A DNA stretch of 64,000 nt from an uncultured Chloroflexia bacterium (GCA_963810095.1 CAWEMM010000006.1:32001-96000); one strand, 5' to 3'; counted from the first letter of the stretch, positions 1 to 64,000 are shown. A program made the numbers and translations. The notes: generated by a model from the sequence alone, not told the origin.

Positions 1-557
1 AACAGGTGAAGCTGCGCCATATCCTCGTTGCCGTCCGCACGCCCGAGCCAACGCCCGCCCCGACGGCAACGCCGGGTCCTGATGCGACCGCCGTCCCCAC
101 CGCCGCGCCAGGGTCGACCGCAACGCCGACACCTGCGCCAACGCTCGCGCCTCGGACCGAGGCAGAAGCCTTGGCCATCGCAACCGACATCAAGAAGAAG
201 CTCGACGCGGGCGGAGACTTCAAGGCCCTCGCGATTGAGTTTTCGGACGACGCGGGCAGCAAGGCTCAGGGCGGCGAGCTCGGTTGGTTCTCTCGGGGCG
301 AAGGGCTGGTCCAGGAATTCGAGGACGCGGCCTTCAGCCTGCCGGTGGGCCAGGTCAGCGAGCCCGTCAAGACGCAGTTCGGCTATCACCTCATCGAGGT
401 GTTGGAGAAAGACCCGAGCCGCGAGCTGAACGCTTACACGGTCTCGCAAGCGAAGTCGGCCGCCTTCCAGAAGTGGCTGACCGACCTCCGGAACGCCGCG
501 CAGATTCAGCGCAACTGGACGGCGGACAAACTCCCGCCTACGCCCAGCGCCGGATGA
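1..557 (+). CDS. Parvulin-type peptidyl-prolyl isomerase (PrsA/SurA-like), 5' end outside window
   Basis: RHIL...F..LA.EFSDD.GS...GGELGWF...EFEDAAFSL..G.VS.PVKTQFGYHLI rotamase motifs; Pro/Thr/Ala-rich insert after RHIL. Confidence 0.9.
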   Translation, partial: QVKLRHILVAVRTPEPTPAPTATPGPDATAVPTAAPGSTATPTPAPTLAPRTEAEALAIATDIKKKLDAGGDFKALAIEFSDDAGSKAQGGELGWFSRGEGLVQEFEDAAFSLPVGQVSEPVKTQFGYHLIEVLEKDPSRELNAYTVSQAKSAAFQKWLTDLRNAAQIQRNWTADKLPPTPSAG

Positions 558-562
558 GCAAT

Positions 563-668
563 AGAACGCTGATTGAACTGATCTGACTGATTTACTTGAT
601 CTTTCTTCGACAACCATGTTCGAAGAAGATCATGCGTATCAGTTCGATCAGTTGAATCAGCGTTCTGT
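563..668. repeat. Long imperfect intergenic palindrome between convergent genes (REP-like / bidirectional terminator)
   Basis: agaacgctgattgaactgatc...gatcagttgaatcagcgttct arms with internal cttcttcga/tcgaagaag stem. Confidence 0.7.
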
Positions 669-2840
669 TTAACCCTTCTCCCGCCGGACCTCGCGGACGT
701 TCTGGACCTGGTTGATCTTGTAGAGCACCCGGTCGAGCTGCTCCACGTCGCGCACCTCGAGCGTGGCGGTGATCATGGCCAGGTTATCGCGGCGAGCGGT
801 CACCGCCGAGGCGCCCTCCATGTTAATATTTTCCAGGTCCAGCACCTCGACGATATCCTTGAGCAGCCCCGCCCGGTCGTAAGCCATCACCCGAATCTTC
901 ACCCTGGACAACTGGGGCGGCGTGGCCCCCCAATCGACCCGGATCATCCGCTCCCGGTCCAGCCGCAATACGTTCGGGCAGTCTTTCCGGTGAACAGAGA
1001 CCCCACGGCCGCGCGTCACAAAGCCGACGATCTCGTCGGGGGGCATCGGGTTGCAGCAGCGCGACATGACCGTGAGCAGGTTGCCCGTGCCCTGGACGGC
1101 GATCCCGTCCACCTTCGCCTCGGCAGCCCGCTGCTTCTGATCGGCCTGGGGCAGCCCTTCCTCGTGCGCTTCCTTGAGCACCTCTTCGGGCTTGTTGAGC
1201 TGCAAGACCCGCTTTGCGACGTCGGCCGAGGTGACGTCGCCGGTCCCGAGGTCGGCCAGAAAATCCTCCTGGCTGCCGTAGCCAAACAGGTTCGCCACCT
1301 CGAGATAGGTCATGTTCTCGACGCCGAGCCGGTGCAGTTCGCGCTCGAGCAGCTCGCGGCCCGCGGTGATGTTCTCCTCGCGGTTCTGCTGCTTGAACCA
1401 CTGGCGGATCTTCGTGCGCGCCCGGCTCGTCTTCACAAAGTTCAGATGGGGGTTGAGCCAATCCCGACTGGGACCACCGCGCTTCGCCACCAGGATTTCC
1501 ACCTGGTCGCCGCTCTGCAGGGGTGTGTCCAGGCCGACCAACTTGCCGCGCACCTTGGCCCCGCGGCACCGGTGGCCAATGTCGGTGTGCACGCGGTATG
1601 CGAAGTCGATGGGTGTCGCGCCGGCTGGCAGGTCGATGACCTCGCCCCGCGGCGTGAAGACGTAAACCCGGTCCTTGAAAAGCTCCTCTTTCGCGGTCGC
1701 GATGAACTCGCTGCCGCCCGCCTGTTCCTGCGACTGCCAATCGAGCACTGAGCGGAGCCACTGGATCTTGCGCTCGTACGCCTCGTCGTGCCGGGTCTGC
1801 GACTTATAGCGCCAGTGGGCGGCAATACCGACGTCGGCGATGCGATCCATGTCGGGCGTACGGATTTGCACCTCGAGGGGGCGACCGTTCGGCCCGACGA
1901 CGGCGGTATGCAGCGACTGGTATTGGTTCTCTTTGGGGTTGGCGATATAGTCGTCGAATTCGCCCGGGATGGGCCGCCAGAGGGAGTGCACCACGCCGAG
2001 TGCCGCATAGCAGTCAGGGAGTTCGGGCACGATCAAGCGGAGGCCGTGTTGGTCGTAGATCTCGCCGAACGTGACGCCCTTACGCTTCATCTTGCGCCAG
2101 ATGCTGTAAATGTGCTTAGGCCGGCCCGAGATTTGCGCCTGGACGCCGTGTTTGCCCAGCTCGGTGCGCAGCGTCTGGATGACGCTGGCAACATAGGCCT
2201 CGCGTTCCTCTCGGCGCTCGCTGAGCTCGGCCTTCATCTTGCCGTAAGTCTCCGGCTCCAGATAGCGGAAAGCGAGGTCTTCGAGCTCCCACTTGATCGC
2301 GTAGATGCCCAAAACGCTGGCGAGCGGCGCGTAGACGTCCAACGTCTCGCGCGAAATGCGCTGCTGCTTCGCCGGCGGCATGGCGCCGAGGGTGCGCATG
2401 TTGTGCAGGCGGTCGGCGAGCTTAATGAGGACGACGCGCACGTCGTTGACCATGGCCAGGAGCATCTTGCGGAAGCTCTCGACCTTCGGGTCTCGGCTGT
2501 CGGCCGGATAGCTGGCCATGTCGGAGATGCTTTCCAGCTTGGTGACGCCGTCGACCATGCTGGCGACCTCGGGGCCGAACTCCTCGACCAGGGCGGGGAC
2601 CTTGTGTGCCGTGTCTTCGGCAACGTCGTGCAGCAATGCTGCGGCGACCGTGCGCGCGTCGAGGCGCAAGTCAGCCAGGATGCTGGCGACGGCTTCGGGG
2701 TGGATGATGTAGGGCTCGCCCGACTTCCGCCGCTGCCCCGCGTGCGCTTCGTCGGCAAACTCGTAAGCACGGTGGACCAGCACCTGGTCTTGCGGCGAAT
2801 AACTCTTCGGCAGATGCTCGCGTAAAGTTTCCCAACTCAT
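669..2840 (-). CDS. rel: (p)ppGpp synthetase/hydrolase, long RSH (HD-SYNTH-TGS-ZFD-ACT)
   Basis: LLHDVAEDT, KLADRLHNMRTL, YQSLHT, EVQIRT, AAHWRYK, TGS (TPIDFAY), CCNP...HRKDC, C-terminal ACT. Confidence 0.97.
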   Translation of the reverse strand: MSWETLREHLPKSYSPQDQVLVHRAYEFADEAHAGQRRKSGEPYIIHPEAVASILADLRLDARTVAAALLHDVAEDTAHKVPALVEEFGPEVASMVDGVTKLESISDMASYPADSRDPKVESFRKMLLAMVNDVRVVLIKLADRLHNMRTLGAMPPAKQQRISRETLDVYAPLASVLGIYAIKWELEDLAFRYLEPETYGKMKAELSERREEREAYVASVIQTLRTELGKHGVQAQISGRPKHIYSIWRKMKRKGVTFGEIYDQHGLRLIVPELPDCYAALGVVHSLWRPIPGEFDDYIANPKENQYQSLHTAVVGPNGRPLEVQIRTPDMDRIADVGIAAHWRYKSQTRHDEAYERKIQWLRSVLDWQSQEQAGGSEFIATAKEELFKDRVYVFTPRGEVIDLPAGATPIDFAYRVHTDIGHRCRGAKVRGKLVGLDTPLQSGDQVEILVAKRGGPSRDWLNPHLNFVKTSRARTKIRQWFKQQNREENITAGRELLERELHRLGVENMTYLEVANLFGYGSQEDFLADLGTGDVTSADVAKRVLQLNKPEEVLKEAHEEGLPQADQKQRAAEAKVDGIAVQGTGNLLTVMSRCCNPMPPDEIVGFVTRGRGVSVHRKDCPNVLRLDRERMIRVDWGATPPQLSRVKIRVMAYDRAGLLKDIVEVLDLENINMEGASAVTARRDNLAMITATLEVRDVEQLDRVLYKINQVQNVREVRREKG

Positions 2841-2894
2841 ACTTCACCCCTGACCTCTTCGCCAGCCGAGCCGGAGAAGGGGAATTACCGCCTT

Positions 2895-2923
2895 TTGGCC
2901 TTCGCCCGCCGCAGTGCTATACT
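2895..2923 (+). promoter_or_regulatory. sigma70-type promoter of the tRNA
   Basis: TTGGCC-17 nt-TATACT with extended -10 TG, 10 nt upstream of the tRNA. Confidence 0.7.
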
Positions 2924-2933
2924 TCTCACCCGA

Positions 2934-3006
2934 GCCCCCATAGCTCAGTGGATAGAGCGACTGACTTCGGATCAGTAGGCCGCGAGTTCGAATCTTGCTG
3001 GGGGTA
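2934..3006 (+). tRNA. tRNA-Arg, anticodon TCG (CCA not encoded)
   Basis: Cloverleaf: acceptor GCCCCCA/TGGGGGT, D arm GCTC-AGTGGATA-GAGC, anticodon stem ACTGA-CTTCGGA-TCAGT, T loop GTTCGAATC. Confidence 0.93.
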
Positions 3007-3040
3007 CTACTGTTTGCCTGGGCAATCGCTGCGTTAATTC

Positions 3041-3092
3041 AAACCTCCCATCCGGGGCCAACTCACTGGCTCCGAGTGGGAGGTTTTTATTT
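3041..3092 (+). terminator. Intrinsic terminator after tRNA
   Basis: aaacctccca...tgggaggttt stem followed by tttattt. Confidence 0.65.
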
Positions 3093-3522
3093 GCTGCGCT
3101 GCTATACCCCCGAATCGCGGTCATCATAGCATACCCGACCGTCGGTCTGCAACCCGCGGAAAGCGCCGCGGGGAGGATTCCGGGGCTCCGCGCCCTTGAA
3201 TACGCCCATGCTTGGGACATGCCAGCGGGTTCACGGGCATCCCTGTCAATTTCTAAGGACAACAACAGGATTTGAAAACCGCTCTACCGTCCCACAGGCC
3301 CTCTTTTATATGAACAAATGCGTAGCCACCTAGGTAGAAACTTTCCTTCTCGCTAGGTATTGCTACCTTAAGAGAAACGCGTGCTTGCCACCGTCATCCA
3401 GCGATTTTGCATGCTAGTGTGATTAGTGATACCCTCCACTAACAAGCACCCGATATCGACTACAGTCATGTCTTCCGCACGCACCGGTGTCATAATATCA
3501 AGCCACTCGTTTAGGAGGAGCC

Positions 3523-6500
3523 ATGAAACCTTGCTCAATAGCAGGCAACCGCAGCATCCGTATCCTGCTTGCCCTGCTCCTCGTCACTGTCTCGTTCGCG
3601 CTGCCTGCTTTCAGCAGCTTGGCGGCCAGCACGCTGCTGTCGGCCAGCTTCGACAGCACTACCGACGGCTTCATCTACCAGGATGACGCCTTTGGAACCG
3701 CGCAGCCGGCATATGCCAGCGGCACGCGTGTGACCACGGGCGGCTACAGTGGGGGCGGCCTCCAGGTCGCACTCGGCGGCGTGGATGCCACTGCGGTCGC
3801 TAACATGTCGGGCGGGTGGTCGTACACGCTAAATGTCACGACCGCGCAGACCGGCGTGTCACTCTCGCTCCGCTACAAGCTCGAACAAACGGCTACGTAT
3901 GAGTTCGACGAGTTCAGCCGGGTCCGGGTCAAGGTCGACGGCGTAGAGATCGGCCGCGGCGTGAAGACCTATATCGATCACATCGGCGGCGACGGCTCGA
4001 GCACCCAGGGCAACAGCAACACCTTCCTGCCTACCACCGATTGGCAGCAGGTCGAGCTGTTCCTCGGCAACTGGGGGACCGGAAACCACACCGTCGTCCT
4101 GGGCGCCTCCAACAACAAGAAAGACGCTTCCGACGAATCGACCACGCTTGTGCTTGATGACGTCGTAATCACAGCCGGTAATGCCGCGCCAGCCGGTTCC
4201 GATGCGCTGCTAGTGGTGAATCGTTCGAGCCTGAGCCAGTTCCTGGCGTATGACCAGGCGCTGGCCGGCTTCCACGACCGCTGCTCGGCCAGCGGGGTGA
4301 GCTGCTCCACGGCGGGCAGCACGACCAACTATCTGAACGCGGTGACTTATGTAGAGCAGCAGTTGCAGGGCATGGGCTACACGACCCTGCGCCACAACTT
4401 CAACTACAGCGGGAACACCGGCACGAATATCTGCGGCACGAAGCTCGGCACGGTTACGCCAACGCAGATGTACATCGTCTCGGCGCACCTGGACGCGCGC
4501 AGTGGGGGCGACGGCTTTGACGACGACGCCTCGGGCGTGGCCCTGGGCCTCGAAGTCGCGCGGGCCCTGTCAGGCTCCGACGTCACGACAGACAAATCAG
4601 TGCGCGTCTGCTTCTGGGACAAGGAAGAGGTCGGCCTCTACGGCGCGTATGGCTACGTCCAAGACCGCCGCGCGCTCCAGGGCACGACCAGCGAGCCGAC
4701 GTGGCTCGGCGTCATTCAGCACGACATGATCCTGTACGACCACGGCGTGGGCACGCGCACGACAGCGCAGAGCGCGTACGCGGACCTGGACGTCGAGTGG
4801 CGGGCCGGCACGACCAAAGAGGCGGACTCGAAGGCCCTGGCGCTCAAGTGGCGCTACGTGAACGGCACGTACGCACCGGATTACCCCGCCACCGCCTACA
4901 ACTACTCGACCAATACCGACGACACAGCCTTCCACCCGTACGTCGCCTCAATCAGCGTGCGCGAGAACCGCCGCAGCCTGACCTCAGGCACCAACGCCGA
5001 GTGGATTAACCCGTACTATCACACGACGAGCGACATCGAGAGCTCTTACACGCGCGACGACGACGGCGACGGCAAGCGGGATGACATGGAGCTGGGCTAT
5101 AACGCGGTGCGCACCACGCTGGGCCTGGTGGCAGAGCTGGCCGGCGCGCATATCTCGACGCCAAACAACGCCCCCGTCGCGACTCCGCAGTCGGTGACCA
5201 CCAATGAGGACACGGCCAAGGCCATCACCCTCGCTGGCTCGGATGCGAACAATGACCCCCTCACCTACCGCGTCACGACAAGCCCAAGCCACGGCAGCCT
5301 CTCGGGCGCCGCGCCCAACCTCACCTACACGCCCGCGGCCAATTATAACGGCGCGGACAGCTTCCAGTTTGTCGTCAACGACGGCAAGGTCGACTCGGCC
5401 GCCGCAACGGTCAGCATCACGGTGAGCCCGGTCAATGACGCGCCGGTCGCCAACGTCCAGGCCGTCACGACGAACGAAGACACGGCCAAGGCGATCACGC
5501 TGGCCGGCTCTGACGCAGACGGCGATGTGCTCACTTACCGGGTAACGACCGACCCGAGCCACGGTGCGCTGTCGGGCACGGTGCCGAACCTCACCTACAC
5601 GCCCGCGGCCAACTACAACGGCGCGGATAGCTTCCAGTTTGTCGTCAACGACGGCAAGGTCGACTCGGCCGCCGCAACGGTGAGCATCACGGTGAGCCCG
5701 GTCAATGACGCGCCGGTGGCCAACGCCCAAGCCGTCACGACGAACGAAGACACGAGCAAGGCCATCACGCTGGCCGGCTCAGATGCAGACGGCGACGTGC
5801 TCAGTTACCGGGTAACGGCAAACCCGAGCCACGGTGCGCTGTCGGGCGCCGCGCCGAACCTCACCTACACGCCCGCGGCCAACTACAACGGCGCGGACAG
5901 CTTCCAGTTTGTCGTCAACGACGGCAAGGTCGACTCGGCTGCCGCAACGGTCAGCATCACGGTGAGCCCGGTCAATGACGCGCCGGTCGCCAGCGCCCAG
6001 GCCGTCACGACAAACGAAGACACGGCCAAGGCAATCACGCTGGCCGGCTCGGACGCAGACGGCGACGCGCTGACCTTCCAGGTCACGAGCGGCCCGAGCC
6101 ACGGCAGCCTCTCGGGCGCCGCGCCGAACCTCACCTACACGCCCGCGGCCAATTACAACGGCGCGGACAGCTTCCAGTTTGTCGTCAACGACGGCAAGGT
6201 CGACTCGGCCGCCGCAGACGGTCAGCATCACGGTCGATCCGGTTAACGACACACCGACCGCGGATGCGCAGACTGTGAGCACCGGCGAGGACACGCCCGT
6301 GGCGGTCAACCTCACCGGCTCGGACGCAGACGGCGACGCGCTGACCTTCCAAGTCACGAGCGGCCCGAGCCACGGCAGCCTCTCTGGCGCCGCGCCCAAC
6401 CTGACCTATGCACCCGCGCCGGACTACAACGGGCCGGACAGCTTCCAGTTCACCGTCACCGACGGCCTGCTCACTTCGCCGGCCGCGATCGTCTCGATCG

Positions 6501-8362
6501 ACGTTGCGGCCGTCAACGACGCGCCGGCCGCCAACCCGCAGTCGATCGTAACCGTCCAGGACACGCCAGTGGGCATCACGCTCAGCGGCTCGGATGTAGA
6601 TGGCACCCCTCTCACCTTCCGGGTGACCGGCGGGCCCAGCTTCGGTTCGCTCTCTGGCGCCGCCCCCAATCTCGTCTACACGCCGAATGCAGGCTACAAC
6701 GGGCCTGACAGCTTCACTTTCGTCGCCAACGACGGTCAGGTCGATTCGGCCGCCGCGACGGTCAGTATCACGGTGAAGCTCGCGGGCGCGGTCAATGAAC
6801 CGCCGACTGCAAACGCCCAGGCCGTGACGACGGACGAGGACGTGTCTGCGGCTATCACGCTGACCGGCGCCGACCCTAACTCGGACACGCTGTCCTACCG
6901 GGTTACGAGCGGCCCGAGCCACGGCAGCCTCTCGGGCGCCGCACCCAACCTGACGTACACACCCGAGGCCAACTACAACGGCCCGGACGTCTTCGAGTTT
7001 GTGGCGAACGACGGCCAGGTCGATTCCGTGCCGGCCGCTGTAGCCATTACGGTTACCCCCGTCAACGATGCGCCGGCGGCCGGCGCACAGTCGCTGACGA
7101 CGAGCGAGGACACCTCGGTGCCGCTGACCCTGAGCGGCTCGGATGTCGACGGCGACGTGCTGACCTACCGGGTGACGAGCGGGCCCAACCACGGCGCGCT
7201 TTCGGGCACCGCGCCCAACCTGAGCTACATCCCGGCGGCCAACTACAACGGCCCCGACGCCTTCCAGTTCGTCGTGAACGATGGGCAAGTCGATTCGGCC
7301 GCAGCCACAGTGGACGTCGCAGTCGACGCGGTCAACGACCCGCCAGTGGCAAACGCGCAACCGGTCACGACGCTGGCCGGCACGCCGGTAGCCGTCACGC
7401 TGACGGGTTCGGATATCGACGGTGACCCGCTGTCCTACGTGGTCACCATTAGCCCGGGCCATGGCGTCCTTTCGGGCGCGGCCCCCAACCTGACCTACAC
7501 GCCGACGGCGGGCTACATCGGACCGGACAGCTTTGCATTTGTGGTCAACGACGGCACGGTTGACTCGGCAGCGGCGACGGTCAGCCTCACGGTCAACCCG
7601 AACGGGCCCAACCTCTATGTTAGCTCGACCGGCTCGGGCACGGCGGGCAACGTGTCCTTCGCGGATGAGGACATCCTCATTCGCAACCAGGCCACCGGCG
7701 GCTACTCGCTGTACTTCGACGGCTCGGACGTGGGCCTATCGAGCACGGACGTCGACGCGTACGAGATGCTGACGGACGGATCGCTGCTGTTCAGCTTCGA
7801 CAGCGACTTCACGCTCAGCGGCTTCGGTACGGTCGACGATTCCGATGTCCTCAAGTTCACGCCCACGTCGACCGGCGACAACACGGCCGGCACGTGGAGC
7901 TGGTATTTCGACGGCTCGGACGTGGGCTTGACGACCACGGGCGAAGACGTGGACGCGCTAGCCTTGCTGCCAGATGGGCGGCTCATCATCAGCACGCTTG
8001 ATGCGGTCTCGGTCACCGGCGTTTCGGGCGCGGACGAGGACCTCCTCGCCTTCACACCAAGCGCGCTCGGCTCGACGACCAGCGGCACGTGGGCCATGTA
8101 CTTCGACGGCTCGGACGTAGGCTTGTCGACGAGCGCGAATGAAGACATCAACGCGGTCGACATCGACCCGACAGGCAAGATCTACATCAGCACGGTTGGC
8201 TCCTTCAGCGTCACGGGCGCCAGCGGCGACGGCTCTGACGTCATCGTATGCACGCCGAGTTCGCTCGGCAGCACGACTGCGTGTACCTGGGCGGTGTACT
8301 GGGACGGCTCGGCAAACGGATTCTCGGGCCAGGACACGGACGCGCTCTTTATCGTCCCGTAA
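3523..8362 (+). CDS. Secreted M28 metallopeptidase with 9 cadherin/Big_9-like repeats and C-terminal YFDGSDVGL-repeat domain (one frameshift near 6217)
   Basis: AGGAGG RBS, signal peptide, SAHLD..GDGFDDDASG, DKEEVGL, QHDMI, PYYHTTSD; repeat copy at 6211 reads gccgcagacggtc versus gccgcaacggtc in sister repeats (extra g joins ORFs 3523-6246 and 6179-8362). Confidence 0.85.
5164..7600 (+). repeat. Nine ~270-bp tandem coding repeats (VNDAPVA...GSD.DGD.L.Y...P.HG.LSG..PNLTYTP..NYNG.DSF.F...DG)
   Basis: Units start near 5164, 5431, 5701, 5971, 6242, 6512, 6791, 7061, 7331; first four nearly identical at DNA level. Confidence 0.9.
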
Positions 8363-8622
8363 CCGCGCACGTCTCCCGCACTTCGCGCCCGGCCGTACTC
8401 GCAGTCCTGCGGGTGCGGCTGGGTGCGCGTATAACGCGGCTAGGAAAACGCCGCTACTTTGCCGACGAACCGTCGTCATGACGACTGTAATGTACGTCAA
8501 GCACACTGCTGCGTGCATGGGCGTGCCAAGGCACGCGTCGGCTTCCTTCATTGTTGTCCGCCCTGCTCCGGTTCAGCCTCCGGTCAGCAGGGCAAGCATT
8601 GCTGACGGCTGAGGAGCTAGCC

Positions 8623-11600
8623 ATGCAGTCTCTTCGATCTCCAGCCAGAAGCCGCCGAATGAGCCGGTGGCTAACCGTTGCCTTGATCTTCGCGTTCGCG
8701 CTGCCCGGCGCCGCGACCGCCGCGCCTGCGGCCGCGCCGGCCGCCACGCTGCTGTCAGTGAATTTCGATACTACGACGGACGGATTCACTTATGCGGACG
8801 ACGTGTTTGCCACCAGCCAGCCGGCCTATGCCAGCGGCGCGCGCACGACGACCGGCGGGTATTCCGGGACGGGAGGCCTCCAGGTGACGCTGGGCGGCGT
8901 GGACGCCAACACCATTAGCGGCATGTCCGGCGGGTGGTCCTACACGCTCAACGCGACGACCGCCCAGACCGGCGTGTTCCTGTCCTTCCGTTATAAGCTC
9001 GATCAGACGGCCACGTACAGTTACGACGAGTACAGCCGGGTGCGCATCAAGGTTGACGGGGTCGAGCTGGGCCGGGGCTCGAAGACTTATGTCGACCATA
9101 TCGGCGGCGACGGCACCAGCGGCACCGGTACCGAACAGGGCTACGCCAACACTTACCTCCCTACTACCGACTGGCAGCAGGCGAGCCTGTACGTGGGCGA
9201 TTGGGCCCCGGGCAACCACACGCTCGTGCTGGGCGGCTTCAACAACAAGAAGAACCTCTCCACCCAGACGACTACCGTAACCATCGACGACGTGTCGGTC
9301 ACGAGCGGCAATCCGGCACCTGTCCAGACCGCGGCGCAGACTCTGGCCGGGCGCGCGAGCTACAGCCAGTTCCTGGCCTTCAACCAGGGCATCGCTCAAT
9401 TCGACGACCGCTGCCGCGGAGCGAGTATGGGCTGCACGTCCTACGACGCCTCAGCCAATCCCGCCTCCACCTCCAACTATATGCGCGCCCTGGCGTGGGT
9501 GGAGGGTCAGCTTCAGGCGATGGGCTACACGACCGTGCGCCATAGCTTCACCTCCAATACAGGCGGCGTCAATCTGTATGCCACTAAGCCGGGCACGGTG
9601 AGTCCGACTGAGATGTACATGGTTTCGGGGCACCTCGACGCGCGCTCGGGCGGGGATGGCTTCGACGATGATGGCTCGGCCGTCGCCCTGCTGCTGGAGG
9701 TCGCACGCGTGCTCTTCGGCCGCCGATGTGACCACCGACAAGTCGGTACGCTTCATTTTCTGGGATAAAGAAGAAGTGGGCCTGTACGGCGCAACCGCCT
9801 ACGCCTCCAACAACACTGCGGCGGGCGGCCGGCGCGACCTGCAAGGGACGGTCGACGAGCCCACCTGGTTGGGGCTCATCCAGCACGACATGATCCTCTA
9901 CGACCACGGCGCGGGCACCCGCACCACCGCGCAGAGCGCGTACGCGGACCTGGACGTGGAGTGGTACTCCGGCGCGACCAAGGCGGCGGACTCGAAAGCC
10001 CTGGCGCTCAAGTGGGCGTTCGCGAATGGCACATACGCACCCGATTACCCCGCCACGGCCTATAATTACTCGACCAACACCGATGACACGCCGTTTCGTG
10101 ACTACGTGGCCTCGGTTAGCGTGCGCGAGAACCGGCGGAGCCTGACGTCGAACTCAAACGCGGAATGGATCAACCCGTATTACCACACAACAAGTGACGT
10201 GGAGAACTCCTATATTCGCGACGATGATGCCGACGGGATGCGCGACGACATCGAGTTGGGTGTCAACGCGGTGAAAACCACGCTGGGACTGGTGGCCGAG
10301 CTGGCAGGCGCACACATGGCCGTGCCTAACACGGTGCCGGTGGCCAACGCGCAGGCGCTCACGACGTTCCAGGACACGCCGGTCAGCATCACCCTGACGG
10401 CCTCAGACGCGGACGGGGACCCCCTCACCTACCGGGTAGCCGCCGGCCCCGGCCACGGCGCCTTGACCGGCACGCCCCCCGGCCTCACCTACACGCCTGC
10501 CGCAAGCTATGCCGGGTCCGATAGCTTCCAGTTCGTCGCCAACGACGGCAGGGCCGACTCCGCCCCCGCGACCGTCGGCATCACCGTCGCGCCGCCCGTC
10601 TTCGGCCTGCCCTTCACCGACGACTTCGAGACGGCGAAGGGCTGGCGTGCGAATCCCTCGGGCACAGACGCCGCAAGCACCGGGCAATGGGAGCGCGGCC
10701 AGGCGCAGCCGACCGACGGCGAGGGTCCCAAGCAGCTTGTCCCGGCCAGCGGCCAGTATGACCTGGTGACGGCCGCGGCTGCTGGGACGGTGGTTGGCTC
10801 GAACGACGTGGACGACGGCCTCACCTCGGTGCGCTCGCCCGACCTCACGCTCCCCGAGGGCCAGCCTATCCGACTCGCGTTCAAGTACACTTTCAGCCAC
10901 GGCACGAATTCATCGACCGAGGACTATTTTCGGGTAAAGGCGGTCGGTGCGACGACGCAGACCCTACTCGAGCTGCGCGGCAGTTCGGACGACATCGACG
11001 CAGCCTGGACAACCTACAGCGCGGACCTGAGCAGCTTCGCCGGGCAGACGGTTTACCTGCTCCTCGAGGCAGCGGATGGCGGCGGTCCGAGCATCCTGGA
11101 GGCCGCGGTCGACGACGTGTCGGTGACCGCGGGCGCGGGCAGCGAGAACACGCTGCTCTCCGCGTCGTTCGACGCGGGGCAGACGGCTTCACGTACGCGG
11201 ATGACACATTCCGCGGCGTGGCGCAGGGCGGCTACGCCGATGGGGCGTACCTGGCTTCGGGCGGCGCGAGCGGCGGCGGCCTGCAGGTCAGGCTGGGCGG
11301 GCTCGACGACGAGATCGTGACTGACATGTCAGGCGGCTGGAGCCGGGGCTTCACTCTGCCGGCCCCGGGCGCGGCGCAGGTTTCCTTTAAGTACCGGCTG
11401 ACGCAATCGTCCGAGTACGAGCCGGAGGAACTCAGCCAGGCGCTCATGAGCGTCGACGGCGGCCTGGTCGGGCAGGGGGGGCAGGACTACGTCGCGCTCG
11501 GTGCGCGGCAACGGCAACGGCGGCGGCGACGAGACGACCGGCTGGATTTACGCGTCGGTGCGCGTCGAGGGGCTGAACGCGGGGACGCACACGCTCACGC

Positions 11601-11683
11601 TGGGTGGCTACAACAACCGGAAGAGCTGGACCAACGAGACGACCGAAGTGCTGCTCGACGACGTGCGGGTGAGCATTCCGTAA
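8623..11683 (+). CDS. Second secreted M28 peptidase paralogue (one Big_9-like repeat, MAM-like domain, duplicated N-terminal domain); frameshifts near 9716, 11180, 11500
   Basis: GAGGAG RBS before ATG 8623, signal peptide, SGHLDARSGGDGFDDDGS, DKEEVGL, QHDMI, PYYHTTSD; ORF pieces 8551-9768, 9656-11320, 11218-11745 and 11501-11683 are collinear with domains of paralogue 1. Confidence 0.82.
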
Positions 11684-11797
11684 CAGCGCGCCGCGGCGGG
11701 AGTCGCCGCCGCTTCGCTAAGCCAACGATTTGCGGTACGGATTAGAGTCTGCAAAGCAAATAGCAACTTCGCGTCACAGAAACCATCTTAATCGACA

Positions 11798-11826
11798 TTG
11801 ACAAAACACACCAGGGAGACTACAAT
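11798..11826 (+). promoter_or_regulatory. Near-consensus sigma70 promoter of the giant surface-protein gene
   Basis: TTGACA-17 nt-TACAAT. Confidence 0.8.
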
Positions 11827-12001
11827 TGACGTTGACCTCAACAGGCGGAATATCGACACTTTCTCGACGTCAATTGCCGCAGCGGGCACTGCGCCCCTGC
11901 GGCGACTCCAAATGTGACAACTTCTGCGCGCCTTGCCATCCGGCCCGGCGCCATGCTCCATATTAACACCTAGCGCTCTTTGTCCAATTGAGGAGGAACC
12001 G

Positions 12002-15000
12002 ATGGACCTGTCCCGTCCTTCACCCACCCGACGGCCGGCGAGCCGATCGCGCGCGTCACTTGCGCTTGTCCTGGCGCTTGCGATGGTGCTTGCACTTGTA
12101 ACTGCAGGTTTCTTCACACAGCCTGCGGCCGCAGCCAACCCGCCACCGGTGCAGTACTATTATCGTCACGCTGCCGGAAGACGATCTGCTGACGCTCTTC
12201 GACGAGAACCAGGACACGGTCGGCGGTACCGTACGACCAGGTCGTCAGCCCCATCCGCAGCGTGACATCCGTCGCGATCAACGAGCGGAACGTCCTCGTC
12301 TATTGGGACCAGTGGGAAGACGGCGGCGTACGACGCGGACATCGCGAACCCCGGCGCCAACGTCTACAACGCGACCACGAACCCGGACGGGACGCAGATC
12401 TGGGGCGACGGGGATCTCACCAACGGCTGCCCGCCCGCGCTTTTCTCGGGCCCGAATCCGTGCGGCCTCCCGGCCGACGACCAATTCGTGCCCGGCGACG
12501 TCATCATCCTGGACAACGACGTCGCGGTCAAGACCGGTGCCGTGTACGCGCTCGACCAGTTCAACACCGTCGCCTACAACAACCAGAACGGCACCGCGAA
12601 CTGGGCTGGAAACTGGACGGAAGTGGGTGACAACGCTACCGCGTCCTCCGGTGACATTCTCATCACCAGCAACCGGCTGCAGTTCCAGGAAGCGACCACG
12701 ACAATACCCAGCATTTACCGTGAAGTGAGTATTCCGGTAAACGGGGGCGTCACGGTTAGCTCTTTCGCCAGGTTGATATTCACTGTGGGCTACAACGCTG
12801 TCGAGTTCGATGGGTCCGATGAGTTCCGGGTCGATGTATCGGACGACGGCGGAGCCACATGGAGTACCGTCAGCACGTTCGGCACTTCGGCGGCCCCGGC
12901 AACCAGCCAGAGTTTTGACATCGGCGCGAATCTCCCGACGACCGGCAACCCCGCGTGCGCTTCTACCAGGTCGACCCACTTGAGACTGGGGAGTACTGGT
13001 ATGTCGATGACGTGCGGGTCGAGTGGGGCTACTACCGCGACCCCGCCCAGATCTTCTTCGACGGCCGCGACAAGGTGGGCGTGACCGCGCCGGTCGCGAT
13101 GACGCCGCGGCGCGTTCCCGCCCACGCCGGGCTCGGTGATGGCCGGCGCGTCCGAAATGTTCGACACTGCCAGTGGGGCACCTCCTACGTTGCGCCGGTC
13201 GGCGAGGACACCGTCCGCACCCAACAACTCCGCTTTCGAAGACATCCGCAGGTTCATCATGGCCGGCCCCGGCGGCGCGACGGTCGACGTGGATGCGAAT
13301 GCGGACGGCGAGTCGCTGACCCGGGTGACCTCAACGACTTCGTGATGGCCGAGGGCTCGCGGAAGTCGGTGGACGGCATCAACACGGCGCGACGCTGACC
13401 GTCGTCGCCGGCAACCCGGTGCAGGTCAACTCGATGACCGCGGACGACAACGACACCTTCGAGTTCCGCTGGGACGCGCTGGTGCCCCGGCCGAACTGGA
13501 GCAACGACTACTACACGCCTGTCGGCACGACGCCCAACCGGCACCGCCGGCGCTGCAAGGCTGCACCGAGGTGTGGGTCTACAACCCGAATGCCACCGCA
13601 GATCACGATCACTTCGACGCCCCGGCGGAGTTTCATATCCCTCCGCAGACGGTAGCTTCAACGTCCCAGCCAACAGCGATGCGGCCAGCCCGGACGGCAA
13701 CGAACCTCCTTACCGGCGGCAACGGCGCGCGCTTCTGGTCGGAAGGCGGCCAGGTCTTCTCACCGCTCTCCGTCACCGACTGCACGAGGAGAGCAACACC
13801 AACGGCCGCATTATGGACTGGGGCGCGCCGCTGGTGCCGACCAACCAACTGACCTCCGAGGTGCTCGTCGGCTGGGCGCCCGGCTGCTCGAACGAGAGCC
13901 ACAGCGGCATCTGCCATGACCCGGACGCGATCCAACGGGACGACGCCCGACAGGACACGCGGGCAGTCGTAACGTGGTCTTCGTGACAGCGGTCGCCAAC
14001 ACGAACATCTACGTGGACACAAACGGCAGCGGCTTGACCTGCACGCCTGGCACCCCCCCGGCGGTGACGGGCGCAGAGCAGACAGCAACCGGCGCATCGC
14101 CGCTCACCTCCTACCGCTACGATGAAGATGCCGACCTCGCGCGCGCTACGTCCACGACAACTTCAACACGTCAGAGCTACACGAGACGACAGACAGCGTC
14201 GACAGGTTGGCCGGCGGAGCAGACCTGGACGAGCGATTGGGCGGAAGGCGGCGGCGAGACGCCGACCTCAGCACTGCTGGCGCGATCCAGATCAAGGTGG
14301 GTCCGGCCACGCTGCGACTGCAGGAACTGGCCTCACGACGAAACCGGCCGCAGGATTCAGCGCAGCCACAACACATCGGGCAACACCTTCGCCCGCCTGA
14401 GCTTCGAGCTCATCTCGTCCACGGGGCTGGACGCCAACGACCGCATCGCCGTCGAGGGCTCAACCAACGGCACGACCTGGAACACGCTGAAGACCTACGT
14501 CGGGCCGTGGTCCAGACCTCCCCGGCCGAACTTCCCACGCTCGAGGTCTTCAACATCAGCGCGTTCATCGCCAACCCGACCTACGTGCGCTTCCGGTTCG
14601 TGGACAACCTGGAAACCGGCGACTAGTGGGCGGTCGACCACGTCCACATCGACTACGCCACGGGCGGCGACTACGACATGAGCGGTGCGCTGATCAAGAC
14701 GTTCAACTCGGACTGCACCGGCACCCCAATCGCGGTCGCCTACGGCCAGGACCGCCGCTCACCGGCGGCAACGACGACGAGGCCCTCGACCTGGGCACCC
14801 TCGTCCCGCCGTACCGCCCCGCCGTCCGCCTGCGGCGCGGTCGGCAACTACGTCTGGGTGGACGAGGACGGCGACGGCAAGCAGGACGCGGGCGAGACGG
14901 GCATCCCGAACGTGAAGGTGACGCTGACCGGCACGGCGCACCGACGGCACGACCTACAATCTGACCACCTACACGGACGCCAACGGCGGCTACATGTTCA

Positions 15001-18000
15001 GGGACCTGAAGCCGTCGAATGCCAGCGGCTACACCGTCACGGTGGATCCGGCCACGCTGCCGGCCGGCCTGGCCGCGAACCCGACCTATGACGAGGACGG
15101 CACGGCCACGCCGCCATACGACCAATGTGTCGTTGACCGCGGGCGAGGAGCACCGACGGCGGACTTCGGCTACAACTGGGCGCCGACGACCGACGTCACG
15201 GGCAACACCGGCACCGGCGCGATCGGCGACTGCGTGTGGATCGACGCGGACGGCGACGGCATGCAGGACCCGGCGAGATCGGGCTGGGCAGCGTGACCGT
15301 CAACCTGTACACGACCCGGACGGCGACGGGCGTTTGGACAGCAGACGACGTACTCGCCGCAACGACCACCACCAACGACACGGGCAACTACATCTTTGAC
15401 GGTCTGCCGGCGGGCGCCTACGTCGTCGGATCCCCGGCGCCGCCGGCGGGCTACACCCAGACCGGCGACCCGGACGACACGATGGATAACCAGACGACGG
15501 CGCCCATCGTCCTGGCCCCCGGCGACGTCTTCCTCAACGCCGACTTCGGCTACCAGCCGGCGCGGCGCCATCGGCACGATCGGCGACACGGTGTGGGTCG
15601 ACTCCAACCGCAACAATGCCAAGGATGCGGGCGAGCCCGGCATCCCGGGCGTCACCGTGGCGCTCATCAAGGACCTGAACGGCGACGGCATCTGGGACGT
15701 CGGCGAGCCGATCATCGCCACCGACATCACGGACGAGAACGGCGTCTACGGTTTCACGGCTTGCCGCTGCGACGGGCGCGGGCACCGACGAATACCTCGT
15801 ATGGGTGAGCGACACGAGCAGCGTCCCGGGCCGCTGGCTCTTAGACGTCCGCGACGGCGGACAGCCAGGGCAACCCGACTACCGGCGTCATGACGGGCCT
15901 GGGCATCAGCGAGGTGACTGAACCGGACACGCCGAGCAACCACGAAACCAGGACTTCGCGCTACACGCCGCTGCGGCCATGACGCGAACGAAGGCCTCAT
16001 CGGCGACACGATCTTCCTGGATCGTGACGGCGGCAACGACTTCGACGCCGGCGAGGGTATCGAGGGCGTGACAGTCGAACTCCTCAACAGCACGGGCCAG
16101 TTGGTGGGCCGACCAGCACGACGAAAATGGCCAGTACTTCTTCGGCGGACTGCCGGCGGGCACCTATACGGTGCAGCGTCATCACGTCGACCCTGCCTGG
16201 CAACGGCGCCGGGCTGACCAACACGTCGACCCGGACACTTGCCAGCCGGCACGATCGGCAACAGCCAGTCCTCGGTAACGATCGGCGGCGCCCAGCGCCT
16301 GATCAACCTCGCGCAGGACTTCGGCTACCGGCCAAGCGGCACGCAGCCAGTCAACAGCCTGTCGGGCACGGTCTGGCAGGACACAAACGCGGACGGCACG
16401 CTTTCGGGTGAGACCGGGCGGTTCCAGGGCGTGACCGTCGACCTCTACATCGACAGAACGGCAACGGCGTACTGGACAGCGGCGACAACATCGTCGGGAC
16501 GACCTCGACCGACTCGAGCGGCAATTACGGCTTCGACCGGCTTCCTAACGGCATTTACTTCGTCGATGTGACCGATCAGGCGAACGTGCTGAACGGCTAC
16601 TGGAAGTCGAACGGCCCGAACGCCGGCGCGGACAACAACAGCCAGGTCGACCCCTACAAGGTCACCCTCAACGGCGGCCAGAACAACGCCACCGCCGACT
16701 TCGGCTACTATAATAAGCCGGCCAAGTTGGGCGACTACGTCTGGGAAGACACGAACGGCAACGGCATCCAGGACAGCGGCGAGCCGGCGATTCAGAACGC
16801 GGTCGTCACGCTGACGATCACCTGGCCGTCGAGCGGCACGGGCACGACGATTGTCAAGACGACGACGGGCATGGACGGCAAGTACCTCTTCGACAACCTG
16901 CTGCTCGACGAGAACATGACGAGCGGCACGGGCGCGGGCAACCCGACCTTCAGCATCTCGATTGCTACGCCGTCCGGCTACCTGCCGACGCTCACAACCC
17001 AGGGCGGCAACACGGCCTTGGACTCGAACCCGAACCCGACAGCCGCCACCGTTACTAAGGGCGGCTCGGACCTGACGTATGACTTCGGCTTCGTGCGGCC
17101 CAACTCCGTGGGCGACTTCGTGTGGCTGGACATGAACGGCAACGGCGTTCAGGATGCGGGCGAGACCCGGCCTGGCGAATGCCACCGTGACCCTGTACAC
17201 CGGCCGCGGGTGCGCAGGTTGGCTCGCCCCAGACCACGGGCTCGAGCGGCGCCTATCAGCTTCACCAACCTGGGGCCCGGCCAGTACAAGGTCTGCTTCA
17301 CGACCCCGTCCGGCTACAGCTTCAGCCCCACCTGCGGGCGGCAACGCCGCGACGGACTCTGACAGCGAATGCCGGCGCGACCGCCGGACTGCTCCGCCGA
17401 CTTCACCTTGACATCCAACCAGAACAACACCACCTCGACGCCGGCATGTACCGCCCGCCTCGGTCGGCGACTTCGTCTGGAGCGACACCAACGCCAACGG
17501 CATCCAGGACAGCGGCGAAACCACCGGCGTGGCGAATGCCACGGTCACCCTCTACACGGCCGCGGGCGTTCAGGTCGGCTCGCCGATCAACACGCCGGCC
17601 AGCGGCGCCTACAGCTTCACCGGCCTGGTCCCCGGCTCCTACAAGGTCTGCTTCACGGCGCCGAGCGGCTACACCTACAGCCCCACCGGCCAGGGCACGC
17701 CGAGCACCGACAGCGATGCCGGCGTGACCGCCGGCGGCTGCTCCGCCAACTTCACCCTGACCAACGGCCAGAACAACACCACGCTCGACGCCGGGTTGTA
17801 CCAGCCCGCCACGATCGGCGACAAGGTCTGGCTGGACACCAATGCCAACGGCATCCAGGACGCCGGCGAGACCAGCGGCGTACCCAACGTCACCGTCACC
17901 CTGTACACCAGCACCGGGACGCAGGTCGCCACCCCGCAGACCACGCCCGCCGGCGGCGGCTATAGCTTCACCAACGTGCCGCCCGGCTCCTACAAGGTCT

Positions 18001-21000
18001 GCTTCACCAATGTGCCCGCCGGCTACACCTTCAGCCCGACCGGCCAGGGCACGCCGAGCACCGACAGCGATGCCGGTGTGACCGCCGGCGGCTGCTCCAC
18101 AACCTTCACCGTCACTTCCGGCCAGACCGACAACACCTGGGACGCCGGCCTCTACCAGCCCGGCCTCGGTCGGCGACCTGGTCTGGCTCGACGTCAACGC
18201 CAACGGCATCCAGGACGCCGGCGAGACCGCCGGCGTGGCGAATGCTACCGTCGACCCTCTACACGGCCGCGGACGCGCAGGTCGGTTCGCCGATCAACAC
18301 GCCGGCCAGCGGCGCCTACAGCTTCACCGGCCTGGTCGCCCGGCTCCTACAAGGTCTGCTTCACGGCGCCGGCCGGCTACACCTTCAGCCCCACACGGCC
18401 AGGGCACGCCGAGCACCGACAGCGATGCCGGCGTGACCGCCGGCGGCTGCTCCGCCAACTTCACCCTGACCAACGGCCAGAACAACACCACGCTCGACGC
18501 CGGGTTGTACCAACCGGCCACTATCGGCGACAAGGTCTGGCTCGACACCAACGCCAACGGCATCCAGGACGCCGGCGAGACCAGCGGCGTACCCAACGTC
18601 ACCGTCACCCTGTACACCAGCACCGGGACGCAGGTCGCCGGCCGCCGCAGACCACGCCCGGCCGGCGGCGGCTATAGCTTCACCAACGTGCCGCCCGGCT
18701 CCTACAAGGTCTGCTTCACCAATGCGCCAGCCGGCTACACCTTCAGCCCCACCGGCCAGGGCACGCCGAGCACCGACAGCGATGCCGGTGTGACCGCCGG
18801 CGGCTGCTCCACAACCTTCACCGTCACTTCCGGCCAGACCGACAACACCTGGGACGCCGGCCTCTACCAGCCTGCCTCGGTCGGCGATCTGGTCTGGCTC
18901 GACGTCAACGCCAACGGCATCCAGGACAGCGGCGAAACCACCGGCGTGGCGAATGCCACGGTCACCCTCTACACGGCCGCGGGCGTTCAGGTCGGCTCGC
19001 CGATCAACACGCCGGCCAGCGGCGCCTACAGCTTCACCGGCCTGGTCCCCGGCTCCTACAAGGTCTGCTTCACGGCGCCGAGCGGCTACACCTTCAGCCC
19101 CACCGGCCAGGGCACGCCGAGCACCGACAGCGATGCCGGTGTGACCGCCGGCGGCTGCTCCACAACCTTCACCCTGACTTCCGGCCAGACCAACACCACC
19201 TGGGACGCCGGCCTGTACCAGCCTGCCTCGGTCGGCGACTGCGTCTGGCTCGACGTCAACGCCAACGGCATCCAGGACAGCGGCGAAACCACCGGCGTGG
19301 CGAACGCCACGGTCACCCTCTACACGGCGCGGGCGTTCAGGTCGGCTCGCCGATCACCACGCCGGCCAGCGGCGCCTACAGCTTCACCGGCCTGACCCCG
19401 GCTCCTACAAGGTCTGCTTCACGGCGCCGAGCCGGCTACACCTTCAGCCCCACCGGCCAGGGCACGCCGAGCACCGACAGCGATGCCGGCGTGACCGCCG
19501 GCGGCTGCTCCGCCAACTTCACCCTGACCACCGGCGACAGCAACACCACCATCGACGCCGGCATGTACCGCCCGGCCTCGGTCGGTGACTTCGTCTGGAG
19601 CGACACCAACGCCAACGGCGTCCAGGACAGCGGCGAGCCCGGCCTGGCCGGCGCCACTGTGACCCTCTTCACCGGCGCGGGGACGCAGGTGGGCTCGCCG
19701 TTCACAACCCTGGCTAACGGCGCCTACAGCTTCGGCAGCCTGACGCCCGGCTCCTACAAGGTCTGCTTCACCACCCCGTCCGGCTACAGCTACAGCCCCG
19801 CACTGCAGGGCGGCAACACCGCGACGGACTCCGACGCCAATGCCGGCACGCCCGCGGGCTGCTCCGCCGTCTTCACCCTGGCCTCCGGCGACAGCAACAC
19901 CACCATCGACGCCGGCATGTACCAACCCGCCACCATCGGCAACAAGGTGTGGCTGGACGAGAACGGCGACGGCCGCCAGGACCCGGGCGAGCAGGGTATC
20001 GCGAACGTGACGGTCGAACTGTGGAAGGACAACCACAACACGCTCGTCGCCACCACGGTCACCGACGCAGACGGCAACTACATCTTCAAGAACCTGACGC
20101 CCGGCACGTATCAGGTGGACGTGCTGAACTCCACCCTGCCCGATCCTGATGGCGCGGGCCCCGGCGGCCTGGTGCAGAGCACGCCGACCTTCACGGGCGA
20201 CTTCACCAACAAGCTCGACCCGTACACGGTGACGGTGACCGCGGGCGTGGAAGACTTGACTGCGGACTTCGGCTACAACTGGGCGCCGACCACCGACGTG
20301 ACCGGCAACACCGGCACGGGCGCTATCGGCGACCGGGTCTGGATCGACGACGGCGACGGCGTGCAGGAGCCGGGCGAGTCCGGCCTGGCCGGCGTCACCG
20401 TCCAACTCTGGTACGACGCGAACGGCGACGGCACGATCGACACCCTTTACCCGACCAACGGCACGGCGACCACCGGGCCGGCAGGCGACTACATCTTCGA
20501 CAACTTGCCTGCGGGCATCTACGAGGTGCGCGTCACGGGCGGCACGACCAACTACACGCAGACCGGCGATCCCGATGTGCCGGGCGCGGCCTGCAACGGC
20601 GCAACCTGCGACGCCAAGACCACTACGCCCATCCTGCTGGCCCCCGGCGACGTCTATCTCAACGCTGACTTCGGCTACAAGCCAAACACTGACTACGGCG
20701 CGGAGATTGGCAACCGCATCTGGCTCGACGCGGACGCGGACACGACCGGTCCGGCCGATACGCCTGCGGGCACCCCGGTCGACTCGAACGAGAAGGGCAT
20801 CCCGGGCGTGACGGTCGCGCTGATCCGCGACACGAACGAGAACGGCACGTGGGACGCGAACGAGCCGATAATCGCCACGACTACGACCGACGCGACCGGC
20901 TACTACCTGTTCACCGGCATACCCACGGGCGGTCCAGCCATCACAACCGGGGACGACTACCTGGTGTGGGTGAACGACACGAACTCCGTGCTAACCGGCC

Positions 21001-22943
21001 TCAAGCCAACCTGGGACAGCAACGGCATCGGCACGCCCAATATCAGCCGCGTGCAGGATCTGGCGCCCGCCGGCAACCTGACGCAGGACTTCGGCTACAC
21101 GCCGGCGGGCCAGACCACCAACCGCGGCCTGATCGGCGACACGATCTTCCTGGATCGCAACGGCGACAATCTGCAGAGTACGGGCGAGGGCATCGAGGGC
21201 GTTACTGTTCGGCTCTACGCATCGGACGGCACGACCCTGCTCGCGGTTACCGTCACCGACGAGAACGGCAACTACTGGTTCCCGAACCTGCCGGCAGGCA
21301 CCTTCGTGGTGAAGGTGGATACCTCGACGTTGCCTGGCGGCCTGACCAACTCGATCGACCCGGACTTGACGCCCGGCGTAACCGGCGACAGCCAATCGAC
21401 CGTGACGCTCGCGCCCGGTGAGATCAACCTCACCCGTGACTTTGGCTACAAGGGCGCGGGCTCGATCGGCAACCTCGTCTGGAACGACGTCGATGCCGAC
21501 GGCTTCAAGGATGCCACTGAGACCGGCATGGACGGCGTGACGGTCGACCTATACTGGGACGTCAACGCCGACGGCATCGTGGATGCCAACGACAAGCTTG
21601 TTGGCACGACAGCCACTACGGGCGGCGGCGCGTACAGCTTCGCCAACCTTGGCGTGGACGACGGCGGCGGAGACATGAAGTACCTCGTCCACGTCACCGA
21701 CACGGCCAACCTGCTCAACGGCTGGTGGCATTCGACCGGTACCGCCGGACTGGACAACAACAGCCAGGTCGACCCGTACTCGGTCACCCTGACCACCGGG
21801 GCACAAAGCAACAACACTGCCGACTTCGGCTACTACGTCAAGCCGGCCGCGGTGGGCAACTTCGTCTGGAATGACCTCAACGCTAATGGCATCCAGGATG
21901 CGGGCGAGCCGGGCCTCAACGGCGTCGAGGTCACCCTGACGATCGGCTATCCGAACAGCAGCACGACCACGGTGAAGGTCACCACCGGCAACGATCCGGT
22001 TAGCGGAGCGCCCGGCTGGTACAGCTTTGGCAACCTGCTGCAGGACGAAAACTTCAACGGCACGACCAGCGACGGCTCCTCCGAGCCCACCTACACGCTT
22101 TCGATCAACACGACCCAGCCCGCGCTGGCCGGGATGCTTGCCAGCCCGCTCGGCGCAGCCGGCAGCACGATCTATAACGACTCGAATGACCCGGCCGCCA
22201 GCCTAACCGTCCCGATCAAGGGCGAGACGAACACGCTGCTCAGCAACGACGGCGCCTCCATCGCCTCCTACGACTTCGGATTCTATCGCACAGGCATAAT
22301 CCGGGTCGATAAGGTGACCGATCCTGCCGGCGCCGGCCATATCTTCTCCTACACCCTCACCGGCGGGCCGCGCGCCGTGAACATCCCGTTCACGCAGACC
22401 GATGCCGGTGCACCCTGGAGCTCGGGCCCCATCGCCGCAGGCGCGGCCTACTCCATCGAGGAGCAGCAGGACACGGGCTGGACGCTCACGTCAGTGGTCT
22501 GCAACAACGCAGCCGGCCAGCCGATCTCGGTCACCTGGACTCCCGGCACCGGCATCGCGTCGGGCATCACGCTCGCGGCTGGCGACGTCATTACCTGTGT
22601 GTTCAACAACGCAGGCAGCGCACTGGCAGTCGACCTGGCGTACTTCGCAGCCGACCTGCGCGACGATGGCGTGCATGTCGTCTGGGAGACGGTCTCCGAG
22701 ACAAACATGGCCGGCTTCAATATCTACCGGGCGGAGTCGGCCGACGGTCTGTGGGTCAAGCTCAGCACGACGACGATCGCGGTGCTGACACCGGGCGGCA
22801 GCAGCGGTAACGTGTACGAATGGGTCGACGCGGCCTATACGCCGGGTCAACCCGCCTACTACATTCTTGAAACGATCGGGCTGGACGGAAGCCTCGACTG
22901 GTCCGCACCACTCGAGCTGGCGTTCGAGCCCCAGGCCCAGTAG
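12002..22943 (+). CDS. Giant secreted SdrD-B-like repeat protein, ~3600 aa (many frameshifts in 12.1-19.5 kb)
   Basis: AGGAGG RBS, signal peptide ([20 protein letters not shown]), ~20 IGD.VW.D.N.NG.QD.GE.G..GVTV.L...G.Y.F..L..G.Y...DFGY/DAGLY domains; last 1150 aa in one open frame. Confidence 0.8.
17107..19930 (+). repeat. Array of eight ~350-bp SdrD-B repeats, the inner ones near-identical
   Basis: Recurring ggctcctacaaggtctgcttcac and cagggcacgccgagcaccgacagcgatgccgg at ~350-bp spacing. Confidence 0.9.
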
Positions 22944-23062
22944 CATACCGGTCGTTCGGGCGGAGGGGCCAACGCTCCTCCGCCGCCTGCATCGCCAAAC
23001 CAGCGCCCCCGCGGTAGTCACCACGGGGGCGCCCAATTTAACAAATAGTCAATATTGGGGGC

Positions 23063-23091
23063 TTGTATTTTGGCGCGAAGTGTTCTACAAT
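23063..23091 (+). promoter_or_regulatory. sigma70-type promoter
   Basis: TTGTAT-17 nt-TACAAT upstream of the META gene. Confidence 0.6.
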
Positions 23092-23161
23092 TGCATAGGC
23101 TATTTATTTGTCGACTAATCTATCGTTCGACGAACCGCCGATCAGCGAGGAGAGTACCCCT

Positions 23162-24262
23162 ATGAAGAGCCTACGGCACGTTGTCCTGTTGAGCCTGGTC
23201 GTTATGCTCCTGGCGAGCTGCGTTGGGCTGCCACCCGTTTTCCCGAACCGGGCGCCCTCCCCGCAGGACGTGGAGGAACCGGCCGGCGCAGCCCCGGCGG
23301 CCCAGCCGCCGGTCGACGAGGCCAAGCCAGCGATCACCGAGAGCACAGCCGTGACTGCTACCACCGCGATCACGGACACTGCGGTCATCGCCGCAACGGA
23401 CACGGTCACCACAACTGCCCCGACCGAGGCGCAAGCGACGCCAACCGGCGAACAGGTGATGGGCGCGAATCCACTTGTCGGCGTCGTGTGGGAATGGTCG
23501 GCCCTGCTGAAGACCAAGCCTGCGGTCCAGTCGGTCGTGCCAGATCCGGCCTCGTACACGGTCGTCTTTACAGAAGATGCCAAGGTGGCGATTAAGGCCG
23601 ACTGCAACAACGCCAGCGGCGCCTACACGCTCGAGAACGACCTGCTGACGATCACCATCGGACCCATGACACGTGCGGCTTGCCCGCCCGGCTCACTCAG
23701 CGACCTCATGGTTGGGGGGCTCAGCAAGGTTAGCTCCTACCTGATTGACGGCGGCGACCTGATCTTGCGCATGGCCGACACGGGCGACAGCATGCTATTC
23801 CGCAACGGCGGACCGGTGACCGTGCCTGCCGCGCCGGCCCCCACCGAGGCCCCCGCCGCGGCCGCACCGGCCCAGACACCCGCCGCACCGGCAGAGACGA
23901 CTGCCCAGGCAACTGCGCTGGTGGGACCGGTTTGGCAGTGGCAGAAGTTCGTCGACGTGGCGACCGGCAAGAACACGATGGACGTCAAAAACCCGGCCGA
24001 TTACACCGTTACGTTCAGGGACGATCGAACCGTGGCGATGAAGGCCGACTGCAACCAGGCGGCGGGGACGTACGCGGCGGACGGTGCAAAGCTGACCATC
24101 AATGTCGGGCCAGTGACGCTTGCGGCGTGTGGGCCCGACTCGGTCGGCGAGGAATTTCTGATTGGCCTGACCAGCGCCGCGACCTACACGATCGAAGGCG
24201 GCCAGCTGATGATCGATCTGATGGCGGATGGCGGGCGGATGATATTCGGAGCCGCCCAGTAA
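23162..24262 (+). CDS. Lipoprotein with two META (HslJ-like) domains
   Basis: Lipobox LASC; two copies of L.G.VW.W...P..YTV.F..D..VA.KADCN.A.G.Y....TI..GP.T.AAC; Thr/Ala/Pro linkers. Confidence 0.88.
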   Translation: MKSLRHVVLLSLVVMLLASCVGLPPVFPNRAPSPQDVEEPAGAAPAAQPPVDEAKPAITESTAVTATTAITDTAVIAATDTVTTTAPTEAQATPTGEQVMGANPLVGVVWEWSALLKTKPAVQSVVPDPASYTVVFTEDAKVAIKADCNNASGAYTLENDLLTITIGPMTRAACPPGSLSDLMVGGLSKVSSYLIDGGDLILRMADTGDSMLFRNGGPVTVPAAPAPTEAPAAAAPAQTPAAPAETTAQATALVGPVWQWQKFVDVATGKNTMDVKNPADYTVTFRDDRTVAMKADCNQAAGTYAADGAKLTINVGPVTLAACGPDSVGEEFLIGLTSAATYTIEGGQLMIDLMADGGRMIFGAAQ

Positions 24263-24311
24263 GAGCTCTATGTGCGGGCTGCGATAGCCGTGGCCGTCGC
24301 AGCCCGCCTGA

Positions 24312-26583
24312 TCACTTCTTGAACAGCGCCCCGTGCCCACCCAGGGCGGGGTGCGTCATCAGCCACGCCTGACTGTCGACCTCTGACTCACCGGGCTTGA
24401 GTTTGCGGCAGAAGTACTGGCCGTCGGGTTGCAGCACGCGCGCACGGGTGTTGTTAGCCAGTTCCACCGCCAGAATCGCATTCCGCAGGTATAACAGTAA
24501 GCTTCTGGTCCTTCACGGGGAAGACAATCTCCACCCGCCGGTCCAGGTTGCGCGGCATCAGGTCCGCACTTCCCAGGTACACCTCGGGCGCCCCCCCGTT
24601 GCCAAAGTAGTAGATCCGGCTGTGCTCCAGAAAGCGCCCCACGATGCTCGTCACCCGGATATTCTCACTCACGCCGGGCAAGCCCGGCCGCAAGCAGCAG
24701 ATCCCCCGGATAATCATGTCCGTCTGCACGCCTGCCTGCGAGGACTGGTAGAGCTTGCGGATCAGTCGCTCGTCGACCAGCGAATTCATTTTGAAGATCA
24801 ACCGCCCGGGGCGGCCGGCCTTCGCATGTTCGATCTCGCGCTCGATCAACCCTTCGATCCGCTCGCGGATGCTCCCCGGTGCGACCAGCAGGCTGCGATA
24901 CGAGCGCTGGGTCGAGTACCCGGTCAGGGTATTGAAAAGCTCGGTCGCATCGGCGCCCATGTCCGGGTCGCAGGTTAGCAGCCCGCAGTCGGTGTAGATG
25001 CCCGCCGTCACGGCGTTGTAGTTGCCGGTCGCCAGGTGCAGGTAGCGCCGCAACCCGCCGTCCTCCTTGCGGACGACAAGGGTGATCTTGCTGTGCGTCT
25101 TGAGCCCCACGAGGCCGTATACGACGTGCACGCCCGCGGCTTCCAGCGCCTTGGCCCACCCGATGTTGCTCTCTTCGTCAAAGCGCGCCTTGAGCTCGAC
25201 CAGCACCGCCACCTGTTTCCCGTTGCGCTGCGCCTCGAGCAGCGACCGCACGACCGGTGCGTTACGACCGACGCGGTACAGTGTTTGCTTGATCGCCAGC
25301 ACGTGTGGGTCGGCGGCGGCCGCCTGGACGAAATCCAGCACCGGCCTAAACGAGTCGTAAGGGTGGTGGAGCAGGATGTCGCCCTTGCGGATGGCCGCAA
25401 AGATGTCCTCGGTCGACTTCACGTCGCGCAGTTGGGGGGGAACCGAAGGGGCAAACGGGACATCGCGCAGGTCGGGCCGGACCAGCCCCGCAATGGCCCA
25501 CAGGCTGCCCATGGCCAGCGGCGGCTGCAGCGGATACACGTCCTCGGCCTGGACCTCCAGGTTTTCGGATAGCAGGCGCACCATCGACTCGGGCATCTCG
25601 TGGTCGACCGCCAGGCGGACGACGGGACCAAACTGCCGCAGGCGTAGCCCTTCCTCGATCGTTTCGAGCAGGTCAGGCGCCTCGTCCTCCTGGATTTCCA
25701 TGTCCGCGTCCCGGATAACCTGAAAGCTGTAGCTTTCGAGGACCTCGAAGCCTTGGAAAAGGAGGCCCAGGTTGGCGCCGATCACCTCTTCCAGCCAAAC
25801 CCACCGGTGCTCGGGCACGACGGGAACGAGCCGCGGCAGCGACGTAGGCACCTTGATGCGGGCAAAACGTTCTTCCCCACTAGGTCCGCGCACGAGCACG
25901 GCCAGGTTAAGGCTGAGGTTGGAAATATGGGGGAACGGCCGGCCAGGGTCAAACGCAAGGGGCGTGACGACCGGGAGCACTTCGTCGATGAAGTACGCCC
26001 GCAGGCGGTCGCGCTCCTCCTGGGTCAGCTGCCCGTAGTGGCACAGGTCGATGCGTGCGGCAGCTAGCTCAGGCTGGATCTCGTTGTAGAAGTACGCGCG
26101 CTGTTCGCGTAACATGGGCAGGACCCGCTCACGAATGCCCGCCAACGCCTGAGCGGGCGTCAAGCCGTCGGACAGGGGCGTGGTGATGCCCGCAGCCAAC
26201 TGGTCCTTGAGCCCGGAAACGCGAATCATGAAGAACTCGTCGAGGTTCGTGCTAAAGATCGCGAGGAACTTTACCCGCTCGAGTAGCGGATGGCGCGTGT
26301 CGTGCGCTTCGTCCAGCACCCGCCGGTTGAACTCGAGCCAGCTGAGCTCACGATTGAGGTACAGCGACGGATCTCGCAGATCCCGCGCCTGGGACTTGGC
26401 GGGTCCGTCAAGCGGGAGTGCCGGCGCCTTGTTCTCACCCATCGCTAACCTTGCCGCGTCAGCCGGCCAAGCGGCGGCTGCTTCCTTGATAGAATCCACG
26501 CTGGCCGGGGGGGCAAGCAATGCTTCTGCTGCGACACGCGGCTTAGGGGTAGCCCGTTGTCGTCGGGTCCGGGTGACAGCCAT
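24312..26583 (-). CDS. ppk1: Polyphosphate kinase 1 (frameshift near 24490)
   Basis: NRELSWLEFNRRVL, NLDEFFMIRV, LHHPYDSF, ELKARFDEESNI, KTHSK, GRFLEHSR, SADLMPRNLDRRVE; C-terminus ...DSQAWLM.. continues in another frame to TGA at 24312. Confidence 0.95.
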
Positions 26584-26770
26584 TGCCGTTGACCTCCATG
26601 GAGCCGGTCGAACCAATTACGTAACACAGAGGTTATTGTAAGGCAGGGTGGACGGAAGGGCAAGCGCCCTCGCCCCCCAGCCCCGCGCCCCTTTGTCGTA
26701 GCAGAGAGGGTTGGGGCGGAGTGTGAGTTGCCGTATAATGCTGCCTAGGGCAAGGGACAGGAGGGCTTTT

Positions 26771-28502
26771 ATGATTCGGACAGTCCCGGAGACGACGGGC
26801 GAAGGCATCGAGCTGTATATCCGCACTTATTACTCGCTGCTCCGCAGCTCGGGCGACGTGCGCATCCGATCGCTCGAAGAGACCCACGAGGGTATGAGGT
26901 CCAGCCTGCACGTGGGTGCGGAAAAGGAGGGCTTCGACGCAGGCGCGTTCGTCTACGCCGCGCTGCGCCTTCCTGACTGCATTTATGACGCTCGCCGCGT
27001 CGTCATGGGACAATCCGAAGAAGTGTTCACCCGGGGCGGGCTGCGCGAGTATCCGCGAGTGGAAGCGGGTCGATGCGCCGGCGCGGCGGCGCCGCATGCT
27101 GTTCGACGGCACCGACACCATTGCGGCGTTCGTTTCAAGCGTGTCCGATATCGACGACCTGATCCCGTGTCTTACAGCGTACCAGATCGAATGGAACAAG
27201 CTGCACCGCCGGCTGGTTGGCACGCAGGTGGGACACGAGTTGGCCGAGGGCAAAATCAAGGCGTCGGCTGCGGGCGACTCGCTGCGCTCGGCGTTGGGGC
27301 TGCCCGACGAAGACCTGGCACGGCTGCAGGCTGCCTGGGGCGCGAAGTGGGATGCCTGCTGGGCCGCGGTCGGCACCCGGCTGCTCGACCTGCACATCAA
27401 CTCGCTCGCCAGCGGCTTCAACGACTACCGCCGGGCAGTCGATAAGTGGTGGGACGGTCTTCTGGCGAGCACGACCGGCGACGCGCTGCTCAGCCGGCCA
27501 ATTTACTTTGTCTCCTCGAACCCGCACAGTCTGACTAACCCTTTGTCGGGTTACGCGCTGGCTCACCGGGCGGAGTTGATCGACCTCGCGCAAAACGGCC
27601 GCGAAGAAGGGCTCGCCGAGGAATGGGAGCGGCTGCAGGGTGAAGACGCCGGGTCGGCGGATGGCGAAGGGCCCCGGGTGAACTTCCTCTACTACATGCT
27701 GCGCAGCTTTCTGCGGGGCAACCGCGAACGGCAGGTCGCGTGGCACAAGGCCGAGGCAGAGGTGGGCATCACGCGCTTTGACGAACCGGCCACGCTGGAC
27801 ATCAGCGCGCAGGTGATCGAGATGTCCGAGCTCAGGCCAGAGTGCCTGGACCCCCGCCTGCGGATGAAGGGCCTGGATTTGCTCCGGCTGAGCAATGCGG
27901 TGATCGTCAACGTCGACTATCCGCTCGGTTTTGCGGCCTATCACCTCCTGTCGCAGGTCGCCTCCAGCGCGGCCGACCTGCTGGGCATCTACATCATGGG
28001 CAAGGCCGCGACACTCAACGGCCGCGTCGGCGATGTGATGATTCCGAATGTCGTGTACGACGAGCACTCGCGCAATACCTTCCTCTTCAAGAACTGCTTC
28101 CTGGCCCAGGACCTGGCCCAGACCTTGCGCTACGGGACGGTGTTCGACAACCAGAAGGCCGTTACCGTTCGGGGCACCTTCCTGCAGAATCGCGACTTTA
28201 TGAGCGTGTTCTATAAGGAGGGCTACACCGACCTGGAGATGGAATCCGGGCCGTATCTGAGCGCGGTGTACGAAGACATCTATCCGCAGCGCTACCCCGT
28301 GAACGAGATTGTCAACCTGTTCATCAATGCGCCGTATGATATCGGCCTGCTGCACTACGCGTCAGACACCCCCTACAGCCGCCGGTCTTCCCTGCTGAGC
28401 AAGAGCCTGAGCTACTTCGGCGTGGACGCCACGTACGCCTGCTCCATTGCCATCCTGCGGCGCATCTTGCAGGTGGAAGTCATGCGGGTGATGAAGGGGT
28501 GA
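26771..28502 (+). CDS. Conserved protein, DUF6909-like, with nucleoside-phosphorylase-like C-terminal motifs (frameshift near 27050)
   Basis: IELYIRTYYSLLRS N-terminus, SSNPHS, NVDYPLG, MGKAATLNGRVGDVMIP, LEMESGPY, HYASDTP; family name recalled from memory, not searched. Confidence 0.6.
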
Positions 28503-28533
28503 ACCGACCACAGGTGCACCAGGAGCACCAAGC

Positions 28534-28737
28534 GTGACCGGCAAGGCCTGCCCGCGCTGCGGCGCGTGGCTGACCTACGAAGAGATCGGCGGGATGGGGG
28601 AGGCAGGCACCCGCGGGTGGTTCCTGCTCGGCCTGTTCAACCTGCTCTTCGCATGGGTCGTCGCCGCCGTCGCCTCACAGAGCGGGACGGGCTACTGCCG
28701 GTGCTTCCGGTGTGGCTATCGCTGGCGGTGCAGGTAA
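28534..28737 (+). CDS. Small Zn-ribbon membrane protein
   Basis: AGGAG RBS, CPRCG - hydrophobic helix - CRCFRCGYRW. Confidence 0.6.
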   Translation: MTGKACPRCGAWLTYEEIGGMGEAGTRGWFLLGLFNLLFAWVVAAVASQSGTGYCRCFRCGYRWRCR

Positions 28738-28797
28738 GCCGGTTCGGTGGCCACGCGAGACGACACCCTGAAGAGGCTCGGCTCGCGGTGAGGATAG

Positions 28798-29172
28798 ATG
28801 AGCGCGCCGGCAGCCCCGCCTGATGCCGCTGCTTTTCACGAACGCGTCTGGGACATCGTACGCCGCATCCCACACGGCAGAGTGGCTACTGACGGTCAGG
28901 TTGCGAAACTCGTGGGGCTGCCCCAGGGGGTAGAACCGGATACTTATCGTGCTTTCGGGCCCCGGTGGGTCGGCTCAGCGATGGCTGCCTGCCCCGCAGA
29001 CGTGCCCTGGCAGCGAGTGCTGAACGCCAAGGGCGAGATCAGCCTGAAAGGCGACGCGCAGCGCCGCCTGATCGCGGCGGAGGGCGTGACCTTCGACGTG
29101 CAAGGACGCGTCGATTTCAAATACCACGGGCGGTCCGAAGTGGGCGCGACGCGGCAGGCGCTGCTGTTTTAA
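28798..29172 (+). CDS. Alkyltransferase-like (ATL/YbaZ, MGMT DNA-binding family) protein
   Basis: V..IP.GRVAT.GQVA, R.VG.AM, VPWQRVLN (Trp instead of the catalytic Cys), Q..L..EGV. Confidence 0.88.
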   Translation: MSAPAAPPDAAAFHERVWDIVRRIPHGRVATDGQVAKLVGLPQGVEPDTYRAFGPRWVGSAMAACPADVPWQRVLNAKGEISLKGDAQRRLIAAEGVTFDVQGRVDFKYHGRSEVGATRQALLF

Positions 29173-29217
29173 GCTAGATATCCCACCATTCGTTCCACCG
29201 GCAGAGGAGGCAAAGCT

Positions 29218-29772
29218 ATGTTCCCTATCCTGGTCATCGCCATCGGTATTGCGGTCCTTGTCCTTGGGAAGCGTCTCGCCGTGCTGGGTGCGGCCGTCGG
29301 CGCCCTGGTCGGGCTCGGCCTGCTCAAGGTGTTCCCAGGCATCGACAACACCATCGTCCAATGGGTGCTCGTCGGCGGCCTGACCGTGCTCGGCGCCGTT
29401 GGCGGCGGGTTCGCCAGAGGCTTCGTGTCGATCATCATCCTCGTGATCGGGGCGCTGGCCGGCGCAGGTGTCGTGCTCGGCGTGTTCGACCTGCTGAACA
29501 TCGACGCGGGCCTGCTGAAGTGGCTGCTGGCCGTGCTGGGCGGCGTCGCGGGCTTCGTGCTCATCAATCGCGCCCGCCGAGGAAGCCAGGACTGGGGCAT
29601 TATCATCCTGGCGGCCCTGGTCGGCGCACTGCTCGTCGCCCGCGGGCTCGGCCTCTTGCTGCCCAACTTCGACAACCTGCTCCGCTCCCTGGTTGTGCTC
29701 GTGCTCGCCGGGGCAAGCATCGTCTACCAGGGCGGCCTGCTAGGCCGGCCAAAAGCTGCGCCGCAAGCCTAA
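29218..29772 (+). CDS. Multi-pass membrane protein (DUF4203/TM7S3-like)
   Basis: GAGGAGG RBS; about six Gly-rich hydrophobic helices. Confidence 0.65.
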   Translation: MFPILVIAIGIAVLVLGKRLAVLGAAVGALVGLGLLKVFPGIDNTIVQWVLVGGLTVLGAVGGGFARGFVSIIILVIGALAGAGVVLGVFDLLNIDAGLLKWLLAVLGGVAGFVLINRARRGSQDWGIIILAALVGALLVARGLGLLLPNFDNLLRSLVVLVLAGASIVYQGGLLGRPKAAPQA

Positions 29773-29797
29773 CACAACCGGCTCGTACCCTAGAACG

Positions 29798-29841
29798 CAA
29801 GGGGGCTGCCTGGAAAAAACGTCCAGGCAGCCCCCTTTGTT
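29798..29841. terminator. Bidirectional intrinsic terminator
   Basis: aagggggctgcctgga-aaaacg-tccaggcagcccccttt between convergent genes. Confidence 0.8.
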
Positions 29842-29892
29842 GTACCGGGTGGCTCAGTGTCCCATTCTGGGGTTAACGCCGTCAGCGCCCGA

Positions 29893-30792
29893 TTACAGTC
29901 CTAGCGCCTCGCGCATGGCACGAATGTGCTCGGGGGTGCTCCCGCAGCATGCGCCGAGCACGTTTACGCCGAGCGCCCGCATTTTCAGCGCATAGTCGGC
30001 CATCACTTCCGGCGTGCCGTCGTAGTGAACCTGTTTGTTCTCCCACTTCGGCAGCCCCGCGTTCGATTGCGCCATGATGTAGACCCCCTGCGGCTTGACC
30101 GCCGACATCTCGGTCACGATCCGCTCGATTTCGTCCGGGCCGTTCCCGCAGTTCGCGCCGAGAACGACGATGCCAAGGTCGTACAGTGCCTCGACGGCCG
30201 CGGCAGGCTTTACGCCCATCATGGTGCGGAACTTCGTGTCGAACGTCATGGTCGCCGCAATGGGCCGATCCGACGCCGACTTGATGCCCTCGACCGCCGC
30301 AGTCACCTCTTCCAGCGCGCTCATCGTCTCAATCAGGAAGAAGTCGACGCCGCCCTCAGCCAGCGCTTTAGCCTGCTCGGCGAACGCGTCGCGCACCTCT
30401 TCGGCCGTGGTGGTGCCCAGGGGTGCGAGGATTTCGCCGGATGGACCAATGTCGCCGGCAACCAGCACCTCGTGACCGCCGGAGCGGGTTGCCGCGTCCG
30501 CGACCTCCCGCGCAATTCGAGCGGCGGCCAGGTTGAACTCGGCCACCCGATCCTGGTGGTTGTGCAGGGCGAGCCGGTAGCGATTGCCGCCGAAGCTATT
30601 CGTCGTAATGATCTGGCTCCCCGCGTCGACGTAGGCCTGGTGAATGCCCTTGAGGACGTCCGGCCGCTCTACGTTCCACTCCTCGGGCGAGCCGCCGCTC
30701 GTCAGGCCGGCCGAGTGCAGCATCGTGCCCATCGCGCCATCACCGATGACGAAGCTCTGATTGCGGCTCAGAAAGTCCAGCAGCTTGTCCAC
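29893..30792 (-). CDS. Homocysteine S-methyltransferase domain protein (stand-alone MetH Zn/Hcy module)
   Basis: DGAMGT, AGSQIITTNSFG, IETMS, GANCG, NAGLP, GACCGSTPEHI; GTG start next to upstream stop. Confidence 0.9.
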   Translation of the reverse strand: MDKLLDFLSRNQSFVIGDGAMGTMLHSAGLTSGGSPEEWNVERPDVLKGIHQAYVDAGSQIITTNSFGGNRYRLALHNHQDRVAEFNLAAARIAREVADAATRSGGHEVLVAGDIGPSGEILAPLGTTTAEEVRDAFAEQAKALAEGGVDFFLIETMSALEEVTAAVEGIKSASDRPIAATMTFDTKFRTMMGVKPAAAVEALYDLGIVVLGANCGNGPDEIERIVTEMSAVKPQGVYIMAQSNAGLPKWENKQVHYDGTPEVMADYALKMRALGVNVLGACCGSTPEHIRAMREALGL

Positions 30793-30793
30793 A

Positions 30794-31477
30794 TCAAGCC
30801 CCCTTCTTGATCTGCATGGTGGCACGGGCGGCGTCGACCGCCTCGGCGGCATCCTTGCAATAGCGGTCCGCGCCGATGTCCTCGGCAAACGCGCTGTTAA
30901 GCGGCGCACCGCCTACGAGCACCGTGATCTTGTCACGCAGCCCCTCGGCCTGCAGGCGTTCGATGACAGTAGCCATGTAGGGCATCGTAGTCGTCAGGAG
31001 CGCGGACATGCCCAGGATGTCGGCGTTCGTCTCGCGCAGCTTATCGAGGAACTTGTCGGCATCCACGTTCACGCCCAGGTTGTGCACTTCAAACCCCGCG
31101 CCCTCCCACATCATGGCCACGAGGTTCTTGCCGATGTCGTGAATATCGCCTTTGACTGTGCCGATCACCGCGATACCGATTTTGGGCACGCCGGTCTCCG
31201 TCAGGAGCGGACGCAGGATCTCCATCGCGGCCTTCATGGCGTTCGCCGCGCGCAGGACCTCTGGCACAAACAAGATGCCGGCGCCGAAGTCCTTGCCGAC
31301 GATGTCCATGCCGGCCACGAGGCCGTGCGCCAGGACGTCGCCCGGGGTCTGCTCCCACTCGAGCGCCTGCTTTGTGGCAGCCACGACGGCCTCTTTGACG
31401 CCGTCGTAGAGGTCGTCCTGCATGTTCAGGTAGTGCTCCTGCATCTCGGCCGGCAGATTCTCGAACGTACTCACCAT
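30794..31477 (-). CDS. Corrinoid (B12-binding) protein, cap plus Rossmann domain
   Basis: LVAGMDIVG..F....FVPEV, GTVKGDIHDIGKNLV (DxHxxG), SALLTTT, VGGAP. Confidence 0.93.
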   Translation of the reverse strand: MVSTFENLPAEMQEHYLNMQDDLYDGVKEAVVAATKQALEWEQTPGDVLAHGLVAGMDIVGKDFGAGILFVPEVLRAANAMKAAMEILRPLLTETGVPKIGIAVIGTVKGDIHDIGKNLVAMMWEGAGFEVHNLGVNVDADKFLDKLRETNADILGMSALLTTTMPYMATVIERLQAEGLRDKITVLVGGAPLNSAFAEDIGADRYCKDAAEAVDAARATMQIKKGA

Positions 31478-31554
31478 TATCACTCTTTCTTCACTAAACC
31501 CATCAGGAACCAGATTCCTTCCATGAAACCCGGTTGCCTGACTCTCTTATTTCT

Positions 31555-32022
31555 CTACTTCCCCAGCATCGCCGCGATATGTGCCACGTGTTCTTCGTCG
31601 TGTGCGCTGAGGGCTTCGACCTGGTCGCGCAGGGTTACCGCCCCCAGCTCGGCGTGGACGCCCGTACGCGCCCGGGTCATGGCGGGCAAGTTCTCCAGGA
31701 AGGTCACCGTCTCCCGGCGCAGCATGCCCAGGGTCTCGAGCAGGATGCCGACCGGTGTGTCCGGGTCGTAATCACCCGTGATGCACCCGATGGCGGTCAC
31801 ACGTGGGTTTTCCTCAAGCGTCATGCGCGCGAGGCGGGCGCGATAGGGGGACTCGATCGCACACATGTGGCCGATGATCTCGCAGACGGACCACTCGTCG
31901 CGAGCGGGACGCACGCATGCGTCTGGCCCGAGATCGGCAGCCAAAGCCGCCAGGCGATCGGGTACAGAACGCAGTTGGGCCAACAGATCGTTCCAGGTTA
32001 TCGCAGCAGCCGGTGCATTCAT
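31555..32022 (-). CDS. DinB/YfiT-family protein
   Basis: WSV.EIIGH ... AHDEEHVAHI His triad. Confidence 0.8.
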   Translation of the reverse strand: MNAPAAAITWNDLLAQLRSVPDRLAALAADLGPDACVRPARDEWSVCEIIGHMCAIESPYRARLARMTLEENPRVTAIGCITGDYDPDTPVGILLETLGMLRRETVTFLENLPAMTRARTGVHAELGAVTLRDQVEALSAHDEEHVAHIAAMLGK

Positions 32023-32034
32023 CGCAGTCCTTCC

Positions 32035-34205
32035 TCAGATAATCGCTTCAGGCCACCCAAGGCGCGCCTCTATTCCGACTCGCGCACCCTCCGCGCCCTG
32101 CGTGAGACGACATCCGACACCCCGCGCGCGGCGGCGAGCGAAGGCCGTTTCTGTGATCGCGGCAAGGTGCGGAACGCGTCTGACACGTGCGGGATGGGCA
32201 TGGCCTCCACAAATGCTTCCTGGAAGCGCGGCTCCATCGCGATGCCGATGTATTGCGTCCACCGAGCCAGCCGCCGTGCATCCTCCCGCTCGCCCTTGTT
32301 CAGTAGGGCGATCCGCGCGCCGTCGCCTGCCGAGTTCCCCGCCGTCGCCACCCGCTCCAGGTCGCAGTCGGGGATCATACCGAGCACCATCGCGTGCACG
32401 GGGTCAATGTAGCTGCCGAATGCACCGGCAAGCAAGACCCGCGTCACGCGGTCGACTCCCATGCGCTCCATCAACAAACGCGCACCTGAATATAACGCTG
32501 CCTTACCCAGCTGAATGTTCCGCACATCGTCGCTGGTTATGACAATTGGTCGCCCGGTGCTCGCTTCGTGTGGCCAGGCAAGCACGTATTCGGCCTTTGC
32601 GCCCTGCCAACTCAGGCGAGGGTGACTGATCTCGGGCGCAAACCGCCCGTCGGGCGTGAGCATGCCGGCCATGAACAGCTCGGCGACGGCCTCGATGATG
32701 CCCGACCCACAGATACCGGCTGCCAGGATGGGCCCCTGCCCCAGCAGCTGGCGCCGCTTGCGCTCGCGCCGTTGCCGCGCTTGCTCACGCGCCTCTTCCG
32801 GGGTCACCTGTCCGGCGTCATGCGCCTTGTCGTCGTCCCCTTGGGGTTCCTGTTCCCACTCGTCATTCCACCCTTCCCGGCCGATCACTTTGAAGCGGCA
32901 TTCGAGCGTGTCGGGGTCGATGCGCACCCGCTCGATCGCGCCCGCGGCCGCCCGCATGCCGTGCCGGATCTGCGCGCCCTCGAAGGCCGGACCGGTCGGG
33001 CTGGAGGCCGAGTACAGCTCGGTCGAGTTGCCGAGCAGGATTTCGCCGTTGGTGCCCACGTCCACGATCAGCCAGACCTCGTCTGGCGGGGCCTTGTCGG
33101 GTTCTTCGGCCAGGATCACGCCGACGTTGTCCGCGCCCACGTGGCCCGCTTCGAGCGGCAGCACATGGGCCTGCGCACCCGGCGCCAGCTTGAGACCGAG
33201 GTCGCGCGCCTTCACGTCCACTGCGTCGCTGACCGCGGGGCCAAACGGCGACTGCCCCAACTCGCGAGGCGGGATGTTTAGCAAGATGTGGTGCATCACG
33301 CTGTTACCCACCAACACGATATCGGTGATGGCGTCGGGCGTGATACCGGCCTCGCCCGCCGCTTCCTCGGCGAGCTCGTTCAGCGCCCGGATAATCGAAT
33401 CGTGCAACGTGGCCAGGCCAACCGCCCCGTTAAGGTCGCAGTACGACACCCGGCTCATCAGGTCCTCGCCGTAAGCAACCTGCGGGTTCATCTGGCTGGC
33501 GGTCGCCAGCACCTCGCCCGTGCGCAAGTCACACAGGTGCATAGCTACCGTCGTCGTCCCGATATCGACGGCCAAGCCGTACGCCTCTTCACAGTAGCCC
33601 GGCTGCACGCGCACCGCCTCACGATCCTGCCAGACCGTGACCGTGACCTTCCAGTCGCCCTTGCGGACCAGCGGCTGAAGGTCGCCGAACAAGACGGGAT
33701 CGAGGCGGACGTCGTGCAATCCAAACCGGGCGTCCAGTTCTGCGGCAATCCGGTCCCAGTCGCCCAGTTGGTGTTCGAGGGTGGGTGGCTCGATCTCGAC
33801 GTAATACAGGCGGATCGCCGGGTCCACGACGATGGCGCGCTCCGTGGCGGCCTTGCGCACCACCTGTTTCCGCGCCTGGCTCTCCTCGGGCACAAAGACC
33901 ATGAGGTCGCCCTGGATCTCGCAGGCGCAGGCCAGCCGGCGCCCCGGGGGCGGCTGGTGCTTGTCCCAATAATGCGTCTCGCGACCGTCGGGCGCGCTCA
34001 GGTGGTCTGCAGCCGACGTGATGCCGTGCTTCGGGAAAGAGCCTTCCTCGACGGTGATCTGGCACTTGCCGCATGTCTGGCGGCCGCTGCAGATGGCTTC
34101 GATTTCGACGCCCAACAACCGGGCGGCATCCAATAAGTTCGTGCCTGCGGGCACCTGGCCCTGGCGTCCCGAAGGCTGAAAAACAACGCGGTACGATTCT
34201 GGCAT
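32035..34205 (-). CDS. ATP-dependent reductive activator of corrinoid proteins (RACo/RamA/AcsV, DUF4445, 2Fe-2S plus ASKHA); frameshift near 32170
   Basis: CSGRQTCGKC...RLAC, AVDIGTTT, NPQ..YGEDLMSR, VGAD, DVGTNGE, GPAFEG, GICGSG, LAGAFG, GNSAG. Confidence 0.9.
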
Positions 34206-34403
34206 GCTGACTCGTGAAGGATGTGTGATCTTGTGACGACGCGACAACAGCACGATTCTACCACAGGCATGCCAGACGACGAAGGTGAGCGCTCGCGAGC
34301 ACCCGGTCCGTGGCACCGGACCGGGCGGGAAGCCGCCGCCGGTACCTCGCGCTCGCCTAGACCCCCTGCCTCGTCGATCCCGGCTAGATTGAGAATTCCC
34401 GGC

Positions 34404-34432
34404 TTGCCGCCCCTCTCATCCTGCCCTATAAT
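34404..34432 (+). promoter_or_regulatory. sigma70-type promoter
   Basis: TTGCCG-17 nt-TATAAT. Confidence 0.65.
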
Positions 34433-34483
34433 TCGAACCGTGCGCTGTTCGGTTACGGCGCGACTTAATGCCAGGAGCATCGT

Positions 34484-35467
34484 ATGCACACGGTACTTCG
34501 CTCGCGCTCGGGCGTCGAAACGACCATCGGCCCAGACCAGCCGTTCGTGATTATCGGCGAACGCATCAACCCGACGGGCCGGAAGGCGCTGGCCGCGGAA
34601 ATGCTGGCAGGCAACTTCGAGCGGGTGAAGGCCGATGCGCTGGCGCAGGTGCAGGCCGGCGCCACGGTTCTCGACGTCAATGCCGGGCTGGGGGTGGCGA
34701 ACGCCCACGAGCTCGAGCCCGAAGTGATGGTGAAGGCGATCGAGGCGGTGCAGTCGGTGGTCGACGTCCCGCTGTGCATCGACTCGTCGGTGCCGGGCGC
34801 GCTGATTGCCGGGCTGAAGGCCGCGGGCGGCCGCCCACTGATCAACTCGGTGACGGGAGAAGATGACCGGCTCGAAAAGGTGCTCCCGCTGGTCGCCGAG
34901 TACAAGGTCGCCGTCATCGCGATTTCGAACGACGAATCGGGCATCAGCATGGACCCGAAGGTGCGGTTCGAGGTGGCAAAGCGGATCGTCCTGCGCGCGG
35001 AGTCGTACGGCATCCCGCGCGAGGACGTGTTGATCGATCCGCTCGTGATGCCCGTAGGCGCGGTGAATATGGCGGGGCGCGCGGTCCTCGACATCCTGCG
35101 CTGGATTCACGACGAGCTGGGCTGCAACACGGTGTGTGGCGCCAGCAACGTGTCGTTTGGCCTGCCAGACCGGGAAGCTATCAACGCGACGTTCCTGGCC
35201 ATGCTCGTTGCGGGTGGAATGACGAGCGCGATCACGAACCCACTCAAGCCGGAGCTGAAGAAGGCGGTCATGGCAGCAGACATGCTGGTGGGCAACGACG
35301 CGGACTGCATGCGCTGGCTGAAATACCAGCGCCAGCTGTCGAAGGCGGCCGCGAGTGCGCCCGCCGCGCCGGCCCGGGTCGAAGCGCCGCCGGCACCTGC
35401 CAACGCGACGCCGGTGGACGACCGCGAGGCCCGCCGCGCCGCCCGCCGCGCCGAGAGGGGCAGCTAA
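34484..35467 (+). CDS. Methyltetrahydrofolate:corrinoid methyltransferase (pterin-binding TIM barrel, AcsE/MetH folate module)
   Basis: IIGERINPTGRK, LDVNAG, PLCIDSS, LINSV, IDPLV, GASNVSFGLP. Confidence 0.9.
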   Translation: MHTVLRSRSGVETTIGPDQPFVIIGERINPTGRKALAAEMLAGNFERVKADALAQVQAGATVLDVNAGLGVANAHELEPEVMVKAIEAVQSVVDVPLCIDSSVPGALIAGLKAAGGRPLINSVTGEDDRLEKVLPLVAEYKVAVIAISNDESGISMDPKVRFEVAKRIVLRAESYGIPREDVLIDPLVMPVGAVNMAGRAVLDILRWIHDELGCNTVCGASNVSFGLPDREAINATFLAMLVAGGMTSAITNPLKPELKKAVMAADMLVGNDADCMRWLKYQRQLSKAAASAPAAPARVEAPPAPANATPVDDREARRAARRAERGS

Positions 35468-35537
35468 CCACGAAGAACCAAAGAACCGAAGCGCACCGGT
35501 CTTTGTGCGCCTTCTTGTTCTTCGGTTCTTCCTGTGA
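35466..35537. repeat. REP-like palindrome, CACGAAG/CTTCGTG family
   Basis: cacgaagaaccaaagaaccgaag...cttcttgttcttcggttcttcctgtg. Confidence 0.7.
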
Positions 35538-35576
35538 ATCATAGTATCGCCGACAAGTTATTGTTAGGAGCAATTC

Positions 35577-36510
35577 ATGAACCCAGTCCTTCTTAAGCTC
35601 GGGCCCTTCCAGGTGCACTGGTACGGCCTGCTGATCGTGGCCGGTGCCGTGCTGGCGGCGTGGATCTCCACCTTCGAGGCCAAGCGCCGCGGCGAGGACC
35701 CCGAGCACGTGTGGGGGCTCCTCACCTGGTGTTTGATCTTCGGAATCATCGGCGCGCGGCTGTACCATGTTTTTTCCACCCCGACGGGGAACTTCGCCGG
35801 GTGGGCCTATTACCGCGAGAACCCCCTTCAAATCATCGCTTTCTGGAACGGAGGGTTTCGCGGCCTGGGCATTTATGGCGCAGTGGCGGGCGGCGTGCTC
35901 GCGGTCCTGCTCTACACCCGCCGGCACCATCTCAGTCTGCTGCGCTGGCTCGACATCCCTGCGCCCGGTTTGTTGCTGGCCCAAGCCGTGGGCCGCATGG
36001 GCAACCGCATCAACCAGGAACTCTACGGCCCGCGAGACGAACCTGCCGTGGGCGTTTCGCATCGATCCGCGCTTCCCATGCCAGGAGCCTGCCGGCTCAC
36101 CTAACGCGTGCGGGCTGCCCGACCGCCTGACGCCCGAGGCGACGGCGTGGTACCAGTCGCACGGCTTCCACCCGACGTTCTTCTACGAGATGATCTGGAA
36201 CCTCCTTGGCTTCCTCGTGCTGTGGTTCGGGGGCCGGGCGCTGGTCAAAAAGTTGCGCGACGGCGACATCTTCCTCAGCTACATGATCTGGTACGGCGTT
36301 GGTCGCTTCTGGGTGGAGATGTTCCGGCCGGATGCCTGGCGGATGGGCCAGTTGGCGACGGCACAGTGGGTTGCGGTGGGCTTCGTCGTCGCGGGTGTCG
36401 TTGGCATTATCATCAACCACTTACGCCCGCATCGCGCATCACAGGAGCCGGTGACCACCGAGCCCGCGGCAGAGCCGCCGGCCGAATCGGCGAACACAGA
36501 AGCTGCGTAA
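35577..36510 (+). CDS. lgt: Prolipoprotein diacylglyceryl transferase (frameshift near 36035)
   Basis: HWYGL, IIGARLYHV, GLGIYG, QAVGRMGN.INQELYG, HPTFFYE, YGVGRFWVE.FR. Confidence 0.93.
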
Positions 36511-36531
36511 AGTCCGCCGCAGATTTCGGCA

Positions 36532-36565
36532 CAAACCGGGTTCCTCGCCGAACCCGGTTTCTTTT
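36532..36565 (+). terminator. Intrinsic terminator
   Basis: aaaccgggtt-cctcgccg-aacccggttt-ctttt. Confidence 0.75.
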
Positions 36566-36578
36566 GCCACAAGCACCC

Positions 36579-36639
36579 ATCCCCCCTGGGAGGGGATAGT
36601 AGGCAAACTTGCAGAACTCCGGCAGTTGTGTGCTATAAT
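36579..36639 (+). promoter_or_regulatory. CsoR-type operator plus extended -10
   Basis: ATCCCC-cctggga-GGGGAT C/G-tract inverted repeat; TGcTATAAT at 36631-36639. Confidence 0.6.
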
Positions 36640-36667
36640 CTACACAGCAACGGAGGAAATTGGTGTG

Positions 36668-36943
36668 ATGAACGGTGAAACCAAAGCGGGGGTCGTCCGC
36701 CGGCTACAGAGCGTCGAAGGCCACGTCCGCGGCATCCAGCGCATGGTGGAGGAAGACCAGTACTGCATCGACGTGATCAAACAGATCAGTGCGGTACAGG
36801 CGGCGCTCAGCAAAATGCAGCAGATCATCTTGGACGACCATCTTCATTCGTGTGTCACGACGGCGATTCGCGGGGACGATCCCGAACGCCGCGAGGCCGT
36901 GATCGACGAAATCCTCGGCGTATTTTCGATCGCCAATAAGTAA
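36668..36943 (+). CDS. csoR: Copper-sensing repressor CsoR
   Basis: RL..VEGHVRGI..M...YC.DV..Q..AV..AL ... HLHSC (C-H-C ligands). Confidence 0.92.
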   Translation: MNGETKAGVVRRLQSVEGHVRGIQRMVEEDQYCIDVIKQISAVQAALSKMQQIILDDHLHSCVTTAIRGDDPERREAVIDEILGVFSIANK

Positions 36944-37006
36944 GGGCCGCCCGCGGCCGGCGTCCTCAGGGCGCCTCATCAGTATCAATAGCAGGAGGAC
37001 TATCTT

Positions 37007-37216
37007 ATGTCTGTCACCGTCAAGTTGAGCATCCCGAACATTTCCTGCGGTCACTGCACCAAGACCGTCATCCGCGAGACCAAGGACCTGCCCGGCGTAG
37101 AAAACGTCGAGGCGGATATCGAAAGCAAGAGCGCAACATTTACGCTGGCCAGCGAAGCGGACCTCTCTCGGGTGAAGGAAACTCTAGCCGAGATCGGGTA
37201 CCCGGCAGTTAACTGA
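37007..37216 (+). CDS. copZ: Copper chaperone (HMA domain)
   Basis: ISCGHC, GY near C-terminus, AGGAGG RBS. Confidence 0.9.
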   Translation: MSVTVKLSIPNISCGHCTKTVIRETKDLPGVENVEADIESKSATFTLASEADLSRVKETLAEIGYPAVN

Positions 37217-37279
37217 CACGCAGTTTGCGCAGCAGGGGTTATCGAGGGGCCTTGACCCCTGCTGCGCCGGAAATAGAAA

Positions 37280-39689
37280 ATGGCAGAAACCAGACAAATC
37301 ACCCTCCCACTCACCGGCATGACGTGCGCGAACTGCTCCGCCACCATCGAGCGGAACCTGCGCAAGATGCCCGGGGTTGAGCAGGCATCGGTCAACTACG
37401 CCACCGAAAAGGCCACCGTCGCTTTTGACCCGGGCCAAACGAGCGAGTCGGCGATGACCTCGCTGATTAGCGATCTCGGTTACGGCGTGGCCGCGGGCAA
37501 GCTTGAAATCCCGGTCAGCGGCATGACGTGCGCCAACTGCGCGGCGACCATCGAGCGGAACCTCAAGAAGATGCCGGGCGTGGTCAACGCGAACGTCAAC
37601 TATGCGACCGAGCGCGCGACCGTCGAGTTCATCCCGACCCTGGTCAATTACAGCGACATCAAGCGGAAGATCGTCGACGTGGGGTACGGCGTCATCGAGT
37701 CGAGCGCGGGCAGCCGGCCGGCCGATGTGGAGGCTGAAGCGCGCGATCGTGAGATTGCCCAACAGCGCCGTATGCTGTGGGTGGGCGTTGCACTGACCAT
37801 CCCGATTTTCCTGATCGGCATGGCCAACATGCTGGGCCTGCTCGAGCACATGGGGTGGTCCAACTGGCTCATGTTCTTACTGGCCACGCCCGTGCAGTTT
37901 TATGTTGGCGGCCAATATTACGTCGGCGGGTACAAGGCCCTCAAGAACGGCAGCGCCAACATGGACGTGCTGATCGCGTTGGGCTCGTCGGCCGCGTACT
38001 TCTACAGCGTAGCCGTGCTGCTGTTCCCGATGCAGCTGGGCATGACGGTTTATTTCGAGACCTCCGCGCTGATCATCACCCTCATTAAGGTCGGCAAGTA
38101 CCTCGAAGCCGTGGCCAAGGGCCGGACCAGCGCAGCCATCAAGGCGCTCATGGGGCTGCAGGCCAAAACGGCCCGGGTCGTGCGCGACGGGGTCGAGCAG
38201 GACGTGCCCGTCGAAGACGTGATGCCGGGCGACACGGTGATCGTGCGGCCGGGCGAAAAGCTGCCGGTCGATGGGATCGTCCTGGACGGCCGGTCGTCGG
38301 TCGACGAGTCGATGCTGACCGGCGAAAGCCTGCCCGTGGACAAGCGGCCGGGCAGCGAGGTCATCGGCGCCACCATCAACAAGTCGGGCATGTTGACCAT
38401 CCAGGCGACGAAGGTGGGCGCCGACAGCGCGCTGGCCCAGATCGTCCGCCTGGTGGAAGAGGCCCAGGGGTCGAAGGCTCCGATCCAGGCGCTGGCCGAT
38501 AAGGTGTCGGGCGTGTTCGTGCCCATCGTGATCGCGATTGCGCTGCTGACGTTCCTCGGCTGGTACTTCATTGCGGACGCCGGCTTCACGACGGCCATGA
38601 TCAACATGGTGGCCGTGCTGGTGATCGCGTGCCCCTGCGCACTCGGTCTCGCCACGCCGACCGCCATCATGGTGGGCACAGGCAAGGGCGCGCAGAACGG
38701 CATCCTGTTCCGCAGCTCCGACGCACTCGAACGGGCCGAGAAGCTGCAGGTGGTCGTACTCGACAAGACGGGAACGATCACACAGGGGAAGCCCGCGGTC
38801 ACCGACGTGCTGCCCTACGGCACCGGCGAAGGCGAGCTGCTGCGGCTGGTGGCTTCGGCAGAGCGCGGGTCGGAGCATCCGCTGGGTGAAGCGATCGTGA
38901 ACGCGGCGAATGAGCGCGGCTTGAAGTTGGAGCAGCCGGCCGCATTCGAGGCCATCGCAGGCCACGGCATTCGCCGCGACGCTCGGCGAGCGCACTCTCG
39001 TCGTGGGCACCGCCCGGCTGATGGGGAACGAGGGGATCGGCCTCGGACCGGCCCAGGCAGACGTGGAGTGCCTGCAGGCCGAAGGCAAGACCGCGGTACT
39101 TGCCGCCATCGACGGCAAGATCGCGGGCGTTATCGGCATCGCGGATACGGTCAAGGCCGGCGCCGCAGACGCGATCGGCGGGCTCAAGAAGCAGGGGCTG
39201 AAGGTTGTGATGCTGACCGGCGACAACCAACGGACCGCGGCTGCGATCGCGGGCCAGGTTGGCATCGACGAAGTGCGCGCCGAGGTCCTGCCCGGCGACA
39301 AGGCGAACCAGGTGAAGGCCATCCAGGGCACTGCGAAAACCGTCGTGGCCATGGTCGGCGACGGGATCAACGATGCGCCTGCGCTGGCCCAGGCCGACGT
39401 GGGCATGGCCATCGGCACGGGCACCGACGTAGCGATGGAGACGGCCGGGGTGACGCTGATGAGCGGCGACCTGCACGGGGTGCGCAAGGCGATCGCATTG
39501 AGCCGGGCGGTCATGCGTACAATCAAGCAGAACCTGTTCTGGGCCTTCTTCTACAACGTGATCCTGATCCCCGTGGCTGTCGCGGGGCTGCTGCACAACG
39601 CACCCTGGCTGGCGGCTGCGGCCATGGCGTTTTCGTCGATCTTCGTCGTCTCTAATTCTCTCCGGCTGCGCGGGTTCAAGATGGCGTAG
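37280..39689 (+). CDS. copA: Cu(I)-exporting P1B-type ATPase (frameshift near 38975)
   Basis: Two GMTCANC domains, [49 protein letters not shown]. Confidence 0.95.
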
Positions 39690-39693
39690 CGAC

Positions 39694-39754
39694 GGGGGCG
39701 AGGCGTTCTGGACCCAGTGCACCTGCGCCGAGGTCCAGAACGCCTCGCCTCTAC
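39694..39754. repeat. GTAG-type REP-like hairpin / terminator after copA
   Basis: ggcgaggcgttctggacc...ggtccagaacgcctcgcctctac. Confidence 0.7.
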
Positions 39755-39813
39755 TGTGACTAAAAACACTTGTGACCTTTGTCATTGACACCTTTGGGCA
39801 CTGATGCTATACT
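39755..39813 (+). promoter_or_regulatory. ccm operon promoter with upstream TGTGA boxes
   Basis: TTGACA(39785)-17 nt-TATACT(39808) with extended TG; TGTGA-N6-TCAtt at 39771-39786. Confidence 0.75.
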
Positions 39814-39856
39814 CCGGCTTGTCAGCCAGAAGGCAATAACATCACGCGGAGGAATG

Positions 39857-40429
39857 ATGGCGGAAAGCTCGACCATCCTAAAGGGCGCTGTAACGACCCA
39901 CAAGGCGAATAGCAAGGTGAAGTTCATCGTAGGCGGCCTGGTCATCGTGGGCCTGATCGCTTATTTGATCATTTCGTCCATTTCCAGCGCAGGCGCCTAC
40001 TATCGCGAGGTGGGCGAGGTGCTGGCGCAGCGTGATGCGCTGGTGGGCAAGAGCCTGCGGGTGAGCGGCAACATCGTCACCGAGAGCGTCACCTACGACG
40101 CGGCCAAGCTGGACCTCAACTTCCTCGTCTCCGATCCGAAGGACCCGACCAAGCAATTGGCGGTCTATTTCCACGGGGTTAAGCCGGACCAGATGACGCG
40201 CGAAGGCTCGAGCGCCATCATCGAAGGGACGCTGAGCACCGGCGGAACGGGCGGCAGCGGCAACAGCGGCGGGGGCGGGAGTAGCAGCAACAGTGGCGGC
40301 GGCAGCGGCAAAGGCGGAATGGTCGCCGGAGCCGGTGCTACGGTCGTCGCGAACAACTTGCTCCTCAAGTGCCCGTCGCGCTACGAAGAACAGGGTATCG
40401 AAGAAATCAAGGTCGAGGCTGTCAAATAG
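39857..40429 (+). CDS. ccmE: Haem chaperone CcmE, CxxxY type
   Basis: N-terminal TM, YY..V.E, RVSG, V.F.G.KPD, I.EG, LLLKCPSRY. Confidence 0.9.
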   Translation: MAESSTILKGAVTTHKANSKVKFIVGGLVIVGLIAYLIISSISSAGAYYREVGEVLAQRDALVGKSLRVSGNIVTESVTYDAAKLDLNFLVSDPKDPTKQLAVYFHGVKPDQMTREGSSAIIEGTLSTGGTGGSGNSGGGGSSSNSGGGSGKGGMVAGAGATVVANNLLLKCPSRYEEQGIEEIKVEAVK

Positions 40430-40578
40430 TCCTCCGCCCATAATCCCTAACGCACATCGTCAGACCTGGCAGGTCTCTAGGGGCCTGTCAGGTCTATTGC
40501 TGTAAATTAGCCGGACCCGCCAGGTTGCTCCGAAAGCCCTCGGGTTCAGACTCGTCTTTCAGAAAGACCCTTCGCTGC

Positions 40579-42375
40579 ATGAAACTGACACGCTTATTCC
40601 TCATCGGCGCGCTCGTCGTCCTGATCGCCCTGCCCGCCGCATCCGCCCTGGCGCAAGAGGCGCCCACCCCTGCCGCACCCGCTGAAAGCGCCGTCACTCC
40701 GCCCGAACCGCTGAGCGGCCAGGCGAACTGGGTTCAGAACTGCGCGCCGTGCCACGGGACGACGGGCAAGGGCGATGGTCCGAGCGCCGCCGGGCTGGGC
40801 CGTACGCCGGCCGCGCTGGGCGACTACAAGGCTATCGCTGCGAAGTCGCTGCAGGAACTCTTCGACGTGACCAAGAACGGACGCATGCAGCAGATGATGC
40901 CACCGTGGAAGAACCAGCTGAGCGACCAGGAGATTTGGAACACGGTCGCGTACGCCTGGAGCCTCCACACGAGCCGCGAGGAAGTGGACCAGGGCAAGAC
41001 GGTTTACGAGGCCAACTGTGCGTCGTGCCACGGTGCAGACGGCAAAGCCGGCACGGGTGGGGCCCCCAACCTCGCCGACTTTGCCAAGACCAGCCAGGTG
41101 AGCCAGGCCCAGTGGGCCGATGCTGTCGCCAAGGGCAAGGGCACGATGCCGGGGTTCGCCGGCAAGCTGAGCGACGCGGACCAGCAGGCCGCACTCACCT
41201 ACGCCCGGCAGCTTTCGCTGGGCGGGCCGCTCTTCCGCGAGGCGCTCACCAAGGGCACCGGCGTCATCAGCGGCACGGTCACCAACAAGACGACGGACAA
41301 ACCCTACGCCGATGCGACCGTCACCCTGGGTATTTTTGACCAGGCCAGCCAGCTCGAACAGCGGACGATCAAAACCGACGCCGACGGCTTCTACAAGTTC
41401 GACCAACTGCCGACGGACAGCACCCTGGCCTATGGCGTGCGAGTCGAGTACCCCGCCGGCGTCCCTTACACCTCCGAGTTCGTTAGCCTCGAGCCGGGCA
41501 AGGCCGAGGCGAACCTTCCCGTCCTGGTGTATGACACGACGACCGACGGAGCGGGCATCCGCGCGGAGCGCGTGCACTACATCGTCGAGTTTGACGCGGG
41601 CCGCGCGCTGATTGCCGAACTGGTCGTGCTGAGCCTCGACGGGGATAAGGCCTACGTGGGCGACGGCAACCACGTCCTGCGCTTTCCGCTGCCCGCGGGA
41701 GCACAAGACCTGAGCGTCAACGAGGGCCAGTTGGGCGAGCGGTTCATCCAGATCGACAACGGGTTTGTCGATCGCCTCGCGCTCACGCCCGGCCAGAACA
41801 GCCGCCAGATCCTGTACCGCTACACGCTGCCCTACCAGGGCACCAGCCTCGACCTCGTGCGCTCGCTGCCCTACCCCGCCACAGCCGTCAACGCGCTCGT
41901 TTCGGACGTGGGCGAGAAGGTCACCAGCCCTGACATGAGCGACGGCGGCCGCCGCGACACGCAGAACGGCGCCTATTTCACCTTCACCCAGCCCGACGTG
42001 GCGGCTAACCAGCAGGTGCGCCTCAGCATGACGGGCCTGCCCGACGCCGCTGCGGCAGCCTCGGGCGCGGCGACAGGCGCAAGCACGACGGCTACGGCTA
42101 CTGGCGTCGGCGGTCTCGACCGGCGCATCCTCATGGGCTTGATTGCCACGGTGGCGGCCATCGCCGCGTTCCTCGTCGCCCTGCCCATCGCACTGCGGCG
42201 GCGCCAGCAGGCGAGCCTGGTGGGCGAGGGTCTGGACCGTGACGAATTGATCGACGCGCTGGCCCGGTTGGACCTCGCGTACGAGGCGGGCGAAATCGGC
42301 GAGTCCAGGTATCGCGACGAGCGGATGCAGCTGAAGGCCCAGTTGCGCGACGCGCTGCGCGCAGATTCAGAGTAG
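40579..42375 (+). CDS. Secreted dihaem c-type cytochrome fused to Ig-like domains, C-terminal TM and CcmI-like tail
   Basis: Signal peptide, CAPCH...MPPW, CASCH...MPGF, ISGTV.N.T...V.L...TD.DG.Y.F, TM, RDELIDALARLDLAYEAGEI...Y. Confidence 0.8.
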   Translation: MKLTRLFLIGALVVLIALPAASALAQEAPTPAAPAESAVTPPEPLSGQANWVQNCAPCHGTTGKGDGPSAAGLGRTPAALGDYKAIAAKSLQELFDVTKNGRMQQMMPPWKNQLSDQEIWNTVAYAWSLHTSREEVDQGKTVYEANCASCHGADGKAGTGGAPNLADFAKTSQVSQAQWADAVAKGKGTMPGFAGKLSDADQQAALTYARQLSLGGPLFREALTKGTGVISGTVTNKTTDKPYADATVTLGIFDQASQLEQRTIKTDADGFYKFDQLPTDSTLAYGVRVEYPAGVPYTSEFVSLEPGKAEANLPVLVYDTTTDGAGIRAERVHYIVEFDAGRALIAELVVLSLDGDKAYVGDGNHVLRFPLPAGAQDLSVNEGQLGERFIQIDNGFVDRLALTPGQNSRQILYRYTLPYQGTSLDLVRSLPYPATAVNALVSDVGEKVTSPDMSDGGRRDTQNGAYFTFTQPDVAANQQVRLSMTGLPDAAAAASGAATGASTTATATGVGGLDRRILMGLIATVAAIAAFLVALPIALRRRQQASLVGEGLDRDELIDALARLDLAYEAGEIGESRYRDERMQLKAQLRDALRADSE

Positions 42376-42480
42376 TTCACCACCAAGACTCGAAGACACA
42401 CAGCGCCACTAAGGACCCCTGGTGAGCCCTCGTGTCTTTGGGCCTTCGTGGTTCACGCAGTGTCACTGTAGGGAACAACC

Positions 42481-43284
42481 TTGGCTGAAGCAGATATCCC
42501 GATGATCGAGGTGCGGAACCTCGTCAAGTCGTTCGGCGCGAAGTACGCGCTCCGCGGGGTGAACCTGCGCGTGATGCCCGGCGAATCGCTCGTCTTGTTC
42601 GGCCCGAATGGCGCGGGGAAGTCGACCTTGGTCCGCATCCTCTCGAGCCTCAGCCGGCCGTCGGGCGGCACGGTGCAGATCGGCGGTTTGGACCTGGCGA
42701 AGCACGCGGATGGCATCCGGCGCTACCTGGGCGTCGTCTCCCATGCCCCCCTGCTCTACGACAGCCTGACGGCCGAAGAAAACCTGAAGTTCTTCGCCGG
42801 GCTGTACGGCATGAACCACCCGGAAGAGCGGATCAAGGCCATGCTGCAGCGGGTGGGCCTGTGGCCGCGGCGCGCCGACCTCGTCCGGACTTTCTCGCGC
42901 GGCATGGTGCAGCGCATGGCCATCGCGTGGGCGCTGCTGCACGACCCTGAGGTCATCCTGCTCGACGAGCCCGACACGGGGCTGGACCCACAGGCGGCCG
43001 AAATGCTGCACGGACTGCTGTCCGAGCTAAGCGGGCGAACGACGATCAGCGCGCTGGGCGGGGGGACCGTGGAGCGGCCGCGCACCATCGTGACCGTGAC
43101 GCACAGCATCGAACGCGGCCTCGCCATTGCCGACAAAGTGGTCATCCTGGCCAACGGCCGGGTCGCCTACGAGTCGACGGTAGCCGGGATGACTGCGGCC
43201 GAATTCCGTCCGATTTACGATCAGGCGTGCCTGGCGCCGCAGGGTGCGGGCAAGAATGGCGCGCGCAGCGGAGGCGGCCAATGA
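42481..43284 (+). CDS. ccmA: Haem exporter ATP-binding protein
   Basis: GPNGAGKS, LYDSLTAEENL, FSRGM, LLDEP; precedes ccmB and ccmC. Confidence 0.88.
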   Translation: MAEADIPMIEVRNLVKSFGAKYALRGVNLRVMPGESLVLFGPNGAGKSTLVRILSSLSRPSGGTVQIGGLDLAKHADGIRRYLGVVSHAPLLYDSLTAEENLKFFAGLYGMNHPEERIKAMLQRVGLWPRRADLVRTFSRGMVQRMAIAWALLHDPEVILLDEPDTGLDPQAAEMLHGLLSELSGRTTISALGGGTVERPRTIVTVTHSIERGLAIADKVVILANGRVAYESTVAGMTAAEFRPIYDQACLAPQGAGKNGARSGGGQ

Positions 43285-43952
43285 ACTTCTGGAAGGCCGT
43301 CGGCGCGATCATCTGGAAGGACATTCGGGCGGAGCTGCGCACGAAGGACATCTTCAGCAGCATGTTCGTGTTCGCGCTGCTGTCGGTGATCGTGTTCAAC
43401 TTTGCGTTCGAGCTGCGCGTGCCCGACATGAAGATGGTGGCGCCCGGAATCGTCTGGGTAGCCATCACGTTTGCCGGGACGCTTGGCCTGAACCGAGCGT
43501 TCGTGATCGAGCAGGACAAGGGGAGCCTGGCGGGGCTGCTGCTGGCGCCGGTGGACCGGGCGGCGATTTACTTCGGCAAGATGTTCGGCAACCTGATCTT
43601 CATCTTTGTCGTCGAGGTCATCCTGCTGCCGCTCATCACGCTCTTTTTCAACATCTCGCTGTTGACGTGGCAGAATATCCTCGTGCTGCTGTTGGGCACG
43701 TACGGGTTTGCAGCGGTGGGCACCGTGTTCTCGGCCATGGCGGTCAACACTCGGGCACGCGAAGTCATGCTGCCCATCCTGCTGTTCCCCGTCCTGCTGC
43801 CGGTCCTGGTGGCCGGGGTCAAGATGACGGGCGCGCTGCTGGACGGCGAGACGCTGAGCAGCGTTGCCAACTGGCTGCAGTTGGTCGCAATTTACGATGT
43901 CGGGTTCACCGTCGTCGCGTACCTGACATTTGGGTTTGTGGTGGAAGAATAG
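43281..43952 (+). CDS. ccmB: Haem exporter permease
   Basis: WKD.RAE.R, FNFAF, APG..W..I.FAG.LGLNR.F..E, RE..LP.LLFP. Confidence 0.92.
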   Translation: MNFWKAVGAIIWKDIRAELRTKDIFSSMFVFALLSVIVFNFAFELRVPDMKMVAPGIVWVAITFAGTLGLNRAFVIEQDKGSLAGLLLAPVDRAAIYFGKMFGNLIFIFVVEVILLPLITLFFNISLLTWQNILVLLLGTYGFAAVGTVFSAMAVNTRAREVMLPILLFPVLLPVLVAGVKMTGALLDGETLSSVANWLQLVAIYDVGFTVVAYLTFGFVVEE

Positions 43953-44058
43953 CGAAACCATTAAGGACCAAAGACACGAAGGCTCACCAAGATTTTCCTG
44001 AAGAACCTTTGTGGAACCCAGGTTGTTCGTGTCTTCGTGGTTAAGGGAAAGGCGGCAT

Positions 44059-44763
44059 ATGGCAACTAACTCACGGGGTTCGACGGCGCTGACCGTCTTT
44101 ACGGTCGTCGTTGCGCTGCTGATCTTGTTCTCGGCATACATGGCCCTGGTGGGCGCACCGCCGGCCGCGGGCCTGACGCAAGACGAAACATTCGCGCAGC
44201 GCATCATCTACTTCCACGTGCCCAGCGCCTGGTTGAGCATGTTGGCGTTCGGCGTCACGATGGTCGCCAGCATTGGCTACCTCATCACGTCGAAGCGGCT
44301 CTGGGACAGCCTGGCCGTTTCCTCGGCCGAAATCGGGCTGGTCTTTACCCTTGCGGCGACTGCCAGCGGCGCGATCTGGGCGAAACCGGCCTGGAACGTG
44401 TGGTGGACCTGGGACCCGCGTCTCACCACCTACACGATCATGTTCCTGCTCTTCGTGGCGTACTTCATGCTGCGGAGCGCGATGGAAGACCAGGCCCGGC
44501 GCGCGCGCTTCTCGGCAGTGTATGGGATCTTTGCGTTCCTCAGCGTGCCCATCACGTTTATGTCGATCCGTTGGTGGCGCACCATTCACCCGGTCCTGAT
44601 CGATCCGAAGTCCGGCTTCGGCCTGGGGCCCGGCATGATGACTGCATTCTTTGTGAGCCTCTTCTCGTTCACGCTGTTGTACGTCGTGCTGCTGCTGCAC
44701 CGCTACCGGCTCGAGCGCACGAAGGAGCAGGTCGAAGAGCTGAAGGAACAGTTCGGGTACTAG
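44059..44763 (+). CDS. ccmC: Haem-handling protein CcmC
   Basis: RIIYFHVP, SAEIG, WAKPAWNVWWTWDPRLT (WWD), RTIHP. Confidence 0.95.
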   Translation: MATNSRGSTALTVFTVVVALLILFSAYMALVGAPPAAGLTQDETFAQRIIYFHVPSAWLSMLAFGVTMVASIGYLITSKRLWDSLAVSSAEIGLVFTLAATASGAIWAKPAWNVWWTWDPRLTTYTIMFLLFVAYFMLRSAMEDQARRARFSAVYGIFAFLSVPITFMSIRWWRTIHPVLIDPKSGFGLGPGMMTAFFVSLFSFTLLYVVLLLHRYRLERTKEQVEELKEQFGY

Positions 44764-44823
44764 ATCACCAGAAACCAGGTTTCCGGTGGAAACCCGTTTT
44801 CTGCAGCCTAAGGAGCAGATACA

Positions 44824-44973
44824 ATGACATTCATGATTGCGGCGTACTTCGTCATCTGGTTGGCTTCGTTCGCCTTTATCCTCAGCATGGTGCGCCGCCA
44901 GAACACCTTGCAGCGCGAGATCACGTCGCTGCGCGAGCTCTCGCAAGAGCACGGTGAGCCGAAGCAGGGCTAA
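44824..44973 (+). CDS. ccmD: CcmD-like small membrane protein (49 aa, not in ORF track)
   Basis: AAGGAG RBS; MTFMIAAYFVIWLASFAFILSMVRRQNTLQREITSLRELSQEHGEPKQG = AY motif, TM, charged tail, right after ccmC. Confidence 0.8.
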   Translation: MTFMIAAYFVIWLASFAFILSMVRRQNTLQREITSLRELSQEHGEPKQG

Positions 44974-45054
44974 CCACAAAGACACCAAGACACCGGGACG
45001 GCAGGCGTTCTGTCGGTTCGTGTCTTCGTGCCCTTGTGTTAAGGAGATTCTCTC

Positions 45055-45957
45055 ATGACCAGGGCTAACCGCTGGCAGACCTTTGCACATGCGCTGGCCT
45101 TCGTGGCCGGCTTCAGTACGGTCTTCGTCATCATGGGCGCCACCCTGGCGACCGTGTTCGGATTCGCGCTGCGCGCGTTCCTGCCGACCTTTGTCAAGAT
45201 CGGCGGCGTGATCCTGATCCTCTTCGGTCTCCAGGTGCTGGGGGTGTTCGGCTGGCTGGCAGACCGGGTGCGGGCGGCGGGTGGCGACAAGAACGGGCTG
45301 GGCCGGCTGTTCGTCGAGGGCGTGGACGCGTTCGGGCGGATCATGTACACGGAGGGCCGGGTTCAGAAGCAGGTGGACCGGCGCTGGGGCTACTTGTCCT
45401 CCTTCGCGATGGGCGTCTTCTTCTCGGCCGGCTGGATCCCCTGCATCGGGCCGGTGCTGAGCGCCATTTACGCCATGGCCGCCATGACGGCAACAGCAGG
45501 GCAGGGTGCGCTCCTCCTGCTGGTCTACTCACTGGGCCTGGGCATCCCGTTTCTGATCACCGGCGCGGCCTTAAGCGTCGTCGCACCCCAGCTCCGGCGC
45601 CTCAACCGGCACATGGGCGTGGTGTCGAAGGTGACGGGCGTCTTCCTGATCCTCGTCGGCATCGCCATGTACATGGACCGCCTGGGGTTCCTGTCGATCT
45701 TCTTCTCACAGCAACTGGGCAACGGCCTGGCGAACGTCGACGTGGGCGGCAATTTCGCCACGGTGACCATGCCGATCGCGTTCCTGGCGGGCTTGCTCTC
45801 GTTCCTTTCCCCGTGCGTGCTCCCGCTGATCCCGGCGTACATCACGTATCTGAGCGGCACGACGGTGGCCGACGGTACGCCGACGGCGCCTGCGGGTCAG
45901 CCGGCGGCCGGCAAGTCGGGCGCCGCGAGCATCCAGACGCCCAAGGCCGGCGCATGA
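45055..45957 (+). CDS. ccdA: Cytochrome c biogenesis CcdA (DsbD-beta family), circularly permuted
   Basis: F..GFS.VF..MG, GWIPCIGPVL (Cys130), YSLGLGIPF, and AFLAGLLSFLSPCVLPLIPAY (Cys254) at the C-terminus. Confidence 0.9.
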   Translation: MTRANRWQTFAHALAFVAGFSTVFVIMGATLATVFGFALRAFLPTFVKIGGVILILFGLQVLGVFGWLADRVRAAGGDKNGLGRLFVEGVDAFGRIMYTEGRVQKQVDRRWGYLSSFAMGVFFSAGWIPCIGPVLSAIYAMAAMTATAGQGALLLLVYSLGLGIPFLITGAALSVVAPQLRRLNRHMGVVSKVTGVFLILVGIAMYMDRLGFLSIFFSQQLGNGLANVDVGGNFATVTMPIAFLAGLLSFLSPCVLPLIPAYITYLSGTTVADGTPTAPAGQPAAGKSGAASIQTPKAGA

Positions 45958-46643
45958 GCGTCGAGGTGAAGCCACCGGAGGGTGATCGCGCCCGGCGGCT
46001 GAGTGACGCCATCAACCGCCTTGCGGTGGGTTTTGCGCGGCACTGGCTGGCGATCTTCAACATCGTCGTGGCGATCTTTATCGCGCTGCCCTTCCTCGCG
46101 CCGGTGCTGATGCGTGCGGGTGCAACGGGTGCGGGGACGTTGATTTACAAGGTTTACGCACCGACGTGTCACCAGCTTCCCGAACGCTCGATCTTCCTCT
46201 TTGGCGCGGACCGGTTCTACAGCGTGAAGCAGCTGGAGAGCGACGGGTATATCCCTGAGGGGCTGAATATCCTCCAGCGTGAACAGCTGCGTTGGGACGG
46301 TTCGGCGCAGGCAGGCTGGAAGGTCGCGGTCTGCGAGCGGGACGTTGCGATCTACGGTGCCATGCTGATCGCGGGCCTGATCTTCGGGCTGCTGCGCCCA
46401 CGGCTGAAGCGGAACGGCAAGATGGCCAAGCTGCCGCTGTGGGTCTACCTGCTCACGCTGCTGCCGATTGCGGTCGATGGTTTCACGCAGTTGTTTGGGC
46501 TGCGCGAGTCGACGCCCGAGCTGCGCTTCCTGACGGGTGCACTGATGGGCGCCGCGACCGTGTTTTTCGCCTATCCCTACGTGGAAGACGCCATGAACGA
46601 CGTCGTCCGGCAGACGCCGACCGGCGGGAGCAGTTCCGGATAG
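45954..46643 (+). CDS. DUF2085-like membrane protein
   Basis: P.LAP, IY..Y...CHQ.PERS, VCERD.AIY, P..VDG.TQL.G.RES...LR..TG; ATGA overlap with ccdA. Confidence 0.8.
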   Translation: MSVEVKPPEGDRARRLSDAINRLAVGFARHWLAIFNIVVAIFIALPFLAPVLMRAGATGAGTLIYKVYAPTCHQLPERSIFLFGADRFYSVKQLESDGYIPEGLNILQREQLRWDGSAQAGWKVAVCERDVAIYGAMLIAGLIFGLLRPRLKRNGKMAKLPLWVYLLTLLPIAVDGFTQLFGLRESTPELRFLTGALMGAATVFFAYPYVEDAMNDVVRQTPTGGSSSG

Positions 46644-46677
46644 ATACTTAGCGTACGCCTGCATGACCGTCGCATTT

Positions 46678-46706
46678 TTGGACAATTCAGCGTCTTACGC
46701 TATACT
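46678..46706 (+). promoter_or_regulatory. rpsT promoter
   Basis: TTGGAC-17 nt-TATACT. Confidence 0.65.
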
Positions 46707-46804
46707 TAGCGCTTGTGACTGGCAAGCGCCGGTCACGTTTATGTCTGTCCATAACGGCCTGAGCCGTGACATCACAAGGTTAGAAGAAATCCTGGAGGCT
46801 TTCG

Positions 46805-47089
46805 GTGCCAAATCTTAAGAAGAACCCGTCTGCGTTGAAGGTTGTGCGTCGCGATGCTCGCAAGGCCGTCTACCGCGGAGCCGTCCGCACCAGCACCCGC
46901 ACCTACATCAAGAAGGCGCGCACCGTGCTGGCGAGCAGCAAGATGGAAGGGGCCGACGAGGCCGTGCTGGACGCGATCCGCGCGCTGGATAAGGCCGCGG
47001 AGAAGGGCGTCATCCACAAGAACTCGGCCGCACGGCGCAAGTCCCGGCTGATGCTGGCTCTGAACAAGGCGAAGGCCGCGAAGGCGTAA
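46805..47089 (+). CDS. rpsT: 30S ribosomal protein S20
   Basis: RT.IKK, LDKAAEKGVIHKNSAARRKSRL; GGAGG RBS with GTG start. Confidence 0.97.
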   Translation: MPNLKKNPSALKVVRRDARKAVYRGAVRTSTRTYIKKARTVLASSKMEGADEAVLDAIRALDKAAEKGVIHKNSAARRKSRLMLALNKAKAAKA

Positions 47090-47110
47090 GCTTAACCCGA
47101 GCGAAAAATC

Positions 47111-47146
47111 AAAAGGACCGGCGGATTCTCCGCCGGTCCTTTTTTG
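47111..47146. terminator. Bidirectional intrinsic terminator
   Basis: aaaaggaccggcgga-ttc-tccgccggtcctttttt. Confidence 0.9.
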
Positions 47147-47162
47147 CTTCCCAATTGGGAGG

Positions 47163-47887
47163 TCACCCGTCGGCGAGAGCGACGGCCTCATCTGGGACCG
47201 CCAACGGCGCCGGCACCGAGGCGACCATCTTGTAACCAACTTTGCGCACGGTGACAAGGACCGCCGGATGGGTGGGGCGCGCTTCGATCTTCTCCCGGAG
47301 CCACCGGATGTGAACGTCCAGCGTCCGGGTGTCGCCCAGGTAGTGGGTGTCCCAAATTTCCTTCATCAGGTCCTCGCGGAAATGACCTGGTTGGGACGCT
47401 GCATGAAGATGGCGAGCAGATGACACTGTTTGGGGGTGAGATGCGTTTCGCCCTGCGGACTGCGGACGAGACGGGCGCTCAGGTCGAGCTCGACCTGGCC
47501 CACCCGGAGCGCATGGGGCGCCAATGAGTCGAGCGCCTTGTTCAGCGTTTCGCGCAGCTTCTTGGGCGTAAAGGGCCGGACCAGTCGCTCGTCGGCCTCG
47601 ATCTGCTTACCCTCGCCGCGGTCGACCAGCAGCAGCCGGCGCGCCTGTGGCAGCTTATGCCGCAGCGTGAGGCACAGTCTCTCGCCAGAGAAATGGCTGT
47701 TTGTCGGGTTAATAACTATAATATTTGGCTTGAGTTCTCGGGCAAGCTGTAACCCCAGGGTCTGGGTGCGCGCAAAGGCAATCTCGATGCCCTCCTGCTC
47801 AATCGTCTGCCACACCTTCTCATACCCGGGATCCTCACGGCCGATGTAGAGGATTTGAGCAGGTTTCGCCCCCGAGTTCCGGCCCAT
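47163..47887 (-). CDS. OmpR-family winged-helix regulator with degenerate receiver (frameshift near 47380)
   Basis: HLTPKQ..LL..FM..P.QVI, IW...Y.GDTRTLDVHIRWLREKIE..P..P..L.TVR.VGY. Confidence 0.85.
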
Positions 47888-48071
47888 GCTGCACCCCCTC
47901 TTCCGTCCGAAACAGCATGCGGCATTATAGCGCATCTGAAGCCTGACCACAAAGCGCTGCACGGAGGCACCAGGCGTCCACCACGGCCGGAGACGCCGCC
48001 AGTGGCGGGCGTGGCTGCGCAAGTACTGCAACAGGTTGACCTTTACCCCCCGCCATGATAGAATCGAACCG

Positions 48072-48875
48072 ATGCCTTCGCAAACGAAACCCGGCGTGCC
48101 CGAGCACGCCAAACCTGTCGTCGTCATCCCCACTTATAACGAAGCCGAGAACCTGCCGGGTCTGATCGCGGAGCTACATGCGCTCGCGGTGCCTGGCTTG
48201 TCCGTGCTTGTCGTGGATGACGATTCGCCCGACGGCACCGGGCAAGTGGCGGACTGCCTCGCCGAGCGCTTGCCGGGCGTGCTCCAGGTGATGCACCGCG
48301 CGGGCAAGGATGGCCTTGGCCGGGCCTACGTAGAAGGATTCGCCCGGGCGATCGCCGACGGCGCGGACTATGTGGTCCAGATGGATGCCGATTTCTCGCA
48401 CCCTTCCGAAGCTATCCCCACCATGTTGAGGATGATGCCGGAGTACGACGTCGTCGTGGGCTCCCGCTACGTGAACGGCGGCCAGTTGGACGAGCGCTGG
48501 AGCTGGTGGCGGCGCTTTCTGAGCTGGTGGGCGAACGAAGTCTGGTCGCGGCGCATCCTCGGCCTGAGCACCCACGACATTACCGCCGGCTTCAAGTGCT
48601 GGCGCCGCACGACGCTCTTGGGCATCGGGCTGGACCGGGTGGGGTCGAACGGCTACGCGTTCCAGGTCGAGATGGCCTACCTGACCGAGCGCCTGGGCTA
48701 CCGGGTGGCGGAAATCCCGATCTACTTTGAAGACCGGCGCATCGGCAAGTCCAAGATGAGCATTCCGGTCAAAGTGCAAGGTGCGATCGATGTATTCCGG
48801 ATCCGCTACCGCCACCGCAAGGTTAGGGCCGAAGCACAAAGACGCGACGACACAAAGCTACACGAAGGCGTTTAG
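48072..48875 (+). CDS. Polyprenol-phosphate mannose synthase-like GT2 (Ppm1/DPM1)
   Basis: [54 protein letters not shown]. Confidence 0.9.
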
Positions 48876-48941
48876 AGAGCCTTTGTCAGCTCTCGCGGCT
48901 TTGATCCTGCGCGGACAGCCCACCCATCACGATACCGCACG

Positions 48942-51900
48942 TTGTTCGAGGTACGTTTGAAGTCATCGCGCAGAGCCGATGCGCTCGTCATCCTAGCCCT
49001 GCTCCTGCTTCCTCTGCTCTGGTTCGCGCCGCAGGCTCTGGGCGGCAAAACCCTCCTACCCGCCGATAACCTCTACCAGTATCCACCCTGGCGCACCTAC
49101 GCGGGGCAGATGGGGCTGACCGTGGCGGACGGCCAGGTCGTACCCTACAACCACCTGATCAGCGACCTGGTGCTCGAGAATCTCCAGTGGAAGTCGTTCA
49201 TCGTCGATGCGCTGAAGGCGGGCAACCCGGCCGATATCCTGTGGAATCCGCGCTCGTTTGCGGGCACCCCCTTCCTGGCTGCAGGACAAAGCTCCGCCGC
49301 CTACCCGTTGAGCCTGCTGTTCTACGTGTTGCCGCTGTGGCGGGCGTACGGCGTGTTCACCTGGCTCCAGATCGGCATCGCATCCGCGTGCATGTACGTG
49401 TTCATGCGTGTGCTGGGCGTGCGCAAGATCGCCGCGGCCTTCGCCGCCGTCGCCTACGCGTATTCGGGCTTTTTCATCGTCAGCGTCAACTTCACCATGA
49501 TCATCGCGGCCGCAGCCTGGCTGCCGCTGCTGCTGACGTGTATCGAGCTGATCGTGCGCCGCCTGGAACGGGCGGCTGAACCCCAACCCCCGGGCGCTGA
49601 GACGAAGACGCGGGGGGTCGGACCCGTCCCGTACGTGGTGCTCGGCGCAATTGTCCTGGCCGTACAGATTCTCGCGGGACACGTCGAGATCACCTACTAC
49701 ACGCTCATGGTCGGGGCGCTGTATGCGGCCTGGCGCCTCGTCCGTGCGTACCTGTTGCTGCGGCGCGGGCAGATCAGGGCATGGCCCGGGGTGCTGCGCA
49801 CCGCAACCTGGCTGGTGGTCATGATCGCGCTCGGCATGGCGCTGGGCGGGGTGCAGATCCTCCCGCTGTACGAGCTGGTGCGGCAGAGCTTCCGCGAAGG
49901 CTCGGCCAGCCTGCAGCAAGTGCGCGACTGGGCGTGGCCCTCCCGGCAGATCATCACGTTCCTCCTTCCCGACTTCTTCGGCAACCCGACGCACCACGCC
50001 TATTTCGACATTTGGCAGCGAACCTGGGTGACCGTTACCCAGAACGCGGCGGCGGAGCCCCTGCACACGATTGATTGGGGCGTGAAGAACTACGTCGAAG
50101 GGGCCAACTACCTCGGGATCGGAACCCTGCTCCTGGCGCTCACCGGCGCAGCCGCGGGGATCGCGGGCTGGGGCAGCCGGGGGCACAAGACGCAGATCTG
50201 GTTCTTCGCGGTCCTCGCGGTGCTCTCGCTCTTCTTTGCGTTTGGCACGCCCCTGTACGCGCTCCTCTATTACGGCTTGCCGGGCTACAGCCAACTGCAT
50301 TCCGCCTTCCGGTGGGTGTTCCCCTACACGCTCGTCATGGCGGCCTTGGCAGGCTTTGGGCTGGACTGGTTGCTGTCGCGACCGGCCAAGGGGCTGTGGC
50401 TGCCGCGGCTTCTCGGCTGGCTCACAGTCGCTGCCGGCGGTGTTGCGCTCCTCCTTGTCCTCGTGAGCGCCCTGCAGCCCGGACCGTTTGTCGCGCTGGG
50501 CGAGCGCTTGCTCAACTGGGGCTTCTGGTCGGATTTGGCCCGCTCCCGGGGCTTTGCTAACGGCGCCATGTTCTGGAGCTATGAAGCGGTCCAGATCGCG
50601 CTTGGTGCGATGGCGCTTCTGTCCGGCGCGGCCATTCTCGTTCTGCTGCGCCTGCCGCGAGACGCGGAATTGGGCACAGATGCCCAGCCTGAGGCGGACC
50701 TGGGAGTTGACGAGGACATGGCGGCCTACGGGCACTCGGCACCGCAGCAACCCGCCAGGCCCTCCAGGTCGATGCGCGACGTGCTGTTGCTGCTGCCGCT
50801 CCTCGTCCTGATCCTGGACCTGTGGCTTGCCGGCCGCGGCTTCAACCCCGCCATCGACCCGAAGCTGCTGGAGTTCACGCCGCCCTCGGTCGCTTTCCTG
50901 CAGAGCAAGCAGGACCCCGAACAGCCCTGGCGCCTGACAAGCCTGGATCCGCCCGACCAGAAGGTGCTTAACGCCAACTCGGCGATGCGCTACGGGCTGG
51001 AAGACGTGCGCGGGTATGACTCGATCATCCCGAAGCAGTACGTCGCCTTCATGCAGCGCATCCACCCCCAGGGCGAACTGCTCTACAACCGGATCGCGCC
51101 CATCTACTCGGAGATCGGCGGCAAGTCAAACCTGGCCGCGCTCGACAACCCGCTCCTAGACCTCCTGGGCGTGCGTTATGTCGTGTCAACCCAGCCGGTT
51201 CCAAACGAAGGATATGAGCTCGTCTATGACGACGAGGTGAAGATCTACGAGAACACGGGGGCGTTCGATCGCACCTTCATCGTCGGCGAGGCCGTCGCGG
51301 CCGGCAGCCAGGGGGAAGCGCTCGACCGCCTGCAGCAGGTGGACCCGGCCAAGACCGTTGTGGTCGAGGGGCTGCCTGAGGGCGGGCTGCCGGCCCCCGC
51401 TTCGCCACAGGTGCGCGAGGCACGGCTGGCGAACCGCGAGCTGAGCGACCGCGAGAACCGCCAGTTGTTCGTCGACGTGAACCTGAGCGACCGCGGGTGG
51501 CTCGTGCTGACCGACAGCTACTTTGAGGGCTGGAAAGCCTACCTGCGGCCCTTCGGCGTGGAAGGCGAGGGCGTCGATGCGAGCGGCCAGTCGCTCGAGG
51601 AGCAACTGCCGATCTACCGGGCCGACGGCGCGTTCCGGGCCGTTTACATCCCAAAGGCGGGCCAGTGGACCGTGCGCTTTGTCTATTCGCCCCGCAGCTT
51701 CCTCATGGGCGGCTACCTCACGTTCCTGGCCTTCGTGACCCTGATCCTGCTTCTCGGCTGGTGGGCCTGGAGCCGGTTCTACAAGGGTGAAGGCAGCGAG
51801 GTTGGCACGGTTGCGAAGAACAGTGCGGTGCAGGTCGTGATGAGCCTGTTCAACCGCGTCATCGACTTCGCCTTTGCGATGCTCCGGCTGCGCATCCTCA

Positions 51901-53357
51901 GCCCCGAGGGGGAGGGCAGCTACGTCTTCGCGATCACGTTCTACATGATCGCCGAGATCATCACCCGTTTCGGCTTGGGCACGCTGCTCACCCGAGACGT
52001 CGCTGCGCAAAAGAGCCGGGCGCGCCAGTATATGGCGAACGCCATCGTCCTGCGCACGTTGCTGTGGCTCGTCGCGATACCTGTAAGCGTGCTGGTGCTG
52101 CGGTTCTTCAGGCTGTCCGCGAACCCACCGACGCCCGCCGAGCTCCAAACCATTGCGCTCTTCATGCTGGCGCTCTTCTTCGCCAACATCGCAGACGCGC
52201 AGTCGTCCATCTTCATGGCGTTTGAGAAGATGGAGTATCCCGCCAGCACCGCCACCGCGGTCACGGTTGCCAAAGTGTTCCTGGGCGGGCTCGTGCTGCT
52301 GCCGCCCTTCAACCTCGGCTTCGTCGGCCTGGCCGGCGTGGCCGTGGTGATGAACATGTTCCAGGCAGTCTGGCTGTGGGCGCTGCTGGAAACGAAGGTG
52401 CTGCGGCCGTTCGAGAGCAGCCAGCGCGGTGCAGGAGCGACCGGCGCCGTCGCTGCTACTTCGCCGGCCGTGCCCGAGCCGGGCGGCGCGAAGCGCTTCG
52501 ACTGGCGGCTGCAGAAGTACATGCTGCGCGAGTCTGGCCCGCTGATGATCAACCACCTGTTGGCTACCGTCTTCTGGCGCATCTCGCAGCTTGTGCTGTT
52601 TGGGGCGGCCGGCGCAGCCGCAGTGGGCATTTTCTCGGCGGGCGTCAAGTACGTCGACGGGCTCAACGTCATCCCGGCCTACTTTACCGCCGCGATCTTC
52701 CCGCTGATGAGCCGCTATGCGCACACCGGCAGAGAGTCGCTGCTCAAGGGGTACAAGCTGGCGCTGCAGCTGCTGTTTGTGGTTGCGCTGCCCATAGCGG
52801 TCTTCTTTACGTTCGCCTCGACGCCGCTGATCCGCATCCTCGGCGGCGCTGCGTACCTCCCCGATTCGGCCACGGCGCTCGCGATCATGATCTGGTCGAT
52901 CCCGATCGGCTTCATGAACTCGGTGACGCAGTACACGCTCATCGCGGTGCAGCGACAGCGCTTCCTGACGATCGCGTTCGTGATCGGTGTGGCCTGGGTG
53001 ACCGTCAGCAACTGGCTGCTGGTGCCCAGGTACGGCGCGATTGCCGCCGCCGCGCTGCTCATCCCCGCGGAGATCTCGCTCTTCATCCCGTTTTGCTGGG
53101 CAGTGCACCGGTGGGTCGGGCCGATCCCCTGGCTGCCGCTGCTGGGTAAGCCGCTCTTGGCAACTGCCGTCAATGTCGTTATAGTATGGGGCTTGATGCG
53201 ACTGGGCGTGGGGCTGATCCTGGCCCTGACGGCCGGATTCGCGGCGTATGCAGGGTTGCTCCTGCTGCTCGGCGTCTTCCGGGGGCCTGAATTTGCCGTG
53301 GTGCGCAATACCCTCGCCCGGCGCTTGCGCCGGCAGTCGCCGGAGCCGACAGGGTGA
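48942..53357 (+). CDS. YfhO-like GT-C membrane glycosyltransferase fused to a Wzx/MOP-type oligosaccharide flippase
   Basis: WNP..F.G.PF.A..Q...YP, GYDS, LLDLLGVRY, L.LTDSY..GWKA, FRAV, V.F.Y.P; from ~51800 TVAKNS...FGL..LLTRDVA...FEKM...G.FSAG..12-14 TM flippase; single open frame. Confidence 0.8.
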   Translation: MFEVRLKSSRRADALVILALLLLPLLWFAPQALGGKTLLPADNLYQYPPWRTYAGQMGLTVADGQVVPYNHLISDLVLENLQWKSFIVDALKAGNPADILWNPRSFAGTPFLAAGQSSAAYPLSLLFYVLPLWRAYGVFTWLQIGIASACMYVFMRVLGVRKIAAAFAAVAYAYSGFFIVSVNFTMIIAAAAWLPLLLTCIELIVRRLERAAEPQPPGAETKTRGVGPVPYVVLGAIVLAVQILAGHVEITYYTLMVGALYAAWRLVRAYLLLRRGQIRAWPGVLRTATWLVVMIALGMALGGVQILPLYELVRQSFREGSASLQQVRDWAWPSRQIITFLLPDFFGNPTHHAYFDIWQRTWVTVTQNAAAEPLHTIDWGVKNYVEGANYLGIGTLLLALTGAAAGIAGWGSRGHKTQIWFFAVLAVLSLFFAFGTPLYALLYYGLPGYSQLHSAFRWVFPYTLVMAALAGFGLDWLLSRPAKGLWLPRLLGWLTVAAGGVALLLVLVSALQPGPFVALGERLLNWGFWSDLARSRGFANGAMFWSYEAVQIALGAMALLSGAAILVLLRLPRDAELGTDAQPEADLGVDEDMAAYGHSAPQQPARPSRSMRDVLLLLPLLVLILDLWLAGRGFNPAIDPKLLEFTPPSVAFLQSKQDPEQPWRLTSLDPPDQKVLNANSAMRYGLEDVRGYDSIIPKQYVAFMQRIHPQGELLYNRIAPIYSEIGGKSNLAALDNPLLDLLGVRYVVSTQPVPNEGYELVYDDEVKIYENTGAFDRTFIVGEAVAAGSQGEALDRLQQVDPAKTVVVEGLPEGGLPAPASPQVREARLANRELSDRENRQLFVDVNLSDRGWLVLTDSYFEGWKAYLRPFGVEGEGVDASGQSLEEQLPIYRADGAFRAVYIPKAGQWTVRFVYSPRSFLMGGYLTFLAFVTLILLLGWWAWSRFYKGEGSEVGTVAKNSAVQVVMSLFNRVIDFAFAMLRLRILSPEGEGSYVFAITFYMIAEIITRFGLGTLLTRDVAAQKSRARQYMANAIVLRTLLWLVAIPVSVLVLRFFRLSANPPTPAELQTIALFMLALFFANIADAQSSIFMAFEKMEYPASTATAVTVAKVFLGGLVLLPPFNLGFVGLAGVAVVMNMFQAVWLWALLETKVLRPFESSQRGAGATGAVAATSPAVPEPGGAKRFDWRLQKYMLRESGPLMINHLLATVFWRISQLVLFGAAGAAAVGIFSAGVKYVDGLNVIPAYFTAAIFPLMSRYAHTGRESLLKGYKLALQLLFVVALPIAVFFTFASTPLIRILGGAAYLPDSATALAIMIWSIPIGFMNSVTQYTLIAVQRQRFLTIAFVIGVAWVTVSNWLLVPRYGAIAAAALLIPAEISLFIPFCWAVHRWVGPIPWLPLLGKPLLATAVNVVIVWGLMRLGVGLILALTAGFAAYAGLLLLLGVFRGPEFAVVRNTLARRLRRQSPEPTG

Positions 53358-53472
53358 AGGAAGCATTCGCCGCGAGGACCCGAAGACACCAGGGTCCACA
53401 ATGGGCTCCGCAGAAGCCGCGGGCATCTTCGTGTCTTTGTGGTGGGTCATCCGCCATCAGAAGGAAGCAATC

Positions 53473-54372
53473 ATGAATACGGAGCCGATCCTCGAACTGG
53501 ACGGAATCACCAAGGCCTACGGCGAGACGGTCGCCCTGTCAGACTTGTCGCTGACCGTGCGCAAGGGCGAGATCCACGGCGTGCTGGGCGACAATGGCGC
53601 GGGTAAGACCACGCTGCTCAAACTCCTGACGGGCCTGCTGCCCCTTGATTCCTACCAGGGCACGGTTAAGGTCCAGGGTGCGCCCGTCTTGATTCATTCG
53701 CCCAGTGCCGCGATCAAGCTCGGGATTGGGATCGTGCCGCGGCGGCCGGGCATCTTCAGCGGCATGACGATTGCGGACAACATCGTAGTCGGGACGAAAG
53801 AGATGCGCGGCCTGGTGATCAACCAACAGAAGATGCGCGAGGCGGCCATCAAGCACCTGGAGGCGGTTGGGCTGAAGCTGGACCCGGCCGCCAAAGCCAA
53901 CAATCTGACCGCAAGCCAGCAGCGCCTGCTCATGATTGCCCGGGCCATCAGCCTGGAGACCCAGGTCATCGTGTTGGACGAACCCGCGGCCTTTCTCACC
54001 ACGGCGCAAGACCTCAGCCAACTCTTCCGGGCGCTGCGCGGCCTGGCCGAGCGAAACATCGCCGCGCTGTACCTCTCCCGCCGGCCGGCCGAGATCGTGC
54101 AGATCGCCGATCGCATCAGCGTCCTCCGCGACGGGAGCATGGTCGCCGAGTGGCAGCGGGTCGACTTCGACGAGACGACCATGATCAGGCAGATGCAGAG
54201 CGAACGGATCGGCGATGCGGGGTACGTGGACCATGACGACTTGAACCAGTCGAAGGGCTGGATGGATGGAATACAGGAATATCTTCACCGGCAACCGTGG
54301 TTGACGCCAGGTGAAAGCGGGCTCTCGCCACAAAGACTCAAAGCCACCAAGACGCACGAAAGTTCTTTGTGA
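53473..54372 (+). CDS. Orphan single-domain sugar-ABC (MglA/RbsA N-half-like) ATPase
   Basis: I.K.YG...AL, GEIHG.LGDNGAGKTTL, LDEP, IADRISVLRDG. Confidence 0.8.
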   Translation: MNTEPILELDGITKAYGETVALSDLSLTVRKGEIHGVLGDNGAGKTTLLKLLTGLLPLDSYQGTVKVQGAPVLIHSPSAAIKLGIGIVPRRPGIFSGMTIADNIVVGTKEMRGLVINQQKMREAAIKHLEAVGLKLDPAAKANNLTASQQRLLMIARAISLETQVIVLDEPAAFLTTAQDLSQLFRALRGLAERNIAALYLSRRPAEIVQIADRISVLRDGSMVAEWQRVDFDETTMIRQMQSERIGDAGYVDHDDLNQSKGWMDGIQEYLHRQPWLTPGESGLSPQRLKATKTHESSL

Positions 54373-54440
54373 CACTTAGTGTCTTCGTGTCTTGGTGGTT
54401 ACTCGCCGCGGCGTTCTGGAAGCACTGAGGAGTTGAGACG

Positions 54441-56639
<2,199 letters not shown>

Positions 56640-56736
56640 GTGGGTAACCAACAGAAGAACCGAAGAACCAAAGGGCCACAAAGGTTAGCGTCGAGCGTCA
56701 GAACTTTGCGGGTCTCCGGTGCTTCGGTCTTTGCTG

Positions 56737-57853
56737 TTAAAGCAAGTCGCGCTGTTGCAGACACCAGCCGGTCGATCTGCTCGGCCGTGTGCGAAGCGAA
56801 GATCGCGACCCGCAACGCGCCGCCGGCCGGCGTGCTCGAATAGCGGGTGATGTGGGCAACGCAGAGATCACGCTGAAACAACGCAGCCTGCAGGGCCGCA
56901 AGATCGAGCCCGGGGCGGGCGCGAAGGCAGATGATGGGGACCGGGCTCTCGTCGAGTTCCCAGCCGAGCGTGCGGAAGCCGGCCCGCGCCTGGCGCACGT
57001 TCGCCCACAGCTTCTCGCGCAGCTCCGGATGTGCGGCGACGTGGTTGAGTGCCCAGGCAGATGCCGCGGCAGCCGGAATCGGTGCCGGGCTGCTGCCGGC
57101 CAGGGCCGGCGCCTTCCGCCAAAGCTGCTCGACCAACGCCGCGCTCCCCGCGATCAGCCCCCCGTGGCCGCCGATCGCCTTGCTGAGCGTGTGCGCGGTG
57201 AAGCAGCGGACGGCCGACGGAGTGCGGTCTCCGGCCAGAAATTCCAGGCTTCCCTGCCCGTCCTTCCCGATGACGCCGGTCGCATGTGCATCGTCCACAC
57301 ACAGGATGGACCCGTCAAAGGCCGCCAGCACCCCTTGATACCCGGCCAGGGGCGCAATTTCGCCAGAAATCGGGAAGATGCCGTCCGTTAGCAGCAGCGG
57401 GCGCTCGCCGAGATGCAGTGTCTGGCGCAGGGCATCCTCGAGTGACGCCAAATCGCCATGGCGGAACACAACGACCGGCACGCCGCTGGCCGCGGCTGCC
57501 TCCCGCTCGCTGAAGTGCGCCGATTCGTCCAGGTACACCCGCTCGTACTCACCCCGCAGTCCTTGCAGCAAGACTCCCGAACCGAGATAGGCAGAGACGG
57601 TGTACAGGCTCCGCTCCTGACCGAAGTAGGCCGCCCCGGCCGCTTCGACCCGCGCAAACACCGGATGCTCGCCGTAGCCCCCTCGTGACGTGCCGGTCGT
57701 CAGGCCGTAGGTTTGCATCGCCTCGACTGCGGCCGCGACGAGGTCAGGGTGGCCCTGGAGCCCGAGGTAGCCTGTGCCCGAGAAGTAGTCGCGCCAACGG
57801 CCGTTGATGAGCGTGCGCGCACCGGGCGCGCTCTCCATGAGATAGGTTGCCAT
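56737..57853 (-). CDS. Class-II PLP enzyme (BioF/Kbl alpha-oxoamine synthase family)
   Basis: F.G..YLGL, DESAH.S, F.H.D, TDG.F..SG..APL, VDDAHATG, TLSKA.G..GG; likely real stop near 56737 (ORF track reads on through a REP into pfk). Confidence 0.82.
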
Positions 57854-57952
57854 GTTGAATTTGAATCCTCACCACCAAGACACAAAGACACGAAGGACCA
57901 CAAAGCAATTTATGCAGCTTTGTGACTTCGTGCCTTTGTGGTCAGGACCGGG

Positions 57953-58981
57953 CTAACCGACGAAAGTTCTGGCGCCGACGAAGTTGTCCCGCAGGCCCTG
58001 GACCGCCTGCACGTTGTCGCGGTAGACGCCGTTGATGCGGCGGGAGGAGTGGATAATGTCCCACCCGCCCAGGCTGATGCTGACGTGGTCGATCTTGCCC
58101 GGCTGGTCCGGGTCGCCGTAGAAGAGCAGGTCGCCGGGCTGATAGGGGAATTCGACCGGCCTCCCGGCCGCGTACTGCATATCCGCGTCACGCGGCAGCG
58201 TCATGCCCGACAGCCGGTGAATCAACTGGGCGAAGCCGGAGCAATCGATGCCCCAGGCCGAGCAGCCGCCCCAGAGGTACTGCACGCCGACAAAGCGGGC
58301 CGCGTCCGCCATCATTTGCGCTCGCCGCGCGCCGGCCGTTTCCGGCAGCGCGTCGAAGCTGCGGAGCGTGTTCGCCGGCACCCAGCCCGAGTGCTCGCCT
58401 GCCAACGTCACATGCCGCCACTCCCCATCGCCCGCGTCGACGACCACGGCAGTTCCGCCCAGGATGCGGGTGCTGAGGGCTGCCTCCCCGCCCGGCTCGG
58501 TCCGGACGTCGGCCTCGGTCGCGCAGACCAGGTGCGTGAACGTACAGCTGACAGCGGGGGCCAGGTACGGCCCGTACGCCCAGCCCATGTAGCCGTCAGC
58601 CAGCCGGACGAATCGCCAGCGGCCTTGCTCTTCGAGCACCTCCAGCGGCCACCCGTCGAGCAACTGGCTGATCTGCTCGGCCAGGAAGGAGGGCTGCGCG
58701 TAGAGCCCGGTCAGGTTGGTGCCGACGGCGGCGAAGGCTGCGCCCGCGCGCAGGACGCGCACGTCCGAGAGGTCCGGCCGCACGCCGGGGAGGCGCGCCG
58801 CCAGCTCGTGCCCGACGCGGTCCAGCGTGGCTTGGTCGAGCACCGCGCCGGTCAACCGAAGTTGGCCCGCATCCGATTCGAGGGCCTGGACACGGCAGTG
58901 CTGGACGCGGGTATCGGGGTAGAGTGCGGCGATCTGCTCGAGAACGGCCGCCACGCTGCCTGTTGTGAGAGCCTGGGTCAA
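57953..58981 (-). CDS. SH3b-SH3b-NlpC/P60 gamma-D-glutamyl peptidase (YkfC/DPP-VI-like), no signal peptide
   Basis: GGAGG RBS plus TTG overlapping upstream stop; SQLL.G, DGY.GW, YLWGG....GIDCSG, PRDADMQ, PGDLLF, DHV, IIHSS. Confidence 0.88.
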   Translation of the reverse strand: MTQALTTGSVAAVLEQIAALYPDTRVQHCRVQALESDAGQLRLTGAVLDQATLDRVGHELAARLPGVRPDLSDVRVLRAGAAFAAVGTNLTGLYAQPSFLAEQISQLLDGWPLEVLEEQGRWRFVRLADGYMGWAYGPYLAPAVSCTFTHLVCATEADVRTEPGGEAALSTRILGGTAVVVDAGDGEWRHVTLAGEHSGWVPANTLRSFDALPETAGARRAQMMADAARFVGVQYLWGGCSAWGIDCSGFAQLIHRLSGMTLPRDADMQYAAGRPVEFPYQPGDLLFYGDPDQPGKIDHVSISLGGWDIIHSSRRINGVYRDNVQAVQGLRDNFVGARTFVG

Positions 58982-60022
58982 GGGAGTACCTCCTGGAAGA
59001 CGCGTGCCATGTTGCGCCAACATACCTTTTCGACCTGCCGCTCGGACAAGCCGGCACGAGCCAGCGCGTCGGCGATGAGCGGATAACTTTCCACACCCGA
59101 CACCCCCTCAGGCGTGAAGCTGATGCCGTCCATATCGCCGCCCAGCCCAACGCAGTCCTCGCCGCCAACTTGCATGGCGTGCTCGACGTGGCGGGCAACC
59201 ATGTCGAGGGACGGGAGCGGGATCGCGGAGCTGCGGGCCGGCCGCCATGCGGTGCTGGTAGCGGGTGGCAGGGTCGGCGTGGGCTACCGGCGCCATCACC
59301 GCGTCCCAGGCGGTCAGGTAGTCCGGATCGAGGAAGTCGGGTGCGAGGTTAATCCCCATCACCCCACCGTCGCGTGCCAGGCGCCGGATCTGCTCGTCGG
59401 CCAGGTTGCGCGGAGCCGGGGCGATGCTGCGGCAGTTCGAGTGGCTGGCGATAAACGGACGACCCTGCAGGTGCTCGCGCACCTCGTCGAAGGCGGCGTC
59501 CGAAAGATGCGACACGTCGACCATCACACGCAGCTCGCGCGCCAGGTCGACGAGCTTGTGGCCCTCGGCCGTCAGCGGGCCGCCCCCGCCCGTCGAGCTG
59601 CCCGAGAACTGGTTATCGTCCCAAGCGGGGATGACCAAACGCAGGCCCCGCTCGAAGAAATCGACCAACGCGCCGGCGTCGGGCAGCGGGTCGGCCCCTT
59701 CCAGGCCGACGATCGCGGCCAGCGCGGGCACATCTGAGTCGAGCGCCAATGCGAGGTCGGTCCGTGTTCGGACGACGATCATCCGCCCCTGCGACCCGGC
59801 AGCCCAGCCCTGGATCGTGGCAGCTGCACGCTCGGCGAGCGCACGGGCGTCCCGGTTCGGGTAATAGGAACGGGCGGCGAAAATCGCAAAGACCTGGGCG
59901 CGGTGCCCCACGCGGAGCAAGCGCGGCAGGTCCATGTGCCCGCGGCCTTCGCCTTCGACGAAGTTGAAATCGCCGTCGTACGCGTTCATGACGGCATCAC
60001 AATGAGCATCGAAGAATCGCAT
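58978..60022 (-). CDS. M19 membrane-dipeptidase-family enzyme (frameshift near 59215)
   Basis: DAHCD, LEGA, VDVSHL, ASHSN, RNL.D, GGVMG, GLGGDMDG, N..RV. Confidence 0.88.
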
Positions 60023-60030
60023 TATGAGAG

Positions 60031-61065
60031 CTACTCCCTGACGACCGCGCCGATGCCGGGGCGGTCGGGCAGATGCAGGCCGCCGTGCTCGTCGTAGCGA
60101 ACACCGTCGAAAGGATCGTTGGCGATCAGGAGCGGGCTGTCGAGGTCAACCCAGTCGGCCAGTCCGGCGAGGTGGGCCATGGCCGTCGCGCCGATCGACG
60201 TCTCGATCATGCACCCCAACATCACGCGCATGCCGAGCTCTCGGCCGCGCCGGGCCATCGCCACGCCGGAACCCAATCCGCCGGCCTTCTGCAGCTTGAG
60301 ATTAATGCCCTGCACGCCGGCCGCGGCCAGCGCCTCCACGTCGGTCAGCGACTGGCATGACTCGTCGGCCACCACCGGAATCGCCGTGTGCGCCTGTACG
60401 TAGCCCATGCCCGCGATGTCGTGCTTGCCCACCGGTTGCTCGATGAGCTCGATGTCTAGCGGCTCGAGCCGCCGCACCAACTCTACTGCTTCTTCCGGCT
60501 GCCAACCGGCATTTGCGTCGACCCGCAGCTTTGCGTCGGGCCGGGCCGCTCGTATGGCCCGCAGCCGGGCGAAATCGTCGTCCGAGCCGAGCTTGATCTT
60601 CAGCGTCTCGTACTGCCGCGCTTCAGCGGCCTGACGCGCCATCTCGTCGGGTTCGGCAATCGCAATCGTGAAGCAGGTGGGGAGAACGGGTGGGCGAGGC
60701 AGACCGAGTAGCTGCCACACGGCAACGCCCGCAAGCCGCGCAAGCCGGTCGTGCAGGGCCAGATCCAACGCGCAGCGGGCCGGCGCGGGACCTTCGGGGC
60801 CAATCCACGCCGCGATGCCAGATGGGTCGTTGGGAAGGGAGACGGTGCTGTGGGCAGCCGCTTCCCACAGCGCAATCATGGCCTCGTCGGAGACCCCATA
60901 ATAGGGCGGGATCGCGGCTTCGCCCCAACCCTCGTCGCCGGCAAGCCTGATCCAGAAGGAGCGCCGCGTCTCGGTCACGCCGTAGGACAAGCGAAACGGC
61001 ACCCTCAGTTTCAGCGTCAGTGCCGTCCATGATAAAGCGGGAGCATCGTTGTGCCCGGTGGTCAT
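60031..61065 (-). CDS. L-Ala-D/L-Glu dipeptide epimerase (YkfB/YcjG, enolase superfamily)
   Basis: PF..S.G, G.GEA, KIKLG, VDANAGW, IEQP, ADES, INLKLQK.GG, GCMIE, DLD. Confidence 0.9.
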   Translation of the reverse strand: MTTGHNDAPALSWTALTLKLRVPFRLSYGVTETRRSFWIRLAGDEGWGEAAIPPYYGVSDEAMIALWEAAAHSTVSLPNDPSGIAAWIGPEGPAPARCALDLALHDRLARLAGVAVWQLLGLPRPPVLPTCFTIAIAEPDEMARQAAEARQYETLKIKLGSDDDFARLRAIRAARPDAKLRVDANAGWQPEEAVELVRRLEPLDIELIEQPVGKHDIAGMGYVQAHTAIPVVADESCQSLTDVEALAAAGVQGINLKLQKAGGLGSGVAMARRGRELGMRVMLGCMIETSIGATAMAHLAGLADWVDLDSPLLIANDPFDGVRYDEHGGLHLPDRPGIGAVVRE

Positions 61066-61182
61066 TGCCTGGCCCCTTTGCGATGGTAGAAGCACGAGGG
61101 GCATGATAACACAGAACGTTCGCAGCGTGGTACACTGACATCGGTGTTGCCGAAGAAAGCGAGCTGAACCTGAGGGAGCAAG

Positions 61183-62325
61183 ATGACGGAGAATCAACGT
61201 GTGCTGAACTTCCTGCGACGGCGCCAGGCCGACATGGTCGCCGACCTCGTACGTCTCGTCGAGCTGGAATCGCCGAGCGACGACAAGGCCAGCCTCGACC
61301 GGCTCGGCGAACACCTGGCGGGCCGGCTGCGTGAGCTGGGCGCCGAGGTCGATGTCCTGGAACAAGACCAGGCAGGCAATCACCTGCGGGCACGCTGGGG
61401 CCAGGGCCAGCCGGGCGGGCCGCTGCTCCTCTGCCACATGGACACGGTGTGGGACCTGGGTACGGTGCCCCAGCGCCCTGTGCGGATTGAGGACGGGCGG
61501 CTCTACGGCGCGGGCGCCTTCGACATGAAGGGCGGCATCGTAAATGCGCTCTGGGCGGTGCGCAGCCTCGCCGAGCTTGGCCTCATGCCCCAACGCCGTA
61601 TCACGCTGCTGATTACGTCGGACGAGGAAACGGGCAGCCGGACGTCCCGGCCGGTCATCGAAGCGGAGGCGCCGCAGCACGACTCGGTCTTCGTTCTCGA
61701 GCCGGCGCATCCGCCGCACGGTGCGCTCAAGACGTGGCGTAAGGGCGTGGGCCTGTACCGGCTGAAAGTCACGGGGGTCTCGGCACACGCGGGAGCGGCG
61801 CACGACGAGGGGGTCAACGCCATCGAGGAGATGTCGCACCAGGTGCTGGCGATCCAGAAGCTGACCGATTATGCGGCCGGGACCACGGTGAACGTGGGCG
61901 TCATCGGCGGCGGAACCCGCAGCAATGTGGTGCCCCAGGAGGCATGGGCCCGCATCGACGTGCGCGTGATGGACCAGGCCGAAGCGGAGCGGCTGGATCA
62001 AGCGCTGTGTGCGCTCGGGCCGCATCTGGCGGGCGCGCAGGTGGAAGTAACGGGTGGGATCAACCGGCCGCCGATGGTCAGGACCGAAGCCGGGGTGGCG
62101 CTCTTCCGTACCGCGGAGGCCATTGCCTCTGAGCTGGGCTTCGAGGTGACCGAGGCAGGCACCGGCGGGGGCTCGGACGGTAACTTCACCGCCGCACTTG
62201 GCGTGCCCACCCTCGACGGGCTCGGCGTGACCGGCGACGGCGGCCATGCGCTGCACGAGCATGTCGTGATTAGCTCCCTTCCCGAACGCGCCGCGCTGCT
62301 CGCCGGGCTCCTGCGCATGGGGTAG
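61183..62325 (+). CDS. M20 metallopeptidase (carboxypeptidase G2-like)
   Basis: HMDTV, G.G.FDMKGG, SDEETGS, EP, RKG, AHAG, GG..SNVVP, GGGSDGN, HA..E. Confidence 0.9.
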   Translation: MTENQRVLNFLRRRQADMVADLVRLVELESPSDDKASLDRLGEHLAGRLRELGAEVDVLEQDQAGNHLRARWGQGQPGGPLLLCHMDTVWDLGTVPQRPVRIEDGRLYGAGAFDMKGGIVNALWAVRSLAELGLMPQRRITLLITSDEETGSRTSRPVIEAEAPQHDSVFVLEPAHPPHGALKTWRKGVGLYRLKVTGVSAHAGAAHDEGVNAIEEMSHQVLAIQKLTDYAAGTTVNVGVIGGGTRSNVVPQEAWARIDVRVMDQAEAERLDQALCALGPHLAGAQVEVTGGINRPPMVRTEAGVALFRTAEAIASELGFEVTEAGTGGGSDGNFTAALGVPTLDGLGVTGDGGHALHEHVVISSLPERAALLAGLLRMG

Positions 62326-62423
62326 CGCCGTTCACAGGAAGAACCAAAGGACCGAAGGCGCACGAAGACGTCTTTGTGCAGCTTTCGTTCTTGGATTCTT
62401 CCTGTAAAGATCCTCGTTCGAAG

Positions 62424-62452
62424 TTGCACCGATAGCACTTTCGTGCTATTAT
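62424..62452 (+). promoter_or_regulatory. sigma70-type promoter with overlapping palindrome
   Basis: TTGCAC-17 nt-TATTAT; ATAGCAC-tttc-GTGCTAT inverted repeat at 62432-62449. Confidence 0.6.
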
Positions 62453-62476
62453 TATGTGAAGAGAGAGTCTAGCCAC

Positions 62477-64000
62477 ATGATGCCAGTGCAGCTTTCGGAA
62501 CAACAACGCGGGCTGGTGGCCCTGCCTGCGGACCGCCGCATCTTCCTGGAAGGGATTGCCGGGACGGGCAAAACGACCGCGGCAGTCGCGCGCCTCGAGC
62601 ACCTGCTGCGCGGCGGGCGTGCCCGGCAGCGATATCCTGCTCGTCCTGCCCCAGCGGACGCTCGCCGCGCCTTACGAGGCGCTCCTGCGCAGGGCCAGCA
62701 CCCCTGCGGGCGGCGAGGTCACGGTCGTCACCGTGGGCGGGCTCGGCCAGCGCATGATCGAGCTGTATTGGCCCCTGGTTTCGGCCCAGGCCGGCTTTGC
62801 GCACCCCGAGCGACCGCCCGTCTTCCTGACTCTGGAGACGGCCCAGTACTTCATGGCCCGCGTGGTCCGGCCCATGTTGGAAGCCGGTGCGTTTGACTCG
62901 ATCCGGGTGGAGCGCAACCGCCTGTACAGCCAGATCCTCGACAACCTCAATAAGGCAGCAGTGGTCGGGTTCGACGCGAGCGAGCTCGGGCCCCGGCTAA
63001 AGGCAGCGTGGCTCGGCGAGTCGGCGCAGCTGCGCGTGTACGACGAGGGCCAGGAAGCCGCGTCGCGCTTCCGCCAGTATTGCCTGGCTAATAACCTCCT
63101 CGACTTCTCGCTCCAATACGAGATGTTCGCACGGCACCTCTGGCCCCTGCGGCCGTGCCGCGAGTACCTGCTTGCCCGCTATCGTCACCTGATCGTCGAC
63201 AACGCGGAAGAGGATACCCCGGTCAGCCATGACATCCTGGCCGAGTGGCTGCCGCACGCCCGCTCGGCGCTCGTGGTGTATGACGTGGGCGGTGGCTACA
63301 GGCGGTTCCTGGGCGCCGACCCGCAGACGGGCTACGGGCTGAAGACGCTGTGCGACGAACAGGTGGCCTTCGATGCGTCGTTCGTGACTTCGCCCGACGT
63401 ACAGGCGCTGGCGCATAGCCTACGCCGTGCGCTGCGCCCGCGGCGCAACGTTGCCGGCGCGGCCCCCCTCATGGGCAGGCGGACGTCGCCCGTGCTGGCG
63501 GAGGAACTGGATTTTGAGGCGCCGTCGAGCGCACATCTTGCGACTCCCGCCCGTCCGAATGACGGAAGCGAATCACCTGGCGCAGGCATCCTGAGCGGAA
63601 CGAGCGAGGCGAGTGCAACCGAAGGACAACTGCTGCGCGCGCTCGAATACGAAGGCCGGCGCTACCATCACCAAATGCTCGACTGGGTGGCCGACCGCAT
63701 CGCCGTGTTGGTGCACGACGAGGGCGTGCGGCCGGGCGAAATCGCGGTGGTCGCGCCGTTTGTCGGCGGCGGGCTGCGGTTTACGCTGGAGAACCGGCTG
63801 GCCGCCCATGGCGTGGCGGTCCGGTCGCACCGGCCCTCGCGTGCCCTGCGCGAGGAACCCACCACTTTGTGCCTGCTGACCTGGGCTGCGCTGTGCCATC
63901 CGGGCTGGCGCATCCGGCCCGCGCCGTTTGACGTCGCTCAGGCCCTCATGCTGACCATCTCGGACATGGACCTGGTGCGCGCGCAGCTGTTGGCCGACAT
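62477..64000 (+). CDS. UvrD/SF1 helicase-like protein, 3' truncated (frameshift near 62620)
   Basis: LSEQQ, GIAGTGKTT; second frame open to window end with LLDFSLQ, YRHLIVDNAEED, GV.PGEIAVVAP. Confidence 0.7.

Follow-up and report, generated by a model that had tools for sequence, protein, structure and literature searches.

Can the six helices of CcdA be strung together in a different order and, if so, does the product still do the work of a CcdA? CcdA has been described as a protein of six helices arranged as two inverted repeats, in which TM1 and TM4, the two helices with the cysteines, are proposed to shift in elevator fashion within an O-shaped scaffold; the same paper presents it as the smallest protein with a proposed elevator-type mechanism (PMC7329351). 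The question is raised by a gene in the window, by which we mean the whole stretch of 64,000 nucleotides analysed, that appears to encode these same parts with TM1 moved from the beginning of the chain to its end. We favor the reading, to which we give a probability of about 0.82, that this gene encodes a genuine circular permutant, maintained by selection, of CcdA, the thiol-disulfide electron transporter with six helices, that it serves the System I ccm operon in which it lies and that it has a predicted redox role.

Parts, order and topology of the ccdA product

The gene and its parts are as follows.

45041..45046 (+): Shine-Dalgarno sequence AAGGAG, 8 nt 5' of the ATG (direct sequence reading)
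45055..45957 (+): permuted ccdA, 300 codons plus TGA, helix order TM2-3-4-5-6-1 (Pfam, phmmer)
45079..45252 (+): residues 9-66, homologue of canonical TM2-TM3 (5VKV 39-95); AlphaFold2 helices 3-32 and 35-62 (phmmer, AlphaFold2)
45253..45393 (+): residues 67-113, long K/R-rich cytoplasmic TM3-TM4 loop; predicted helices 64-74 and 81-98 (phmmer, AlphaFold2)
45394..45708 (+): residues 114-218, homologue of canonical TM4-TM6 (5VKV 111-211), with PCIGP inside (phmmer, alignment)
45706..45768 (+): residues 218-238, outside linker in which the old C-terminal tail is followed by the old N-terminal head, 0 K/R (BLAST, K+R count, dN/dS)
45763..45861 (+): residues 237-269, homologue of canonical TM1 (5VKV 3-35), with SPCVLP inside (phmmer, alignment, dN/dS)
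45862..45954 (+): residues 270-300, low-complexity cytoplasmic tail, pLDDT 51-64 (sequence, AlphaFold2)

The open reading frame at 45055-45957 (+) is uninterrupted and its product (P0001) is 300 residues long. Cys130 is encoded by TGC at 45442-45444, within GWIPCIGP, and Cys254 by TGC at 45814-45816, within AFLAGLLSFLSPCVLPLIPAY; the low-complexity tail opens with a remnant of the old TM1-TM2 loop. Immediately 5' of the gene there is an 81-nt spacer with a hairpin repeat, then a 49-aa CcmD-like ORF, and nothing else. No TM1-type segment lies upstream of ccdA, the whole-genome search for one having matched only the 3' end of the gene itself and a paralogue on contig C8.

When the protein was compared with the PDB by phmmer, it matched 5vkv_A, the CcdA of Thermus thermophilus, with E 5e-24. 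The match falls into three pieces that are out of sequence relative to the chain: query residues 237-269 match chain residues 3-35 (32 bits for this C-terminal helix), residues 9-66 match 39-95 and residues 114-218 match 111-211. Residues 3-211 of 5VKV are covered by these three pieces, and the helices are present in the AlphaFold2 model. Pfam DsbD_TM (PF02683) likewise matched in 3 stretches, with 50.2 bits against a cut-off of 27.1, and DsbD_2 with 32.3 bits against 24.9; NCBIfam holds no dedicated model and gave partial, weak matches far under the respective cut-offs (TsoB 28.8, ArsG 27.4 and DsbD, PRK00293, 19.9 bits). The inverted repeats can also be recognised, since a third BLAST HSP pairs the half on the side of TM4 with that on the side of TM1 (permuted 129-272 with canonical 22-160 at E 1e-9 is one instance). 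Both cysteine motifs, SPCxxP (Cys254) and PCxGP (Cys130), occur in 121/121 sequences. What the protein does not share with CcdA and DsbD_TM is collinearity, TM1 being last in the chain and both termini being predicted inside. The order TM2-3-4-5-6-1 therefore retains all six helices and both catalytic cysteines, and the departure from the family concerns chain connectivity, the set of parts being unchanged. On the evidence of these alignments, the product is confirmed as a circularly permuted CcdA in which the Cys helix TM1 has moved to the chain end.

The topology was read from the distribution of Lys and Arg. The N-tail holds 2 such residues, the TM3-4 loop 9, the TM5-6 loop 4 and the C-tail 2 (total 17), as against 0 in the three predicted outside segments, the linker included; over 56 sequences the means are 14.0 inside and 0.7 outside. 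This bias places both new termini inside. The end of TM6, in turn, is placed outside because canonical relatives fuse a WCxPC thioredoxin domain after TM6. Much of this picture had been anticipated in the initial annotation. Its direct readings, namely a Cys254 motif at the C-terminus after the GWIPCIGP of Cys130, a good AAGGAG ribosome-binding site before the start, a frame open throughout and the lack of an upstream TM1 motif, could all be reproduced. Its identification of the C-terminal helix as TM1 agrees with the 32-bit match to 5VKV, and its claim that the protein begins at canonical TM2 with the pairing of permuted residue 4 with residue 45 of the canonical protein L017. It had also suggested an alignment to the DsbD family (PF02683) and expected hits in swapped order; the swap is evident in the phmmer comparison with 5vkv_A. 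Finally, it had proposed that old TM6 is joined to old TM1 by an outside linker and that the new termini are cytoplasmic and derive from the former TM1-TM2 loop; the charge distribution likewise puts both termini inside. Three features went beyond that annotation, namely the recurrence of the permutation, the existence of a second permuted order and the presence of canonical positional orthologues in the same operon slot.

The AlphaFold2 model, built from the 56-sequence alignment, has a pLDDT of 78.6 and a pTM of 0.71, with a helix break at residues 251-257 around Cys254. VIA-align ranked 5VKV first with Z 7.1, a value that according to the tool helical bundles reach by chance, and an rmsd of 4.5 A (the next Z being 4.8). 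This superposition takes in 177 residues, model 5-231 on chain 35-224, that is TM2-TM6 in collinear order with both TM1 segments left out. Foldseek against the PDB returned nothing at E <= 0.001; 5VKV again came first (E 0.076, probability 1.00).

Other features of the gene and its surroundings deserve comment. The TM3-TM4 loop contains an insert of ~45 residues, both helices of which are confidently predicted (pLDDT ~90); it is absent in 5VKV and common to the canonical protein L016 and to CcdA-thioredoxin fusions. One might guess that the cytoplasmic reductant docks there. A related permuted CcdA, L020 (G038:C17, 353 aa), has an extra hydrophobic insert of ~95 residues in the same loop, possibly forming additional membrane helices, and P0131 and P0136 resemble it. 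Within the window there is also a short palindromic intergenic repeat, with the core AAAGACACCAAGACAC and its inverse, that can form a hairpin and is present in 11 copies at up to 3 mismatches compared to 0.18 expected. Copies lie at 44978-45035, near 42384, 43970, 48838 and 53423, and at 54332-54394 and 57876-57937, often as inverted pairs between genes; the repeat resembles a REP-type element or a terminator family.

Conservation of the order and the ccm operon

All of the 120 best homologous clusters (61-93% identity, 89-100% query coverage) have the permuted order; the TM1 motif follows the TM4 motif in 121/121 sequences when the query is included, and a second, N-terminal copy occurs in none. 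Because the 120 listed homologues share the same order, the swap is not a matter of chance. In genomes of the same family, 24 of 24 are collinear with the permuted query, 20 of them in one full-length match and 4 in consecutive pieces. Among 300 further genomes sampled from the phylum, at least 17 had a single match running from TM4 through the join to TM1; this was counted among the 150 matches listed (there are 87 more), taken as they stood, and near the tail some of them contain a stop. For the phylum sample as a whole the tally is 194/301, with G078, G184 and G311 (unpublished) counted in; we base no claim on these three. Closed one-contig genomes with a junction-spanning match and no internal stop include G134, G083, G297, G099 and G050.

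These results bear on the possibility that the true gene is a canonical ccdA and that a mis-joined contig or a wrong start gives the swapped order. The genome to which the window belongs is in 16 contigs and is 88.5% complete, and the Logan contigs of other runs span the gene in pieces only. A separate 701-nt contig does bridge 44700-45293 with 2 mismatches, from the end of ccmC through the CcmD-like ORF and the spacer to codon 80 of ccdA, and another of 151 nt spans 45745-45895; such contigs lend weak support because the runs may include the sample of origin. Coverage by RNA run X20 is confined to 44700-44820, outside ccdA. Mis-assembly is excluded by the conserved order, which is the same in clusters from several sources and in the same-family genomes, and by the closed genomes; there is, moreover, no TM1-coding sequence upstream. 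We therefore regard an artefact as hardly credible. The initial annotation had named local mis-assembly, as well as homologues that all carry an extra N-terminal TM1, as grounds for giving up the permutation; neither was encountered (0/120 for the latter), and the search of Chloroflexota genomes for the same order that it proposed was positive.

Some individual genomes are worth mentioning. The piecewise matches in G002, G008 and G017 may be frameshifts or assembly errors. A fourth, in G010 (G010:C32:12244-12951), stays in a single open frame but passes directly, with no base between, from residue 111 of the query to residue 162; this jump would delete TM4 with Cys130. G313, of the same class, has three separate junction-spanning matches, and permuted CcdA can thus be multi-copy.

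The genes around permuted ccdA are those of System I (Ccm), with ccmA, ccmB, ccmC, a ccmD-like ORF and ccmE all present in the neighbourhood.

39779..40429 (+): ccmE (Pfam CcmE)
40525..42375 (+): multi-domain c-type cytochrome gene within the ccm cluster (Pfam)
42481..43284 (+): ccmA, ABC ATPase (Pfam ABC_tran)
43227..43952 (+): ccmB (Pfam CcmB)
44011..44763 (+): ccmC (Pfam Cytochrom_C_asm)
44824..44973 (+): 49-aa single-TM ORF, CcmD-like by position and size only; no Pfam match, conserved in relatives
45954..46643 (+): DUF2085 membrane protein gene, its ATG overlapping the ccdA stop as ATGA (sequence, Pfam)

The gene next after DUF2085 is rpsT. By tblastn of the window proteins against 26 fetched loci of the class, the synteny ccmE-cytochrome c-ccmA-B-C-(D-like)-ccdA-DUF2085-rpsT was found to be conserved. 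A canonical-order CcdA sits between ccmC or the ccmD-like ORF and DUF2085 in L016, L017 and L026; L023 also has a canonical CcdA, the fetched stretch covering the DUF2085 side only. Permuted CcdA occupies the same slot in L018, L020 and the window's family (L005-L014, L024 and L025), and L019, L021 and L022 have permuted CcdA with ccmC upstream and no DUF2085 match. With canonical or permuted CcdA in one operon slot, the permuted gene is therefore the positional orthologue of canonical ccdA. Among 16 class-level genomes outside the family, the gene is permuted in 5, canonical in 7 and ambiguous in 1 (G029), with 3 giving no match.

With regard to the other genes, DUF2085 is translationally coupled to ccdA via the ATGA overlap. 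Of the 24 loci from relatives with a CcdA match, 18 have it downstream of ccdA, whether canonical or permuted, a count that holds two duplicate pairs (L011/L025, from one genome, and L013/L014, which are identical). Its product may be an unrecognised partner in Anaerolineae cytochrome c maturation. The 616-aa product of 40525-42375 has two cytochrome c domains and a carboxypeptidase-regulatory-like domain and is kept in the relatives' ccm clusters, and a heavy-metal P-type ATPase with an HMA domain is encoded directly upstream of ccmE (37280-39655). A CcmF-like gene is found on contig C11 with a Redoxin-domain gene immediately upstream; beyond CcmC and CcmF the genome has no further PF01578 matches. 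A further relative, in which a DsbD_2 membrane domain is fused to a cupredoxin-like domain, is encoded at L003 1279-2508 (G000:C7).

The permuted gene is also under purifying selection. Both cysteines and their flanking motifs are invariant in 56/56 aligned permuted sequences. In 6 orthologue pairs the gene as a whole had a dN/dS of 0.17-0.40, as against 0.00-0.14 in the relocated TM1 and 0.19-1.26 in the linker, the values for distant pairs being rough because dS is near saturation; the relocated TM1 is thus the most constrained part of the gene and the linker the least. It could be argued that the permuted protein keeps the fold but no longer supplies reductant to Ccm, as a relic or in some other role, and that the job of CcdA falls to the paralogue on contig C8 (L001 1414-2133, G000:C8), a canonical-order DsbD_TM gene in the same genome scoring 114.9 bits. 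The constraint on the relocated Cys helix and the invariance of both cysteines speak against such a loss, as does the fact that it is the permuted gene that holds the canonical ccdA slot beside ccmA-E. The paralogue, by contrast, has no ccm neighbours and adjoins OsmC-like and AhpD-like (CMD) genes, an oxidative-stress context. A lost role is in our judgement quite improbable, and we favor the reading of a permutant that serves its operon; as far as sequences can tell, the rearrangement is conserved and apparently working.

Recurrence and route of origin

An exhaustive search of 50%-identity cluster representatives gave 8504 matches. The best 150 of these were classified as 112 canonical, 28 permuted, 8 without TM1, 1 without TM4 and 1 falsely showing both; since the set was chosen by similarity to a permuted query, the 112/28 ratio does not reflect prevalence. 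P0124 and P0144, which gave the appearance of a third order (TM456-TM23-TM1), turned out to be N-terminally truncated fragments with only 5-6 bits for TM2-3. For phylogenetic analysis the TM1, TM2-3 and TM4-6 blocks were aligned separately and then concatenated (231 columns). On a FastTree phylogeny of 171 rows the permuted label had to change state 18 times, and starred branches force 8 or more of these changes. IQ-TREE (LG+C20+F+G4, quick search) was run on 95 of the 171 rows, those left out being near-duplicates in the window's clade, two fragments, the long-branched L001 and P0243, and rows thinned from large canonical clades; it also gave 18 changes, at least 7 forced by starred branches, with 44/92 branches unsupported. 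Judged from these trees, the permuted proteins are more than one clade and, the direction of change (gain or reversion) aside, permutation seems to have arisen repeatedly in the CcdA family.

If there had been only a single ancient origin, the scatter of permuted rows would have to be explained by lateral transfer and reversions or by weak phylogenetic signal. The alignment is indeed short, nearly half of the branches in the smaller tree are unsupported, and the window's own clade (its family with P0122, P0125 and P0127) is a single starred clade of permuted rows (98*). However, constraining the 33 permuted rows together made the likelihood 420.6 log units worse (p-AU 4e-35), and the changes forced by starred branches would still have to be accounted for. 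Reversion by the same duplication route is mechanistically possible, but reversions would themselves be repeated permutation events, and lateral transfer leaves the gene tree unaltered. Furthermore, P0135 is 65% identical to canonical L015 versus 52% to its best permuted row, P0212 is 61% identical to a canonical protein versus 48% to its best permuted row, and the linkers bear the clade-specific tails of those canonical relatives. A single origin is therefore unlikely, and we prefer recurrence. With regard to breadth, one window-type cluster (P0210) is labelled Candidatus Eremiobacteraeota; occurrence beyond Chloroflexota amounts to this single source label because the scan of named genomes gave only 2 loci, both from Anaerolineales MAGs.

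A second kind of permutation was encountered in P0156 and P0194, in which the order is TM4-5-6-linker-TM1-2-3 (type B). A search with P0156 found 119 further clusters at 64-80% identity, and the type B order holds in 120/120; several of these clusters are labelled as Dehalococcoidia MAGs, with contigs of up to 591 kb. Type B resembles the window's CcdA in having the same TM6-linker-TM1 join, the two Cys motifs and termini in former cytoplasmic loops. It differs in that the cut lies in the TM3-TM4 loop and not in the TM1-TM2 loop, with the consequence that the two three-helix repeats are swapped whole. On balance we think it probable that the CcdA fold is a natural hot spot for permutation, a ring that has been re-cut repeatedly at its cytoplasmic loops from tandem duplicates, with at least seven order changes among the sequences sampled here and cut sites at TM1/TM2 and TM3/TM4. 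In the window type the tether of Cys helix TM1 switches from the cytoplasmic to the outer side, and in type B Cys helix TM4 becomes a first helix with a free end. If this idea is correct, the family would be a natural experiment both on whether it matters, for a mechanism of the proposed elevator type, how the Cys helices are connected, and on the effect of helix order on membrane insertion. In the permuted forms no N-terminal tail has to be translocated.

The junctions retain the old termini, and this makes the route of origin (duplication, fusion, trimming) readable from sequence. In the closest canonical/permuted pairs nothing of the canonical protein is lost; it has been opened at one point and its old ends have been connected: (i) by BLAST, residues 219-262 of P0135 correspond to residues 1-44 of canonical L015 from the first Met (73% identity) and residues 5-197 to residues 46-238, of 240; (ii) in the pairs P0212/P0166, P0210/P0223 and P0214/P0189 the permuted linker consists of the clade-specific C-terminal tail of the relative followed by the N-terminal head; and (iii) in the window protein, residues 4-218 correspond to canonical L017 45-230 and residues 237-281 to 6-50. 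A linker made of the old C-terminal tail and then the old N-terminal head points to tandem duplication and in-frame fusion. Most likely, then, a canonical ccdA in the same slot of its ccm operon would have been tandemly duplicated, the copies would have fused in frame such that old TM6 ran through a linker into old TM1, and the outer parts of the fusion would have been lost to leave TM2-3-4-5-6-1. Among the 296 classified proteins there is no intermediate of a duplication, be it one with a TM1 at either end or a fusion of 12 helices. P0228 (491 aa) was considered as such an intermediate but proved to be a CcdA of canonical order followed by a WCGPC thioredoxin domain at the C-terminus, its second 'TM1' being an alignment overrun; residues 45-50 of L017, from the old TM1-TM2 loop, align to both ends of P0001 but are too short to be a duplication signature.

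Predicted function and comparison with known systems

We propose the following working model. The chain runs TM2-TM3-long cytoplasmic loop-TM4-TM5-TM6-outside linker-TM1, with both termini predicted to be cytoplasmic; the partner to which TM1 is tied is no longer TM2, at the inner face, but TM6, at the outer face. Permuted CcdA most likely takes electrons from cytoplasmic thioredoxin and is predicted to pass them via the Cys130-Cys254 pair to an extracytoplasmic thioredoxin-like protein, which would keep the CXXCH cysteines of apocytochromes reduced for haem attachment. We infer the redox role and its partners, as well as a TM1 packed against TM4 and an origin through duplication.

A search of the full-text literature, with subscription journals mostly outside it, found no description of a permuted CcdA or DsbD and, to our knowledge, there are few documented cases of natural circular permutation among polytopic helical membrane proteins. 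The paper that describes the CcdA helices and the elevator proposal (PMC7329351) cites Zhou and Bushweller (2018). Current annotation names all of the permuted proteins simply CcdA. Family HMMs score them low and in pieces, and topology predictions and structure-based transfers will consequently be wrong unless the permutation is recognised. In the present case the permutation is conserved and selected, the pathway to which the gene belongs is defined, and the canonical same-slot orthologues of sister lineages allow direct comparison. A re-tethered TM1, or swapped repeats, bears directly on the elevator model of CcdA.

How, then, does the protein compare with its known relatives? The DsbD beta domain and ScsB belong to the same superfamily and use the same two-cysteine relay, but have two further helices, periplasmic alpha and gamma domains and the canonical helix order. 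The CcdA-thioredoxin fusions P0145, P0170, P0179, P0186 and P0228 have the same long TM3-TM4 loop and match query residues 3-218 in one stretch; their order is canonical, and where the permuted protein has TM1 they have an extracytoplasmic WCxPC domain after TM6. The canonical proteins L016, L017, L023 and L026, from other Anaerolineae families, are 42-43% identical to the window protein over TM2-TM6 (tblastn). In the concatenated three-block alignment no canonical row comes closer than L017, with 49% identity, and L016 shares the long TM3-TM4 loop. These slot orthologues have an N-terminal TM1 and a short tail after TM6, such as ...FFNFGIQ in L017.

With canonical CcdA itself (5VKV, PF02683) the window protein has in common six homologous helices, SPCxxP in TM1 and PCxGP in TM4, two inverted three-helix repeats and a gene tied to cytochrome c maturation genes. 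Its model superposes on 5VKV over TM2-TM6. It differs from 5VKV in running TM2-3-4-5-6-1 instead of 1-6 and in its structured TM3-TM4 insert. Canonical termini are outside, whereas those of the window protein are predicted inside; its TM1, tied to TM6 by the outside linker, has a free cytoplasmic end. TM1 is still a terminal helix with one free end, but it is now held by the outside linker, where canonical TM1 is held by a cytoplasmic loop.
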